A DNA stretch of 57,699 bases, taken from contig PNJE01000079.1 in NCBI GenBank assembly GCA_002877915.1, positions 1-57,699 on the forward strand. Direction: 5' to 3'. Below the pieces are notes generated by a model, which did not search any database, was not told where the DNA came from, and worked only from the letters and a program-made list of their open reading frames with translations. The DNA comes from Candidatus Aminicenantes bacterium. Its GTDB lineage: Bacteria > Acidobacteriota > Aminicenantia > Aminicenantales > Saccharicenantaceae. Both the position numbers and the translations under genes were made by a program. Shown piece after piece: positions 1 through 57,699 of the stretch (its first letter is position 1; every line of letters starts with the position of its first letter).

Positions 1-1370
1 TCATACTGGCGTCCAAGGTGGTTGATTTTTAAATCCCAGATTTTTTTATAGTGATTAGAGGGGAAAAGATCCAGCGGCCGAATATCCACGGCTGGATAGA
101 CTCTCCGGAGTATCTCGACCCTATCTTCAGGCAAATCATACATTCGATCCGAAACCATCAGCGCCTGGCCAGTAAGCCCTTGAAGGGTAGCCCAAGCTCG
201 AGCCATGTTTAGGGTGAGGGGATAACGAACCAGCATTACATCTGGGTCACAATACCAGGCAATGTTGTGAAGGAAATAATATTTCCTGGTTGCCTCCACG
301 GCGACCATGAAGCCTTCCCAGGCGGGGACAATATCTCCTCCCGTCCTGGAACCATTCATTAATCCCATCCCCTCGAGGGGAATGCCCCAGCAGCCAAGAA
401 GATAACGATTTGGTCCAATGGTTTTTCTTATGAGCTCAATCGTCTGGCGATAAAGAGTTTCTGGGTCGCCAGGTTGGGACATCAGGTTCTTTTTCTTTTT
501 ATATTCTTCTATTACTATTGGCTGTCCGTCTATTTTGAAATATTCGTATCCCCAGTCCTGAGCTAAGCGGGTAAAAAGTTCTTGAAGATAAGTCCGGGCT
601 TCTGGCTTGGAGGGGTCAAGAAGAAACTTGCCTTCCCAGGTGGAGGAGGCTGATTTCCCGTCAGGAGTCAGCAAAAAGGCTTTGGATTTTTTGACGATTT
701 GTTCGTTGCTCTGGCCATGAGGAGCCAACCACAACCCGGGTTGCAGCCCCTGGGCCTTGATATATTTGGCCAGATAATCCAGCCCCTTGGAAAACCGATT
801 ATTAACTTTTGACCAATCTCTATTCCCACCAGCATCAGAACCCTGCCAGCCATCATCAATCTGGCAGTAAATAGCTCCATATTCTTTAAGATTCTGACCC
901 AGCCAGAGGGCGTTTTTTTCTATTTCTTCCTGGTTTATCGCCTGGTAATAATAATACCAAGAACACCAGCCTGAGGGAGGTAGAGGAAAAATTGATTTAT
1001 CTATCGGCTGGTAATATTTAATTCCTAACCTGGACTTATAATAATTTAAAATTACCTGGCCGTTTTTAAGAACCACCTTGTCTTCGTATGGATAAAAGGT
1101 TCCATCAGCCAGAGGAGTATCCACCTCTCCGAGGGTCATTACCATTAAATCTGGTTCTGAACCCTGTTGTACCCGGCAGGGAATCTGCTCTGGCAACCTG
1201 GCGGCCACTTCCTTGGCGGCCGGAGCGATTTCTTTTTTGCCCTGACAGCTTGGAGTGCTAATAATTAAAAAAATTGATAAGATAGACAGGCAAAGAAAAG
1301 CCATTTTCTTGAGTTTTTGAGGAGTTAGCTTTTGGTCTTCCTTCATTTTATCAGTCGAAAAGCGATTCAT
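1..1370 (-). CDS. Alpha-galactosidase-like glycoside hydrolase (GH36/GH27 clan D), probable lipoprotein; 3' end runs off the window
   Basis: Not in the ORF track because it is open-ended. Manual translation from ATG 1370 (GGAG upstream) gives MNRFSTDK..., a hydrophobic stretch ending TPSC, and the motifs GWCSWYYYY, QIDDGWQ and WGYEYFKIDG. Confidence 0.8.
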   Translation of the reverse strand, partial: MNRFSTDKMKEDQKLTPQKLKKMAFLCLSILSIFLIISTPSCQGKKEIAPAAKEVAARLPEQIPCRVQQGSEPDLMVMTLGEVDTPLADGTFYPYEDKVVLKNGQVILNYYKSRLGIKYYQPIDKSIFPLPPSGWCSWYYYYQAINQEEIEKNALWLGQNLKEYGAIYCQIDDGWQGSDAGGNRDWSKVNNRFSKGLDYLAKYIKAQGLQPGLWLAPHGQSNEQIVKKSKAFLLTPDGKSASSTWEGKFLLDPSKPEARTYLQELFTRLAQDWGYEYFKIDGQPIVIEEYKKKKNLMSQPGDPETLYRQTIELIRKTIGPNRYLLGCWGIPLEGMGLMNGSRTGGDIVPAWEGFMVAVEATRKYYFLHNIAWYCDPDVMLVRYPLTLNMARAWATLQGLTGQALMVSDRMYDLPEDRVEILRRVYPAVDIRPLDLFPSNHYKKIWDLKINHLGRQY

Positions 1371-1539
1371 TTTTAATCTCCACCGACAGCCATTTTTTTG
1401 AAATTATACCCTATTATGAATAAGAAAAGGAAAGAATTTTAAGGTTAATGGAATTTTATTCTGAGAACGGGGTCGGCTCAAGTCAGAGAAATTGAAAGTT
1501 AAAATAAACCAGTGGCTTTCCGGTTCTTCCAAGCTTAAA

Positions 1540-3852
1540 TTATCTGGGAACTTCGATTATTTCCAATTCCAATGAAGCCTGATAAGCCAGGGCGGGGTCG
1601 GCTTTTTCTTTAATTGACATCAACAAATTCTCCGAAGAGGAGGAAAGCCGGCCCTGGAATTCTAACTGGTTATTGATGAACACCTGAATTTCTTTATTCA
1701 AATCGACCAGGTTATCATCAAGATATAATTTTATTTTTTTTACATTTTTAGTTTTCAAGTTTACCGAGTTATCTTTAATTTCAGCTTGAACCTCAACGGG
1801 TAAATCGCTATATTCCTGTATCTTGAGCCAGTAGCACTGAGAATAAATTCCATCGGTCATTATGAAATATAGCTTTCGAGGATAAGGATTTCTCGAACTT
1901 TTATCAAAAAGATTGGTAATTAAGTTTATTATTTCTGCCGGATCAATGTTATGCTTCTTATTGGGAAATTCCTGGTAAATAACTTCCTGGCCATTTTTTT
2001 TGAGGAAATTAAAAGCCTTCCGGTCTCCTTCTGGGCTTACCTGATCATCGGCCTCGCCGTGAGAGATGAAAATATCAGTGTTAAAAAGATTTTTTAGCTT
2101 ATCCAGGTCTTCATCCAGCGAAACTTCTTTTCTATTTAGAAAAGGAAATCCCATGTTTTCTCCCAGAGCGGCGAACCGATCGGGAAAACTGGTGGCATAG
2201 AAAATTGTTCCCATTCCTCCGTTAGAACTTCCGCAAAGATAAAGGCGATCGGTGTCCAGGCTGTAATCTTTTATTATCCGGCGCCAAATTTTTTTTAAGT
2301 CTTGCTCCACTTCAGGTTCCCACCAATGGCCGAAGGCTTGAGGCACCAGGAGGATATACCTGGAAAGGTGGTCATCTTTTTTCAGGGCATAGTAAAAGGA
2401 TAGCAGCGAAAGGTCGCCCCGACCTTCCCCCATCCCTAAATAGATGATCATCGGATATACTTCGGCCGGATCGTAATCATCTGGAAGATATATATAATAG
2501 GGCCGGTTTAAATCTTCGGGTGAAGAGGAAGGATAATATTTAAAAAACCCACTGGCCAGCTGATTGGCTGGTTTTAAGAATTTTATCAGGGTCTTCAAGA
2601 CTTCTGGAGGTAGAGCTTCTAAATCAGGCTGGATGGGTTTTTGGTCCTGATAATACCAGGCTTGGAGCTCACGAAAAGTCGGAAGTAAGTTTTCCGGAAT
2701 AAAATAATCACTTTTTTCAAAAAAATTCCGGGTCCTATTTCTTAAATATGGATCGCTGTCATTCTCGAGGTCTTTTAGGGCTGATTGGATTCCTCTCCGC
2801 AAGAATAGGGCTTTCGCCAGATTGAATTTAACGACTGGGTTTTTAGTTTTTAAATATTTTTCTACGGGTAACTCATCAGGCAGATCTTTTAAGGCGCAAT
2901 AAGCTGCCCCTAAAATCTGGTGTTCAGAGCTTTTTGAGGCTAAGAGATCTTCAATCACCTTGGCCGGCACCTTCTGGGGCCAACAAGTTATAGCTGCTCG
3001 AACGAGGGCAACTTGGATTTCGGGATCCAAAAACATTTCTTCCGGCTTAAGTTTTCTTTCATCCAGAAATATTAAACTAAAATTTTCCTGCCTTATCTGG
3101 CCGGCGGCTTTATAGCGGGCACTGTATTCCAACTTATCAGGCCAACCCAATTGCTTATTTATCAGGTAAATTACCAACCCAGAAGGATGTCCCCCACTGA
3201 AATAAAAAAAGTTATAAGGAGGACGGGAAACTTCTCCAGTATAATTAACTTTAAGAATTTCTTCCTGGCCAACCTGATAACAATCCCCCGGGTGAAGAGG
3301 GGAATCGGGCAAAGAAATTATGGCCGTCATAAAATTATTGATGAATGAAAAAGACTGGGTGAAATTATAGCTGTGATTATGTATGTTTCCCTGAGGGTCG
3401 GTGATGATAACCCGGGTATATTCCTCATCGGCCAGGTCATAGGGAAGAAGTAAATTCTTGGTTTCTTCCTCACCGATTTTTTCTATCAGAGCCTTCCGTC
3501 CGAATACTTTTTTTTCTTTTAAATTAAATTGAAAGGCCAGGGTGATATTATCATTGCTTTTTTCCAGAACGGCTATCTTCACCAGCCATTCCAGGTTCAC
3601 TCTAAATTGAATTTGGGGGTCACTTTCGAGGGCAATGGCCAGATTCAGAGTTTGCAGGTAACTCAAAACCTCACCTGGCTCGAAATTATATTGAATTTTA
3701 ACGGGGGATTCTGAAGAAACCATGGCAGGAAAAAGACCAGGAACAAGAATAAAAGCGAATAAAATTATTAGAGGAACATAAGTTGAAAAAGAGAAGTAGA
3801 TTTGCTTCCGAATTTTATATATATATTTTATTTTTCCTTTTAGGAATTTCAT
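1540..3852 (-). CDS. Exported multidomain alpha/beta-hydrolase (esterase/peptidase-like) with a HEAT-like helical middle region
   Basis: N-terminal TM/signal segment; YLPDDYDP motif; nucleophile elbow GSSNGG; HGEADDQV and a downstream His consistent with a Ser-Asp-His triad. Confidence 0.65.
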   Translation of the reverse strand: MKFLKGKIKYIYKIRKQIYFSFSTYVPLIILFAFILVPGLFPAMVSSESPVKIQYNFEPGEVLSYLQTLNLAIALESDPQIQFRVNLEWLVKIAVLEKSNDNITLAFQFNLKEKKVFGRKALIEKIGEEETKNLLLPYDLADEEYTRVIITDPQGNIHNHSYNFTQSFSFINNFMTAIISLPDSPLHPGDCYQVGQEEILKVNYTGEVSRPPYNFFYFSGGHPSGLVIYLINKQLGWPDKLEYSARYKAAGQIRQENFSLIFLDERKLKPEEMFLDPEIQVALVRAAITCWPQKVPAKVIEDLLASKSSEHQILGAAYCALKDLPDELPVEKYLKTKNPVVKFNLAKALFLRRGIQSALKDLENDSDPYLRNRTRNFFEKSDYFIPENLLPTFRELQAWYYQDQKPIQPDLEALPPEVLKTLIKFLKPANQLASGFFKYYPSSSPEDLNRPYYIYLPDDYDPAEVYPMIIYLGMGEGRGDLSLLSFYYALKKDDHLSRYILLVPQAFGHWWEPEVEQDLKKIWRRIIKDYSLDTDRLYLCGSSNGGMGTIFYATSFPDRFAALGENMGFPFLNRKEVSLDEDLDKLKNLFNTDIFISHGEADDQVSPEGDRKAFNFLKKNGQEVIYQEFPNKKHNIDPAEIINLITNLFDKSSRNPYPRKLYFIMTDGIYSQCYWLKIQEYSDLPVEVQAEIKDNSVNLKTKNVKKIKLYLDDNLVDLNKEIQVFINNQLEFQGRLSSSSENLLMSIKEKADPALAYQASLELEIIEVPR

Positions 3853-4069
3853 TTCAGGCTGTCCTTGAAGAAAATATTTATATAAAAATAAACTTATTTT
3901 CTTTTTTTCATTTATTTTAGACGATAATCGAGCTGAGTTTCTTTCAGATTGTTGAATAAATAATTCTATCAGGGGAGGTGGATTTGACTTTAACCCTCAA
4001 GGTTTAATAGCATAAGTTAAAAACCATCGGTAGAGAATCATGAATCTAACCATAATCAGGAAAAGGATA

Positions 4070-6802
4070 ATGGCCGAAAAAATTTTGTTTAAGAAAGTTA
4101 AAAAATCGGGTTTTCCGTCCGGCTTTTTTTTGATGATTATAGCTTTGATTTTTTCCCTTATGTTTATCGGCTGTCAGAAGCGGAGTCCATATTCAGAATT
4201 AAGAGAAACAAAGGTCGGGGTTAATATCAGAGGCCGGATGGTGGTCCCTACCAATCAGGAGATAAATCCTTACGGTCTTCAGCTCCAGCTTCCCGGGATG
4301 AGGCCTCAAGGGCTGGCTATTTCTCCAGTTGGACGTTTAGTGGCTGTCTCCGGGAAGACCAGCGAACTGGTCATTATAGACAAGCTAAAGCCGGCCATTC
4401 TTCAGCAAGTAGCTTTTCCTTCTGAAGGGCAAAAAGAACCGCTGCCCGATATTGCTTCCAGTAATATCCTGGAACCAGATACCAAAGGGCAACTCAGTTA
4501 CAACGGGTTAATTTTCTCAGCTGATGGAGGCTTTATTTATCTTAGCAATGTTAATGGCAGTATAAAAGTCTTCCGGGTCTCAAACGAGCAGGTGGTCAAA
4601 CCTTACCGGACGATTCCTTTGCCCCAAGCCGGAGCCCCAAGACGCCAGGAAGAAATACCGGCTGGTCTGGCCTTAAGCGCGGACGGAAAAAAGCTTTATG
4701 TCTGCGGTAACCTGTCCAATCAACTTCTGGAAATCGACCTGAGCAGTGGGATGGTCACCAGAAAATTCGAGGTGGGAGTAGCTCCCTTTGAAGTGAAATT
4801 AAAAGGAAACAAGGCTTATGTCAGTAACTGGGGCGGAAGGAGACCGCATCGGGGTGACCTCGTTGGCCCAGCCGGGCGAGGCACCTTAGTGCGAGTTGAC
4901 CCGGAAAAATATGTGGCTTCTGAAGGCTCAATTTCTGTTATCGATCTTAACACCGGAAAAACTATTAAAGAGATTTTAGTCGGCTTGCATTCCTCTGCTC
5001 TTAGTTTAAGCCCGGACCAGAAATATTTAGTTTGCGCTAATGCCGCTTCTGATAATTTGAGTGTCATTGATACCGAAAAAGATGAAATTGTCGAAACTAT
5101 TTGGGTCAAGAGAAGTCCAGCCGACCTATTTGGGGCCTCACCTAATGCTCTCTGCTTTTCTCCCGATGGCAAAAAATTATTTGTGGCCAATGGCACGCAA
5201 AATGCTGTAGCCGTGGTTGATTTTTCTCCCAGAAAGAAACGTTCTAAATTGGTTGGCTTAATTCCTGTTGGCTGGTTTCCGGGGGTGCTGGCCTGGGATA
5301 ATAGCCAGAATCGGCTGTGGGTGGCTAATATCAAAGGCCTGCCTGACCGGCCAAGAAAAGATGAAAAATCCGGGTTAACTGGCTTTAATAGCCACCAGTA
5401 TTACGGTTCTCTTTCAATAATAAAATTGCCAACCAAAAATGAACTGGGAAAACTAACTCAGAAAGTTTTTGCTAACTTTCACCGGGAAAGAATAAAAGAA
5501 GCCCTGAAAAAACCAAAAGCAGCCACCAGGCCAAAACCTGTGCCAGAGAGAACAGGCGAGCCATCTTTAATTAAGCATGTGGTTTATATCATCAAGGAAA
5601 ATCGAACCTACGACCAAATCCTGGGTGATGTGCCCGAGGGAAATGGTAATCCCTCACTTTGCCTTTTTGGGGAAGAGGTAACTCCGAACCAGCACAAACT
5701 CGGACGAGAATTTGTCCTCCTGGATAATACCTATTGCAGCGGCATTTTGAGCGCCGATGGCCACCAGTGGTCGACGACCGCTTTTGGCACGGATTATTTA
5801 GAAAAATCTTTTGCCGGCTGGCCGAGGAGTTACCCGGACGGTATGGGTGAAGATGAGGTTGATGCCCTGGCCTATGCTCCCACCGGATTTATCTGGGATA
5901 ATTGCCGGAAACACGGCGTGAGTATCTGGAATTTTGGGGAATTTGCCATGCCCGATTGCAGCTGGAAAGACCCAAAGAAACCAGGTCAGCCGACCTGGAA
6001 AGATTTCTGGGAAGAATACCTTTATGGCCGGGGAGAAGTTAGAATTGGCAGCCGACCAGGAATACCATCAATTGCCAGTTTTACCCCGACGGATTATGTA
6101 GGCTGGAACCTTAATGTGCCTGATGTCTGGCGGGCCCGTTTCATAAAAGAACAAATAAAAAAATGGGAAGAAAAGGGAGAAATGCCTCAATTTGTTTTAA
6201 TCTGTCTGCCCGATGATCATACCAGCGGAACTAAACCCGGTATGCCCACTCCAAGAGCTTCGGTGGCAGATAATGACTTAGCTTTGGGCCAGATTGTCGA
6301 GGCTTTTAGCCATAGCTCATTCTGGAAAGAAATGGTCATTATGGCCATTGAAGATGACCCACAAAATGGCTTTGACCACGTCAGTGGATACCGAACAACA
6401 GCTTACTTAGCCGGACCATATGTAAAAAGAGGTGCGGTGATTCATACTCAATACAATACAACCAGCCTGCTTCGAACGATTGAGCAGATTCTTGGGATGC
6501 CGCCAATGAACCAGTTCGATGCCACGGCCATTCCCTTGTTCGATTGTTTTACTGATAAACCTGACTTCCGGCCTTTTCAGGCGGTAGCTAACCGTATTCC
6601 TTTGGATGAGCTCAATCCCGAACCAAGCCAGATTGCTGATAAGTTGTTAAGGAAACAGGCAGTTATTTCCAGCCATCTCAACTTTAAAAGAGTAGATGCC
6701 TGCCCGGAAAATATTCTCAACCGCATCCTGTGGTATTCGGTTCGCAGCTCGAGGGCCCCTTATCCTGAATGGGCGATAAGCTTTCCCGAAGATGATGATT
6801 AA
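4070..6802 (+). CDS. YVTN/YncE beta-propeller + phosphoesterase (alkaline phosphatase superfamily) lipoprotein
   Basis: Lipobox FIGC; repeated 'ISVID...ILVG' propeller blades; HVVYIIKENRTYDQ phosphoesterase motif. Start 4070 has an AAAGGA SD; 4040 is an alternative start. Confidence 0.8.
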   Translation: MAEKILFKKVKKSGFPSGFFLMIIALIFSLMFIGCQKRSPYSELRETKVGVNIRGRMVVPTNQEINPYGLQLQLPGMRPQGLAISPVGRLVAVSGKTSELVIIDKLKPAILQQVAFPSEGQKEPLPDIASSNILEPDTKGQLSYNGLIFSADGGFIYLSNVNGSIKVFRVSNEQVVKPYRTIPLPQAGAPRRQEEIPAGLALSADGKKLYVCGNLSNQLLEIDLSSGMVTRKFEVGVAPFEVKLKGNKAYVSNWGGRRPHRGDLVGPAGRGTLVRVDPEKYVASEGSISVIDLNTGKTIKEILVGLHSSALSLSPDQKYLVCANAASDNLSVIDTEKDEIVETIWVKRSPADLFGASPNALCFSPDGKKLFVANGTQNAVAVVDFSPRKKRSKLVGLIPVGWFPGVLAWDNSQNRLWVANIKGLPDRPRKDEKSGLTGFNSHQYYGSLSIIKLPTKNELGKLTQKVFANFHRERIKEALKKPKAATRPKPVPERTGEPSLIKHVVYIIKENRTYDQILGDVPEGNGNPSLCLFGEEVTPNQHKLGREFVLLDNTYCSGILSADGHQWSTTAFGTDYLEKSFAGWPRSYPDGMGEDEVDALAYAPTGFIWDNCRKHGVSIWNFGEFAMPDCSWKDPKKPGQPTWKDFWEEYLYGRGEVRIGSRPGIPSIASFTPTDYVGWNLNVPDVWRARFIKEQIKKWEEKGEMPQFVLICLPDDHTSGTKPGMPTPRASVADNDLALGQIVEAFSHSSFWKEMVIMAIEDDPQNGFDHVSGYRTTAYLAGPYVKRGAVIHTQYNTTSLLRTIEQILGMPPMNQFDATAIPLFDCFTDKPDFRPFQAVANRIPLDELNPEPSQIADKLLRKQAVISSHLNFKRVDACPENILNRILWYSVRSSRAPYPEWAISFPEDDD

Positions 6803-7015
6803 AAACGGCTAAAATAATAGCCATATGCCTCTAAGCCGGGGATAATTGTTGCTTCTTCAATCTGAGAGGAAATGATTCTTATTAATAGGAAAATAATTGA
6901 TATTGTTATAATTAGCTTTTTGAAGATATAAATAAAATTATGTTATAAGTTAAGTAACCTATTAATATCATTTAACCATAACAAAAATTTTATGGGCAAG
7001 ATGGAGGAGGGTTGA

Positions 7016-7651
7016 GTGACCAAAAGGTTTTGGTTAATTTTTGTCTCGCTTCTTCTTTTTAGCCTGGCGAGCGAGGCCCAGATTATTTCATTCGGGCTTA
7101 AGGGTGGAATTAATCTGGCCAGCTTTAAAGCCGGGCCGATTTCTCCGGAAATCCCCCAATTCAAAAATCTCTTGGGACTTTCTGGTGGCGCTTTTGTTTC
7201 TTTTTCCTTAGGTTCCTTTATTATTCAACCGGAATTTCTTTATACCCGGTGGGGATCAAAGTTTGATCAGATAATTGATGGCTATCCCTATACTTTGCAA
7301 TACAGACTGAATTATCTTGAAGGAGTTTTGCTCTTAAAATGGAGAATTATAAACCAGGGACGATTCCGGCCAATTGTTTTTGCCGGACTGTCTTATGGTC
7401 TTTTGACTAAGGCGAAACTTGTTCTATTTGATAACTCCGGTAGCTATGTTGATTCAATTGAGGTCAAGGATATGTTTAAAAAGAGCGAACTGGCAGCAAT
7501 TTTTGGAGGAGGGGTTGAGTGGAAATGGCCATCCTGGACAATTTCTCTGGAAGGCCGTTATCATTTGGGTCTATCCAATATCGCTTCCTCGGCTGGAACG
7601 GAGTTTATAAAGAATAAAGGACCGATGTTTATGCTGGCCATGGCTTTTTAA
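7016..7651 (+). CDS. Outer-membrane beta-barrel (porin/PorT-like) protein
   Basis: GGAGG SD; signal peptide (SEA|Q); FGLKGGIN, IQPEFLY and EGRYHLGL strands; C-terminal Phe. Confidence 0.75.
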   Translation: MTKRFWLIFVSLLLFSLASEAQIISFGLKGGINLASFKAGPISPEIPQFKNLLGLSGGAFVSFSLGSFIIQPEFLYTRWGSKFDQIIDGYPYTLQYRLNYLEGVLLLKWRIINQGRFRPIVFAGLSYGLLTKAKLVLFDNSGSYVDSIEVKDMFKKSELAAIFGGGVEWKWPSWTISLEGRYHLGLSNIASSAGTEFIKNKGPMFMLAMAF

Positions 7652-7936
7652 ATTGATGAAGCTTAACCATTCTAAAGCAAACGAGAATCAATCAGGCCCT
7701 GGACTTTTTATTAAACCTAAAAAATTCAGGATAGGAAATTTAACCTGAGCTGGTCTGGCTTAAAGGAAATCTTCTCCAAACAATAATCTTCGCTAATTAC
7801 TAATTAGAAGCTTAAATTGAACCACTGGCCAGGCAGAAAAAACCAGGAAATCAATTTACCTTAAATCTAAGTTCTAAGGCGAGAATAACATTTTTCCTTA
7901 GAAACTTGTTTATAAAAGCAGGTTAGAAATAGGTGA

Positions 7937-8013
7937 TGGGGTGAGTGAGGGGATTCGAACCCCCAACCACCGGATCCACAGTCCGGTGCTCTAACCCTTG
8001 AGCTACACTCACC
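7937..8013 (-). tRNA. tRNA-His (GUG)
   Basis: Reverse complement is GGTGAGTGTAGCTCAAGGGTTAGAGCACCGGACTGTGGATCCGGTGGTTGGGGGTTCGAATCCCCTCACTCACCCCA: cloverleaf, GTG anticodon, G-1 (8-bp acceptor stem) and encoded CCA. Confidence 0.97.
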
Positions 8014-8028
8014 ATCAAAGAGATTAGA

Positions 8029-8057
8029 ATTTTCTCATCAAAGGTCAGAGTTGTCAA
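8029..8057 (-). promoter_or_regulatory. Sigma70-type promoter for tRNA-His
   Basis: TTGACA-17 nt-GAAAAT on the minus strand just upstream of the tRNA. Confidence 0.55.
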
Positions 8058-8236
8058 TAAGCCAGATTATTAGATCTCCGGCCAATTTTTAGCCGCCAAT
8101 GCCTTAGGCTGCAATTAGGCCGGTGGCAAATTTTAATTCCTTAATTGAGCAATATTTTTTGACTGGAGATTAACGCTGGTCCTTTTCTGGGCAAAATCTC
8201 CTCTTAATGGAAGGTATTGCCGATTTCTTTATTCAA

Positions 8237-9226
8237 TTATTCTTTCTGCTCCTCGAGCTGATCGAGAATTTCTTCTGAATCTCGCCATTTTTCTTTTATT
8301 TTGACACTCAATTCTAAAAAGACCTGACTGTTTAACGTTTGTTCCATTTCTTTCCGGGCTTTACTACCTATGGTCTTTATCATCGAGCCCCGTCGACCAA
8401 TAATTATTCCTTTATGATTTTCTTTTTCTACTAATATATCTGCCTTTATGTGATAGAGCAGCTTTTTATCCGGGATTTTAGGCTGGCCTTTTTCCTGAGA
8501 GCCTTCCTTAGCTGTTTTTCTTTCGATTTTTTCTATCGACTGAATGACAACCGCCGTGGTATAGGGAAGCTCTTCTTCGACCTGCTCCAGAACTTTTTCT
8601 CTTATGATTTCGGACAACCAGAACTTTTCTGATTGATCGGTGATTTCTTCTTCTGAATAAAGGCGCGGGGCTTGAGGTAAATAACCGTAAATCAGATCTT
8701 CCAAAACATCCAGGTTATCACCTTTAAGAGCGGAAATAGGAATTATTTCCTTGAAAGGATAGAGATTCCGATAGAGCTCAATTAGTGGAAGCACCAGGTC
8801 TTTTCTTACCAGATCGATTTTATTAATCAGAAGAAACACCGGGGTGGAAATATTTTTTAGCATGCCCAGAACATATTCATCTCCATGCCCATATTTCAAG
8901 CTGGCATCAATTAATAAAAGAATCAAATCGGCAGTCTCCAGGGAAGAATGAACATAATTCATCATCCGGCGGTTCATCAGGTGTAGCGGCTTATGAATTC
9001 CCGGATTGTCTATGAAGATTATCTGGCCGCGATCAGTAGTTTTAATTCCCTGAATGCTTACCCTGGTAGTCTGGGGCTTGGAGGAGACGATAGCTATTTT
9101 TTGGCCGAGTAATGAATTGAGCAAGGTGGATTTGCCAACATTAGGCCGGCCGACGAGAGCTACAAAACCAGTGTGAAAATCATTTTTATTTTTCCCTTTT
9201 TCTTTTTTCCTTACAGTCTTAGCCAT
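8237..9226 (-). CDS. era: GTPase Era
   Basis: GRPNVGKST, PQTTR, NKID, and a KH domain with IIGRRG. Confidence 0.96.
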   Translation of the reverse strand: MAKTVRKKEKGKNKNDFHTGFVALVGRPNVGKSTLLNSLLGQKIAIVSSKPQTTRVSIQGIKTTDRGQIIFIDNPGIHKPLHLMNRRMMNYVHSSLETADLILLLIDASLKYGHGDEYVLGMLKNISTPVFLLINKIDLVRKDLVLPLIELYRNLYPFKEIIPISALKGDNLDVLEDLIYGYLPQAPRLYSEEEITDQSEKFWLSEIIREKVLEQVEEELPYTTAVVIQSIEKIERKTAKEGSQEKGQPKIPDKKLLYHIKADILVEKENHKGIIIGRRGSMIKTIGSKARKEMEQTLNSQVFLELSVKIKEKWRDSEEILDQLEEQKE

Positions 9227-10478
9227 TTCTTTCTTTATCCTTGGTTTCCTTGCTGCTATGAATCAATCTAACTCTTTTAACGCTTTTTTCATCAACTTCC
9301 AGGACCTCGAAGCTTAGCCCGCCAATTTCCAGCTTTTCTCCTTTTTTGGGCAGCCGTCCCAGCCGCTGATTGAGCAATCCGTTGATTGTTAGAAAATCAT
9401 CTTCCGCCAGGTCGGTTCCGAGTAGTTCTTCCAGATCTTCCACCTCAGTTTCTCCTCTGATCAGATAACTGCCAGGCTTTTCGACGATGATCTGGGGTTC
9501 TTCGATATCATATTCATCTTGAATTTCGCCGACTATTTCTTCCAGAACATCTTCCATGGTCACCAGACCGGATACGCCGCCATATTCGTCCACGGCGATA
9601 GCCATCTTTTGCTTAACCTTTTTAAATTCTTTCAGCAGATCTTTAATGGCCATGGTTTCGGGTACAAAAAGGGCTGGTCTAATTAACGGTTCTATTTTCT
9701 GCTCGCCTTGTTCCCGGTCGCTAAATTCGAGCAGGTCCTTAGCCATGACCATGCCTTCTATGTTATCCAGGCGTTCTTTATAGACTGGAAGACGGGAATA
9801 TTTTTCTCTGATAATCAGTTGCTTCAACTGGTTAATAGTGGAATCTTTTTCAATAGCTACGATTTTTGTTCTGGGGGTCATTACTTCTCTGACCAACCGG
9901 TCTCTAAATTCTACCACTCCTCGCAGCAGCTCATCTTGGTCTTTTTCAATGATTCCTTCCTCTGTGGCTTCATCGATAAAAGTTTCAATCTCTTCTTCCG
10001 AAGCCTCATGTTCCCGCCAGGCTGTTTGCTGCTGTTCCTCTTTTTTAAGGAAAAGGCGAGGCAAAATCAAAAGGGGATAAAGGCAGGCTTTTAAAATCCT
10101 CAAAGCCGGTAAGAAAAGAAGCAAGGTTTTCTCCCGGAATAGGTAGAAAATAAACCTTGGCCCGTAGTCAAAAAATAAGGCAAAAATCAAAATTAACAGC
10201 AGAAAAAGCCACAGGGGATGGGCGGAGAGACGAGGGAAAATAAGGGAAAAATATATTAAAAAGGCGACGAAGAAAATGCTTCGGCCATAATCTATGGCAA
10301 TTTTTAGTTCGTCATACTTTTCCAGGATTTCTTCTCTTAAAGATTTTTTTTCTTCTCCCAGGACCCGGGAAAAACTAACCCGGGAAAAATAGGCAAAAAT
10401 AATCTGCAGAAGAGACATCAGAAAAGTTAGCAGGAAGCTGATGGCCAAACCGGCGATTAAAATTTTGTCAGTCGTCAT
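9219..10478 (-). CDS. Hemolysin/CNNM-family CBS-CorC domain membrane protein
   Basis: N-terminal TMs; VREVMTPR, YSRLPVY, DEYGGVSGLVTMEDVLEEIVGEIQDEYD; CorC_HlyC C-terminus. Confidence 0.9.
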   Translation of the reverse strand: MTTDKILIAGLAISFLLTFLMSLLQIIFAYFSRVSFSRVLGEEKKSLREEILEKYDELKIAIDYGRSIFFVAFLIYFSLIFPRLSAHPLWLFLLLILIFALFFDYGPRFIFYLFREKTLLLFLPALRILKACLYPLLILPRLFLKKEEQQQTAWREHEASEEEIETFIDEATEEGIIEKDQDELLRGVVEFRDRLVREVMTPRTKIVAIEKDSTINQLKQLIIREKYSRLPVYKERLDNIEGMVMAKDLLEFSDREQGEQKIEPLIRPALFVPETMAIKDLLKEFKKVKQKMAIAVDEYGGVSGLVTMEDVLEEIVGEIQDEYDIEEPQIIVEKPGSYLIRGETEVEDLEELLGTDLAEDDFLTINGLLNQRLGRLPKKGEKLEIGGLSFEVLEVDEKSVKRVRLIHSSKETKDKERNG

Positions 10479-10507
10479 TTAAATCAGTTCATCCTGAGGA
10501 TTCAGAC

Positions 10508-10927
10508 TCATCGAAAATCCTTTAGAAATAGAGGCCGGATTTTAGCCTCTTCTTCTTCCAGGCCCTGAAAATGCTCGAAGCCCAAAAGATGGAGAAACCC
10601 GTGAATTGATAAGATGGCGATTTCTCGCTCTACTGAATGTCCTTTTTCCCTCGCTTGTCTCTGGGCTATCGCCGGGCAAATAACAATGTCACCTAAATAA
10701 AATTTACCGTCGGGGGCTTTTTCTTTTAGGCCGAAGCTGAGAACATCAGTCGGCTTGTTCCGTCGCCGGTATTTTTTATTGAGATTCTGAATGGTTTTGG
10801 GGCCAACGAAAATTAAACTCAATTCTGCCCCCCGAAGTTTATAACGCCTTTCGAGTTCTTCCAGCATTACTTTAAGTTTTTTTGTCGGGGCTGGTTTTTT
10901 CTTCAGTTGATTGATAATCGTAACCAT
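10508..10927 (-). CDS. ybeY: rRNA maturation endoribonuclease YbeY
   Basis: PTDVLSF, YLGDIVI and HGFLHLLGFEH motifs. The likely start is MVTIINQ at 10927; the ORF-track extension is a shadow of the upstream gene. Confidence 0.93.
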   Translation of the reverse strand: MVTIINQLKKKPAPTKKLKVMLEELERRYKLRGAELSLIFVGPKTIQNLNKKYRRRNKPTDVLSFGLKEKAPDGKFYLGDIVICPAIAQRQAREKGHSVEREIAILSIHGFLHLLGFEHFQGLEEEEAKIRPLFLKDFR

Positions 10928-13262
10928 TGTTCTTTTTATTTCCTTCTTTCTTTTCTTCTTTTTTTTCTTCCTTCTTTTCAAAATCGAAACCAGGATAGCT
11001 TGGTCGGGGATGGTAAATAGCATAAAGGGTTGACAGGAAGGAATTGGCAATAATCCTTAGGTCTTTAAGAGAAAACCCGCAGTCATCCAGCTGGCCATCC
11101 TGAAGGTGGGCATTAAAAATCTCGATAATAACCCTTTTCAGATTTTGACGCGTGGGTGATTTAAGGCTTCTGGTGGCGGCCTCTACTGAATCGGCCAGAA
11201 GAATTAGCCCGGCCTCCTTGCTTCTTGGGGTTGGGCCGGGATAACGATAATCCTCAGCTTCAATCTTATGGAGCTCCGGGTCATATTTTTCTTGGGCTTT
11301 CTGAAAGAAATATCGGACAATTGAAGTCCCGTGATGCTGGCGAATAATTTCAGTTATCCGGCGGGGCAACTTGAGCTTCTTAGCCATATCAACTCCATCT
11401 TTTACATGGTTGGTAATGACCAGCGTGCTCAGAGAAGGAGTTAGTTCTCGATGCAGATCATACCCGGGATTTTGATTTTCACTGAAATACTCTGGCCTTT
11501 TCAGTTTGCCGATATCATGATATAGTCCGCCGGCTTTTACTAAAAGAGGATCAGCCTTGATTTCTTCGGCTGCTTTTTCAGCCAGGGCGGCGACAATTAG
11601 AGAATGATGGTAAGTGCCTGGAGCTTCAAGGGCCATCTGCCGGAAAATCGGACGATCAGAATTAGTCAGTTCATTAAGTTTAGTTGGAGTTAAAAACCCG
11701 AAAGACATTTCAAAAGCCGGACTCAGGACAAAAGCCACGGCAGCACTGAGTAACCCACCGGTCAAGCTGCCGAAAATTTCGGTGGTAAGAGAGGAAAAAT
11801 TTCCGAAACTTTGCTGAATTAAATGAATAATGATAACCAGGATCACCTGGAAAGGAGCCAGAACCATCACCCCGGTTTTAAAGAGGGCACCCCGGGCTGA
11901 GGAGATATAGACTCTCATTCCATAAATTACCGCCAGACCGCCGAGGAGAGCAAATATAAAGACGAAATAATCGCCGTGAAGCAGATAAGCAGCCAGCAGA
12001 CTATTGATTACTGTGTAAACAATGGAGATCTCAGTCGAACTCATAAAAGCAAAAAGAAAAGTTCCAAACTGGAAGGGAAAGGCATAGGTCAGGGCGTCCT
12101 TTTCCAAAGAAATTATTGACAGGGAGCTTTCCAGAGATTCAGCTATGAATAGGCTGGCTTTATAAGCTAAAAAGCTAAGCAAAAGAGTTACGCCCATCAT
12201 TCCCAGAATGGATAGTTTATTTTCTTCTCTGGCCGCTGAATTGATAAATTGCCAGGTAAAAAAGAAAATAACAGAATATAAAACCATCAGCCCGAAAAAG
12301 TTGATTAACCAGTGCGGCTGGCTGCTTATTTTTTGGTTGATTAGAATAATTTGCTTTATGGTTTCAGCGGTGGCTTCATCACCCTTACGAATGATTACTT
12401 TTCCCTTCTTGATGGTATAAGAAACCGGTTCCACTGAGTTTCTGGCCCTAAGGCGGCGAAGGTCAGTTTCAGCCTGGTCGTAGTTGATAGTTGGAGAAAG
12501 AAAAGCCGGAGCCAGGACTTTAAGAAGGTTCTTAGTCCTAATAGGAAGCTCTAAATTATTTATTTCTGAAACCAATAGATTTCTGGCTTCTTTTAGTTCC
12601 AGGACCTCTCCAGCTTTAATTAGTTTTTCTTCTTTTCCTCTAATTATCAACAATCCTTTTTCGATTTCGCCGTGAGTTAATAGGCTTCGGGAAAGGATTA
12701 TTTCCTGAGAGAGAATGGGAGTCAGGATATCTGATAAAAGCTGTTCCAGGTCGGCTGGAAATTTTAATCTAATTAGGGAAGCAAAAATATTTTCATCTAA
12801 GTCAATACCCAGGTTTTCCGAAAAGTTTTTAGACATTTCCTTGGCGCTAATGGCTGGGTTAGAAGCAAGTAGCGCTCTTCCTGATTCAAAGAATTGTTTT
12901 ATTTTTTCGCTGGCACTGGAGATTATCTTTTGGTTATAAAAATAAACTGGAGGTATAGCCTCTTCCGCCTGGGCTTTCCTTTTTTCAGTTGCTTGGGCAT
13001 CTTCCACCGTCAATTCAATTGGAGAAATTAAGTCCTTGGTGGCTATTTCTCCCACCTGAATCATGGGCAAAGGCCTCATCGGGAAGAAGGAGATAAGGAA
13101 AGAGATAATCGCCGCAAAAAGTATTATGAAAAAAGCTGGAGAAATTAAAATTCTCTTAAACCAGGATTTTCTTTCTTCCTCGGTTTTTTCCAATTTTCTC
13201 TGACCGGGTAAGATTTCATCGCTTTTAAAAAGGCGTAACTTCCGAAATTGGATGACTTTCAT
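10872..13262 (-). CDS. 7TM-HD (HDIG) phosphohydrolase, PgpH-like cyclic di-nucleotide phosphodiesterase
   Basis: Extracytoplasmic 7TMR-HDED region, 7 TMs, and EAPGTYHHS, YHDIGK, HHGT, LADSVEAA motifs; typical position between phoH and ybeY. Confidence 0.88.
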   Translation of the reverse strand: MKVIQFRKLRLFKSDEILPGQRKLEKTEEERKSWFKRILISPAFFIILFAAIISFLISFFPMRPLPMIQVGEIATKDLISPIELTVEDAQATEKRKAQAEEAIPPVYFYNQKIISSASEKIKQFFESGRALLASNPAISAKEMSKNFSENLGIDLDENIFASLIRLKFPADLEQLLSDILTPILSQEIILSRSLLTHGEIEKGLLIIRGKEEKLIKAGEVLELKEARNLLVSEINNLELPIRTKNLLKVLAPAFLSPTINYDQAETDLRRLRARNSVEPVSYTIKKGKVIIRKGDEATAETIKQIILINQKISSQPHWLINFFGLMVLYSVIFFFTWQFINSAAREENKLSILGMMGVTLLLSFLAYKASLFIAESLESSLSIISLEKDALTYAFPFQFGTFLFAFMSSTEISIVYTVINSLLAAYLLHGDYFVFIFALLGGLAVIYGMRVYISSARGALFKTGVMVLAPFQVILVIIIHLIQQSFGNFSSLTTEIFGSLTGGLLSAAVAFVLSPAFEMSFGFLTPTKLNELTNSDRPIFRQMALEAPGTYHHSLIVAALAEKAAEEIKADPLLVKAGGLYHDIGKLKRPEYFSENQNPGYDLHRELTPSLSTLVITNHVKDGVDMAKKLKLPRRITEIIRQHHGTSIVRYFFQKAQEKYDPELHKIEAEDYRYPGPTPRSKEAGLILLADSVEAATRSLKSPTRQNLKRVIIEIFNAHLQDGQLDDCGFSLKDLRIIANSFLSTLYAIYHPRPSYPGFDFEKKEEKKEEKKEGNKKNNGYDYQSTEEKTSPDKKT

Positions 13263-13269
13263 TGGCTAT

Positions 13270-14214
13270 TTATATATTTCCGGATTCGGCTTTCGCGTAG
13301 GCTCTAATTATTTTCCCAACCAACGGATGGCGGACGACATCTTTCTCGGTGAAGTAAACAAAAGCCACTTCTTTTATCGCCGAGAGAACCTTAATCGCCT
13401 GAAGGACCCCTGACTTCCGCGGTTGGGGGAGATCAATCTGAGTAATATCAGCTGTCACCACCAGCTTGGAATCGAAGCCTAACCTCGTCAGAATCATTTT
13501 CATCTGCTCTCTGGTGGTATTCTGAGCCTCATCTAAAATGATAAAGGCACTATTAAGCGTCCTTCCCCTCATATAGGCCAGAGGAGCAATTTCTATTATT
13601 CCTTTTTCGACCAGCCTATTGGCCTGTTCATAAGGAGAAAGGTCAAATAAAGCATCGTAAAGAGGCCTTAGATAGGGATTAATTTTTTGAAACATGTCTC
13701 CTGGGAGAAAGCCCAGCCTTTCCCCGGCCTCTACTGCCGGCCTGGTTAGAATAATCCGGTTGACCTGTTTGCTTTGGAGATAGGAAAGAGCCATAGCCAT
13801 GGCCAAATAGGTCTTGCCGGTTCCAGCCGGCCCGATACCAAAAACCAAATCATAATTTTTGATGGCCACTAAATATTCCTGCTGGTTAAGGCTTTTGGGA
13901 GAAACCGATTTCCGCTGAAGATATAAGGGTTCACTGGGCTCATACTCTTCCAGCCGACCCGGATTTTCTTCTAATAGGTCAAGAGCGATATGGAAATCTT
14001 CTTCCCGCAAATTATAGCCTTTATCCTCCAGCTCCTGAATTTTTTCAAAATATTTTCTGGCAAATTCAACCTTATCGGGTTGGCCATCCAAAATCAGCTT
14101 ATCGCCCCGGACAGATAAATTTACTCCTAAGCGATTTTCCAAGCGCTTCAGGTTTTTATCGAGAACTCCAAAAAAGGAAATCCGGCGAATATAAGGGTGG
14201 GATACTTTTTCCAT
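13270..14214 (-). CDS. phoH: PhoH-like ATPase
   Basis: GPAGTGKTYLA, RPAVEAGERLGFLPG, RGRTL, DEAQN and VVRHPLV motifs. Confidence 0.95.
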   Translation of the reverse strand: MEKVSHPYIRRISFFGVLDKNLKRLENRLGVNLSVRGDKLILDGQPDKVEFARKYFEKIQELEDKGYNLREEDFHIALDLLEENPGRLEEYEPSEPLYLQRKSVSPKSLNQQEYLVAIKNYDLVFGIGPAGTGKTYLAMAMALSYLQSKQVNRIILTRPAVEAGERLGFLPGDMFQKINPYLRPLYDALFDLSPYEQANRLVEKGIIEIAPLAYMRGRTLNSAFIILDEAQNTTREQMKMILTRLGFDSKLVVTADITQIDLPQPRKSGVLQAIKVLSAIKEVAFVYFTEKDVVRHPLVGKIIRAYAKAESGNI

Positions 14215-14279
14215 CTTAAGGGGTAAGTTAACTCTCTCCGTTTTCAGAATGCATTATTATCTTATCAGATAGCAAAAAA

Positions 14280-14308
14280 ATTAAATCACGGATAGCCTTT
14301 TTTGTCAA
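14280..14308 (-). promoter_or_regulatory. Sigma70-type promoter for the phoH operon
   Basis: TTGACA-17 nt-TTTAAT with an extended TG on the minus strand. Confidence 0.6.
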
Positions 14309-14324
14309 GAAAGCTAAATGAGCG

Positions 14325-14682
14325 TGTTCCACAATAATCAAAATCAGACCTTAGGTAAAAAACATAAGTAGACTAAAAGTAGACGTTAGGGGGAGCGTCT
14401 GTGGTAGAACCGAGATCAGAGAGGATGTTCTGCCACGATGAAAAATCAACTTCATAAGTGCTTACCATTGGAGTGTATTAGAGACAGGAATTTTAGCTTC
14501 CAGAGAAGGCGGTACAAGTTAAGAGAGCTGGCAAGCGATAAAATTACCGTGGCCCTTATTCCAAAAAAGAAACTTTATGTCCTGAAAAATAATCGGAAAG
14601 TAGCCGAGTTCCCGATATAGATTTTCCCCTGACGTCTACTTTTGATCTTTACAAAATGTCAACTTTTGATTTTTACGGAAAA
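14325..14682. mobile_element. Non-autonomous IS remnant/MITE (IS481/IS1202-ISNCY-like ends) carrying a transposase C-terminal fragment
   Basis: 17/18-bp inverted repeat AAAAGTAGACGTTAGGGG (14375-14392) / CCCCTGACGTCTACTTTT (14626-14643). Weaker IR homology extends to TGTTCC (14325) and GGAAAA (14682), with repeated (C)AAAAGT(A/T)GAC subterminal motifs. Confidence 0.65.
14438..14620 (+). pseudogene. Fragment resembling the C-terminal beta domain of a DDE transposase
   Basis: RDRNFSFQRRRYKL...ITVALIP...LYVLKNNRKVAEFPI lies between the inverted repeats, and its stop is 5 bp from the right IR. The family assignment is by eye. Confidence 0.45.
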
Positions 14683-14746
14683 CTGCAAGTAGGAAGCCGT
14701 TGAAAAATCTGATTATATGTTATATAAGATTATTTCAGGAGGAAAA

Positions 14747-14962
14747 ATGGAAAAAGAATTTACCTCGGTTTCTATTCCTACTTCGCTTTATAAGAAAATT
14801 GAAGAAAAAATAAAAGGAACGGAGATTAGCTCGGTTTCCAGCTATGTTACCAAGGTTTTAAGAGAAAGCTTATCCAAAGATGAAGAGAATAAGGAGGTCT
14901 TCACGGCTGAAGAAGAAGAAAAAATCAAGGAAAAGTTAAAAGCCCTGGGATACATAGACTGA
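14747..14962 (+). CDS. Ribbon-helix-helix (CopG-like) small protein with an EEEEKIKEKLKALGYID tail
   Basis: AGGAGG SD before ATG 14747; beta-strand TSVSIP followed by two helices (SLYKKIEEK, SVSSYVTKVLRESL). Confidence 0.8.
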   Translation: MEKEFTSVSIPTSLYKKIEEKIKGTEISSVSSYVTKVLRESLSKDEENKEVFTAEEEEKIKEKLKALGYID

Positions 14963-15002
14963 CCTGTCTTTCGCTTTTTTTGACCCTCGGAAGGAGAAAA
15001 TT

Positions 15003-16151
15003 ATGATTGCCCCACATGGTGGTCGCTTAGTTAATCGGCTTCTGCCTGAAAATAAAAAAGAAGAAGTTTTGGAAAAATTGAAATACCTGCCGACTATAAT
15101 TATCGATTCGGACGTTGTTTCTGAGGTAGAAAATATCGGCACGGGGGTTTATTCACCACTGGAAGGATTTTTGAATAAACCCGATTTTGATGGCGTTTTG
15201 AGCCAGATGAGGCTCAGTAATGACCTGCCTTGGACCATTCCAATTATCCTGGATGTCGATTCCGAGATGGCCGGAAAAATTAAAATTGGTCAGGAATTAG
15301 CCTTGCTGGACGAAAGCCGCCACCCGGTAGCAATTCTAACAGTCGAAGATAAATACACTTATGATCGGGAAGATTTAGTTAAAAAAGTTTTCGGGACAGA
15401 TGATCCGCGGCATCCGGGAGTGGCTCAGGTCTTTAAAATGAAAGATGTTCTTCTGGGTGGCAAAATTGACCTGATAGAGCTTCTTCCCACTCCTTACGAT
15501 CGGTATCGTTTATCTCCAAAAGAAACCAGGATTCTTTTCAAGGAGAAAGGGTGGAGGACAGTGGTTGGTTTTCAAACCAGAAACACACCTCACCTTGGTC
15601 ATGAATATGTGCAAAAGACCGCTTTGACTTTCACTGATGGCCTGTTTATAAATCCAGTAATCGGTCGGAAAAAAAAGGGTGATTTTAAAGACGAAGTAAT
15701 TCTGGCCTCATATGAAGAGTTGATTAAACATTATTACCTTAAAGATCGAGCGGTCATGGCTATCCTGAAAATGGAGATGCGCTATGCCGGACCTCGGGAG
15801 GCTATTCACCATGCGATCATCCGCAAAAATTTTGGTTGCACTCATATAATTATCGGCCGGGATCATGCTGGGGTCGGCAATTATTATCCTCCTTATGCCG
15901 CCCAGGAAATCTTTGAAGAATTCCCGGACCTGGGAATTGTGCCTCTTTTTTTTAAATCGTTTTTTTTCTGCAAAAAATGCAATTCCATTGAGAATGAAAA
16001 GACCTGCCCTCATGACCCATCCAACCATGTTCAGTTTTCTGGCACCAGAATCAGAGATCTTTTGTTAAAGGGAGAAGTGCCACCGCCAGAGCTGATGCGG
16101 CCAGAAGTGGCTAAGATTATCCTGTCATTTTCTAATCCTTTTAATGATTAG
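15003..16151 (+). CDS. sat: Sulfate adenylyltransferase (Sat-type ATP sulfurylase)
   Basis: PHGGRLVNR, SPLEGF, FQTRNTPHLGHEY, MRYAGPREA, GRDHAGVG, and Zn-site CKKC...CPH. Confidence 0.96.
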   Translation: MIAPHGGRLVNRLLPENKKEEVLEKLKYLPTIIIDSDVVSEVENIGTGVYSPLEGFLNKPDFDGVLSQMRLSNDLPWTIPIILDVDSEMAGKIKIGQELALLDESRHPVAILTVEDKYTYDREDLVKKVFGTDDPRHPGVAQVFKMKDVLLGGKIDLIELLPTPYDRYRLSPKETRILFKEKGWRTVVGFQTRNTPHLGHEYVQKTALTFTDGLFINPVIGRKKKGDFKDEVILASYEELIKHYYLKDRAVMAILKMEMRYAGPREAIHHAIIRKNFGCTHIIIGRDHAGVGNYYPPYAAQEIFEEFPDLGIVPLFFKSFFFCKKCNSIENEKTCPHDPSNHVQFSGTRIRDLLLKGEVPPPELMRPEVAKIILSFSNPFND

Positions 16152-16191
16152 GCTGATTATAAAAATAAAATTTTAGAGAAAGGCTACTGAT

Positions 16192-17577
16192 TTGAACAAA
16201 ACTGATAAAGGAAAAAGGCTTCTGGTAATTGGTCTCGATTGTGCTCCGCCGAGCTTGGTTTTTGATCGAGCTTCAGAGCTGCCCAACCTTAAAAAATTGA
16301 TGGATGGCGGAATTTGGGGAAAGCTCCGCAGCAGCGATCCCCCGATTACTATTCCCGCCTGGATGGTTATGGCTACCGGACGGGACCCTGGCCGCCTTGG
16401 GCTTTATGGCTTCAGGCATCGCCGTGGTTATGATTACAGCAAGATGTGGATAGCCAATTCCACCGCCATCAAGGAAAAGGCAGTTTGGGATTATCTCGGG
16501 GAACAGGGGAAAGAAAGCATTCTGGTTAGCGTTCCACCGAGCTATCCACCTCGACCGGTCGTTGGAAAGCTTATCTCCTGCTTTATAACTCCTTCCAAAG
16601 AGCAGTCCTACACCTTTCCTCCAGAACTTCGAACTGAAATAGAAAAGCGTTTTGGAGGCTTTATTTTCGACGTGGTCTTTCGCACCCAGGATCGGGCTCA
16701 AGTACTTAAAGAAATTTACCAGATGACCGAAAATCACTTCCAGGTGGTAAATTATCTTCTTGAAGATGAAAACTGGAGGCTATTCTGGCTGGTGGAAATT
16801 GGCGTTGATCGGATGCATCATGCCTTCTGGAAATTTATGGACAAAAATCACCATCTTTATCAGCCTGGTAATCCCTTTGAGTCGGCCATTTATGATTACT
16901 ACAAATTTCTCGATGACCACATTGGCCGGTTGTTGGAAAAGATAGATGACAGGACGGCCGTTTTAATTGTCTCTGACCATGGGGCCAAGGGAATGAAAGG
17001 GGCTTTTTGCGTGAATGATTGGTTGATTGCCCAGGGAGACTTGGTGATAACCGAACCACCTCAGCGAGGTCAAAGTATTGATCAAATTAAAATCGATTGG
17101 AGCAAAACTAAAGCCTGGGGGTGGGGAGGATATTATGCCCGTATTTTCTTGAATGTTGAGGGCCGGGAACCACAGGGAATAATAAAACCTGAAGATTATG
17201 AAGCCTACCGAGATGACCTGGTTTACCGGCTTAAAGAGATCAAAGGACCAAACGGAGAAAAATGGAATACCGTGGTCATTAAGCCTCAGGAACATTACCC
17301 GGAACTCAATGGAGAATATCCTGACCTGATGGTTTATTTTGATGATTTATACTGGCGTTCAGCCGGAACTCTTGGTTATGGTACTTTATATCTACAGGAA
17401 AATGATACTGGTCCCGATGATGCGGTTCATGATTACGATGGAATCTATATCCTGTATGATCCGGAAAACACTGCTCACCGGCAGAAAAATGCCAACATTC
17501 TGGATATTGCTCCTACCATTCTCCACCTGTTGGATGGACCGGAGGTTCCCGGGCTTAGAGGTCGGATTATCGAGTGA
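16192..17577 (+). CDS. Type I phosphodiesterase/nucleotide pyrophosphatase-like alkaline phosphatase superfamily protein (cytoplasmic)
   Basis: GLDCA, PPITIPAW (Thr nucleophile region), GVDRMHH, VSDHG and DIAPTIL; no signal peptide. Confidence 0.85.
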   Translation: MNKTDKGKRLLVIGLDCAPPSLVFDRASELPNLKKLMDGGIWGKLRSSDPPITIPAWMVMATGRDPGRLGLYGFRHRRGYDYSKMWIANSTAIKEKAVWDYLGEQGKESILVSVPPSYPPRPVVGKLISCFITPSKEQSYTFPPELRTEIEKRFGGFIFDVVFRTQDRAQVLKEIYQMTENHFQVVNYLLEDENWRLFWLVEIGVDRMHHAFWKFMDKNHHLYQPGNPFESAIYDYYKFLDDHIGRLLEKIDDRTAVLIVSDHGAKGMKGAFCVNDWLIAQGDLVITEPPQRGQSIDQIKIDWSKTKAWGWGGYYARIFLNVEGREPQGIIKPEDYEAYRDDLVYRLKEIKGPNGEKWNTVVIKPQEHYPELNGEYPDLMVYFDDLYWRSAGTLGYGTLYLQENDTGPDDAVHDYDGIYILYDPENTAHRQKNANILDIAPTILHLLDGPEVPGLRGRIIE

Positions 17578-17683
17578 ATTTCAGGCAGTGGATAGGTCAG
17601 GCCTGAGGATGGGCCTGATTAGAATAAAAACTTAAAAATCGAAGTTATTAACCCCAAGGTAAATTGGAAAAAGGAGACCGCAG

Positions 17684-18229
17684 ATGTGTCAGGAACAAAA
17701 AGGTTTTACCCTTTGGTTCACCGGATTACCCTGTTCGGGTAAATCCGCTGTGGCTGATCGGGTGGCCGAAATCCTCCGTTCTCGGAATTTAAAAGTGGAA
17801 CGACTGGACGGAGATATTGTTCGTAAGAGTCTTTGCCGTGACCTGGGCTTTTCCCGCGAGCATCGTAACGAAAATATCAGGCGGGTGACTTTTGTGGCTA
17901 AGCTCTTGACCAGAAATGGCGTGGCGGTTCTAACCTCTTTTATTTCACCCTACCGAGAAATTCGGGATGAAGCCCGTCGGGAAATAGGAGAATTCATTGA
18001 GGTTTATGTAAAGTGTCCGCTGGAAGTGTGTATGGCCAGGGATGTCAAGGGAATGTATCAAAAAGCTATCAAGGGGGAAATTAAGGAATTTACCGGTATT
18101 TCTGATCCTTATGAAGAACCTCTTCAGCCAGAATTAGTCCTGGAAACCGATAAGGAAACTCTGGAAGAAAGCGCTCAAAAGGTCATTAATTGCCTGAAAA
18201 AGCTCGGTTATCTGGACCATAATTTTTAG
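17684..18229 (+). CDS. cysC: Adenylyl-sulfate (APS) kinase
   Basis: WFTGLPCSGKS, LDGDIVR, DLGFS, FISPYR, RDVKGMY and FTGISDPYEEP. Confidence 0.96.
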   Translation: MCQEQKGFTLWFTGLPCSGKSAVADRVAEILRSRNLKVERLDGDIVRKSLCRDLGFSREHRNENIRRVTFVAKLLTRNGVAVLTSFISPYREIRDEARREIGEFIEVYVKCPLEVCMARDVKGMYQKAIKGEIKEFTGISDPYEEPLQPELVLETDKETLEESAQKVINCLKKLGYLDHNF

Positions 18230-18237
18230 GGTTGCTC

Positions 18238-19191
18238 ATGCCTGAATATCAGAATTATTTAGTAACGGGAGGGGCTGGATTTATCGGCTCTCATCTGGTT
18301 GAAACTCTGGTCAGACGTGGCTGCCGGGTAAGGGTGCTGGACAATTTTTCTTCCGGAAAGGAAGAAAATCTAAAAGACTTTATTGACCGGATTGAACTCA
18401 TCAGGGGAGATATCAGAGACCGAAAGCTTTGTCTTAGAGCTAGCCGGGGAATGGAGGTTATCTTACACCAGGCCGCCCTGGCTTCCGTACCACGTTCGGT
18501 GGCTGAGCCATTAGTTGCCCACGAAATAAACCTTACTGGTACTCTGAACCTCCTTCTGGCGGCCTCCGAAGCCAAGGTTAAAAGTTTAGTTTTTGCTTCC
18601 TCTTCGGCTGTTTATGGTGATGACCCTGTTTTTCCCAAGAAGGAAGAGAGTCTGGGTAAGCCCCTTTCACCCTACGCCGCTCAAAAACTGGCTTCAGAAA
18701 AATATATTCAGGTTTTTAGCCTCCTTTATGGCTTTAATGCTGTTTGCCTGCGCTATTTTAATGTTTTTGGCCCGAGGCAGGATCCTCATTCTCAATATGC
18801 TGCTGCCATTCCCATTTTTATTACCAGGATGCTGGCGGGGAATCCTCCAATCATCTTTGGGGATGGCCAGCAATCCCGGGATTTTATTTACGTTGAAAAT
18901 GTTGTCAAAGCCACCCTCCTGGCTGCTGAAGCCGAAGGTTTCAGGGGTGAGGCCTTCAATATAGGTTCAGGCAGCCGAATAACGATTAATGAATTGGCGG
19001 ATAAAATTAATTCTTGCTTAAATCTATCTTTAAAACCTGTTTATGCCGAGCCTCGAGCGGGTGACATCAAGGAATCTTACGCCGATATCAGCCGAGCGGA
19101 AAAATTCCTTGGTTTTAAGCCCGAAATTGATTTTCTTAATGGTTTAAAATTGACTATAGAATGGTACAAAAAGGAGTCGAATAAATTGTAA
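18238..19191 (+). CDS. NAD-dependent NDP-sugar epimerase/dehydratase (WbpP/GalE-like SDR)
   Basis: TGGAGFIGSH, YAAQK (YxxxK), LRYFNVFGPRQDP and GDGQQSRDF. Confidence 0.92.
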   Translation: MPEYQNYLVTGGAGFIGSHLVETLVRRGCRVRVLDNFSSGKEENLKDFIDRIELIRGDIRDRKLCLRASRGMEVILHQAALASVPRSVAEPLVAHEINLTGTLNLLLAASEAKVKSLVFASSSAVYGDDPVFPKKEESLGKPLSPYAAQKLASEKYIQVFSLLYGFNAVCLRYFNVFGPRQDPHSQYAAAIPIFITRMLAGNPPIIFGDGQQSRDFIYVENVVKATLLAAEAEGFRGEAFNIGSGSRITINELADKINSCLNLSLKPVYAEPRAGDIKESYADISRAEKFLGFKPEIDFLNGLKLTIEWYKKESNKL

Positions 19192-19206
19192 ATAAATAGA
19201 GCTCGG

Positions 19207-20193
19207 TCAACAGATGCGCGGCAGCAATTCGGTAGTTAGAGGTTCCAGTAATCTAAGGCCACCAGTTGTTGTTCTAAGTAAAGCTTCTCCTTTTTTGCCT
19301 ATCTTGTCTTGAACCTCACCAATAATGGCCGCCCCTTTCCCTAACCGGTTTCTTTTAATAATTTTAAGTAACGACTCAGCCTGCTTTTCTGGTACAACCA
19401 ACAGAGCCCGCCCTTCGCAGGCTAAATACAGCGGGTCAATACCCAGGATTTCTACTGCGCCTTGCAGCCTGGATGACAAGGGAATGTTAGCTTCTTCCAC
19501 CAGAATTGGGTAATTTATTTTTTCTGAAAGTTCTGAAAGAACCGTCGCCAGGCCGCCTCGAGTGATATCTCTCATCCAGAGCACTCCTTTTTTCCACAGC
19601 GGCAGAAGAAAGAGGAGAGGAGCACAATCGCTTTTGGCTCCAGAAAACATCCTGAAATCATTCCGGGCCAGCATGATAGCCAATCCGTGTTCGCCAATTG
19701 AGCCAGTGACGATTAATTTATCTCCTGGCTTGATTTTTTCTGGATGGGGCTTTCCTATCAGGTGACCCAGCCCGGCCGTATTAATGAAAATCTGGTCGCC
19801 CTGCCCCTGGGGGACAACTTTGGTATCGCCGGTGACGATGCGAACCGAACTCTGAGCCGCTGTCCTTTTGATAGATTTTAAAACTCTTTCCAGCGATTCA
19901 AATTCCAGTCCCTCTTCTATGATAAGCGCCAGGGATAAATATTCAGGTTTAGCCCCCGAAACTACCAGGTCATTTATTGTGCCATTGACGCAGAGTGTAC
20001 CGATATCTCCCCCTGGAAAGAAAATCGGGTCAACTGTATAGGAATCGGTAGTAAAAGCCAGATTACCAGGCAAAAAGGCAGAATCATGCAGTTCGTTAAG
20101 AATGGGGTTATTAAAAGTCGGCAATAATTTTTGGGCGATGAAGTCCCTCATTAATTTCCCGCCGCTCCCCATTTCCAAGTTGACCTTGTTCAT
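19207..20193 (-). CDS. hypE: [NiFe]-hydrogenase maturation carbamoyl dehydratase HypE
   Basis: GSGG N-terminus, TTDSYTVDPIFFPGGDIG, DITRGG and C-terminal PRIC; start MNKVNL at 20193. Confidence 0.95.
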   Translation of the reverse strand: MNKVNLEMGSGGKLMRDFIAQKLLPTFNNPILNELHDSAFLPGNLAFTTDSYTVDPIFFPGGDIGTLCVNGTINDLVVSGAKPEYLSLALIIEEGLEFESLERVLKSIKRTAAQSSVRIVTGDTKVVPQGQGDQIFINTAGLGHLIGKPHPEKIKPGDKLIVTGSIGEHGLAIMLARNDFRMFSGAKSDCAPLLFLLPLWKKGVLWMRDITRGGLATVLSELSEKINYPILVEEANIPLSSRLQGAVEILGIDPLYLACEGRALLVVPEKQAESLLKIIKRNRLGKGAAIIGEVQDKIGKKGEALLRTTTGGLRLLEPLTTELLPRIC

Positions 20194-20194
20194 C

Positions 20195-21331
20195 TTATTT
20201 CGCGACTCCTGATGAATATTTAAATTCAATAAGGCAGGCTCCTTCATAAGAAACCATACATGGACCTTTGGGGCTGTCTGGACGACAAGACCGGCCAAAC
20301 AGAGGGCAGTCTCGAGGTGTGATTAATCCTTTAAGAACATCTCCGCAGCGACAGCCAGAAGCAATTATTTTTACCGGGGCAAGCTTTAATCCATAACGTC
20401 TGGTGGCATCAAATTGAGAGTAAGCAGATTTTAATTTCAATCCGCTCTTGGGAATAATTCCTAACCCGCGCCAATCGACATCCGCCTCCTCCAGCATCTC
20501 ATCCATTAGAGATAGTGCTTCGGGATTCCCTTCTGCTCTGACGACCCTCCGGTAGACGTTATCCACCTCTGGTTTTTTTCTCCGTAGCTGTCCGGCAACT
20601 GAAAGTACGCCTAACAGAATATCAGTCGGTTCAAACCCGGCTATAGCCCCCGGCAATCCATATTTCCGGGCGACAAAAGCATAAGGCTGTTCACCAATTA
20701 TCGCACTAACATGTCCGGGGTAGATGAATCCAGAAATGGCTAATTCCTTGGAATTAATCAAGGCTTCGAGGGCTGGTGGGATTAACCAGAAAGCTGCCAG
20801 AATGGAATAGTTTTTTAATTTTTCCTGGTAAGCTCTTTTTACAGTGAAAGTAATTGCTGGGATGGTGGTTTCAAAGCCGGCCCCAAAAAAAATTACTTCT
20901 TTTTCTGGATTTTCCCTGGCTATTTCCAGCGCCTCTTCTGGGGAATAAACAATTTTAATTTTTGAGCCTTCTTTGGGGACAAAAGTTTGAAGGGAACCTT
21001 TTCTGGTCGGCACTCGAGTCATATCCCCAAAAGTGCAAACAATAATATTATTTTTTTCAGCCAGGAGATTAATTATCGCCTCGTGATAATAATCAGGAGT
21101 AATACAAACCGGGCAGCCTGGCCCGGAGATCATCTCGACCCCGACCTCCTCAAGCTGCGGCTTTAAACCGTAGCGATGGAGGGTCATCGTATGAGTGCCG
21201 CAGACCTCCATTAATTTTATCGGCCTGTTTAGATAGTCAGTCTCGAGGGCGATAGATTCAAGCAGTTTTTCAACGGTGCCTTTAGAGCGCCAGCCAGATG
21301 ATGGCAGTTTTTTGGATTTTTCTAAAACCAT
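20195..21331 (-). CDS. hypD: Hydrogenase maturation protein HypD
   Basis: CGTHT, GPGCPVC, GFETT, PGHVS, and C-terminal Fe-S cysteines (CPLFG...GPCMVS.EGAC). Confidence 0.96.
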   Translation of the reverse strand: MVLEKSKKLPSSGWRSKGTVEKLLESIALETDYLNRPIKLMEVCGTHTMTLHRYGLKPQLEEVGVEMISGPGCPVCITPDYYHEAIINLLAEKNNIIVCTFGDMTRVPTRKGSLQTFVPKEGSKIKIVYSPEEALEIARENPEKEVIFFGAGFETTIPAITFTVKRAYQEKLKNYSILAAFWLIPPALEALINSKELAISGFIYPGHVSAIIGEQPYAFVARKYGLPGAIAGFEPTDILLGVLSVAGQLRRKKPEVDNVYRRVVRAEGNPEALSLMDEMLEEADVDWRGLGIIPKSGLKLKSAYSQFDATRRYGLKLAPVKIIASGCRCGDVLKGLITPRDCPLFGRSCRPDSPKGPCMVSYEGACLIEFKYSSGVAK

Positions 21332-21347
21332 GGGATTAATCAGTTAA

Positions 21348-21575
21348 TCAGGTGGAAGATAATTTTTCCATTTCTTTAAAAAGCTTCAGGGTCTTTTTGG
21401 CCTCCTTCTGATCCAGCTTGGAGATGGCGAAGCCGGCATGAACAATGACCCAATCTCCCACCTTCAGGTCGGGAAGAAGCGAAAAGTTAGCCACAACCGT
21501 GCTTCCCATATAATTAACTTTTCCCGTTCCGTTATTTTCTAAGCTGATTACCTTGCCCGGAATGGCTAAGCACAT
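21348..21575 (-). CDS. hypC: Hydrogenase maturation chaperone HypC
   Basis: MCLAIPG start with GGAGG SD; VGDWVIVHAGFA. Confidence 0.95.
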   Translation of the reverse strand: MCLAIPGKVISLENNGTGKVNYMGSTVVANFSLLPDLKVGDWVIVHAGFAISKLDQKEAKKTLKLFKEMEKLSST

Positions 21576-21636
21576 CTTTTCCTCCAGATTGCCAGAATAC
21601 CAGAAGAAGGCTTTTCTGTCCAGAGATTGAGGCTTT

Positions 21637-21665
21637 TTGACAATTTCCCTTAGCCTCCTTATAAT
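21637..21665 (+). promoter_or_regulatory. Perfect consensus sigma70 promoter for the uppS operon
   Basis: TTGACA(21637-42)-17 nt-TATAAT(21660-65). Confidence 0.8.
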
Positions 21666-21672
21666 GTTTTTC

Positions 21673-22443
21673 ATGTTTGACACCCTTGAGGGATATATTC
21701 AACCTGGAACTGAAGAAGAAGCTCTGGTGAAGCAGATAGATTTTTCCAAATTGCCTGTTCATCTGGCCATTATCATGGATGGTAATGGCCGCTGGGCCAG
21801 AAAAAGGAATCTCCCGCGAACTGAAGGCCACAAAGCTGGGACTGAATCGGTGAAAGAGGTAATTGAAGCCTCAGCCAGACTGGGTTTGAAATATTTGACC
21901 CTCTATGCTTTTTCCAGGGAAAACTGGAAAAGGCCGAAAGAGGAAGTAAATACCCTCTGGAATCTGTTGAAAGAATACTTAGGGAGAGATAGCAAAATTT
22001 TGATAGATAATAATTTGAAATTGAAAGTAATTGGCGAAAAAAAAGGGATTCCTTATTTTGTCAGGAGAGAACTTAACAGAGTGGAGAGATTGACCAGAAA
22101 TAACGAACGGATGACCGTTATCCTGGCCCTGAATTACGGCGGCCGGCAGGAAATTATTGAAACGGTCAAAAAGCTTTTAAAAAGAAAATTCTCCCCTGAA
22201 GAAATAAATGAAGAAATTTTTTCCCGATACCTGGATACTGCTGGGCTACCTGACCCAGACCTTCTGATCAGGACGAGCGGTGAGATGCGGCTTTCTAATT
22301 TTTTGCTTTGGCAGTGCGCCTATACCGAACTATGGATAACCCCAACCCTCTGGCCTGATTTTAGAAAAAAAGAACTTTTCCAAGCCATAATTGAATATCA
22401 GAAAAGAGAAAGAAGGTTTGGAGGTCTGGATACTCAAGCCTAA
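21673..22443 (+). CDS. uppS: Undecaprenyl diphosphate synthase
   Basis: HLAIIMDGNGRWA, YAFSRENWKRP, NYGGRQE and IRTSGEMRLSNFLLWQ; start placed at ATG 21673, downstream of the promoter. Confidence 0.96.
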   Translation: MFDTLEGYIQPGTEEEALVKQIDFSKLPVHLAIIMDGNGRWARKRNLPRTEGHKAGTESVKEVIEASARLGLKYLTLYAFSRENWKRPKEEVNTLWNLLKEYLGRDSKILIDNNLKLKVIGEKKGIPYFVRRELNRVERLTRNNERMTVILALNYGGRQEIIETVKKLLKRKFSPEEINEEIFSRYLDTAGLPDPDLLIRTSGEMRLSNFLLWQCAYTELWITPTLWPDFRKKELFQAIIEYQKRERRFGGLDTQA

Positions 22444-22459
22444 GAAGAAGGTAACTAAT

Positions 22460-23269
22460 ATGAGTATGAAGCAGAGGACAAAGACCGCCCTGATTTTAAT
22501 TGGCGTTTTATTTCCGGTAATTCAATTTGCTCCGGCCTGGATTTTTTTTCTATTGCTTCAGGTGGTAATTATCGGCGGGCTGTTGGAGTTTTATAATTTA
22601 AGCAATAAAAGGAAATTCTATCCCAAAAAGTTGTTGGGCTGCCTTTTTGCCTTAATTGTTGGGGGGACGTTTTACTTCGATCAATTCCCATTCCTTTTAG
22701 GGTTTACCCTTATTACTATGATTACCTTTGTCTATTTTGTGGTTGATACCAATTCGCTGGAAAAGCTGGCTCTTTTTCCCGGGTCCTTTAGCCTGACAGT
22801 AGCCGGGGTTGTTTATGTTAGTCTGACAATGAATTTTCTTTACTGGATAAGGCGGGATTTTGGAGTTTTATGGCTTTATCTGCTATTTACCGTCATTTTT
22901 TTAGGAGATACCGGTGCTTATCTGATCGGTAAAGCCTGGGGACGACGGAAAATGACTCCAATTGCCAGCCCCAATAAAACTTGGGAAGGAGCGGTCGCTG
23001 GGATAGTCTGGGCGGTTTTCGGCGGATGGTTGGCTCGAACAGTTTTGCTCCCTCGGTTCCCTTGGTTAGAAATAATGGTGATTAGTGCTTTTGTCCATGC
23101 GGCTGCCCAGGTGGCTGATCCTCTGGAATCGCTTTTTAAAAGAGCGGCCGGAGTGAAGGATTCCTCCAATTTAATCCCAGGACATGGGGGAATCCTCGAT
23201 CGAATCGACAGCTTTACCTTGGCTTCTCCTGTTTTTTATTATCTGATGAAGCTCTTGATTATGAAATAA
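22460..23269 (+). CDS. cdsA: Phosphatidate cytidylyltransferase
   Basis: DTGAY, SPNKTWEG and ESLFKRAAGVKDSSNLIPGHGGILDRIDS. Confidence 0.95.
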   Translation: MSMKQRTKTALILIGVLFPVIQFAPAWIFFLLLQVVIIGGLLEFYNLSNKRKFYPKKLLGCLFALIVGGTFYFDQFPFLLGFTLITMITFVYFVVDTNSLEKLALFPGSFSLTVAGVVYVSLTMNFLYWIRRDFGVLWLYLLFTVIFLGDTGAYLIGKAWGRRKMTPIASPNKTWEGAVAGIVWAVFGGWLARTVLLPRFPWLEIMVISAFVHAAAQVADPLESLFKRAAGVKDSSNLIPGHGGILDRIDSFTLASPVFYYLMKLLIMK

Positions 23270-23276
23270 AATTTAA

Positions 23277-24473
23277 TTGAAAATGATGATGAGAATTTCT
23301 GAACTTAAAAAAGCTATTGTCATCTTAGGCAGTACTGGCTCTATTGGTCGGAATACCCTGGAAATAATCCGTCATCATCCTGATAAATTTAAAATCCTGG
23401 CCCTAACTGCCGGAAAAAATACCGCCTTGCTTTCCGAGCAGATAAAAGAGTTCCATCCTTTAATGGTAGCAGTAGAAGCAGAAAAAGAGGCCGAGAAACT
23501 GAGAAGAGAATTCTCTCGTTACGGGGTTAAAGTTTTATCAGGTGGAAATGGTCTTGAGACAGTCGCTTCACTAAAGCAAGCTGACTTGGTAGTCTCAGCC
23601 ATAACCGGTATTGCTGGCCTTAGACCGACTTATGTCGCTCTGGAGCAGGGAATAGATGTCGCCCTGGCGAATAAAGAATCAATGGTGGTGGCGGGAAGTT
23701 TCCTTAAGAAAATTGCGGCCAGAACAGGAGCCAGAATTATTCCAGTTGATAGCGAACATTCTGGCGTTTTTCAATGCCTAAATGGGAGGAAAAAGAGATC
23801 TATAAGCCGAATTTTCTTGACTGCCTCTGGGGGACCATTTCTCAAAATCCCGATTAAGGAACTGGCAGAAAAAAGTCTGGCCGATGCTCTCCAGCATCCT
23901 CGCTGGAAAATGGGAAAGAAAATTACTATTGATTCCGCTACCCTGATGAATAAAGGGCTGGAGTTAATTGAAGCCCGATGGCTATTTGATTTAAAGCCGT
24001 CCGAACTTCAGGTAATCATCCATCCCCAGAGCATTGTCCATGCTCTGGTGGAGTTCAAAGATGGGTCAATCCTGGCTCAGTTAAGTCAGACTGATATGAG
24101 AATCCCGATTCAATATGCCCTTAGTTATCCAGAAAGACTGTCTTCTCCGCTGCCAGCTCTGGATTTGACTTCGGTTCAAAATCTGGAATTCTATCCAGTG
24201 GATGAAAAAAGATACCCGCTTTTCAACCTCGCTCGAAGGGTCCTGGAAGCTCAGCCGAGCTTTTCTGTCGTGCTGAATGCAGCTAATGAAATAGCGGTCG
24301 AGGCCTTTTTAGAAGAAAAAATAAGCTTTGGCCAGATCTATTCGGTGGTTGATCATTGCCTTCAAGAACATCGGGTGGTTCGCCTGAGTTGCCTGGAAGA
24401 TGTTTTTATTCTTGATGAAGAAGTCAGAAATCAGGCTCGTCAATATCTAAAACTGAAGGGAAAAGAAAAATGA
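23277..24473 (+). CDS. dxr: 1-deoxy-D-xylulose-5-phosphate reductoisomerase
   Basis: LGSTGSIG, LANKES, PVDSEH, TASGGPF and HPRWKMGKKITIDSATLMNKGLE. Confidence 0.97.
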   Translation: MKMMMRISELKKAIVILGSTGSIGRNTLEIIRHHPDKFKILALTAGKNTALLSEQIKEFHPLMVAVEAEKEAEKLRREFSRYGVKVLSGGNGLETVASLKQADLVVSAITGIAGLRPTYVALEQGIDVALANKESMVVAGSFLKKIAARTGARIIPVDSEHSGVFQCLNGRKKRSISRIFLTASGGPFLKIPIKELAEKSLADALQHPRWKMGKKITIDSATLMNKGLELIEARWLFDLKPSELQVIIHPQSIVHALVEFKDGSILAQLSQTDMRIPIQYALSYPERLSSPLPALDLTSVQNLEFYPVDEKRYPLFNLARRVLEAQPSFSVVLNAANEIAVEAFLEEKISFGQIYSVVDHCLQEHRVVRLSCLEDVFILDEEVRNQARQYLKLKGKEK

Positions 24474-25798
24474 CTATTCTGGGAACAATCGTTGCCTTTT
24501 TAATTGTCTTTGGCGTTCTGGTGTTCATTCATGAGTTTGGCCATTTTTTTGTAGCCAAGTTGGTTGGAGTCAGAGTTGAGGCTTTTTCTTTTGGCTATGG
24601 GAAAAGGCTAATCGGCTTTAAGAAGGGAGGGACAGATTATCGAATCAGCCTTATTCCAATGGGTGGGTACGTCAAGTTATTGGGAGAAGGGATGTTTGAA
24701 AAAGACCGTCCGCTTTCTCCTGACGACTTTATGGCTAAAACTCGCTGGGAAAGATTTTTGATTTTGGTTATGGGCTCGGTTATGAACATTATTCTGGCGA
24801 TTGTTCTGGTAGCTGTCATTAATATGGCTGGGGTAACTGTGCCGGAATATCAGGATCAAACTCCTGTTATCGGCTATATTGATCCTGGTTCGCCAGCGGA
24901 GAAAGCCGGACTTATGATTGACGATCAAATATTAAAAATAAATGGTCAGACAGTAAAAACTTGGCATGATGTGGAAATTGCTGTTGGTTCTAAGCCAGAC
25001 CGTTTAATCACTGTCGAAATTAAAAGGGGAGACCAGATTCTTCAGGTTCCCCTTAAAACTGATAAGGTAACCAAATATGAGATGGGCTATGCTGGCTTTC
25101 GAGCGAAGATTCTAACCCAGATTATGATGGTCAGCCCAGATTCGCCCGCAGAGAAAGCCGGGCTGAAACCTGGGGATGTCATTACAGCGGTTAATGGACA
25201 ACCGATTTTCTTTTATAACTTTGTCAAAAAAATAGAAGAAAATGCGGGAAAGCCCTTAGTGCTGGCAGTGGATCGCCAGGGCCAGCAATTAGAAGTAACA
25301 GTTGTTCCCAGAAAAGAAGGGAATGTCGGAAAGATTGGAATTCTTCAAGGCGCTAAGTCGGTTACCAGGAAATATAGTTTTTTCCCGGCTTTTGCCCAGA
25401 GCCTGAGAGAAAATACCCGCAATACCGTTTTGGTTATTAATTTTCTTGAGGATTTGTTTACCGGCCGAGCTTCCGCCCGGCAACTTGGTGGACCTCTTGA
25501 GATTGCCAGCTTTTCTTATGCTGCCATGAAGATGGGCTTTTTGGCCATGCTCAGCTGGATTGCCATTATCAGCCTTCAACTGGGAATATTAAATCTCCTG
25601 CCAATCCCGGTATTCGATGGAGGACAAATATTCGTATTGATGATTGAAGGGATAATAAGGCGGGATTTGAGCCCGAAGATGAGAGAAATCTGGATGCAAA
25701 TTGGTTTTGTTATCTTTGTTTTTATCATTGTGTTTGTAATTTTAAACGATATTGCTAAGAAATTGCCCAGCGGGTGGAGAAGCTTTATTCCCTTCTAA
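24470..25798 (+). CDS. rseP: RIP metalloprotease RseP with two PDZ domains
   Basis: HEFGH, GGYVK, two 'SPAEKAGL..D' PDZ motifs and NLLPIPVFDGG. Confidence 0.95.
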   Translation: MTILGTIVAFLIVFGVLVFIHEFGHFFVAKLVGVRVEAFSFGYGKRLIGFKKGGTDYRISLIPMGGYVKLLGEGMFEKDRPLSPDDFMAKTRWERFLILVMGSVMNIILAIVLVAVINMAGVTVPEYQDQTPVIGYIDPGSPAEKAGLMIDDQILKINGQTVKTWHDVEIAVGSKPDRLITVEIKRGDQILQVPLKTDKVTKYEMGYAGFRAKILTQIMMVSPDSPAEKAGLKPGDVITAVNGQPIFFYNFVKKIEENAGKPLVLAVDRQGQQLEVTVVPRKEGNVGKIGILQGAKSVTRKYSFFPAFAQSLRENTRNTVLVINFLEDLFTGRASARQLGGPLEIASFSYAAMKMGFLAMLSWIAIISLQLGILNLLPIPVFDGGQIFVLMIEGIIRRDLSPKMREIWMQIGFVIFVFIIVFVILNDIAKKLPSGWRSFIPF

Positions 25799-25826
25799 TT
25801 TAGATAGATTAATCGAGCGGAAGTAA

Positions 25827-26936
25827 ATGAGTGAAATAAGAAGTTTTTTCCCGCGTCGCCAGACGAGAGTTATTCGGGTTGGTCAGGTAATAATAGGTGG
25901 TGGGGCACCGGTGGTAGTTCAATCAATGACCAAAACCAGGACCGCTGAGGTGAAAGCTACAGTCAGGCAAATTAAACGCCTGGAAAAAGCGGGCTGCCAG
26001 ATAGTCCGGGTGGCGGTACCAGAAGAAGACGATGCCCTGGCTATAAAGGAAATCAAAAAAAGAATTTCCATTCCGTTGATTGCCGATATTCATTTTAATC
26101 CTCGACTGGCGATAATCTCCTTGGAATCAGGAGCTGATGGCTTGAGAATAAATCCTGGTACTTTCGGTTCAAAAAGCAAGCTCAAAGAGGTGGCTAGCCT
26201 GGCCCAAGAAAGGAAAGTCCCCATCAGAGTTGGGATTAACTCCGGGTCTCTGGAAAAAGATTTACTTAGAAAATACGGGCAGGCTACCGCCGAGGCGATG
26301 GTAGAAAGTGCCTTGCGTCAGGTGCACCAGCTTGAGGATTTAGGGTTTTATGACCTCATAATATCGCTTAAGGCTTCGGATATTTTAAGAACCCTGGAGG
26401 CTTATCGGCTTTTAGCTAAGGAAGTTGATTATCCATTTCATGCCGGAATAACAGAGGCTGGACCATTACTTCGAGGAAGTATCAAATCGGCCACCGGGCT
26501 GGCGTTGCTTCTCCAAGAAGGTTTAGCTGACACTATCAGGGTATCTCTCACTGCCCCTCCGGAAAAAGAAGTGGAAGTGGCTTACGAGATTTTGAGGAGC
26601 TTAGGGTTGGCCCATCGAGGGATAAACTTGATTTCCTGTCCGGGGTGCGGTCGATGCGAGGTCAATTTAAGGGCAATTGTCTCAAAGGTAGAAAGAGAAA
26701 TTTCTGGGCTTGAGGCTGATTTAACGGTAGCGGTAATGGGTTGCCCGGTCAACGGACCTGGAGAGGCTAAGGAAGCCCAGATAGGAGTGGCCTGTGGCCG
26801 CGGCGTAGGAGTAATTTTTAAAAAAGGCCAGGTCTGGAAAAAAGTTCAGGAAGAGAAAATTGTCGAAAGCCTCGTTCAAGAAGTTCGTGAAATGGCTGGA
26901 AAGGCAAAAAAGGGAAAAATTGACGCCGGAGCCTAA
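25827..26936 (+). CDS. ispG: HMBPP synthase IspG
   Basis: VQSMT, ADIHF, RINPG, NSGSL, SCPGCGR and MGCPVNGPGEA. Confidence 0.97.
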   Translation: MSEIRSFFPRRQTRVIRVGQVIIGGGAPVVVQSMTKTRTAEVKATVRQIKRLEKAGCQIVRVAVPEEDDALAIKEIKKRISIPLIADIHFNPRLAIISLESGADGLRINPGTFGSKSKLKEVASLAQERKVPIRVGINSGSLEKDLLRKYGQATAEAMVESALRQVHQLEDLGFYDLIISLKASDILRTLEAYRLLAKEVDYPFHAGITEAGPLLRGSIKSATGLALLLQEGLADTIRVSLTAPPEKEVEVAYEILRSLGLAHRGINLISCPGCGRCEVNLRAIVSKVEREISGLEADLTVAVMGCPVNGPGEAKEAQIGVACGRGVGVIFKKGQVWKKVQEEKIVESLVQEVREMAGKAKKGKIDAGA

Positions 26937-26957
26937 AATTTTCCAGGGAGAAATAGA

Positions 26958-27794
26958 ATGAATCATCAAGAAAAATCCGCTAAAAGGGCAATTCCGACTA
27001 AAATAGTAGGAAAATATCAGAAATTAAAAAAGATATTGAAATCCATGGGCAGTGTTTTGGTAGCTTTTTCTGGCGGGGTGGATAGTACTCTGCTTTTGTG
27101 GGCGGCGACTGAAGCCCTGGGGGACAGGGTGCTGGCGGTAACAGCCAGCTCTCCTCTCCATCCGCCCGAGGAAATCAAGGAAGCTAAGGAAATCGCCAGA
27201 AGGATAAAAGTAAAATATATGATAATCACCACCTCTGAGCTTCGCTCACCTGAATTTAAAAAGAACAACCGGCTGCGCTGTTATTATTGTAAGCAGATGT
27301 TATTTTCACAATTAAAAAAGGTTGCTCAGGAAAAAGGTCTGAATCAGGTGATTGAGGGCTCAAATCGGGATGATGAACTTGACTATCGACCGGGGAAAAA
27401 AGCTTTAGAAAAATTAGGAGTTCGCTCGCCACTTCAAGAAGCTGGATTAGGTAAAAACGAAATCAGAGAAATTGCCAGAGCCTTGGGTCTACCCAACTGG
27501 AATAAGCCCTCGATGGCCTGCCTGGCTTCCAGGATACCTTTTTATCAGCCATTAAAAATTGAGTTATTGGAAAAGATAGGCCAGGGAGAGAAATATCTGA
27601 AGAAGTTAGGCTTTTCCCAGGTAAGGTTGAGACACCATGGAGAAGTTGCCCGGATAGAGATAGAACCGCGGGAATTTTTTAAGTTGATGGATGAGCGAAA
27701 CCGAAAAAAAATAGCCCGGCGCTTGAAAACGCTTGGCTATAAGTATGTGACCATAGATTTAGAGGGCTATCGGACAGGGAGCCTCAATCCCTGA
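26958..27794 (+). CDS. larE: ATP-dependent sulfur transferase LarE (nickel-pincer nucleotide biosynthesis family)
   Basis: PP-loop AFSGGVDS, RCYYCK, DYRPG, CLASRIP, VRLRHH and GYRTGSLN. Confidence 0.9.
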   Translation: MNHQEKSAKRAIPTKIVGKYQKLKKILKSMGSVLVAFSGGVDSTLLLWAATEALGDRVLAVTASSPLHPPEEIKEAKEIARRIKVKYMIITTSELRSPEFKKNNRLRCYYCKQMLFSQLKKVAQEKGLNQVIEGSNRDDELDYRPGKKALEKLGVRSPLQEAGLGKNEIREIARALGLPNWNKPSMACLASRIPFYQPLKIELLEKIGQGEKYLKKLGFSQVRLRHHGEVARIEIEPREFFKLMDERNRKKIARRLKTLGYKYVTIDLEGYRTGSLNP

Positions 27795-27808
27795 TTTCTG
27801 AATATGAG

Positions 27809-28774
27809 TCAATTTCTTTCCACCAGATTGGGCGGCTTTTCTCCTCTTAAACCCGCCAGCAGATTTTGAATAGATAGGAAGCACATTTTCTTCCTGGTCT
27901 CAAAGGTAGCACTGCCGATATGGGGTAAGAGGATAACATTTTCCAGGGATAATAATTCCGGTTCTATTTCGGGTTCATTTTCATAAACATCCAGGCCAGC
28001 CGCCAATATTTTCCTTTTCTTTAAAGCTGCAGCCAAGGCTTTTTCATCAACAATTGGTCCCCGAGCCACATTTATCAGAATAGCGTTCGGTTTCAGCAAT
28101 CCGAGCTTCTCTCTGTCAATTAGGTGATAAGATTCAGGAGTAAGGGAAGCGTGAATACTGACAATATCGGCTTCAGGCAAAAGCAAATCAAGCGGCCTGA
28201 ATTCCACTCCGAGTTCCTTTTCTTTTTCTGAACTTAGAGGATTTAAATCATAATAAATGATTTTTAGGTTAAAAGCCTGAGCTCTTTTAGCGACCGCCTG
28301 CCCGATGCGACCAAAACCAATAATTCCCAGAGTTTTTCCAGATAGTTCCGGACCTAAAAATAAATCAATTTGCCATCCTTTGAATTTACCCTGCCGGCAG
28401 AAACGATCGGCGGCTGCTATTTGCCTGGCAGTAGCTAAAATCAGGGCTAAGGTCAGTTCAGCCGTGGCTCCAGTCAGAACGTCAGGAGTATTGGTCACCA
28501 GAATTCCTCGGCTTCTGGCATAATTTATATCTATATTATTTACGCCCACCGCACAGTTGGCTATTATTTTAAGGTTTGGAGCCTGGCTTATTACTTCCTT
28601 ATCAATCTGGTCGCTTAGAAAGCAGAGCAGGCCATCTTTATCTTTTAGCTTAGAAATTAATTCAGCTTTAGGGAGGAACGGTTCCTCAGTGGCCAATTCC
28701 AGATTAACCTGACCAGCCAGAAATTCCATGGCCTCTTTTAAAAGGGGGTGGGTTAATAAAACCTTAGGTTTCAT
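27809..28774 (-). CDS. D-2-hydroxyacid dehydrogenase (glyoxylate reductase/D-glycerate dehydrogenase-like)
   Basis: VTNTPDVLT, GIIGFGRIG, INVARG, GLDVYENEP and LPHIGSAT. Confidence 0.92.
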   Translation of the reverse strand: MKPKVLLTHPLLKEAMEFLAGQVNLELATEEPFLPKAELISKLKDKDGLLCFLSDQIDKEVISQAPNLKIIANCAVGVNNIDINYARSRGILVTNTPDVLTGATAELTLALILATARQIAAADRFCRQGKFKGWQIDLFLGPELSGKTLGIIGFGRIGQAVAKRAQAFNLKIIYYDLNPLSSEKEKELGVEFRPLDLLLPEADIVSIHASLTPESYHLIDREKLGLLKPNAILINVARGPIVDEKALAAALKKRKILAAGLDVYENEPEIEPELLSLENVILLPHIGSATFETRKKMCFLSIQNLLAGLRGEKPPNLVERN

Positions 28775-28822
28775 TGGGACCTCCTTAATTTTCCGCCATT
28801 TTTTCCGTCAGGCTAAATAAGG

Positions 28823-29545
28823 CTATATTAGATCCGAAAAAATCAGGGGATAAAAATATTTTTGGGTAGCTCTTTTAAGCTCTTTAATTCTCTCATTTTG
28901 AAGCCCGTTAACCCAGCCCTTCGGTGAGAGTTGGTCGCTAACAATGAACAGGCTGGCGCTTTTAATCCCATAGAATTCAGAAAAGGCCAGAACGGCAGAG
29001 GCTTCCATATCTACGGCCAGGATTCCTTTCGTCTGCATCTTCTTCCACCAGGCAAGAGTTTCTCTATAAGGAGCATCGGTAGAAACAATGGAGCCGCCTT
29101 GGTAGGTTAGATTTAGCTCTTGAAGAAATTTTTTTAGTTTCAAAAGAAATTGCTGGTCCGGGTAATAAAATTTGTTTTTTCTCTTTAGATAGTGTCCCGA
29201 GGTCCCTTCATCACTATAAGCTTTCTCAGGAATGAACGCCTGGCCTATATCAACAACCGGAGAAAGAGAGCCACAATAGCTTATCAAAATAATTTCTTCG
29301 AGCCCTAAAAGCCGGATTTTTTCCAGGGAATTAATGCTGGCAGGGGCTCCAATCGGGCCGTAAAGAACCGCTTTATTTTTAAGATAAAATAGCTGCGCAA
29401 AATGAAGTTTTCGAGCGTCGACAGTTGATTTTTTTATTTCAGCCACAATCTCTGGGAATGGCAAAAAGGGAATAAAAATTAATTTTCCACCTGGAATTAT
29501 CGGGGCTTTAAGTTGTGGTTTCACTATTGATTCTTGTTTTTTCAT
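28823..29545 (-). CDS. Nucleoside phosphorylase (PNP/UDP family)
   Basis: GPIGAPA, DEGTSGHY, STDAPYRET, VDMEASA and VSD; likely start MKKQES at 29545. Confidence 0.85.
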   Translation of the reverse strand: MKKQESIVKPQLKAPIIPGGKLIFIPFLPFPEIVAEIKKSTVDARKLHFAQLFYLKNKAVLYGPIGAPASINSLEKIRLLGLEEIILISYCGSLSPVVDIGQAFIPEKAYSDEGTSGHYLKRKNKFYYPDQQFLLKLKKFLQELNLTYQGGSIVSTDAPYRETLAWWKKMQTKGILAVDMEASAVLAFSEFYGIKSASLFIVSDQLSPKGWVNGLQNERIKELKRATQKYFYPLIFSDLI

Positions 29546-29611
29546 ATTTATTTTTGAAATTATCAGATTTTTATAGAAGTGGCAACCCCGCTTCATCTGG
29601 CTCCATTATCG

Positions 29612-29640
29612 TTTACAAAGTGGATAGTCTGACTTAAAAT
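29612..29640 (+). promoter_or_regulatory. Sigma70-type promoter for the ParB-like/SplB-like operon
   Basis: TTTACA-17 nt-TAAAAT, followed 7 nt later by ATG 29648. Confidence 0.6.
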
Positions 29641-29647
29641 CTAACCC

Positions 29648-30619
29648 ATGAAGCTAAGAATAATAAAAAAAGAAGAAATAAATCTTCAGGATAAGCGATT
29701 TTTATTTACCCTGAAAAAGCCATCGGAAAAACTAATCCGAACAATAAAAGAAGTTGGCCTGGTCGAGCCTATCCAGGTAATAAAAAGGGGAGGGCATTTT
29801 ACCGTCGTTTCCGGCTGGAAAAGATTAGCGGCCGCCTTAGTTAGTGGATTGGGAAAATTGCCCGTTCTGGAGCTTCCTGAAAGCCTATCTGATAGGCAGG
29901 TTCTGAAAATGGTTTTTTTGACTGTTTGTAGCGCGGGGCAACTTTCTCTGGCTGAAAAGTCTTTGCTTATTCGAAGATTTAGCGAACTCGGACTTAAACC
30001 AGCAAAAATTATTACAGAGATTATGCCCTGGTTGGAATTGCCCCCGGACCGGCCGACTTTTGAGCTACTCTTAAGACTGTCAAAAAATGAAGAGATTCTC
30101 GAGGAGATACATACCCGGGATTGGAAATTGGGAACAGCTGAAATCTTCTTGAATTTTTCGGATGAAGAAAGAAAGGAGATATTAAATCTGATTAGTGGGA
30201 TTAGCCATAGCCAGCAAAAGGAAATTATTGAATGGCTATATATTCTGAAAAAAAGGCTGAAAAAAGATGTTGCCGCCATTCTGGCCGAGCCAGAAATTTC
30301 CTGCCTTCTTAATCTGCCCGATAAAAGAAGCCTAAAAGTAGCTGACCAGCTTATCTCAATATTGAAAAAAAAGGTCAGTCCCTTAGTTGAGCAAATCGGA
30401 GAACAGGTAAAAAAAGAAATTAAGAAGATGAATTTACCGCCACAGGTGAAAGTAAATTTTGACTCCACCCTTGAACGACCAGATTTAAAGGTAAGTTTTG
30501 AGGTGAGCTCTAAGGAGGAGCTTCAAAAAATAATATCTGGTCTAAATTTAAGTCTAACCGAAGAGAGTTGGGAATTAATTTTTACTCTTCTCCGGGGAAA
30601 GAAAAGTGAAGAAATCTAA
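29648..30619 (+). CDS. ParB/Srx N-terminal domain protein (non-canonical ParB)
   Basis: 'IKEVGLVEPIQV...VVSGWKRLAAA' matches ParB box I/II (GxxRxxA); no parA adjacent. Confidence 0.75.
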   Translation: MKLRIIKKEEINLQDKRFLFTLKKPSEKLIRTIKEVGLVEPIQVIKRGGHFTVVSGWKRLAAALVSGLGKLPVLELPESLSDRQVLKMVFLTVCSAGQLSLAEKSLLIRRFSELGLKPAKIITEIMPWLELPPDRPTFELLLRLSKNEEILEEIHTRDWKLGTAEIFLNFSDEERKEILNLISGISHSQQKEIIEWLYILKKRLKKDVAAILAEPEISCLLNLPDKRSLKVADQLISILKKKVSPLVEQIGEQVKKEIKKMNLPPQVKVNFDSTLERPDLKVSFEVSSKEELQKIISGLNLSLTEESWELIFTLLRGKKSEEI

Positions 30620-31697
30620 TTGGATAAAAAAGATATATCTGGATAAAGGGGCAGAGAATGAGCCTCTGAGCAGGAGGATTCTGGATAAATTGCCGGGCAT
30701 TCCAGTTGAACTGTTAGAAGATATTGAAAAGATTAAATTAGAGCTAAGATTGAACCCAGACCCAGTAGCTGAAAGTAAAAAAATAATCCTTTTGACTAAA
30801 CAAAAATCTTTTCTCCGCCCTTGTCCCTGTTCTCCTGGGGCAATTAGCTGCGGCTACTGGACAATTGACCTTGACCTGAATTGTCCCCTCGACTGCAGTT
30901 ATTGCATTCTTCAGTCTTATTTCGACCACCAACCGATGACTATTTCGATCAATCGGGAATCTCTAAAATCAGAATTGGATACCTTTTTTGAGAATAAAAA
31001 GAACCGGATATTAAGAGTAGGAACAGGAGAATTAGGGGATTCCTTAGCTTTAGATAACCTGACAGAAAATTCCATTTTTTTGGCCGGTCTTTTCCGAGGA
31101 AAAGAAAACTTCTTTTTGGAACTCAAGACTAAGACGGATAATATAGAACAGTTGCTCAAAATCAAAGCTCTACCTAATGTAATTATAGCCTGGTCATTAA
31201 ATACCGAAAGAATAATTGAGACTGAAGAAAAAGGAACAGCTAATCTGGAGAACAGGCTGAGGGCTGCCCTTCAAGTAATAAATCATGGTTATCGAGTAGC
31301 TTTTCACTTTGACCCGATTATTTATTATCAAGGATGGGAACAGGAATATCAGGAAATAATTAAAAAGCTTTTTAAGCTTATCCCCCTGGAAAAGATAGCC
31401 TGGATCAGCTTAGGAACGCTGCGATTTCCGGCCGCCTTTGTAAAAATACTTAGAAGACGTTTTCCGAATAATGAGATTTATAGTCAGGAATTTATTAAAT
31501 CCTGGGAGGGAAAGTATAGATATCCACGACCGCTCAGAACCAGAATTTATCTGGAAATGAAAAGAATGATAGCTGAATTCAAGGCTGAAAACAAGATCTA
31601 CCTTTGCATGGAATCAGCTTTAGTCTGGCGAGATTTTTTGGCGGAAAATAAAAGGGGAAAGCTGACTTCAGCCTTCCCCTTTCCTTGGCTAAGTTAG
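30606..31697 (+). CDS. Spore-photoproduct-lyase-like (SplB family) radical SAM protein
   Basis: CPLDCSYC (CxxxCxxC), ELKTK, WSLN, RLRAA, FHFDPII and YLCME; GTG start overlaps the ParB-like stop. Confidence 0.85.
   Translation: MKKSNWIKKIYLDKGAENEPLSRRILDKLPGIPVELLEDIEKIKLELRLNPDPVAESKKIILLTKQKSFLRPCPCSPGAISCGYWTIDLDLNCPLDCSYCILQSYFDHQPMTISINRESLKSELDTFFENKKNRILRVGTGELGDSLALDNLTENSIFLAGLFRGKENFFLELKTKTDNIEQLLKIKALPNVIIAWSLNTERIIETEEKGTANLENRLRAALQVINHGYRVAFHFDPIIYYQGWEQEYQEIIKKLFKLIPLEKIAWISLGTLRFPAAFVKILRRRFPNNEIYSQEFIKSWEGKYRYPRPLRTRIYLEMKRMIAEFKAENKIYLCMESALVWRDFLAENKRGKLTSAFPFPWLS
31646..31682 (-). terminator. Rho-independent terminator for tonB-exbB-exbD, embedded in the 3' end of the SplB-like gene
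   Basis: On the minus strand: AAAGGGGAAGGCTG-AAGT-CAGCTTTCCCCTTT followed by TATTTT; one G-U pair. Confidence 0.7.
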
Positions 31698-31714
31698 ATT
31701 AAATCCGGGGGGGA

Positions 31715-32152
31715 TTATTGTCCCTCAGTCGCTTTTCTCTCTGTGATAATACCTACCAGTTCAATTCCAGCTTCTCTGATTTTATCAATTACATCAATCA
31801 ATTTTCCAAACTCTAAGCTTTGATCTGCTCGCAGGTAAACTTTTTTCTCCGTGGCTGTAAGAAAGGCTTCTTCCAGAGCAGGGGCCAGCCCTTCAAGGGT
31901 TATTCTCTGCTCTTTATTTTGATCCTTCAGGAACAGGCTGCCATCGGCCTTAATTGATAGGACTACCTCGGGGCTATCGGGCATGTTAGAAGTATTTATG
32001 GCTGATGGGAGTTGAACATCAACACCCTTTTGAACCAGGGGGGTGACAACCATGAAGATAATCAGCAGAACCAAAAGAACATCACAAAGAGGAACGACAT
32101 TGGGCTCGGACTTTAGTTTTTCTTTTTCGCCCATTGATACTGAAAAAGCCAT
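31715..32152 (-). CDS. exbD: ExbD/TolR biopolymer transport protein
   Basis: PNVVPLCDVLLVLLIIFMV and LRAD. Confidence 0.9.
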   Translation of the reverse strand: MAFSVSMGEKEKLKSEPNVVPLCDVLLVLLIIFMVVTPLVQKGVDVQLPSAINTSNMPDSPEVVLSIKADGSLFLKDQNKEQRITLEGLAPALEEAFLTATEKKVYLRADQSLEFGKLIDVIDKIREAGIELVGIITERKATEGQ

Positions 32153-32187
32153 TGTCTTCCTCTCTTAAAAGAATTTTTTGGGAATAA

Positions 32188-32865
32188 TCACTTGGCCCCG
32201 GTAATGCGGATGAAGTAATCAACAATTTGAGAAGTGGTGTTCTCCATCTCAGTGTTATAGACCTCTATTCTCGTGTTGAGAGAATTAAAGGTCCAGAGGG
32301 CGATTACAGCCACGGCGATGCCGAAAGCGGTAGTAACCAGGGCTTCAGCAATACCGGAAGCCACCGCGCCGATACCGCCAGAACCGGTCAGAGCCATTCC
32401 GCGGAAAGCATTGATAATTCCGAAGATGGTTCCGAACAGTCCGATGAAGGGTGCTGAGGTGGCGATTGTGGCCATAATGCTCAAACCTCTCCTTAAATCC
32501 TGATTGAAGAGGGACTGGGCTCTCTCGCAGCCTCTCTGGGCTGACTCAATCTGTTCTTCCAAGGGAAGATTATTATCTTTACCGGCTAAAAATTCTTCAA
32601 TGCCGGCAGCAGTAATTCTGGCCAGATGGCTATTTTTAAAATCTTTCTTGGAAGCCAGAGCCAGAGCTTCTTTCAGCTGTCCATTCTTCATCAATTCAGC
32701 CAGTTTCGGAGCAACTTCCATTGATTTTTTTCTGGCTCGAGAAAAAGTCAGCTCACGTTCAATGAACAAATAAATGGTAATGATAGACAGAAGGATCAGG
32801 ATTGAGGCAACTGTTTTTGCCACAACACCCATGGACTGCCACATTTCAATCAATCCGAATTGCAT
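32188..32865 (-). CDS. exbB: MotA/TolQ/ExbB proton channel protein
   Basis: APFIGLFGTIFGIINAF and GIAEALVTTAFG. Confidence 0.9.
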   Translation of the reverse strand: MQFGLIEMWQSMGVVAKTVASILILLSIITIYLFIERELTFSRARKKSMEVAPKLAELMKNGQLKEALALASKKDFKNSHLARITAAGIEEFLAGKDNNLPLEEQIESAQRGCERAQSLFNQDLRRGLSIMATIATSAPFIGLFGTIFGIINAFRGMALTGSGGIGAVASGIAEALVTTAFGIAVAVIALWTFNSLNTRIEVYNTEMENTTSQIVDYFIRITGAK

Positions 32866-32910
32866 GTCTAAAACCTCCTTTTAAATATCGAAAGCCATTA
32901 TTAGCTTTTC

Positions 32911-33681
32911 TTACCTAAGCTTGAATGTTACTGTAACGGTAAAAATAACGCCTCTGGGTCGACCGTTAATTATCATCGGTTCATAGACCCATTGCTTTAC
33001 CGCATCAATTGCTGCCTGGTCGAGTAAGGGGACAGAACGTAAAACTTTAACCGATTGAACCCGGCCATAAATATCAGTAGTCGCTTCAAGAATTACTATA
33101 CCTTCCACTCGAGCCTGGCGCGCTATTTCTGGATAAACTGGTTCAACCCGGTGAATGAGCTTTGGCGGCTTAATTTCACCGATTGCTCGAACGGGTTCTT
33201 CAGCTTCGCCGACCGCTCCACCAAGAACTCCACCGACGACTCCACCGAGGACTCCTCCAACGACTCCCCCTTCGACTCCACCTTCGACTCCACCTTCAAC
33301 TCCAATATCAGAAACCTGTTCCTGGGCTATTTGATCAGGAATTTCAACTGGGGCCACTAACTTACCTGGCTCGACCGCGGCGGTCGCCTGAACGGCTTTT
33401 ATTGTTCGGGTGGAAGAAGATTTCTTTTTAGCTGGTGGTGGCGGTGGTGGTGGCGGCGGTGGTGGGGGAGCTAAGAAGGCACTATATACTTCTACCTTGG
33501 GCAACTGATCCGTAGATAGGAGTGGAATAACAATTATAGCAGCTACGAAAATAGCGTGGAGAACAATGGCAATTGGCAGGGCAAGCGCTTTCCTTTTAAT
33601 CCCCGACTCGGCCTTAAAAAACGAATCTTTGAAGAGTTGTGGATTCTCTTCTAGTTGGTTAGGCCTTTTTGCTTCTGGCAT
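32911..33681 (-). CDS. tonB: Energy transducer TonB
   Basis: TM with His, poly-Pro tract, (GGV)n linker, and TonB_C domain (VYPEIARQARVEG; LDQAAIDAVKQW). Start MPEAK has a GAGGT SD. Confidence 0.9.
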   Translation of the reverse strand: MPEAKRPNQLEENPQLFKDSFFKAESGIKRKALALPIAIVLHAIFVAAIIVIPLLSTDQLPKVEVYSAFLAPPPPPPPPPPPPAKKKSSSTRTIKAVQATAAVEPGKLVAPVEIPDQIAQEQVSDIGVEGGVEGGVEGGVVGGVLGGVVGGVLGGAVGEAEEPVRAIGEIKPPKLIHRVEPVYPEIARQARVEGIVILEATTDIYGRVQSVKVLRSVPLLDQAAIDAVKQWVYEPMIINGRPRGVIFTVTVTFKLR

Positions 33682-33757
33682 GTTAAACCTCACGCTATGG
33701 ATTAGATAAGATTAAAGTATAAATTAAATTTAATTTTTTTACAAGTCAAATTTATAA

Positions 33758-34930
33758 CTATTTTCGTACCTTTTTCTTATTTTTAAAAAGGCTATTCCAA
33801 AAGAGGACTACGGGGCAGGACATAAAAATAGTCGAATAAACGCCTTCGATCGAGCCTATAAGCATAACGAAGGCAAAATCGTTAATTACTTTGCCGCCAA
33901 AAAGAAATAAAGATAATACGGAAAGGAAAACCGTTCCTGAAGTGAAAATAGTTCTGGTTAAGTTTATATTTAGAGAGGCATTCATTATCTTTTCCAGCGG
34001 CTCTTTCCGCATAGTCTTTTGAAGTTCGCGGATCCGATCAAAGACAACAATAGTATCATTTATGGAATAACCTACAATCGTCAAGAAAGCGGCAATAATC
34101 GGCAAGTTTATTTCCCGGTTAGTAAAAGAATATATACTGAGAGCAATCAGGACATCTTGAGCCAGGGTGAAGATAGCAGAAGTCCCGTATTCTACTCCTT
34201 TAAATCTAAAGGCAATGTAAACCAGCATGGCAATAAGCGACCAGATGACGGCCTGAGTTGCCTTTTTCCGCAATTCCTTTCCGGCCTGAGGCCCAACAGT
34301 CTCTTTACTAAGGACAATCATCTCTCCCAAAAAAGTTTTCTTCTGAAGAAAGGTCAGAACTTCGTCGGGCAAAGAAACTTCCGGAGATTGCTTGAGCTGG
34401 TTTAAATCGGTAATTAAACCCTGCTTCGTCCGGAAGTCAACAATTCTGTTAGCCAGTTCTTCACCTTTATCAGGAAAAGCCTCAGTCAAAAGAGCAATTA
34501 GGCCTTTGCGGTCGATATTATTTAAATCAATTAACCCTTGGGCGACTTTTTGCTGATCTTCTTTACTTTGGAGAGCTTCGATGACCTTAGTGGCCAGGAC
34601 CTGGTGGCTTTCGATTTCCTGAGCTTTATTCCTGGTACTTTTTGTTTCTATCGTCCTGATTTGAAATTCGCGACCCTCTTTACCTAATTCCTGGATGATG
34701 CTATTTCCCAGGCCGACATCGCTCAACTGCTTCCTGATGGCGGAAACTGAAATCGGGTTTTTAAATTCAATCCTGATTAGGGTACCTTCACCAAAATCAA
34801 CACCCATCTTCAACCCATGGCCGAGGGTAATATTGAGAATACCGACCAGGATAATAACGAGCGTCAGTCCAAGGGCAATCCACTTATATTTAAGGAAATC
34901 AATGTTGGTGGTTTTTTTAAAGATTCTCAT
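33758..34930 (-). CDS. secF: Protein translocase subunit SecF with an HhH-like periplasmic insertion
   Basis: GVDFGEGT, VGPQAGKEL and GYSINDTIVVFDRIRE. Confidence 0.95.
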   Translation of the reverse strand: MRIFKKTTNIDFLKYKWIALGLTLVIILVGILNITLGHGLKMGVDFGEGTLIRIEFKNPISVSAIRKQLSDVGLGNSIIQELGKEGREFQIRTIETKSTRNKAQEIESHQVLATKVIEALQSKEDQQKVAQGLIDLNNIDRKGLIALLTEAFPDKGEELANRIVDFRTKQGLITDLNQLKQSPEVSLPDEVLTFLQKKTFLGEMIVLSKETVGPQAGKELRKKATQAVIWSLIAMLVYIAFRFKGVEYGTSAIFTLAQDVLIALSIYSFTNREINLPIIAAFLTIVGYSINDTIVVFDRIRELQKTMRKEPLEKIMNASLNINLTRTIFTSGTVFLSVLSLFLFGGKVINDFAFVMLIGSIEGVYSTIFMSCPVVLFWNSLFKNKKKVRK

Positions 34931-34931
34931 T

Positions 34932-36467
34932 TTAGATACTCAACCTCTTGGCATTTATGGGAACAAATAAATCGAAAATCAAACGGGAGACAAAAACGGC
35001 GGTAAATAAATTAGCTACCAGGCCGCAGATCAAGGTTACGGCATAACCTTTTATTGGCCCAGTTCCGAACTGAAACAAGAAGATAGCGGAAATGATGGTG
35101 GTTAAATTAGAGTCAAAAATAGCAGAAAAAGCCCGGCTAAAGCCAGCATTTATAGCGCTGGCCACATTCTTGCCGAGGGCTAATTCCTCCTTAATTCTTT
35201 CAAAGATGAGGATATTGGCGTCCACCGCCATTCCTATTCCCAAGATGATACCAGCAATACCCGGCAGGGTGAAAGTGGCTTTAAAGTAACCCATCGCCCC
35301 GAAAATAATAAGCTCATTCAATATAAGAGCGACGATAGCATTTACTCCTGACAGACGGTAATAAAAAATCATGAAGGCCATAACGGCGAAAATAGCCACC
35401 AACCCGGCAAATAATCCCTGGCGAATTGAGTCGGAACCAAGGGTCGGCCCAACTGTTCTTTCTTCAAGATATTTAATTCCGGCTGGCAGAGCTCCGGCTT
35501 TAAGAATTACCACTAAATCATCAGCTTCTTGCGGGGTGAAATGCCCCTGAATTATACCCGAATCTGAAATCCGGCTATTAATAACGGGAGCCGATTGCAA
35601 TTTACCGTCAAGAATTATCGCCAATTGTTTTCCGACGTTTTGGCCAGTTACCTGCTCGAATCTCCGGGCTCCATCGGGAGTAAGAGAGAAATGCACTGCT
35701 GGATTGTTCCATTCATCGGTTCCCCGGCGAACGGTCCGCAGGTCTTTTCCGGTGATCGAAGCCACCTTGCTCACTAAATAATATCCCTGGTAACCTCTTT
35801 TGGGATCGCCTTTAACAATTTCGGCGTCGTCCGGAACCTTGCCCCCAAATTCCTGGAGAAGAGTTTGTTCATCTTGAGCCGGACCAGCCTTGACCAGTTT
35901 GAATTCCAGAACGGCAGTTACCTTGATTAAATTTTTGACTCTTTCGGGATCATCTATTCCCGGAAGTTCAACCACAATTCGATCGGCCCCCTGTTTCTGG
36001 ATGATGGGCTCAGCCACGCCAAACTGATCAATTCGATTTCTTATGGTTTCCAGTGTCTGAGTAACAGCCTGATCCCGCAGAAAATTTTCTGCTGCCTGCT
36101 TCAATCTGAAAGTTACTCTATCGCCGGTAAAGGAATAATCCCAATCTCTGGTATACTGGTCAATTAGGTCTCTTATTTTTCCTTCCTGGTCGGCATTAGT
36201 TCCCTCGAAATAAAATCTCCCTGGATTTTCTTTGGCCGCTTTAGTATAGGTAATGTTGTTCTTTTTAAATAAATCTTCAAATCGGGCAATCTGTTGGTCG
36301 GTCTCAGCATTGATAGCATCGTCCGTCATTACCTGAAGAAGTAGGTGAGTGCCGCCCTTAAGGTCAAGTCCAAGCTTAATCTTATTTTTCGGAGGGTAAA
36401 TCAGAAAAATAGAGAGACCAATTATCGCCAGAACTAAACCTATTTTCCATTTTAGATTCTTTTTCAT
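34932..36467 (-). CDS. secD: Protein translocase subunit SecD
   Basis: LGLDLKGG, RIDQFGVAEP, AGALPA and GMAVDANILIFERIKEE. Confidence 0.96.
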   Translation of the reverse strand: MKKNLKWKIGLVLAIIGLSIFLIYPPKNKIKLGLDLKGGTHLLLQVMTDDAINAETDQQIARFEDLFKKNNITYTKAAKENPGRFYFEGTNADQEGKIRDLIDQYTRDWDYSFTGDRVTFRLKQAAENFLRDQAVTQTLETIRNRIDQFGVAEPIIQKQGADRIVVELPGIDDPERVKNLIKVTAVLEFKLVKAGPAQDEQTLLQEFGGKVPDDAEIVKGDPKRGYQGYYLVSKVASITGKDLRTVRRGTDEWNNPAVHFSLTPDGARRFEQVTGQNVGKQLAIILDGKLQSAPVINSRISDSGIIQGHFTPQEADDLVVILKAGALPAGIKYLEERTVGPTLGSDSIRQGLFAGLVAIFAVMAFMIFYYRLSGVNAIVALILNELIIFGAMGYFKATFTLPGIAGIILGIGMAVDANILIFERIKEELALGKNVASAINAGFSRAFSAIFDSNLTTIISAIFLFQFGTGPIKGYAVTLICGLVANLFTAVFVSRLIFDLFVPINAKRLSI

Positions 36468-36510
36468 CTTGACAATCTCTCTTCTGAAATAAATTTAACT
36501 AATATCTCAG

Positions 36511-36855
36511 CTAAGATTCTTTTTGTTCGGTTTTTTCTTTGTCAGAAAGAATTATAGCCACGGCGCTTTTGAGAATATCCACTTTGACATTGGCGGCAAT
36601 TTTAAGCTCGATTCGGTCGGGATGAACATCCATCACCGTACCGAAAATTCCGCCACTGGTAATGATCCGATCCCCCGGCCGTAGATTTTCCACCATCTGC
36701 TGGTGCTGTTTCTGTTTTTTCCTTTGAGGAAGAATAATCAACAGGTAGAAAATGACGAACACCAGAATGAAGGGAAGAAGACCCACCAAAAGGTTGGACT
36801 GGCCTGGAGAAGCGGCCGGTTGTTCAGAAATGCTCATTAAGGTTAAAAAGCTCAT
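36511..36855 (-). CDS. yajC: Preprotein translocase subunit YajC
   Basis: FYLLIILPQRKKQK and GDRIITSGGIFG; located between tgt and secD. Confidence 0.95.
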   Translation of the reverse strand: MSFLTLMSISEQPAASPGQSNLLVGLLPFILVFVIFYLLIILPQRKKQKQHQQMVENLRPGDRIITSGGIFGTVMDVHPDRIELKIAANVKVDILKSAVAIILSDKEKTEQKES

Positions 36856-36864
36856 CTGTTTTTC

Positions 36865-39053
<2,189 letters not shown>

Positions 39054-39059
39054 ACTTTA

Positions 39060-39088
39060 AGTAAAACCCTAAAAGGGTTATCTGTCAA
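39060..39088 (-). promoter_or_regulatory. Sigma70-type promoter for ychF-tgt-yajC-secDF
   Basis: TTGACA-17 nt-TTTACT, followed 6 nt later by the ychF ATG. Confidence 0.6.
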
Positions 39089-39176
39089 GACGCCTAAAAC
39101 TCTACACCTTTTATATTATATATTGAACTGAAAATCGATTAAGAGTATATTATCAAAAATGTTAAGGACTAATTAA

Positions 39177-39926
39177 ATGGCCAGACTCGGAAAGACGTTT
39201 GATAAAGAAATCGAGGAATTGAAGGAAAAAAGAGAAAAAAAGAAAAGGGAAAAAAGTGTTTTCCGGGAGTATTTTGAGCTAATTGCAGAAACAGCCGTCT
39301 TTGTCTTTTTTGTTATGACCTATGTGGTCCAGGCCTTTCAAATTCCAACCGGTTCTATGGAGCCGACCTTGCTGGTCGGAGATTTTCTGTTAGTAAATAA
39401 GTTCATCTATGCCCGACCAGTTTTTCCGATAGAATCAGTGATTTTACCTATTAAAAAATTGGAAAGAAAAGATATTGTGGTGTTTAAATATCCCCGTAAT
39501 TTAAGCCAGGATTTTGTAAAACGGGTTATTGCCCTCGAAGGGGAAAAAATTGAGATAAAAGATAAAGAAGTTTATATTAACGATAAACCCATAGAGGAGA
39601 GATATAAGGTTCATAACGATTCCCAGATTTTTCAAAAGGGAAATTATTATCAATATGATGATGTCATCCGGGATAATTTCGGACCAGTAGTAGTGCCTCC
39701 AGGACAAGTGTTTGTCATGGGGGATAATCGGGATAATAGTCTCGATAGCCGATATTGGAGCTTTCTTCCGATTTCTTATATCAAGGGCCGGCCCTGGCTG
39801 ATTTATTTTTCTTACGAAGCGGAAAAAGATGCCTATTTAAAAAATGGCCTTCAGGACAGGTTCAAAAAGTTTTTCCGTTTTATTTTCCGCACTCGCTGGA
39901 ATAGAATCCTGAAAGTAATCAATTAG
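39177..39926 (+). CDS. lepB: Signal peptidase I
   Basis: IPTGSMEPTL..GD, FVKRVI and MGDNRDNSLDSRYW. Confidence 0.95.
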   Translation: MARLGKTFDKEIEELKEKREKKKREKSVFREYFELIAETAVFVFFVMTYVVQAFQIPTGSMEPTLLVGDFLLVNKFIYARPVFPIESVILPIKKLERKDIVVFKYPRNLSQDFVKRVIALEGEKIEIKDKEVYINDKPIEERYKVHNDSQIFQKGNYYQYDDVIRDNFGPVVVPPGQVFVMGDNRDNSLDSRYWSFLPISYIKGRPWLIYFSYEAEKDAYLKNGLQDRFKKFFRFIFRTRWNRILKVIN

Positions 39927-40014
39927 AAGAAAACTCTTCCTATTTACCAAAAAGTATTGACCGGGAAATTTTTCTGCCATAAGATTAATGGCAGAAAGAA
40001 TTTTCAGGAATAAT

Positions 40015-40812
40015 ATGGGCAAAGCTTTAATCGGGCTGCTGACAGATTTTGGCACCGGAGATTATTTTGTAGCTTCACTCAAAGGGGTAATTTTATCTTT
40101 AAATCCCGAGGCTACTATTATTGACCTCACCCATGATCTCCCCGATTTCAATCTGCCAGCGGCTGCTTTTGTGCTCTGGGCCAGCTATCGCTTTTTTCCC
40201 GCAGGCACAATATTTATGGCCGTAGTTGACCCAGGAGTGGGCAGCGAGCGGCGGATTATTCTGGGCCGAAGTGAACGTTATTTTTTCGTCGGTCCGGACA
40301 ATGGAATTTTAGCCCCGGTTTTAGAAAGGGAAAGGGCTGAGGTCTACGAGGTAAAGGGAAAAAATTATTTTTTAACCGACCGGAAGACGAGCTTTGAGGC
40401 CAGGGATAAAATGGCTCCTCTGGCTGCCTGGTTGAGCTTGGGAATTCCTTTGAGTGAACTGGGACATCCGGTCTCCAGTTATGAACGGCTGGATTTCCCT
40501 GAGCCTGAAGTTAAGGGCAAAGAAATTAGGGGGATGATCATTTATCAAGATAAATTCGGCAATCTGGTAACCAATCTAAATCAGCAGTTATTGGTAAAAT
40601 TTTTAAACTCCGGACGAAATTCTAATCTGGTTCTTTGGGCCGGCAAGAAAAAAATCTCGGAAATGGCTTCCAGCTATGCTTTATCCTCCGGCGAAAAGCC
40701 TTTCTTTTTTATTAACAGCCTCGGTTTGCTGGAAATTGCTATCTATAAAAAATCCGCGGCAGAAGTTCTGGGCCTGGCTCCAGGAGAACCGGCCATACTC
40801 AAGGTTGAGTAA
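40015..40812 (+). CDS. SAM hydroxide adenosyltransferase / chlorinase-fluorinase family (DUF62)
   Basis: LLTDFG..D, IDLTH, VVDPGVGSER, GPDNG and DKFGNLVTN. Start 40015 is favoured because a TTGACC-17-TAAGAT promoter ends just before ATG 39988. Confidence 0.9.
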   Translation: MGKALIGLLTDFGTGDYFVASLKGVILSLNPEATIIDLTHDLPDFNLPAAAFVLWASYRFFPAGTIFMAVVDPGVGSERRIILGRSERYFFVGPDNGILAPVLERERAEVYEVKGKNYFLTDRKTSFEARDKMAPLAAWLSLGIPLSELGHPVSSYERLDFPEPEVKGKEIRGMIIYQDKFGNLVTNLNQQLLVKFLNSGRNSNLVLWAGKKKISEMASSYALSSGEKPFFFINSLGLLEIAIYKKSAAEVLGLAPGEPAILKVE

Positions 40813-40856
40813 AATTATCAGCTGCCTTAAAAATAATTAATTTTGGCAGACAAACT

Positions 40857-43040
40857 ATGGAATGCCTCGAAGGAACAATTGAGCAGGTGATTTATTATAA
40901 TCCTGATAATGGCTATTCTGTTTTTAAGGTTAAAACTGAAAGAGGGGAGGTGACGGTCGTTGGTAATTTCCCTCCTCTTTCTCCTGGAGAATATCTTAAG
41001 TTAAATGGGCAGTGGGTTAATAACCAGAAATTTGGCCAGCAATTTCAGATGGAATCTTTTAGTTTAACCCTGCCGGCTTCAACCAAGGGGATAGAAAAAT
41101 TTTTAGCTTCCGGTTTAATAAGAGGTATCGGCCCGGTCCTGGCTAAAAGGATAGTTAAAAAATTTGGTGAAAATACAGCCCGGGTTTTAAATGATTCTCC
41201 AGAAAAATTAACTCAGGTTGAAGGAATCGGCCAGGTTAAATTTAAAGAAATTATTAAGTCCTGGGAAGAACACCGGGAAATCCGCGACCTGATTATTTTT
41301 CTTCAGGAGCATAATGTTTCGACCACCCTGACCTACAAGATTTACCGAGCTTACGGGCGCGCTTCGTTTGATATTCTGAGACGAAATCCCTATCAATTAG
41401 CGCTAGAGGTCAAGGGAATTGGATTTAAGACTGCGGATCAGATTGCCTTGAAACTTGGCCTGGCTTCTGACTCTCTTGAAAGAATCAAAGCTTATATCTT
41501 TTATCTTCTGGAAAAAGATAATGAACAGGGGCATGTTTTCTCTGTCGAGGCGGAAATAAAAGAAAAGTGTCAGCAGGAGCTTGGAGTAAACTCAGAGAGG
41601 ATAACTGAAGCTCTGAATTCTCTTCTGGGGAATCAGGCCATTATCAGAGAGGAATCAAAAGATGGGGATTTTCTTTATCTTCCCTTTTTTTATAGGGCCC
41701 AAGAAGAAGTTGCTTCCGCTATTGTTGCTTTGTCCAAAGCTTCCTGCCAGGTTCCGAACTTCGACTTAAACCGGAAAATAACTGAAATTGAAAATCTTCA
41801 GGGGCTGGTTTTTTCTCCGCTACAAAAAAAAGCCATCGCCAGCAGTCTGGAAAAGAAGCTGCTGATCATAACCGGGGGACCGGGGACGGGCAAGACTACC
41901 ATCATCAAGGCAGTGGTGGCAATTTTTGAGGAATGGGGGAAAAGAATTATTTTAGCTGCTCCCACTGGCCGGGCAGCCAAAAGGCTGTCCGAAACTACCG
42001 GTCGAGAAGCGAAAACCATTCATCGGTTATTGGAATATAAGCCCAAGGAAGGGCGGTTTAAGAGGGGTCCGGATTACCCGCTGAAAGCTGAAGCCCTGAT
42101 TGTGGATGAGGTTTCCATGGTTGATTTGCCTTTGATGTATCACCTGCTGCGAGCTGTCCCTCGAGAAATGAGGTTAATCCTGGTTGGAGATAAGGATCAG
42201 TTGCCCCCAGTTGGACCGGGTAATCTTCTACGGGACTTAATTGACTCGGGGATAGTAGAAGTTATAAGGCTGAATGAAATTTTTCGACAGGCGAAGGAAA
42301 GTCTAATTGTAGTTAATGCCCACCGGGTCAATCAAGGGTTGTCCCTGGTGTATCCGCCGAGAAAGGATCCGACCTCCGACTTTTATTTTATTCATCAGGA
42401 AGATGAAGAGAAGGTCTTCCAGTTGATTCTAAAACTCTGCCAAGTGAGTATCCCGCGTCGATTAGGCCTCAGTCCTCTTTCTACCCAGATTCAGGTAATA
42501 GCTCCAATGTATCGTGGGCTGGTAGGGGTTGATAGATTGAATGTCGAGCTGCAGAAAGCTATGAACCCGGCTTCTTCTGGCTTGAAGGTTGGAGCGAAGG
42601 AATTCCGGGTCCGGGATAAAGTAATGCAGATCAGAAATAATTACGACAAAGAAGTTTTTAACGGTGACTTAGGAACAATTGTTCAAATCAACCCGGAAAA
42701 ATTTGGAGTGCTGGTAGATTTTGATGGCCGATTGGTTTCTTATGAAAAGGAAGAACTGTCTGACCTGGTTCTGGCCTATGCCATTTCTGTGCACAAAGCT
42801 CAGGGCAATGAATATCAAGCGGTGGTTATGCCCTTACTCACTCAACATTATCTGATGCTTCAACGCAACCTGTTTTATACTGCCCTTACTCGGGCCAGAA
42901 AGCTCAGTATTATTATCGGTTCCTATCGGGCGCTCCACATTGCTATTAAGAATGATCAACCAATCAGAAGAAATTGCCGGCTGAAAGAAAAAATAAAAGC
43001 CTTGATTGAAGGCCGACCAGAAAACTGGCGTTTGTATTAA
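40857..43040 (+). CDS. recD2: ATP-dependent RecD2-like DNA helicase
   Basis: N-terminal OB/HhH ([15 protein letters not shown]), [32 protein letters not shown] and [10 protein letters not shown]. Confidence 0.93.
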
Positions 43041-43086
43041 TCCGATACTTCGGTATAATAGACCAAAGAGAAAGGAGACCAGAAGA

Positions 43087-43257
43087 ATGGAAAAATGGGA
43101 ATGCACCGTGTGTGGCTATGTTTATGACCCAGAGGTTGGCGATGCTGACAGCAATATTCCGCCAGGCACCCCTTTTGAATCCCTTCCCGATGACTGGGTT
43201 TGTCCCCAGTGTGGAGCCAGTAAGGATTTATTTCAGAAAGTAGAAGAAGCTAAATGA
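43087..43257 (+). CDS. Rubredoxin
   Basis: [15 protein letters not shown]...[14 protein letters not shown]; AAGGAG upstream. Confidence 0.95.
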
Positions 43258-43289
43258 CTCACTGACGGCGGAAAGAAAAAGATTGGAAA

Positions 43290-43406
43290 ATGAGAGTTGT
43301 AATTGTAGGGAATGGTCTGGCTGGGATAATGACCGGCAAAACCATCAGGGAACTGGATGCTTCGGCTGAGATCATTATTTTTAGTGAGGCTAATTTTATA
43401 GAGTGA
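43290..43406 (+). pseudogene. Truncated FAD/NAD(P)H oxidoreductase (rubredoxin reductase/NirB-like N-terminus, 38 aa)
   Basis: MRVVIVGNGLAGIMTGKTIRELDASAEIIIFSEANFIE* is a Rossmann GxGxxG start that stops right after the second strand. Confidence 0.75.
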
Positions 43407-43419
43407 CAAGGAGAAGAAA

Positions 43420-44436
43420 ATGACCAGATCAAAGAGATTCCTGGTTATTGGCCTGGTTGCTCTGTCGCTGTCCATATATGGCCAGGCTCAAGTAAAATTC
43501 AGCGGCTATTTTTCTTTCGAGTATTTGAAGAGCCAGGCTGAGGGGATGTACCCCCAGGGGACTTTCGAAAATCTCTATGGGGGGCTGGCCGCTTCAGGCG
43601 TGATTTCAGGTAGTCTGACCTTTCTGACCGAGGTTCAGGCCAGGTCTCAGGAGAATTTTACTTTAAGGCAAGCTTATCTTTCCTTTCAGGGAAGCAATCT
43701 TTTCCAGTTCAAGTTTGGTTTATTTGAGATTCCCTTTGGCCAGTACAATACTTCAGCCCGGCCCTATCAAACTTTAACTGTTCTGAGACCGCTGGTTTTC
43801 CATTTTTTCCCGTACCGCTGGAGTGATCTCGGAATTTGTTGGGAAAGTAATTACAAAATAATTTATCTTTCCACTTATATAATTAATGGCCTCTCGGCTG
43901 ACGAGCAGGGTTATTTGAGGTCAACTATTAAAGATGTCAATAAAAATAAAGGAGCTGGAGAAAGACTCGGCCTTAGATTCGGTGAGGGTGTGGAATTAGG
44001 TGGTTCCTTTTATCGCGGTAAATATGATTCTGCCGGAACCAAGGCCATTCAATTTGAAGGATTTGACCTTGTTTGGGTCAATCCGGAATGGGAAGTCAGG
44101 GGCGAATATATTAAATCCATTTATGATCATCCCTTTCTGAATCAAAAAATGAATTTTGATGGATATTATCTAATCGTCAGCCTGGTTATAAAAAAGCTAC
44201 ATCCTTATTTTAGCTACCAGAAATCAGCGGTTCCCCAATGCGTGGTAGACGACCAGAATGGTCCACCCCTGAACATATTTCTTGACAGCATGGTTAAAAA
44301 GAGGCGAATCGCCGCCGGTTTAAAGCTGGACATCCTCGATAATTTTTATGCCAAGCTGGAATATGATTGGAATAAGGAAAAAAATATAAGTATTAAAGAT
44401 AATAATTTATCCATTCAACTGGGATTTAATTTTTGA
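43420..44436 (+). CDS. Outer-membrane porin-like beta-barrel
   Basis: Signal peptide (GQA|Q), QAYLSF, FKFGLFEIPFG, alternating beta-strands and C-terminal QLGFNF. Confidence 0.7.
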   Translation: MTRSKRFLVIGLVALSLSIYGQAQVKFSGYFSFEYLKSQAEGMYPQGTFENLYGGLAASGVISGSLTFLTEVQARSQENFTLRQAYLSFQGSNLFQFKFGLFEIPFGQYNTSARPYQTLTVLRPLVFHFFPYRWSDLGICWESNYKIIYLSTYIINGLSADEQGYLRSTIKDVNKNKGAGERLGLRFGEGVELGGSFYRGKYDSAGTKAIQFEGFDLVWVNPEWEVRGEYIKSIYDHPFLNQKMNFDGYYLIVSLVIKKLHPYFSYQKSAVPQCVVDDQNGPPLNIFLDSMVKKRRIAAGLKLDILDNFYAKLEYDWNKEKNISIKDNNLSIQLGFNF

Positions 44437-44544
44437 GCCTTTAAGCGTCCATATAAATCTGATAAAATACCTGCTGTTTGTTTCTGTCGGCCAGCGGGAA
44501 AATCGCCCTGGCGGAAATAGGAAATAGAAGAAGGATAAAATAAA

Positions 44545-45850
44545 ATGGCTAATTTGCTGGTTATTGGAACTCAGTGGGGAGATGAGGGTAAAGGTAAAAT
44601 TGTAGATTTTCTGGCTCCGGCTTTTGAAATTATTGCCCGGTATCAGGGCGGACATAATGCCGGTCACACAGTATATTTATCAGGAAAGAAAATTGTTCTT
44701 CATTTGATTCCCTCGGGTATTCTCCATCCAGATAAAATCTGTGTCATCGGCAATGGTCTGGTGCTGAGCCCCCAGGCTTTTTTCAAAGAAATTGAGGATT
44801 TGAAGTGCTTGGGGATTGAAGTTACCCCCAAAAGATTAGTGGTCAGCCGGGCTGCTCAGGTTATAATGCCATATCATCCGCTGATGGAAAAAATCAGCGA
44901 GCAGTTGAGAGGCAAAAAAATGATTGGGACCACCTGTCGGGGGATAGGTCCATGCTATGAAGATAAGGCCTCCCGCTGGGGGATAAGAGTGGCTGATCTT
45001 TTAGAACCGGAAGTCCTTCTGGAAAAAATAGAAGATAACCTTATGGCCAAAAATAAAATTCTGGAGGCCTTCGGCTATGCTCCTTTGAAGGCGGCTGACA
45101 TATTCTCTGAATACCGGGACCTGGGCGAAAGACTGGCTCCTTATGTTCAGGATACTTCAGTTTATCTTATGAAAATGATTAAATCTGGCCAATCGATTCT
45201 TTACGAAGGGGCTCAGGGTTCACTTCTGGATATTGACCACGGTACCTTTCCATTTGTTACTTCCTCTTCCTGTACCGCCGGGGGTGTGTGCACTGGCCTC
45301 GGCCTCAGCCCAAAGCAAATAAATTATGTTTTGGGAATTACCAAAGCTTATACCACCAGAGTCGGAAGTGGTCCTTTCCCGACTGAACTCAAGGATGAAG
45401 TTGGGGCTCTGATTGCCAGTAAGGGTGATGAATTTGGGGCGACCACCGGGCTGGTTCGATGCCGTGGCTGTTCGATCGGCCATCCGCATTAATGGAGTAG
45501 ACTCGCTGGCTCTGACCAAGCCTGATGTGCTGGAAGGTTTAAAGGAAATTAAAGCCTGCTTTGCTTATCGCTACAAAGGATCCAGATTAGATGAATTTCC
45601 CTCTGAGCCATGGATTCTGGAAAGAGTCGAGCCTGAATATCGGAGCTTTCCGCTCTGGTCAGGTAGCCTCCACCGGTTGAGAGAGCCAGAACAGCTACCG
45701 TCTGGTTTTAAAGATTACCTTAGTTGGCTGGAGGATGTCCTGGAGACCAAGGTGGCCCTGATTTCCACCGGGGTAGATCGCCAGGATATGATTTACCGGA
45801 AAGAAGAACTTCAAAAAATGCTCGGTCCAAAGGCGGAAAAACTTTTTTAA
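44545..45850 (+). pseudogene. purA: Adenylosuccinate synthetase, frameshifted near 45450
   Basis: The 5' frame (44545) has GTQWGDEGKGK, GGHNAGHT and YTTRVGSGPFPTE...EFGATTG. The 3' frame continues GWFDAVA...TKPDVL...STG to 45850. The RPRRC-type motif between them is absent. Confidence 0.88.
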
Positions 45851-45888
45851 GTGGATTTTTGATTAGCCGGGCCCGGGGAGAATAACCC

Positions 45889-47037
45889 ATGAGAATTGAC
45901 CAAGCCCACCTTTCCTGGGTTGAAATCAGCCGTGATTCTTTTTTCCATAATGTTCAAGAATTTAAAAAAAGACTAGGCCCAACTCAATTGATGGCCGTGG
46001 TCAAAGCCAATGCTTATGGACATGGCCTGCTGGAAATTGCCCGTCTGGCTGGAGAAGCCGGTATCGGCTGGCTGGGAGTAAATAGCATAGAAGAAGGAAT
46101 GACTCTGAGGGAAGCTGGGATTGGCCAACGGGTGGTTATTCTTGGATACGTTCCCTTAACTAAGGCCAAAGAAGTGGTTAGATATGATTTAAGGACTATA
46201 ATCTACAATCCAGATAATCTAAAAGCCTTAGCTGAGGCCGCCCGCCAGCTGAAGAAGAAAGCCTTTATTCATTTAAAAGTAGAGACGGGAACAAACCGCC
46301 AGGGAATTCCTATAAAAAAACTCGGCAATATTTACAAATTGATTAAAGCCAGACCTGAGGTCGTTCTGGAAGGGATATCCTCTCATTTTGCCAATATTGA
46401 AGATACCACGGATGATTTTTACCCGCGTTTCCAGCTCCAAAATTTTATTGAGGCGATAAACTGGTTTAAAAACCAGGGAGTAGAAATTCCGATTAAGCAT
46501 ATCGCCTGTACCGCCGCCAGTATTCTTTTTCCGGAAACCTATTTTGATTTAGCCAGAGTTGGCTTGGGCCTTTATGGATTGTGGCCCTCCAAAGAGACAT
46601 TGGTTTCCTGCCGGCGACGAGGCCAGGAGCCCCTGAAACTCAAGCCGGTTTTAAGCTGGCGAGCACGGGTAGCTCAAATCAAGCCGGTTCCCCGGGGAGC
46701 TTATATCGGCTATGGCTGTACCTATAGAACTACCCGGCCGACCAAGCTGGCTATTGTTCCGGTTGGCTATTATGATGGCTATGATCGCAGCCTTTCTAAT
46801 ACCGCTTATGTTCTTATAAGAGGGAAAAGGGCTCCAGTCAGAGGGCGAGTCTGCATGAATTTTATCATGGTTGATATTAGTGATATTCCTGGAGTAAAAC
46901 TTGAAGATCGGGTGACCCTGATTGGGACCGACGGCCAAGACAGAATTACTGCCGATCAATTGGCTGCTTTAGCTGGAACCATTAGTTATGAAATTATCAG
47001 CCGGATTAATCCTCTGATTCCTCGAATGGTAATTTGA
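45889..47037 (+). CDS. alr: Alanine racemase
   Basis: AVVKANAYGHG, HLKVETGTNRQG, SHFA, GYYDGY, GRVCMN and GTISYEI. Confidence 0.95.
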   Translation: MRIDQAHLSWVEISRDSFFHNVQEFKKRLGPTQLMAVVKANAYGHGLLEIARLAGEAGIGWLGVNSIEEGMTLREAGIGQRVVILGYVPLTKAKEVVRYDLRTIIYNPDNLKALAEAARQLKKKAFIHLKVETGTNRQGIPIKKLGNIYKLIKARPEVVLEGISSHFANIEDTTDDFYPRFQLQNFIEAINWFKNQGVEIPIKHIACTAASILFPETYFDLARVGLGLYGLWPSKETLVSCRRRGQEPLKLKPVLSWRARVAQIKPVPRGAYIGYGCTYRTTRPTKLAIVPVGYYDGYDRSLSNTAYVLIRGKRAPVRGRVCMNFIMVDISDIPGVKLEDRVTLIGTDGQDRITADQLAALAGTISYEIISRINPLIPRMVI

Positions 47038-47331
47038 AAGCCTGAAACAAAATCCTAAGCAAGACCTAAATTGATTTTTTGGGGTGGGCTGGAAATTCAG
47101 CTTAAACGGCGTGGCTGATGATGAGAACCTCGGGAATTTAAATTTTTTTCCTGGGAGAAGGAGTTTGGGCAGTGCAGTTATTGAGAAATAGAGAATTTTA
47201 TTAATCGATTAATTTTTAAAAGATAGACCCGGATTTAAAATAAGCGGCTGCGGTCAGCAGAAACAATGGGAAGGTAAGCTTAAAAATTAATTTGGTTGAA
47301 TAATAAGTTAATCAAAAGTTATAATTTTTAT

Positions 47332-50300
47332 ATGGGATTAACCGAGGGACCAAAGAAAAAAAAGTTTGTCCGAAAAATCTTTAAAATCCTGGCCTGGACG
47401 ACTGGTATTGCGGCTATCATTATTCTTTCAGTTGCTTTATTGCTGGAAACCAGAATGGCTGGGAAAATAATCTTGAAGATGGCCGGGAAAATTTTAAACC
47501 AGCAAGCTGGATTGATAGTCAAGGCAGAAAGTGTCCAGCTGAATATTTTTAAACTTCAGGCTTCTATTAAAGGTCTTGAAGTTCGGCCAACAGAAAAGAG
47601 CCAGTTACCGCTGAATTATTTTTCCTGTCAAAAAGTTTTACTGCGCTCTGGTTGGAAATCAATAACCGGCCAAAGTCTTTACCTAAAAGACCTGGAAGTT
47701 ATCGGACCTAAAATCTACCTGAAATCGACTGCCGGCAAAGAAGAAAAAATAAAAACGGCTGATAAATCTGGTAGGAAATCTCCCCAAAAATTTAAGTTTC
47801 GTCTCGATAATCTGGAGATAAAAGAGGCCTTATTTTCGTTTCAGGATATGAACCAGGCAATTTCTGCCAGTGTTTCTGGAGTGGAGATAAAAGTTCTTTA
47901 TCAGCCGGCCAGTGGATGGCACCAAGCCTGGATGCATACCTCCTTAGGAATATTTGAAATTGGGTCTGCCCGTAAGATTTTAAAGAGCCTGGATCTGGAG
48001 GCGGACTTTAATTCCACCCAGATAAACCTAAGGAAATTTTACCTGAGCACGGCCCAAACGAATCTCAACCTGGCAGGTGAAATAAAAGATTACCTGAGGG
48101 AGGCTAAACTGGCTTTAAATTTTTCCGGAAAGGTAAATCTGGATGAGTTTAATGACCTGGTTAAAAGTCCGGAAAAAAGTTCTGGCGATTTAAACTTTAA
48201 TTTCAAACTTATTGGAAAACTGCCAGATATAAGCTTAGCGGGAGAGTTAGAGGGGACAGCCCTATCCATTAATGGGATTAATCCGGTTGATATTAACCTG
48301 GCCGTAAAACCGGTGGACAAATCTAACGAACTGGTTGAGGGCCTGATTAAAATGCCAACTGGACAAATATCGCTTAAGGCAAAATTGCTGTCAGATTTTA
48401 GGGGACCGTTCCAATCTCAACTGATCCTGAACAGGATTGATTTAAGCCAGCTTTCATCTATTTCCCCCCGATTTCCTTTTATTCTAAATTCGGTTTTAAC
48501 TGGAAAAGTGGAAGTTAGCGGGACGGAATTATCTCCAAAAAAAATCAGGGCGAAGATTGAATGGCAATCAAGCCCGATAGAGAAAAGTTTTTCTGCCAGT
48601 GGAACCCGAGCGTTTGTGCCTATCATATCTGAGATTAAGGCTTTTTATGCCCCGGGAAAATTGGAAATTCAAAATTTATCCCTCAAAGTTTTTCAGACTG
48701 ATTTTAATTTTAAAGGGGTTCTTACTGATGGAGATAAAATTACTGGGCGCCTGCTCCTTAATCTGCCCGATATTGGGGTGGTCAGGGCAAATCTTTTATC
48801 TTCTGGTCTGAACGACATTTTTCCTAGGGTTAATTCCAGGCTAAATAAATTGGGCGATTTGAAAGGTCGACTGCGGCTGGAAGGTGAGTTCCGTGGTTCT
48901 CTCAAGCGCCCTGAGTTGGACCTGGCTTTAAAAGGCGATAATTTTTCTTTAAGAAAAGTTTTTGTTCCCCGGCTGGAAATCTCGTTATCCGGAACCCCCG
49001 ATCAGATGAAAATCCAGGAATTTGTGGTTGAGTTTGACCGCGGACGGATAGAGGGTTCTGGCGAGCTTTTAGTACAGGAAAAAGTCAGTTCTTACCCCTA
49101 TAAATTTGAAGGCCAGATAGCCTTTTCAAAGATTGATCTTGGCCAATTTAATGAACTTCTCCCTAAAGACGGTCATCAGAATCTAAATGGTTTCTTATCG
49201 GGTCTGGTAAAGATGAAGGGGAGCCCATCTTTTCCATCCATTGACTTCGGCTTGAGCTTAGACCAGCTTTCCTATGGCCACCAGGGAATTGATTCTTTGG
49301 AAATAGCCGGCAGCTATCAAAACGAAATTCTTCGAGTGGAAAAATTATTAATGATCAAAGCTGAAAGTCAATTGGCTGGCCATTTTATTTTTATTCATAA
49401 AACTGGAGAATTACAGGCAGATTTGAACGCTGAGAATTTTAAAGCTGACTTTCTAAAAGCTTGGGTCCCGGCAATTCGGTCAGGTCAAATTGATTTTCAT
49501 CTTAAGAGCTCGGGATTATGGAAATCTCCAGTTCTTGATTTTCAACTCGTCGGCCAGGGAGTAATGATAGAAAGAATCTGGCTGCCATATTTCGAGCTAA
49601 AAATTTCAGGAGATGGCCAGAGAGGGCAGGCGCAACTGGAAGTTCCTCTCTTTAACCTAAGTCTCGAAGCTGGACTCGAATTTAATAGCCCTTACTGGTT
49701 GAAAGGACAGGCCAGGATTAAGCAAATGCCCCTGTCCTTACTTGCGGGCCTCAGGCCAGAAGTTGAAGAAGTCCCACCAGAAGTAGCCTTAAACTTAAAG
49801 GCCGATTTCTCTCTGCCGTTAGAAGATCTGGCCAAACTCCAGGCCCAGCTGAAATTTGAAGATTTTGACTTTAAAGGATTGGCAACCTTGGTGCCATCTT
49901 TAAAAAATCTAAACCCCGGGGGAAAGGCTGATGGTCAGATCACGATTAATGGATTTTCTCCTGATCTTTCTCGGGTCCAGATCTTAGCTGAAATTCCGAA
50001 TCTAAATTTGAGGCTCAATGATCTGGAGGTAAAAAACGACTTCCCCTTGAAATTGGCCTGGGAAGATGGAGACTTGAAAATTCTGGATTTTAATCTTTCG
50101 ACCGGAAAATCAAGGCTCAAGCTTTCTGGGCATTCTCGAATCAAGAACTTTCAGAATCCGGAACTTGATTTTTCTCTCTGGAGTGATTTGGAAATTTCAG
50201 ATTTCAATCCCTGGCTGACAGGTTTAAGTGCCGGTGGCCGGTTTCAACTCCAGGCTGATTTAAAAGGAGATCGGCAAAATCCCCTGGTGGAGGGGAAAGG

Positions 50301-53300
50301 GGATTTCAAGGAAATTTTTGTTCGATTTTTAGATCTGCCCATTTTGGTCAGCAATGTTAATGGACTTATCGAAGTTGATAATTCCAAAATCAGGCTAAAA
50401 CAGTTCAACGGCCGAGCCAACTCGGGCGATTTTGCCAGCTCAGGAGAAGCCTTTTTTGGCCCGGCTTTTAGCCTGGAGTCAGCTAAGATTGATTTTAATC
50501 TTAATGATTTTGATTTTAATTATCAGGGGCTTTCCACCCTATCCAAAGCCAGGTTGAACTTGAACCGGAATAAACAGGGCTGGCTGCTAAGCGGGGATCT
50601 TTCGGTTTTAAGCGCTAACTATAGACAGGATTTTTTCCCCAGCACTCAAGGCCTGAAAATGGCTTTGACCAGGGTTTCGCCGGTAGGGACAGAAATTCCG
50701 CCTTTTCTTTATGAGGTGGCTCTTGATGTCAATGTGCAGACGATAGAAAACATAATTATCAAAAACAACTTGGCTGACCTGGAACTTAAAGCCAACCTCA
50801 AAGCTAAAGGGACGGTGCCGGCTCCCATTTTATCAGGCCGGATAGAAAATGCTTACCCAGGGGAGATCGTTATTGGAGAGCGTCGATACTCAGTGGAAAG
50901 AATGCAGATTGATTTTCTGGGGAAAGAAAATCTTGAGCCTAATTTAGATATCTCTCTTAAGAGTAACGTTACCGACCAGGAAGAAGAAGTAGAAGTGAAC
51001 GTTAATCTTTCCGGGACTCCTTCCGAACTTAAGTTTTCCCTGAGTTCAACTCCAACCCGCTCTCAAGAAGACCTGGCTGCTCTGCTGCTTACTGGGAAAA
51101 GCCTGAAAGAAGTTCAGGGCTCGGCGGTCAATACCATCAGTTCTCAGCTAATCCAGCAATTTTCCAGTCCTCTAACTTCTCCCGTCACCAGAACATTGAA
51201 AAAATGGCTTAAAGCGGAGGATGTTATCCTTGAGCCTTTAAACATTGCTACCCTCCAGGATCCGGGTGCCCGGCTGACTATTAAGAAAAGGATGACCAGG
51301 GAAGTGGCTGTTACCTATTCCATTAATTTAGCCAACAGCCAGTATCAGACCTGGATTCTGGATTATAACCTCAGACGTAACTTTTCTTTGAGAGGTTTCC
51401 GTCAGGACGATGGCACGGTCGGCCTTAACTTAAGGCATAGATTCTCCTTAGGCCATAAAACATCAGAATTGGGGGTTAAAGAAGAGGTCCCGAGAAAGAT
51501 ATTAAAACAGGTTGAAATAAAAGGGGAGGCAGTTATCTCTCCAGACGAAGCCAAGAAAATTTTAAATCTTAAAACTGGAAAGCAATTTAATAATTTCAAA
51601 GTCCAGAAGTCCTTAGAACGATTGGCTTCATGGTATAGAAAAAAAGGTTATGCCAATGCTCGTTTTGAAACCAGAAAAGAAGAAACCGGAGAGGCTGTTT
51701 CCTTATCGATTTCTATTGATGCTGGTCGGCCGGTGGAATTTCGATTCGAGGGAGATCGACTTCCAGCCCGTCTGAGAAAGAAAGCTTTGAATTCCTGGGT
51801 AAATCGCCTGCCAGAGGAAGCTAACTTAAGTCAGCTTCAGCAGATGGTGCTTCTTGAACTTGAACGGCGTGGTTATTACCAGTCAGTGGTTAACGTCCGG
51901 AAAATGGAAGAAAATAATAAAATTATTTATCTGACCGAAGTAAGAACGGGAGGAAAATGGAAAATAAAGAGCTTCCGACTTGAGGGTCACCCAGTTTTTA
52001 AGGAGTCGCTTATCAGGCGGGTGGTTTCCAATTACTTTGGAGCCAAAGCCAGCGGTTTGTGGAACTTGATCTATGACCGCCGGGTAGCCCTGGAACTCAT
52101 TCAGTATTTTTACTTAGAAAACGGTTACCTTCAGGCGAGGATAGAATCCCCGCTGGTAAAAGAAAATTCAGGAAAAAGGGAACTGAATTTAAGTTTAAAA
52201 ATAGAAGCTGGTCCTCAGAGCCATGTCCGTTCTATCAAGTTTGAGGGCTATAAAGCAAAAACTGAATCCGAACTCGAAAAGATATTGACCCTAAAACCGG
52301 GAAGTATATTTAGCTGGCCAGCTCTCACTGAAAATAAAACTGCTCTTATCAATTATTATCGGAGTGCTGGTTTTAAAGAAGTGAAGGTAGAAAGCCGGGC
52401 CGAGCCGGTCGAGGGAAGCCCTGATTACCAGGTAGTTTTTATTCTGGAAGAGGGTCAGCCGTTTCTTGTGTCCGAAGTGGAAATTTCCGGTGTCAGGCGC
52501 ACCCGGCCATCGTTTATCCTTAAAGAATCTGGACTAAAGTTAGGAGAACCGGTCAGCCTGGAAAGAATGGCCCAGGCTCAGAAAAACCTCTATGATTCCG
52601 GCGTTTTCCAGATGGTTAATATGAGCTCGGCCCCAGAGGCTTCTCAATCGCTACGGGAAAAAATATTAATCCAGGTCAAGGAACAACCCTGGATGACTCT
52701 GACTTATGGCCTTCAGTACAATAGCGAAACTAAGTTTGAAGGCTTCACTCAGTTTGATTTTAATAACCTTTTCGGCTGGGGCTGGAATAGCCTTCTTTTC
52801 TTAAGAGCCAATAAGAGGCAGCAGGAGGCCAGATATTCTCTAAAAGTACCGTTTATTTTTTCCAGGAAAACTAATTCCTTGCTTTCTTTTTATTATTTAA
52901 AAGATATCAAGGACCTATATATTACCGAGCAGATAGGTACCAGCTTCCAACAAAAGATCTCTGTCGTCCGGGGTTTCGATGTCAGCTGGGTTTATAAACT
53001 TAACCGCATACATGATTATGAGCCGACCCCGTCGTGGCCATTTCCATATGATGTCAGGGTATTAACCTCAGAAATTTCAATTTTGGTCAACCGGGATACC
53101 CGTGATGATCAGTTTGATCCGCACCGTGGTTCATTGCTTACTGCTAACTTCAGCTATTCTCCGAGATTTCTTGGTTCACAGCTAAATTATATCAGCACCT
53201 TCACTCAATTTACTATGTATAAGACCATTGTTCCCGGATTGCTCTGGGCGTCCTGCTATCGCCTGGGGTTGGCCAGTGCTTTTGGGGAAGTGTTAATTCC

Positions 53301-53658
53301 CAGTAAAAGGTTTTTTGCTGGCGGTGGAACCAGCATCCGGGGTTTTAAACTGGATGCCGTTGGCCCGGTTGATATCTGGACAGGATTGCCCGAAGGGGGA
53401 GAAGCCATGCTGGTAATTAACCAGGAATTGCGTTTCCCTATATACAAAATTTTTAAGGGAGTAGCTTTTTTTGATGCTGGAAATGTTTATTCCCGGCTTG
53501 GAGATTTTAATCCTGCTCGCCTGAGAACCGGGGCAGGTCTGGGACTCCGGATTGAAAGCCCCATTGGTTTGATAAGAGCCGATTACGGTTTTAACCTTAA
53601 GCCCCGGCCGGGCGAACCTAAAAGCACCATCTTTTTCAGTCTGGGCCAGGCTTTTTAA
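47332..53658 (+). CDS. Fused TamB/AsmA-like periplasmic bridge (DUF490) + POTRA domains + Omp85/TamA beta-barrel
   Basis: N-terminal TM anchor; ~1300 aa of AsmA-like beta repeats ending in DUF490-like 'LSSTPTRSQEDLAALLLTG'; several POTRA 'Y...GY..A' motifs; barrel motifs FFAGGGTSIRGF, ELRFPI, GLRIESPIGLIRADYG and C-terminal FFSLGQAF. The ORF track starts at TTG 47296; ATG 47332 is preferred. Confidence 0.85.
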   Translation: MGLTEGPKKKKFVRKIFKILAWTTGIAAIIILSVALLLETRMAGKIILKMAGKILNQQAGLIVKAESVQLNIFKLQASIKGLEVRPTEKSQLPLNYFSCQKVLLRSGWKSITGQSLYLKDLEVIGPKIYLKSTAGKEEKIKTADKSGRKSPQKFKFRLDNLEIKEALFSFQDMNQAISASVSGVEIKVLYQPASGWHQAWMHTSLGIFEIGSARKILKSLDLEADFNSTQINLRKFYLSTAQTNLNLAGEIKDYLREAKLALNFSGKVNLDEFNDLVKSPEKSSGDLNFNFKLIGKLPDISLAGELEGTALSINGINPVDINLAVKPVDKSNELVEGLIKMPTGQISLKAKLLSDFRGPFQSQLILNRIDLSQLSSISPRFPFILNSVLTGKVEVSGTELSPKKIRAKIEWQSSPIEKSFSASGTRAFVPIISEIKAFYAPGKLEIQNLSLKVFQTDFNFKGVLTDGDKITGRLLLNLPDIGVVRANLLSSGLNDIFPRVNSRLNKLGDLKGRLRLEGEFRGSLKRPELDLALKGDNFSLRKVFVPRLEISLSGTPDQMKIQEFVVEFDRGRIEGSGELLVQEKVSSYPYKFEGQIAFSKIDLGQFNELLPKDGHQNLNGFLSGLVKMKGSPSFPSIDFGLSLDQLSYGHQGIDSLEIAGSYQNEILRVEKLLMIKAESQLAGHFIFIHKTGELQADLNAENFKADFLKAWVPAIRSGQIDFHLKSSGLWKSPVLDFQLVGQGVMIERIWLPYFELKISGDGQRGQAQLEVPLFNLSLEAGLEFNSPYWLKGQARIKQMPLSLLAGLRPEVEEVPPEVALNLKADFSLPLEDLAKLQAQLKFEDFDFKGLATLVPSLKNLNPGGKADGQITINGFSPDLSRVQILAEIPNLNLRLNDLEVKNDFPLKLAWEDGDLKILDFNLSTGKSRLKLSGHSRIKNFQNPELDFSLWSDLEISDFNPWLTGLSAGGRFQLQADLKGDRQNPLVEGKGDFKEIFVRFLDLPILVSNVNGLIEVDNSKIRLKQFNGRANSGDFASSGEAFFGPAFSLESAKIDFNLNDFDFNYQGLSTLSKARLNLNRNKQGWLLSGDLSVLSANYRQDFFPSTQGLKMALTRVSPVGTEIPPFLYEVALDVNVQTIENIIIKNNLADLELKANLKAKGTVPAPILSGRIENAYPGEIVIGERRYSVERMQIDFLGKENLEPNLDISLKSNVTDQEEEVEVNVNLSGTPSELKFSLSSTPTRSQEDLAALLLTGKSLKEVQGSAVNTISSQLIQQFSSPLTSPVTRTLKKWLKAEDVILEPLNIATLQDPGARLTIKKRMTREVAVTYSINLANSQYQTWILDYNLRRNFSLRGFRQDDGTVGLNLRHRFSLGHKTSELGVKEEVPRKILKQVEIKGEAVISPDEAKKILNLKTGKQFNNFKVQKSLERLASWYRKKGYANARFETRKEETGEAVSLSISIDAGRPVEFRFEGDRLPARLRKKALNSWVNRLPEEANLSQLQQMVLLELERRGYYQSVVNVRKMEENNKIIYLTEVRTGGKWKIKSFRLEGHPVFKESLIRRVVSNYFGAKASGLWNLIYDRRVALELIQYFYLENGYLQARIESPLVKENSGKRELNLSLKIEAGPQSHVRSIKFEGYKAKTESELEKILTLKPGSIFSWPALTENKTALINYYRSAGFKEVKVESRAEPVEGSPDYQVVFILEEGQPFLVSEVEISGVRRTRPSFILKESGLKLGEPVSLERMAQAQKNLYDSGVFQMVNMSSAPEASQSLREKILIQVKEQPWMTLTYGLQYNSETKFEGFTQFDFNNLFGWGWNSLLFLRANKRQQEARYSLKVPFIFSRKTNSLLSFYYLKDIKDLYITEQIGTSFQQKISVVRGFDVSWVYKLNRIHDYEPTPSWPFPYDVRVLTSEISILVNRDTRDDQFDPHRGSLLTANFSYSPRFLGSQLNYISTFTQFTMYKTIVPGLLWASCYRLGLASAFGEVLIPSKRFFAGGGTSIRGFKLDAVGPVDIWTGLPEGGEAMLVINQELRFPIYKIFKGVAFFDAGNVYSRLGDFNPARLRTGAGLGLRIESPIGLIRADYGFNLKPRPGEPKSTIFFSLGQAF

Positions 53659-53698
53659 GCTTAAGTCGGCTTTCTTTCTTCAAGATTTTTAGCTTATT

Positions 53699-54346
53699 TT
53701 ACCCGACTCGGCTTAAGAGACTTTTTACCTGGGGAGCTTCTGGGGCTTGGGGAGCCAGATAAAGAAATTTCTGAAAATGAACAATCATCAGGTCCTTCCG
53801 TCCCTTCTGGTTATAAGCCAGCCCCAGTTGATAGTGGGCATAGGCGTGGTTACCCTTGAGCTGGAGACATTTTTCCAAGTCGGCAATAGCTAAATCCAGT
53901 TTTTTCTGGTAGCCCCGGAGCAACCCGCGATAAAAATAACCTTCTGCGCAGTTTGGATTTTTTTGCAAGGCAGTATTAAGGTCAGTTTCTGCGGCCGAAT
54001 AGTTTGCTTTTTTCAGGTCATACTGAGCTTTGCCGATATAGCCATAGGGAGAGTTAGGATCGGACTGCAAAATTTTATTGAAGTAAGTCAGGGCGGCTTC
54101 TGGATTATTCTGCTTTATCAAGGCTGATCCTTGGTAATAATAAAGATCATTGTTAACCATTCCCTCAGCTATTAATTGATCAAAAATGGCCTTGGCTTGG
54201 GCAGTTTGTCCCCCTTCAAAGAAGGCGATTCCCGTCTGCAGCCTTTCCTGCTGAGTTCCCTGGGCCGGCAGAATCTGGGTCAGAGCCAGAAAAATGATAA
54301 TAACACCGGCAGCTCGGAAATAATTAAAGCGAAATTTTTTCATCAT
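53699..54346 (-). CDS. Exported tetratricopeptide repeat protein
   Basis: Signal peptide and tandem TPR motifs (AEGYFYRG, AYAHYQLGLAY); AGGAGG SD. Confidence 0.85.
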   Translation of the reverse strand: MMKKFRFNYFRAAGVIIIFLALTQILPAQGTQQERLQTGIAFFEGGQTAQAKAIFDQLIAEGMVNNDLYYYQGSALIKQNNPEAALTYFNKILQSDPNSPYGYIGKAQYDLKKANYSAAETDLNTALQKNPNCAEGYFYRGLLRGYQKKLDLAIADLEKCLQLKGNHAYAHYQLGLAYNQKGRKDLMIVHFQKFLYLAPQAPEAPQVKSLLSRVG

Positions 54347-54729
54347 CTCCTCCTACAAATATTTTAACATCATATAAATTTGAGATTTGATTATTATATA
54401 ACACAATCTTTCCCATCGGGGCAAACTTTTTTAAAACTGGCTTGATCTGGGGACTTAGGATGGTTAGATTTTCCTTGCTCTTTTTATCTTTGATTTTAAA
54501 AAAATACAAATAGATAGTTTAATCCCGGCCAAATTAGTTTTCTCGATAAGTGCAGGAGTCTTCTGCCGGTAACAAAATTAGGCTCAATTGAATGATTCTG
54601 TTTTTTAATTTATTTTTAGGCTCCTTGGTTCACTTTAATAAAATTTTTCAAATTTTTGACAAAGAGTATTTTAGGCATATAAAATAATAACAATAAAGAT
54701 TTTTAGGCAATAAGAAAGGGAGGAAGAAA

Positions 54730-54945
54730 ATGCCTGAAAAAAAGAAAATGGCTCCAGCCAGAAAAAAGGCTGCTCCAAAGCCAATCCTTAAGAAAGGAAT
54801 AGCTGAAACCAAGGGGGTGTTGAATGGTTTTGAATGCGAGATCTGTGGTTATCGGCTGATCGTAGATAAGGAATGTGGATGCGGCGAAGAGCACATTATT
54901 CTTTGCTGTGGCCGGCCGATGAAAAAAGTGAATATCAAAACCTGA
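54730..54945 (+). CDS. Small Cys-rich desulforedoxin-like metal-binding protein with a basic N-terminal tail
   Basis: GGAGG SD and upstream TTGACA promoter; CEICG...CGCG...LCCGRPM. Confidence 0.7.
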   Translation: MPEKKKMAPARKKAAPKPILKKGIAETKGVLNGFECEICGYRLIVDKECGCGEEHIILCCGRPMKKVNIKT

Positions 54946-55017
54946 TTATTTCCTCGATTTCTGTTTTTTCGGCTTAAAAGAATTTTAGAATGGTGATAGA
55001 ATTTTTTATTAAAGCTG

Positions 55018-55911
55018 ATGACTATGAATTTTTCTGAAAAAAAGAAGTTAGCTTATCTGGAGGGGTATATTTCCGTCTTTCTCAATCTGGGTCTTTTCTT
55101 TCTTAAATTTCTGGTCGGCCGAAAGGTCGGCTCGGTGGCGATGGTGGCGGATGCCTGGCATACTCTGTCAGATACTCTGACCTCTATAGTAGTTATTATA
55201 GGTTTCTGGCTGGCCAGCAAGCCAGCGGATAAGGAACATGTTTTTGGCCATGGCAAAGCTGAATCCGTGGCTTCTGTCATAATCGGGACTTTGCTGGCGG
55301 TAGTGGCCGGTAATTTCTTTTATGAATCAATACGAAGGCTAATTCATCATCAAGCCATGAAATTCAGTGAGCTGGCTATCTTAGTATTTGCCATTTCGAG
55401 CCTGATCAAAGAAGGATTAGCGCAGTTTTCCTTCTGGGCTGGGAAGAAAGCGGATTCAGCTTCCCTGAGAGCCGATGGCTGGCATCACCGCAGTGATGCT
55501 ATTGCCTCAATTCTAATTGTCTTTGGAGCCCTTTTCAGCCGGAAAGCTTGGTGGCTTGATGGAATAATGGGCCTGGGGGTTTCAATATTAATTTTACAGG
55601 CAAGCCTGGAAATAATCCGCCATTCGGCCAGTTATTTGATTGGAGAAAGCCCCCCTCAGGATAAGGTTTACCGGGTCTCGGCTTCGGTCCGGGAAGAATT
55701 TCCAGAACTCGAAGGCATTCATCACCTTCATGTGCATAATTATGGAGATCATACTGAAGTTACTGCTCATCTTAAGGTTCCCGGAAATATGCCGGTGGAC
55801 CGGGCTCATGTGATTGCCACGAGGGTGGAAGAATTGATGAAAAATGAATTTAATGGTGACGTCACTATCCATGTCGAACCGGAGAAACATGGTGAAGAAG
55901 AAGATAGCTGA
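55018..55911 (+). CDS. Cation diffusion facilitator (FieF-like) transporter
   Basis: ADAWHTLSD, PADKEHVFGHGKAE, DGWHHRSD and C-terminal IHVEP. Confidence 0.93.
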   Translation: MTMNFSEKKKLAYLEGYISVFLNLGLFFLKFLVGRKVGSVAMVADAWHTLSDTLTSIVVIIGFWLASKPADKEHVFGHGKAESVASVIIGTLLAVVAGNFFYESIRRLIHHQAMKFSELAILVFAISSLIKEGLAQFSFWAGKKADSASLRADGWHHRSDAIASILIVFGALFSRKAWWLDGIMGLGVSILILQASLEIIRHSASYLIGESPPQDKVYRVSASVREEFPELEGIHHLHVHNYGDHTEVTAHLKVPGNMPVDRAHVIATRVEELMKNEFNGDVTIHVEPEKHGEEEDS

Positions 55912-56716
55912 GTTACCGGGAGGAGATTTCTTTAAATTTTTAGGAACGGCCGGAGCCCGATTTGTGGTGGCCAAACAGCTTCGAGCTTCAGGAGGGACTT
56001 ATCTTGAGTTTTCAGGGAAAAAAATGATTCTTGATCCCGGACCCGGCGCCCTGGTCCGGTTGGTGCATAGCCGTCCCTCTCTTGATCCAACTTCATTGGA
56101 AGCTATTTTCCTCACTCACAAACATATCGATCACTCAAATGATGTCAACATTCTTATTGATGCTATGACCGCTGGGGGCTTCAAGAAAAGGGGAGTGCTA
56201 TTCGCCCCAGCTGAATGCCTCGAGGGCCGGGAGGCGGTTGTCTTTAATTATCTAAAAAATTACTTAGAGCGAATCGAGGTCTTAAAACCGGAGAAAGAAT
56301 ACTACCTGGGCGAACTGAAAGTTAGAACTTCTCCTGCTCACCACCATGAAGCGGAAACTTATGGTTTAAAATTTTACTTACCCGAGGGAGTAGTTGGCTT
56401 CTTGGTAGATACTAAATTTTTCCCGGAGCTTATTCCTGCTTATAGCGAAGTTGACTTCCTAATTATAAACTTGGTCAGAGCCACCGGCGGAAATGATGAG
56501 ATTATGCATCTGACAGAAGAAGATGCGGTTAGGATTCTAACCGGGATAAAGCCCCGGAAAGCTTTTATTACCCATTTTGGAATGACTATGCTCCGGGCGG
56601 ACCCGAGAAAAGTGGCTGAAAGATTGAGCCAGGAAACCGGGGTAGAGGTAATAGCTGCTTATGATGGGCTGTCGGTCAACTTGGAATCCATGAAAAAAGA
56701 AAAGGCTAAAAATTAA
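55889..56716 (+). CDS. Metallo-beta-lactamase fold hydrolase
   Basis: FLGTAG, LDPGPG, THKHIDH, VDT and THFG; likely start MVKKK at 55889. Confidence 0.88.
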   Translation: MVKKKIAELPGGDFFKFLGTAGARFVVAKQLRASGGTYLEFSGKKMILDPGPGALVRLVHSRPSLDPTSLEAIFLTHKHIDHSNDVNILIDAMTAGGFKKRGVLFAPAECLEGREAVVFNYLKNYLERIEVLKPEKEYYLGELKVRTSPAHHHEAETYGLKFYLPEGVVGFLVDTKFFPELIPAYSEVDFLIINLVRATGGNDEIMHLTEEDAVRILTGIKPRKAFITHFGMTMLRADPRKVAERLSQETGVEVIAAYDGLSVNLESMKKEKAKN

Positions 56717-56827
56717 AACGCCCCAAATTATACTAAAATAGTAGGATTAATAGTTGAAAAATTCCCCAGAAAAGCCTAAACTATAGATGAGATATTTTTA
56801 AGCCCCAATTAGGAGAGGAGAATTTAA

Positions 56828-57046
56828 ATGAAAGAAAAAGTCGAAGAAGTTTTAAATAAAATCAGACCAGCTCTGCAGGCCGATGGTGGAGATGTGGAAC
56901 TGGTAGATGTGGTTGATGGTGTGGTCTCGGTAAGATTAGTTGGAACCTGCGGCGGCTGCCCGCTTTCCCAGATGACCCTGAAGATGGGAATTGAGCGTTT
57001 GTTGAAAAAAGAAATTCCTGAAATTAAAAGTGTAGTTTCAGTTTGA
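56828..57046 (+). CDS. NifU/NfuA C-terminal domain Fe-S carrier
   Basis: IRPALQADGGDVELV and GTCGGCP. Confidence 0.93.
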   Translation: MKEKVEEVLNKIRPALQADGGDVELVDVVDGVVSVRLVGTCGGCPLSQMTLKMGIERLLKKEIPEIKSVVSV

Positions 57047-57080
57047 TAACCAATTGATTATTATTAATCGAGAAATTTAA

Positions 57081-57699
57081 ATGTTCAGGTTATATGCTGA
57101 CCGACAGGCAGCTACTCCCTTAAAACCGGAAGTATTCGAGGCGATGCTTCCTTATTTCCAGACAAATTTTGGTAACGCTCAGAGTCTACATTCACTTGGT
57201 CAGAGGGCAGCTGAGGCAGTAGAAAAAGCCAGGGAGCAGGTGGCGGCTCTGATTGGCGCGGAAAGCGAAGAAATTATTTTTACTTCCTCTGGCTCAGAAG
57301 CTAATAACCTGGCCATAAAAGGTCTGGCCCTGGCTAATCAAGCCAAGGGACGGCAGATAGTGATCTCCGCTATTGAGCATATTTCTGTTCATCGTTCAGT
57401 TAAATTTCTGGAAAAGTTTGGTTTCCAAACTAAAATTATTCCAGTTGATGAGAATGGTCAGGTTAAGCTGGAGAAGGTGAAAGAAGCCATCACTCCCGAC
57501 ACAGTGCTGGTTTCAATAATGCTGGCTAATAATGAAATCGGGACTATCCAGCCGCTCGAGGCTATAGGGCGATTTTGCCAGGAAAAAGGAATCCTATTCC
57601 ATTCTGATGCCGTAGCGGCCGTAGGCTCTATACCGGTTAAAGTAAAGGAGTTGGGAGTCCAGGCCTTAAGCCTGGCGGCTGATCAATTTTATGGTCCAA
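57081..57699 (+). CDS. Cysteine desulfurase (IscS/NifS) family protein, partial, with an atypical PLP site
   Basis: Manual translation gives MFRLYADRQAATP...FGNAQSLH...IIFTSSGSEANN...IEH...ANNEIGTIQP...HSDAVAAVG...SLAADQFYGP; runs off the window. Confidence 0.88.
   Translation, partial: MFRLYADRQAATPLKPEVFEAMLPYFQTNFGNAQSLHSLGQRAAEAVEKAREQVAALIGAESEEIIFTSSGSEANNLAIKGLALANQAKGRQIVISAIEHISVHRSVKFLEKFGFQTKIIPVDENGQVKLEKVKEAITPDTVLVSIMLANNEIGTIQPLEAIGRFCQEKGILFHSDAVAAVGSIPVKVKELGVQALSLAADQFYGP

Follow-up and report, generated by a model that had tools for sequence, protein, structure and literature searches.

The five co-oriented genes at 14747–19191 of the window (the whole 57,699-nt stretch of Candidatus Aminicenantes DNA analysed here) were a bacterial copy of the PAPS cassette described in heat-loving archaea, and thus the cassette itself was not new. 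In the reading that we prefer, at about even odds (ca. 0.5), its NPP-type alkaline-phosphatase-superfamily (AlkP) enzyme removes PPi, and the tail of an RHH-like regulator docks in this enzyme. Sat would convert sulfate and ATP into APS and PPi, the AlkP would hydrolyse PPi via a two-metal site and Thr53 and so pull the unfavourable Sat reaction forward, and CysC would phosphorylate APS to PAPS. The small RHH-like protein would be the regulator of the cassette, its LGY tail docking in the AlkP catalytic cleft so that, as pseudosubstrate or sensor, it couples regulation to the occupancy of the enzyme. In the lineage of the window, where the epimerase is translationally coupled to cysC, this coupling suggests that PAPS would feed glycan sulfation by some further enzyme. 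Both the meaning of the docking, which comes from a structural model, and this destination of PAPS are what we infer. A PPi-removing role would correct a repeated temptation to name AlkP the missing sulfotransferase.

Gene content and neighbourhood of the cassette

ORF, Pfam and NCBIfam scans of the window located all five co-oriented genes of the earlier note (small protein, sat, AlkP, cysC and epimerase) on the + strand. The features were:

14700..14728, + strand: putative promoter-like element of the first gene, function inferred (TTGAAA at 14700–14705, TGTTATATAA at 14718–14727)
14747..14962, + strand: RHH-like (CopG-type) protein, 71 aa (ATG at 14747 after AGGAGG at 14737–14742; length as in homologues)
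14900..14959, + strand: C-terminal tail of this protein, residues 52–71, FTAEEEEKIKEKLKALGYID, motif …RLxxLGY[IL][DE]
15003..16151, + strand: sat, sulfate adenylyltransferase (ATP sulfurylase; PUA_2 + ATP-sulfurylase; NF003166, 525 bits, cut-off 387)
16192..17577, + strand: cytoplasmic NPP-type AlkP-superfamily enzyme, TTG start (PF01663, 156.3 bits, cut-off 23)
17597..17618, + strand: 7-bp inverted repeat, TCAGGCC ... GGCCTGA, in the 106-nt AlkP–cysC spacer, read from the sequence
17684..18229, + strand: cysC, adenylyl-sulfate (APS) kinase (NF002059, 253 bits, cut-off 244)
18232..19191, + strand: SDR NDP-sugar epimerase/dehydratase (top NCBIfam match TviC-like, under its cut-off)

Successive genes were separated by 40, 40, 106 and 2 nt, and the flanking genes (phoH upstream; hypE, hypD and hypC downstream) were on the opposite strand. 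The promoter-like columns TTGAAA and TGTTATATAA showed no variation when the window was aligned with five close relatives. No second sat was found in the genome. That the operon makes PAPS, as had been proposed, was supported by the profile matches identifying sat and cysC.

Neighbourhoods were compared by tblastn at 80 loci encoding AlkP relatives. The same-strand sat lay within 1.1 kb upstream of AlkP in 51 of them and the same-strand cysC within 500 nt downstream in 56, and 39 had the complete sat–AlkP–cysC order. One or both genes were found within 5 kb of AlkP in 70 of the 80 loci, several of the remainder ending at contig edges. This arrangement is far beyond chance and, with the gene fusions, bore out the tight and wide linkage that the earlier note had suggested. 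Among the long AlkP relatives, the best 120 of 216 matches were all Sat-AlkP fusions (PUA_2 + ATP-sulfurylase + Phosphodiest). Scanning of 14 long representatives also revealed CysC-AlkP, AlkP-pyruvate kinase-Sat, AlkP-pyruvate kinase, NTP_transferase-AlkP and AlkP-GT2 fusions. PPi is the common product of Sat and NTP transferases.

AlkP relatives formed 2820 protein clusters at E ≤ 1e-30, and the cassette was present in at least 595 confirmed matches in species-representative genomes. It ranged over Aminicenantes, Chloroflexota, Bathyarchaeia, Asgard archaea, Thermoplasmata and Thermococcales and was widespread among uncultured anaerobes.

The Thermococcales sulfate-activation cluster was reportedly described by Lee et al. 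in 2009, who are also said to have made the original TON_1705 assay. The Thermococcales cluster (TON_1704–1707; PYCH_17520–17570) shared with the window a copG-like RHH gene, ATP sulfurylase, NPP-type “pyrophosphatase” and APS kinase in the same order. It differed in that the window host is bacterial, in that the window cluster lacked the DHH pAp phosphatase and TauE genes, and in that an SDR sugar epimerase was appended to the window operon. In the available text of PMC8268124, the archaeal cassette is given as copG, ATP sulfurylase, (DHH pAp phosphatase), type I phosphodiesterase/nucleotide pyrophosphatase and APS kinase. The “unassigned pathway” of the earlier note therefore had to be given up, the cassette having been published, in the text available, for Thermococcus onnurineus and Pyrococcus yayanosii.

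The NPP-type enzyme and its substrate

The AF2 model of the window AlkP (pLDDT 96) had an NPP fold, matching ENPP1 and Xac NPP in Foldseek at E of about 1e-17. D16, T53, D206, H210, D262, H263 and H413 were present, which we take, by motif position rather than by superposition, to be the NPP two-metal ligands and the nucleophile (Thr53). Among 41 relatives, none of the seven was retained in fewer than 37, T or S being counted at position 53 (D16 in 40, T53 as T in 32 and as S in 5, D206 in 39, H210 in 37, D262 in 37, H263 in 39 and H413 in 38). The fold (TM-score on query 0.55–0.61), the two-metal site and the Thr nucleophile were shared with Xanthomonas NPP and ENPP1, 3, 5 and 6, but identity to these was only 12–15%, and the window enzyme was about 80–90 residues longer than Xac NPP and ENPP6 (461 aa versus 380–393). 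Inspection of its N-terminus found no hydrophobic stretch, so it is cytoplasmic, whereas the NPPs are secreted; they act on nucleotides, whereas the substrate reported for the window enzyme's family is PPi.

The window AlkP was 55% identical to a P. yayanosii protein over its full length (461 aligned positions). At locus L047, which comes from a Thermococcus MAG and has the cassette gene order, AlkP was 91% identical to this protein, which NCBI labels as P. yayanosii. These comparisons make the window AlkP an orthologue of PYCH_17550 in P. yayanosii and of TON_1705 in T. onnurineus, the latter assignment being made through gene order and the P. yayanosii protein, not by direct alignment. PYCH_17550 is described as a “type I phosphodiesterase/nucleotide pyrophosphatase” and speculated to degrade PPi in the portion of PMC8268124 available, and TON_1705 is named a pyrophosphatase within TON_1704–1707 in that of PMC4463584. 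Table 1 of PMC9653972, the part of that source used here, enters TON_1705, the single assayed family member, among the inorganic pyrophosphatases, with a pH optimum of 9.5, a kcat of 2.1 s-1 and a Km of 18.8 μM, and gives a kcat of about 3 × 10^4 s-1 for the family I PPase Ton1914. Because of the published cassette and the PPase activity of TON_1705, AlkP is best read as assisting ATP sulfurylase by removing PPi, rather than as a sugar sulfotransferase. For the window enzyme PPase activity would be taken over by analogy from the T. onnurineus member.

Against this assignment, the kcat of TON_1705 is so low next to that of Ton1914 that its PPase activity could be a side activity, and a family I PPase was also present in the genome of the window, so that a second PPase is not obviously needed. 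Fusions of PPase, APS kinase and ATP sulfurylase in eukaryotes were reportedly described by Patron et al. (2008). As far as the available text of PMC11210485 goes, APS kinase and ATP sulfurylase are joined to a soluble PPase in some eukaryotes, so that, as in the preferred reading, the enzyme that removes PPi is attached to the step of sulfate activation that forms it; the PPi-removing enzyme there is a family I PPase, unrelated to the NPP-type alkaline-phosphatase fold found here. Thermostable Sat/PPase/CysC modules are also useful in practice for supplying PAPS enzymatically.

The NPP fold, with its nearest structures binding AMP and other nucleotides, would also suit an enzyme that turns over the adenine nucleotides of the pathway, either as a CysQ-like safety valve (APS/PAPS to AMP/PAP and sulfate) or as a pAp phosphatase (pAp to AMP and Pi). 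Mammalian NPPs hydrolyse PAPS and APS, and no DHH or PHP gene was found among the ORFs of the window's cluster (14747–19191). Such turnover is nevertheless improbable, since it would be pointless to hydrolyse what the neighbouring Sat, often fused to AlkP, has just made and since the reported substrate is PPi. Moreover, pAp phosphatase candidates occurred together with AlkP in 12 of the 80 loci (DHH in eight, all titled archaeal MAGs, and PHP in four), and DHH enzymes of the cassette are reported as demonstrated pApases in the available text of PMC8268124. With separate candidates adjoining it, AlkP itself is unlikely to be the pAp phosphatase.

Sinks for PAPS

The earlier note had found neither a reductase nor a canonical sulfotransferase in the cluster, and for the families searched this held for the rest of the 92%-complete genome. 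PAPS reductase was not found in it (PAPS_reduct 21.4 bits, under the cut-off), and aprA, NIR_SIR, Sulfotransfer_1 and Sulfotransfer_3 had no match anywhere in it. This lack of a found PAPS consumer counts against the preferred reading. The authors of the Thermococcales study likewise found no known PAPS sink, according to the available text (PMC8268124).

Fifty cassette genomes gave a mixed picture: Sulfotransfer_3 matched in 18, Sulfotransfer_1 in 17, NIR_SIR in 12 (including Archaeoglobaceae and Geoglobus MAGs) and PAPS_reduct strongly in 15. By hand tally, a canonical sulfotransferase stood beside the cassette in 19 genomes (the union of both families), and no recognised PAPS consumer was seen in 16. 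Across these genomes the cassette accompanied all kinds of sink for PAPS or APS, and in a third of them, as in this one, no sink was recognised.

An AlkP that acts as a non-canonical sulfotransferase, passing the sulfo group of PAPS or APS via a sulfo-Thr53 to an NDP-sugar or an epimerase-supplied glycan, would account for genomes such as these. The same-operon pAp phosphatase candidates of archaea and some bacteria imply that PAPS is consumed; the AlkP-GT2 and NTP_transferase-AlkP fusions would also fit, as would the translational coupling of the epimerase to cysC. We consider this role highly improbable. The assayed orthologue, TON_1705, is reported as a PPase, the main fusion partner is Sat, which carries out the PPi-forming step, and not CysC (the best 120 of the 216 long forms), and the cassette coexists with canonical sulfotransferases and with NIR_SIR as counted above. 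An epimerase lay within 1 kb downstream in only 17 of the 80 loci, all close relatives of the window (records titled Aminicenantes, Saccharicenans or uncultured Eubacteriales), so that it is an add-on confined to these. No pointer was found to the sugar or glycan acceptor that the earlier note had drawn from the epimerase, the only ligand modelled in the AlkP cleft being a protein tail.

Precedent within the superfamily is of a different type. Agl30 and Agl31, AlkP-superfamily N-glycan sulfotransferases of Halobacterium salinarum, act in sulfation in vivo according to the available text of PMC11980604; such documented enzymes would by analogy count against a PPase helper. However, they are sulfatase-like (PF00884 type) with sulfatases as nearest structures in the text available, while the window AlkP was nearest to NPPs, a separation drawn without direct alignment, and reached only 24.6 bits against PF00884 (Sulfatase; cut-off 25) over residues 234–269 only. 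A Pfam scan of the window AlkP gave Phosphodiest and this sub-threshold Sulfatase match only, and no P-loop sulfotransferase domain. Nor are Agl30 and Agl31 reported next to sat or cysC in the portion available, and their sulfate donor is not given in the main text, where the word PAPS is absent (PMC11980604).

The tail of the small protein and the AlkP cleft

Homologues of the small protein were found as 46 ORFs in 45 of the 80 loci. Its RHH label, part of the earlier note, was weakly supported by sequence, though the small co-oriented gene itself was confirmed. The window's protein had no Pfam match, RHH_1 matched 3 of 32 relatives at E ≥ 0.0024, and NikR was a weak match (E 0.33 in a PDB profile search and 0.0032 in another search). 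The monomer was modelled as coil-helix-helix-linker-helix, with helices at 12–22 and 30–46 after an extended N-terminus. The 18 matches listed by Foldseek were mostly RHH repressors or antitoxins, all at E ≥ 0.96.

The C-terminal tail was conserved: L64, G68 and Y69 were invariant in 32 relatives, and the terminus always came one or two residues past the Tyr. In the genome of the window the motif was unique (one true case among 16052 open frames), and at least one tail-bearing protein was encoded in 66 of the 80 loci. The carriers were 44 RHH ORFs (the RHH tail also occurring at the Thermococcus locus L047), eight CysC, four long AlkP paralogues, two small c97 proteins, one sulfatase-like protein and the fusions P0140, P0244, P0406 and P0459. 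The window's CysC lacked the tail that some of its relatives carry, and 11 of 150 representatives of the AlkP family bore it themselves.

A complex of the tail with AlkP was predicted with a score of 0.75 (0.75, 0.62 and 0.79 in three runs), compared with 0.01 for the best control; when the tool was calibrated, 116 of 157 solved complexes and 2 of 215 mismatched pairs attained this mark. Contact agreement between runs was at least 71%, and partner pLDDT was at least 62. There is no solved relative, so the prediction was not taken over from a known structure. Tyr69 contacted I52, T53, G73–R75, G313 and Y314. The model, built without metals or donor, supports a position of the RHH tail inside the catalytic cleft of AlkP that brings the invariant Tyr up to Thr53, the catalytic residue. 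Neither the LGY tail nor its docking was described in the literature found on the Thermococcales cluster, as far as the available texts go.

A plain PPase would not need a protein tail in its cleft, and the modelled docking counts in this respect against a PPi-removing helper. The tail might instead be a client tag and the real AlkP substrate, its C-terminal Tyr being modified or demodified by O-sulfation from APS/PAPS, by phosphoryl transfer from PPi via a phospho-Thr53, or by removal of AMP; the measured PPase activity would then be a hydrolytic half-reaction or side reaction, consistent with the low kcat of the enzyme alone. Transfer of phosphate to alcohols is known from AP-superfamily enzymes, and venom phosphodiesterase, an enzyme of NPP type, takes AMP off tyrosine. 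The position of Tyr69, the invariant residues and fixed terminus, and the portability of the tail would all fit a substrate. We nevertheless regard this reading as unlikely: a pseudosubstrate or an inhibitor would account for the docked tail just as well, self-borne tails fit autoinhibition better than a carrier role, and the transfer geometry comes from a model holding neither metals nor donor. Were it true, sulfate activation would be coupled to regulation by a Tyr-modification switch, or the tail would be a protein-bound aryl-sulfate donor or carrier.

The predicted docking may reflect either a switch in which enzyme and regulator together sense a metabolite or a protein modification of a new kind. 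PutA-type enzymes carry an RHH DNA-binding module and a catalytic domain in one polypeptide. Their coupling of such a module to the state of an enzyme resembles the arrangement proposed here, in which, unlike PutA, separate proteins would be linked by the modelled docking tail. The PutA RHH domain was among the weak Foldseek matches of the small protein.

The sulfate-activation cluster and its archaeal counterpart

Five co-oriented genes, separated by intergenic gaps of 40, 40, 106 and 2 nt, were identified in the window as follows.

14747–14962, + strand: 71-aa RHH-like protein, with ATG at 14747 after AGGAGG at 14737–14742
15003–16151, + strand: sat (ATP sulfurylase), containing PUA_2 and ATP-sulfurylase domains (NF003166, 525 bits; cut-off 387)
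16192–17577, + strand: AlkP, an alkaline-phosphatase-superfamily protein of 461 aa (PF01663, 156 bits; cut-off 23)
17684–18229, + strand: cysC (APS kinase)
18232–19191, + strand: SDR epimerase (top NCBIfam match TviC-like, under cut-off)

The neighbours on the opposite strand were phoH upstream and hypE, hypD and hypC downstream, and the remainder of the window consisted of housekeeping genes. The co-oriented five-gene cluster at 14747–19191 proposed in the earlier note was thus borne out, all of its genes being present by Pfam/NCBIfam matches.

The AlkP N-terminus had no hydrophobic stretch, indicating that the protein is cytoplasmic. Its AF2 model (mean pLDDT 96) was nearest to solved NPP folds (ENPP1, 3, 5 and 6 and a Xanthomonas NPP), with TM-scores of 0.55–0.61 on the query and 12–15% identity; a sequence search of the PDB with AlkP returned nothing at E ≤ 0.01. 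Conservation of the presumed metal ligands and of the nucleophile Thr53 among 41 aligned relatives predicts that AlkP is an active hydrolase or transferase.

A similar cluster has been described in Pyrococcus yayanosii, comprising a putative copG, ATP sulfurylase, a DHH pAp phosphatase, PYCH_17550 and APS kinase with tauE adjoining; PYCH_17550 was named a "type I phosphodiesterase/nucleotide pyrophosphatase" and speculated to degrade PPi, and the authors noted that neither a sulfotransferase nor a sulfite-reducing enzyme had been identified in that organism (PMC8268124). For Thermococcus onnurineus, a paper citing Lee et al. 2009 assigned APS kinase to TON_1704, pyrophosphatase to TON_1705, PAP phosphatase to TON_1706 and ATP sulfurylase to TON_1707 (PMC4463584). 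TON_1705 was tabulated with a pH optimum of 9.5, kcat of 2.1 s-1, Km of 18.8 μM and kcat/Km of 0.11 × 10^6 (PMC9653972, Table 1). The passages found of a 2024 review of microbial PPases did not mention an NPP-type PPase, and noted that other organisms have a fusion of PPase with APS kinase and ATP sulfurylase (PMC11210485). The literature was also searched for AlkP-type sulfotransferases encoded beside PAPS-synthesis genes, and nothing on the AlkP family came up beyond the papers cited here.

One related locus, from a Thermococcus MAG, had the exact P. yayanosii order (RHH, sat, DHH, AlkP, cysC, TauE). Its AlkP was 91% identical to a protein assigned by NCBI to P. yayanosii, which in turn was 55% identical to the window AlkP over the full length. 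The Thermococcales cluster and the window shared copG/RHH, sat, AlkP and cysC, whereas the window alone was bacterial and epimerase-linked. The earlier note had taken the cluster for an unassigned pathway; that claim did not stand, since the module was already published for archaea and the AlkP-type enzyme already had an assigned activity. The window cassette is thus a further member of a known system, in a bacterial, epimerase-linked version.

Linkage and fusions of AlkP, and the fate of PAPS

At E ≤ 0.001 the AlkP family comprised 13236 representative proteins, of which 2820 remained at the stricter limit of E ≤ 1e-30. A related-locus search with a 12-sequence AlkP alignment gave at least 595 confirmed matches, and 80 loci from Aminicenantes, many archaeal lineages, Chloroflexota, Verrucomicrobiota and others were retained, their neighbour genes being called by tblastn. 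The closest relatives of AlkP carried the source names Aminicenantes, Saccharicenans or Acidobacteriota. sat lay upstream on the same strand within 1.1 kb in 51 of the 80 loci, cysC downstream within 500 nt in 56, and the complete sat-AlkP-cysC order was found in 39. Linkage to sat/cysC, for which the earlier note had proposed a neighbourhood survey, was confirmed, one or the other gene lying within 5 kb of AlkP in 70/80 loci. The cluster is a real and very widely conserved module.

Ten loci had neither sat nor cysC. Three of them (L028, L079 and L084) were cut near the gene, and in the rest AlkP had glycosyltransferase genes or different neighbours, in records with the titles Verrucomicrobia/Chthoniobacterales, Actinomycetes or Thermoleophilia; also among these were L036 from an alkane-degrading archaeon and L017, a close relative with RHH-AlkP-epimerase only. 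Three Verrucomicrobia/Chthoniobacterales MAG loci (L077, L079 and L085), with sat and cysC both absent within 10 kb, were of glycan type and contained a GT2 gene (L077 and L085), an AlkP orthologue without the C-terminal LGY tail described below, a GHMP kinase resembling heptose-7-phosphate kinase (L077 and L085), a longer LGY-tailed AlkP paralogue and a GT4 gene, in that order.

Other genes accompanied the cassette less often: a DHH gene between sat and AlkP in 8/80 loci (all archaeal MAGs), TauE in four, a PHP gene in four (top NCBIfam match 3′,5′-nucleoside bisphosphate phosphatase, under cut-off) and PhoU/TrkA_C genes in three. A role of AlkP itself as pAp phosphatase was rejected, as DHH or PHP candidates for that role co-occurred with it.

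As to fusions, 14 long representatives examined with Pfam included Sat-AlkP, CysC-AlkP, AlkP-pyruvate kinase-Sat, AlkP-pyruvate kinase, NTP_transferase-AlkP and AlkP-GT2 types. A search for longer proteins gave 216 matches, of which the best 120 (about 820–1170 aa, 47–53% identity to the window AlkP) all had the PUA_2, ATP-sulfurylase and Phosphodiest domains, indicating that among these AlkP was tied above all to Sat, the PPi-releasing step. Two representatives, P0197 and P0244, combined the AlkP domain with a pyruvate-kinase barrel, P0197 having Sat as well; this pyruvate-kinase domain may regenerate ATP.

The earlier note had suggested that AlkP may transfer the sulfo group to a sugar or glycan, and had proposed searching the remaining genome for cysH, aprAB and sulfotransferases. 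The assembly (2.55 Mb, 187 contigs, 92% complete; the window is contig C69) contained sat in single copy. Across the whole 92%-complete assembly, PAPS_reduct gave a single match of 21.4 bits, under cut-off, and aprA, NIR_SIR, Sulfotransfer_1 and Sulfotransfer_3 were not found; the Sulfotransfer_2, Sulfotransfer_4 and Stf0 profiles had no match here or in 14 control genomes and were uninformative. No recognised PAPS consumer was found in this incomplete assembly, and the missing PAPS sink, together with the precedent of Agl30 and Agl31, sulfatase-like N-glycan sulfotransferases of Halobacterium salinarum (PMC11980604), favoured a sugar sulfotransferase.

Against this stood the survey of PAPS sinks in the whole genomes of the 50 of 80 loci with sat and/or cysC beside AlkP. 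PAPS_reduct exceeded the cut-off in 29/50 genomes (in only 15 at E ≤ 1e-20, many of these being open frames of about 630–690 aa from archaeal MAGs), Sulfotransfer_3 was found in 18, Sulfotransfer_1 in 17 at E ≤ 0.001 (over cut-off in 16), and NIR_SIR in 12, including Archaeoglobaceae and Geoglobus MAGs. By a hand tally counting only strong PAPS_reduct matches, 16/50 had none of the four sinks, among them the six nearest relatives sampled (G001–G004, G009 and G024); all of these were MAGs, making the absence soft. The cassette thus occurred alongside each type of sink as well as in genomes lacking all of them, a distribution more in keeping with an accessory enzyme of sulfate activation than with one dedicated to sulfo transfer. 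Moreover, the epimerase followed cysC in only 17/80 loci, all close relatives (UDP-glucose/GDP-mannose dehydrogenase genes then came after it in 9 of the 17). With canonical sulfotransferases coexisting, a lineage-restricted epimerase link, a fusion pattern dominated by Sat and an orthologue listed as pyrophosphatase (PMC9653972), sulfo transfer by AlkP to a sugar or glycan was disfavoured and is very improbable.

Eight sulfatase-family (PF00884) genes were also present in this genome, on contigs C78, C142, C51, C12 and C140. The three proteins on C78 had twin-arginine-type N-termini, with a CxPSR motif in two, and look like exported sulfatases by these features. Of the other five (625–798 aa), at least four had hydrophobic, membrane-anchor-like N-termini (the C140 copy lay at a contig edge, where its N-terminus could not be judged) and CxPSR was missing in four; these five are candidates for Agl30-like transferases. 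A cytosolic Agl31-type protein was sought among the eight by inspection of N-termini, and none was clearly cytosolic.

The RHH tail and a proposed role for AlkP

In an alignment of the small proteins, the N-terminal half was RHH-like and was followed by an acidic linker and a strongly conserved C-terminus (the tail), …[FY][ST]xEEEExxKxRLxxLGY[IL][DE], in which L64, G68 and Y69 were invariant among 32 sequences. The motif was also found on eight CysC proteins, four long AlkP paralogues, one sulfatase-like protein, two small proteins of sat-AlkP-PHP loci (titled delta proteobacterium and Thermodesulfobacteriota) and fusions of the CysC-AlkP (P0140), AlkP-pyruvate kinase (P0244) and Sat-AlkP (P0406 and P0459) types. 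It was carried by 11/150 representative family members, and 66/80 loci had at least one tail-bearing frame. In this genome 3 of 16052 open frames fitted the pattern, but the tail motif occurred once, on the RHH protein, the acidic context being missing from the two further matches. Nothing on this tail in connection with RHH proteins and sulfate activation came up in a literature search.

A complex was predicted from the AlkP alignment and residues 40–71 of the RHH alignment. The AlkP-tail pair scored 0.75 (0.75, 0.62 and 0.79 in three runs), versus 0.01 for the best of three controls; in the calibration of the method, which is only rough for custom alignments, the mark was reached by 116/157 solved complexes and 2/215 mismatched pairs. 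At least 71% of contacts agreed among runs, and partner pLDDT was at least 62. In the model, which contained no metals or substrates, tail helix 55–67 lay on an AlkP groove of residues 74, 87, 132 and 134, and Tyr69 contacted I52, T53 (the nucleophile), G73–R75, G313 and Y314; H210, D160, 389–393 and D409 were further interface residues. The model supports binding of the tail in the AlkP cleft, and a cleft shaped to take up such a tail would point to a function beyond PPi hydrolysis.

We give a probability of about one half to a reading in which the cassette would make PAPS, AlkP would remove PPi and so pull Sat, the RHH protein would regulate the operon, and its tail would act as a pseudosubstrate or sensor by docking in the cleft of AlkP. 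Three observations favoured PPi removal: a published assay of the orthologue, the prevalence of Sat among the fusion partners, and a fusion of AlkP to an enzyme of a second PPi-forming class. The estimate was held at this level because of the low kcat, a second PPase in the same genome (family I, on contig C122) and the cleft holding a protein tail. The main rival, that the tail tyrosine is a true substrate or carrier, was considered unlikely, and a nucleotide-turnover enzyme highly unlikely.

Upstream and spacer DNA, and other genes of the genome

Upstream of the RHH gene, a TTGAAA … TGTTATATAA element and the RBS were invariant in an alignment of the window and five relatives; in a generic promoter/terminator scan, sites were no more numerous than in shuffled sequence. 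Two 19-nt direct repeats (14634–14652 and 14658–14676) were dropped as operators, being unconserved in five close relatives. Both fell in the right arm of imperfect 50-nt inverted repeats (14324–14373 and 14634–14683, 74% complementary) between phoH and the RHH gene, which enclosed a 60-aa ORF (14438–14620). The entire 14324–14683 sequence was absent from five close relatives by alignment and may be a small inserted element. The AlkP-cysC spacer contained a 7-bp inverted repeat (TCAGGCC/GGCCTGA, 8-nt loop, 17597–17618), which may form a processing or attenuation hairpin.

Three tandem PF01663 paralogues of 666, 744 and 432 aa were located elsewhere in the genome (contig C18, 4777–10284), 27–34% identical to the window AlkP over matched segments. 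They adjoined thioredoxin-like and aminotransferase genes and had no LGY tail; lacking a sulfur-activation context, they were rejected as sulfur-pathway enzymes.

Within the window, purA (adenylosuccinate synthetase, 44545–45850) was split into two overlapping ORFs, 44545–45492 and 45413–45850, matching profile positions 2–300 and 301–416, by a frameshift or an assembly error. A single 2120-aa ORF (47296–53658) contained DUF748, TamB, POTRA repeats and an Omp85 barrel and, judged by these domains, is a TamB-TamA/BamA-like fusion in a single polypeptide.
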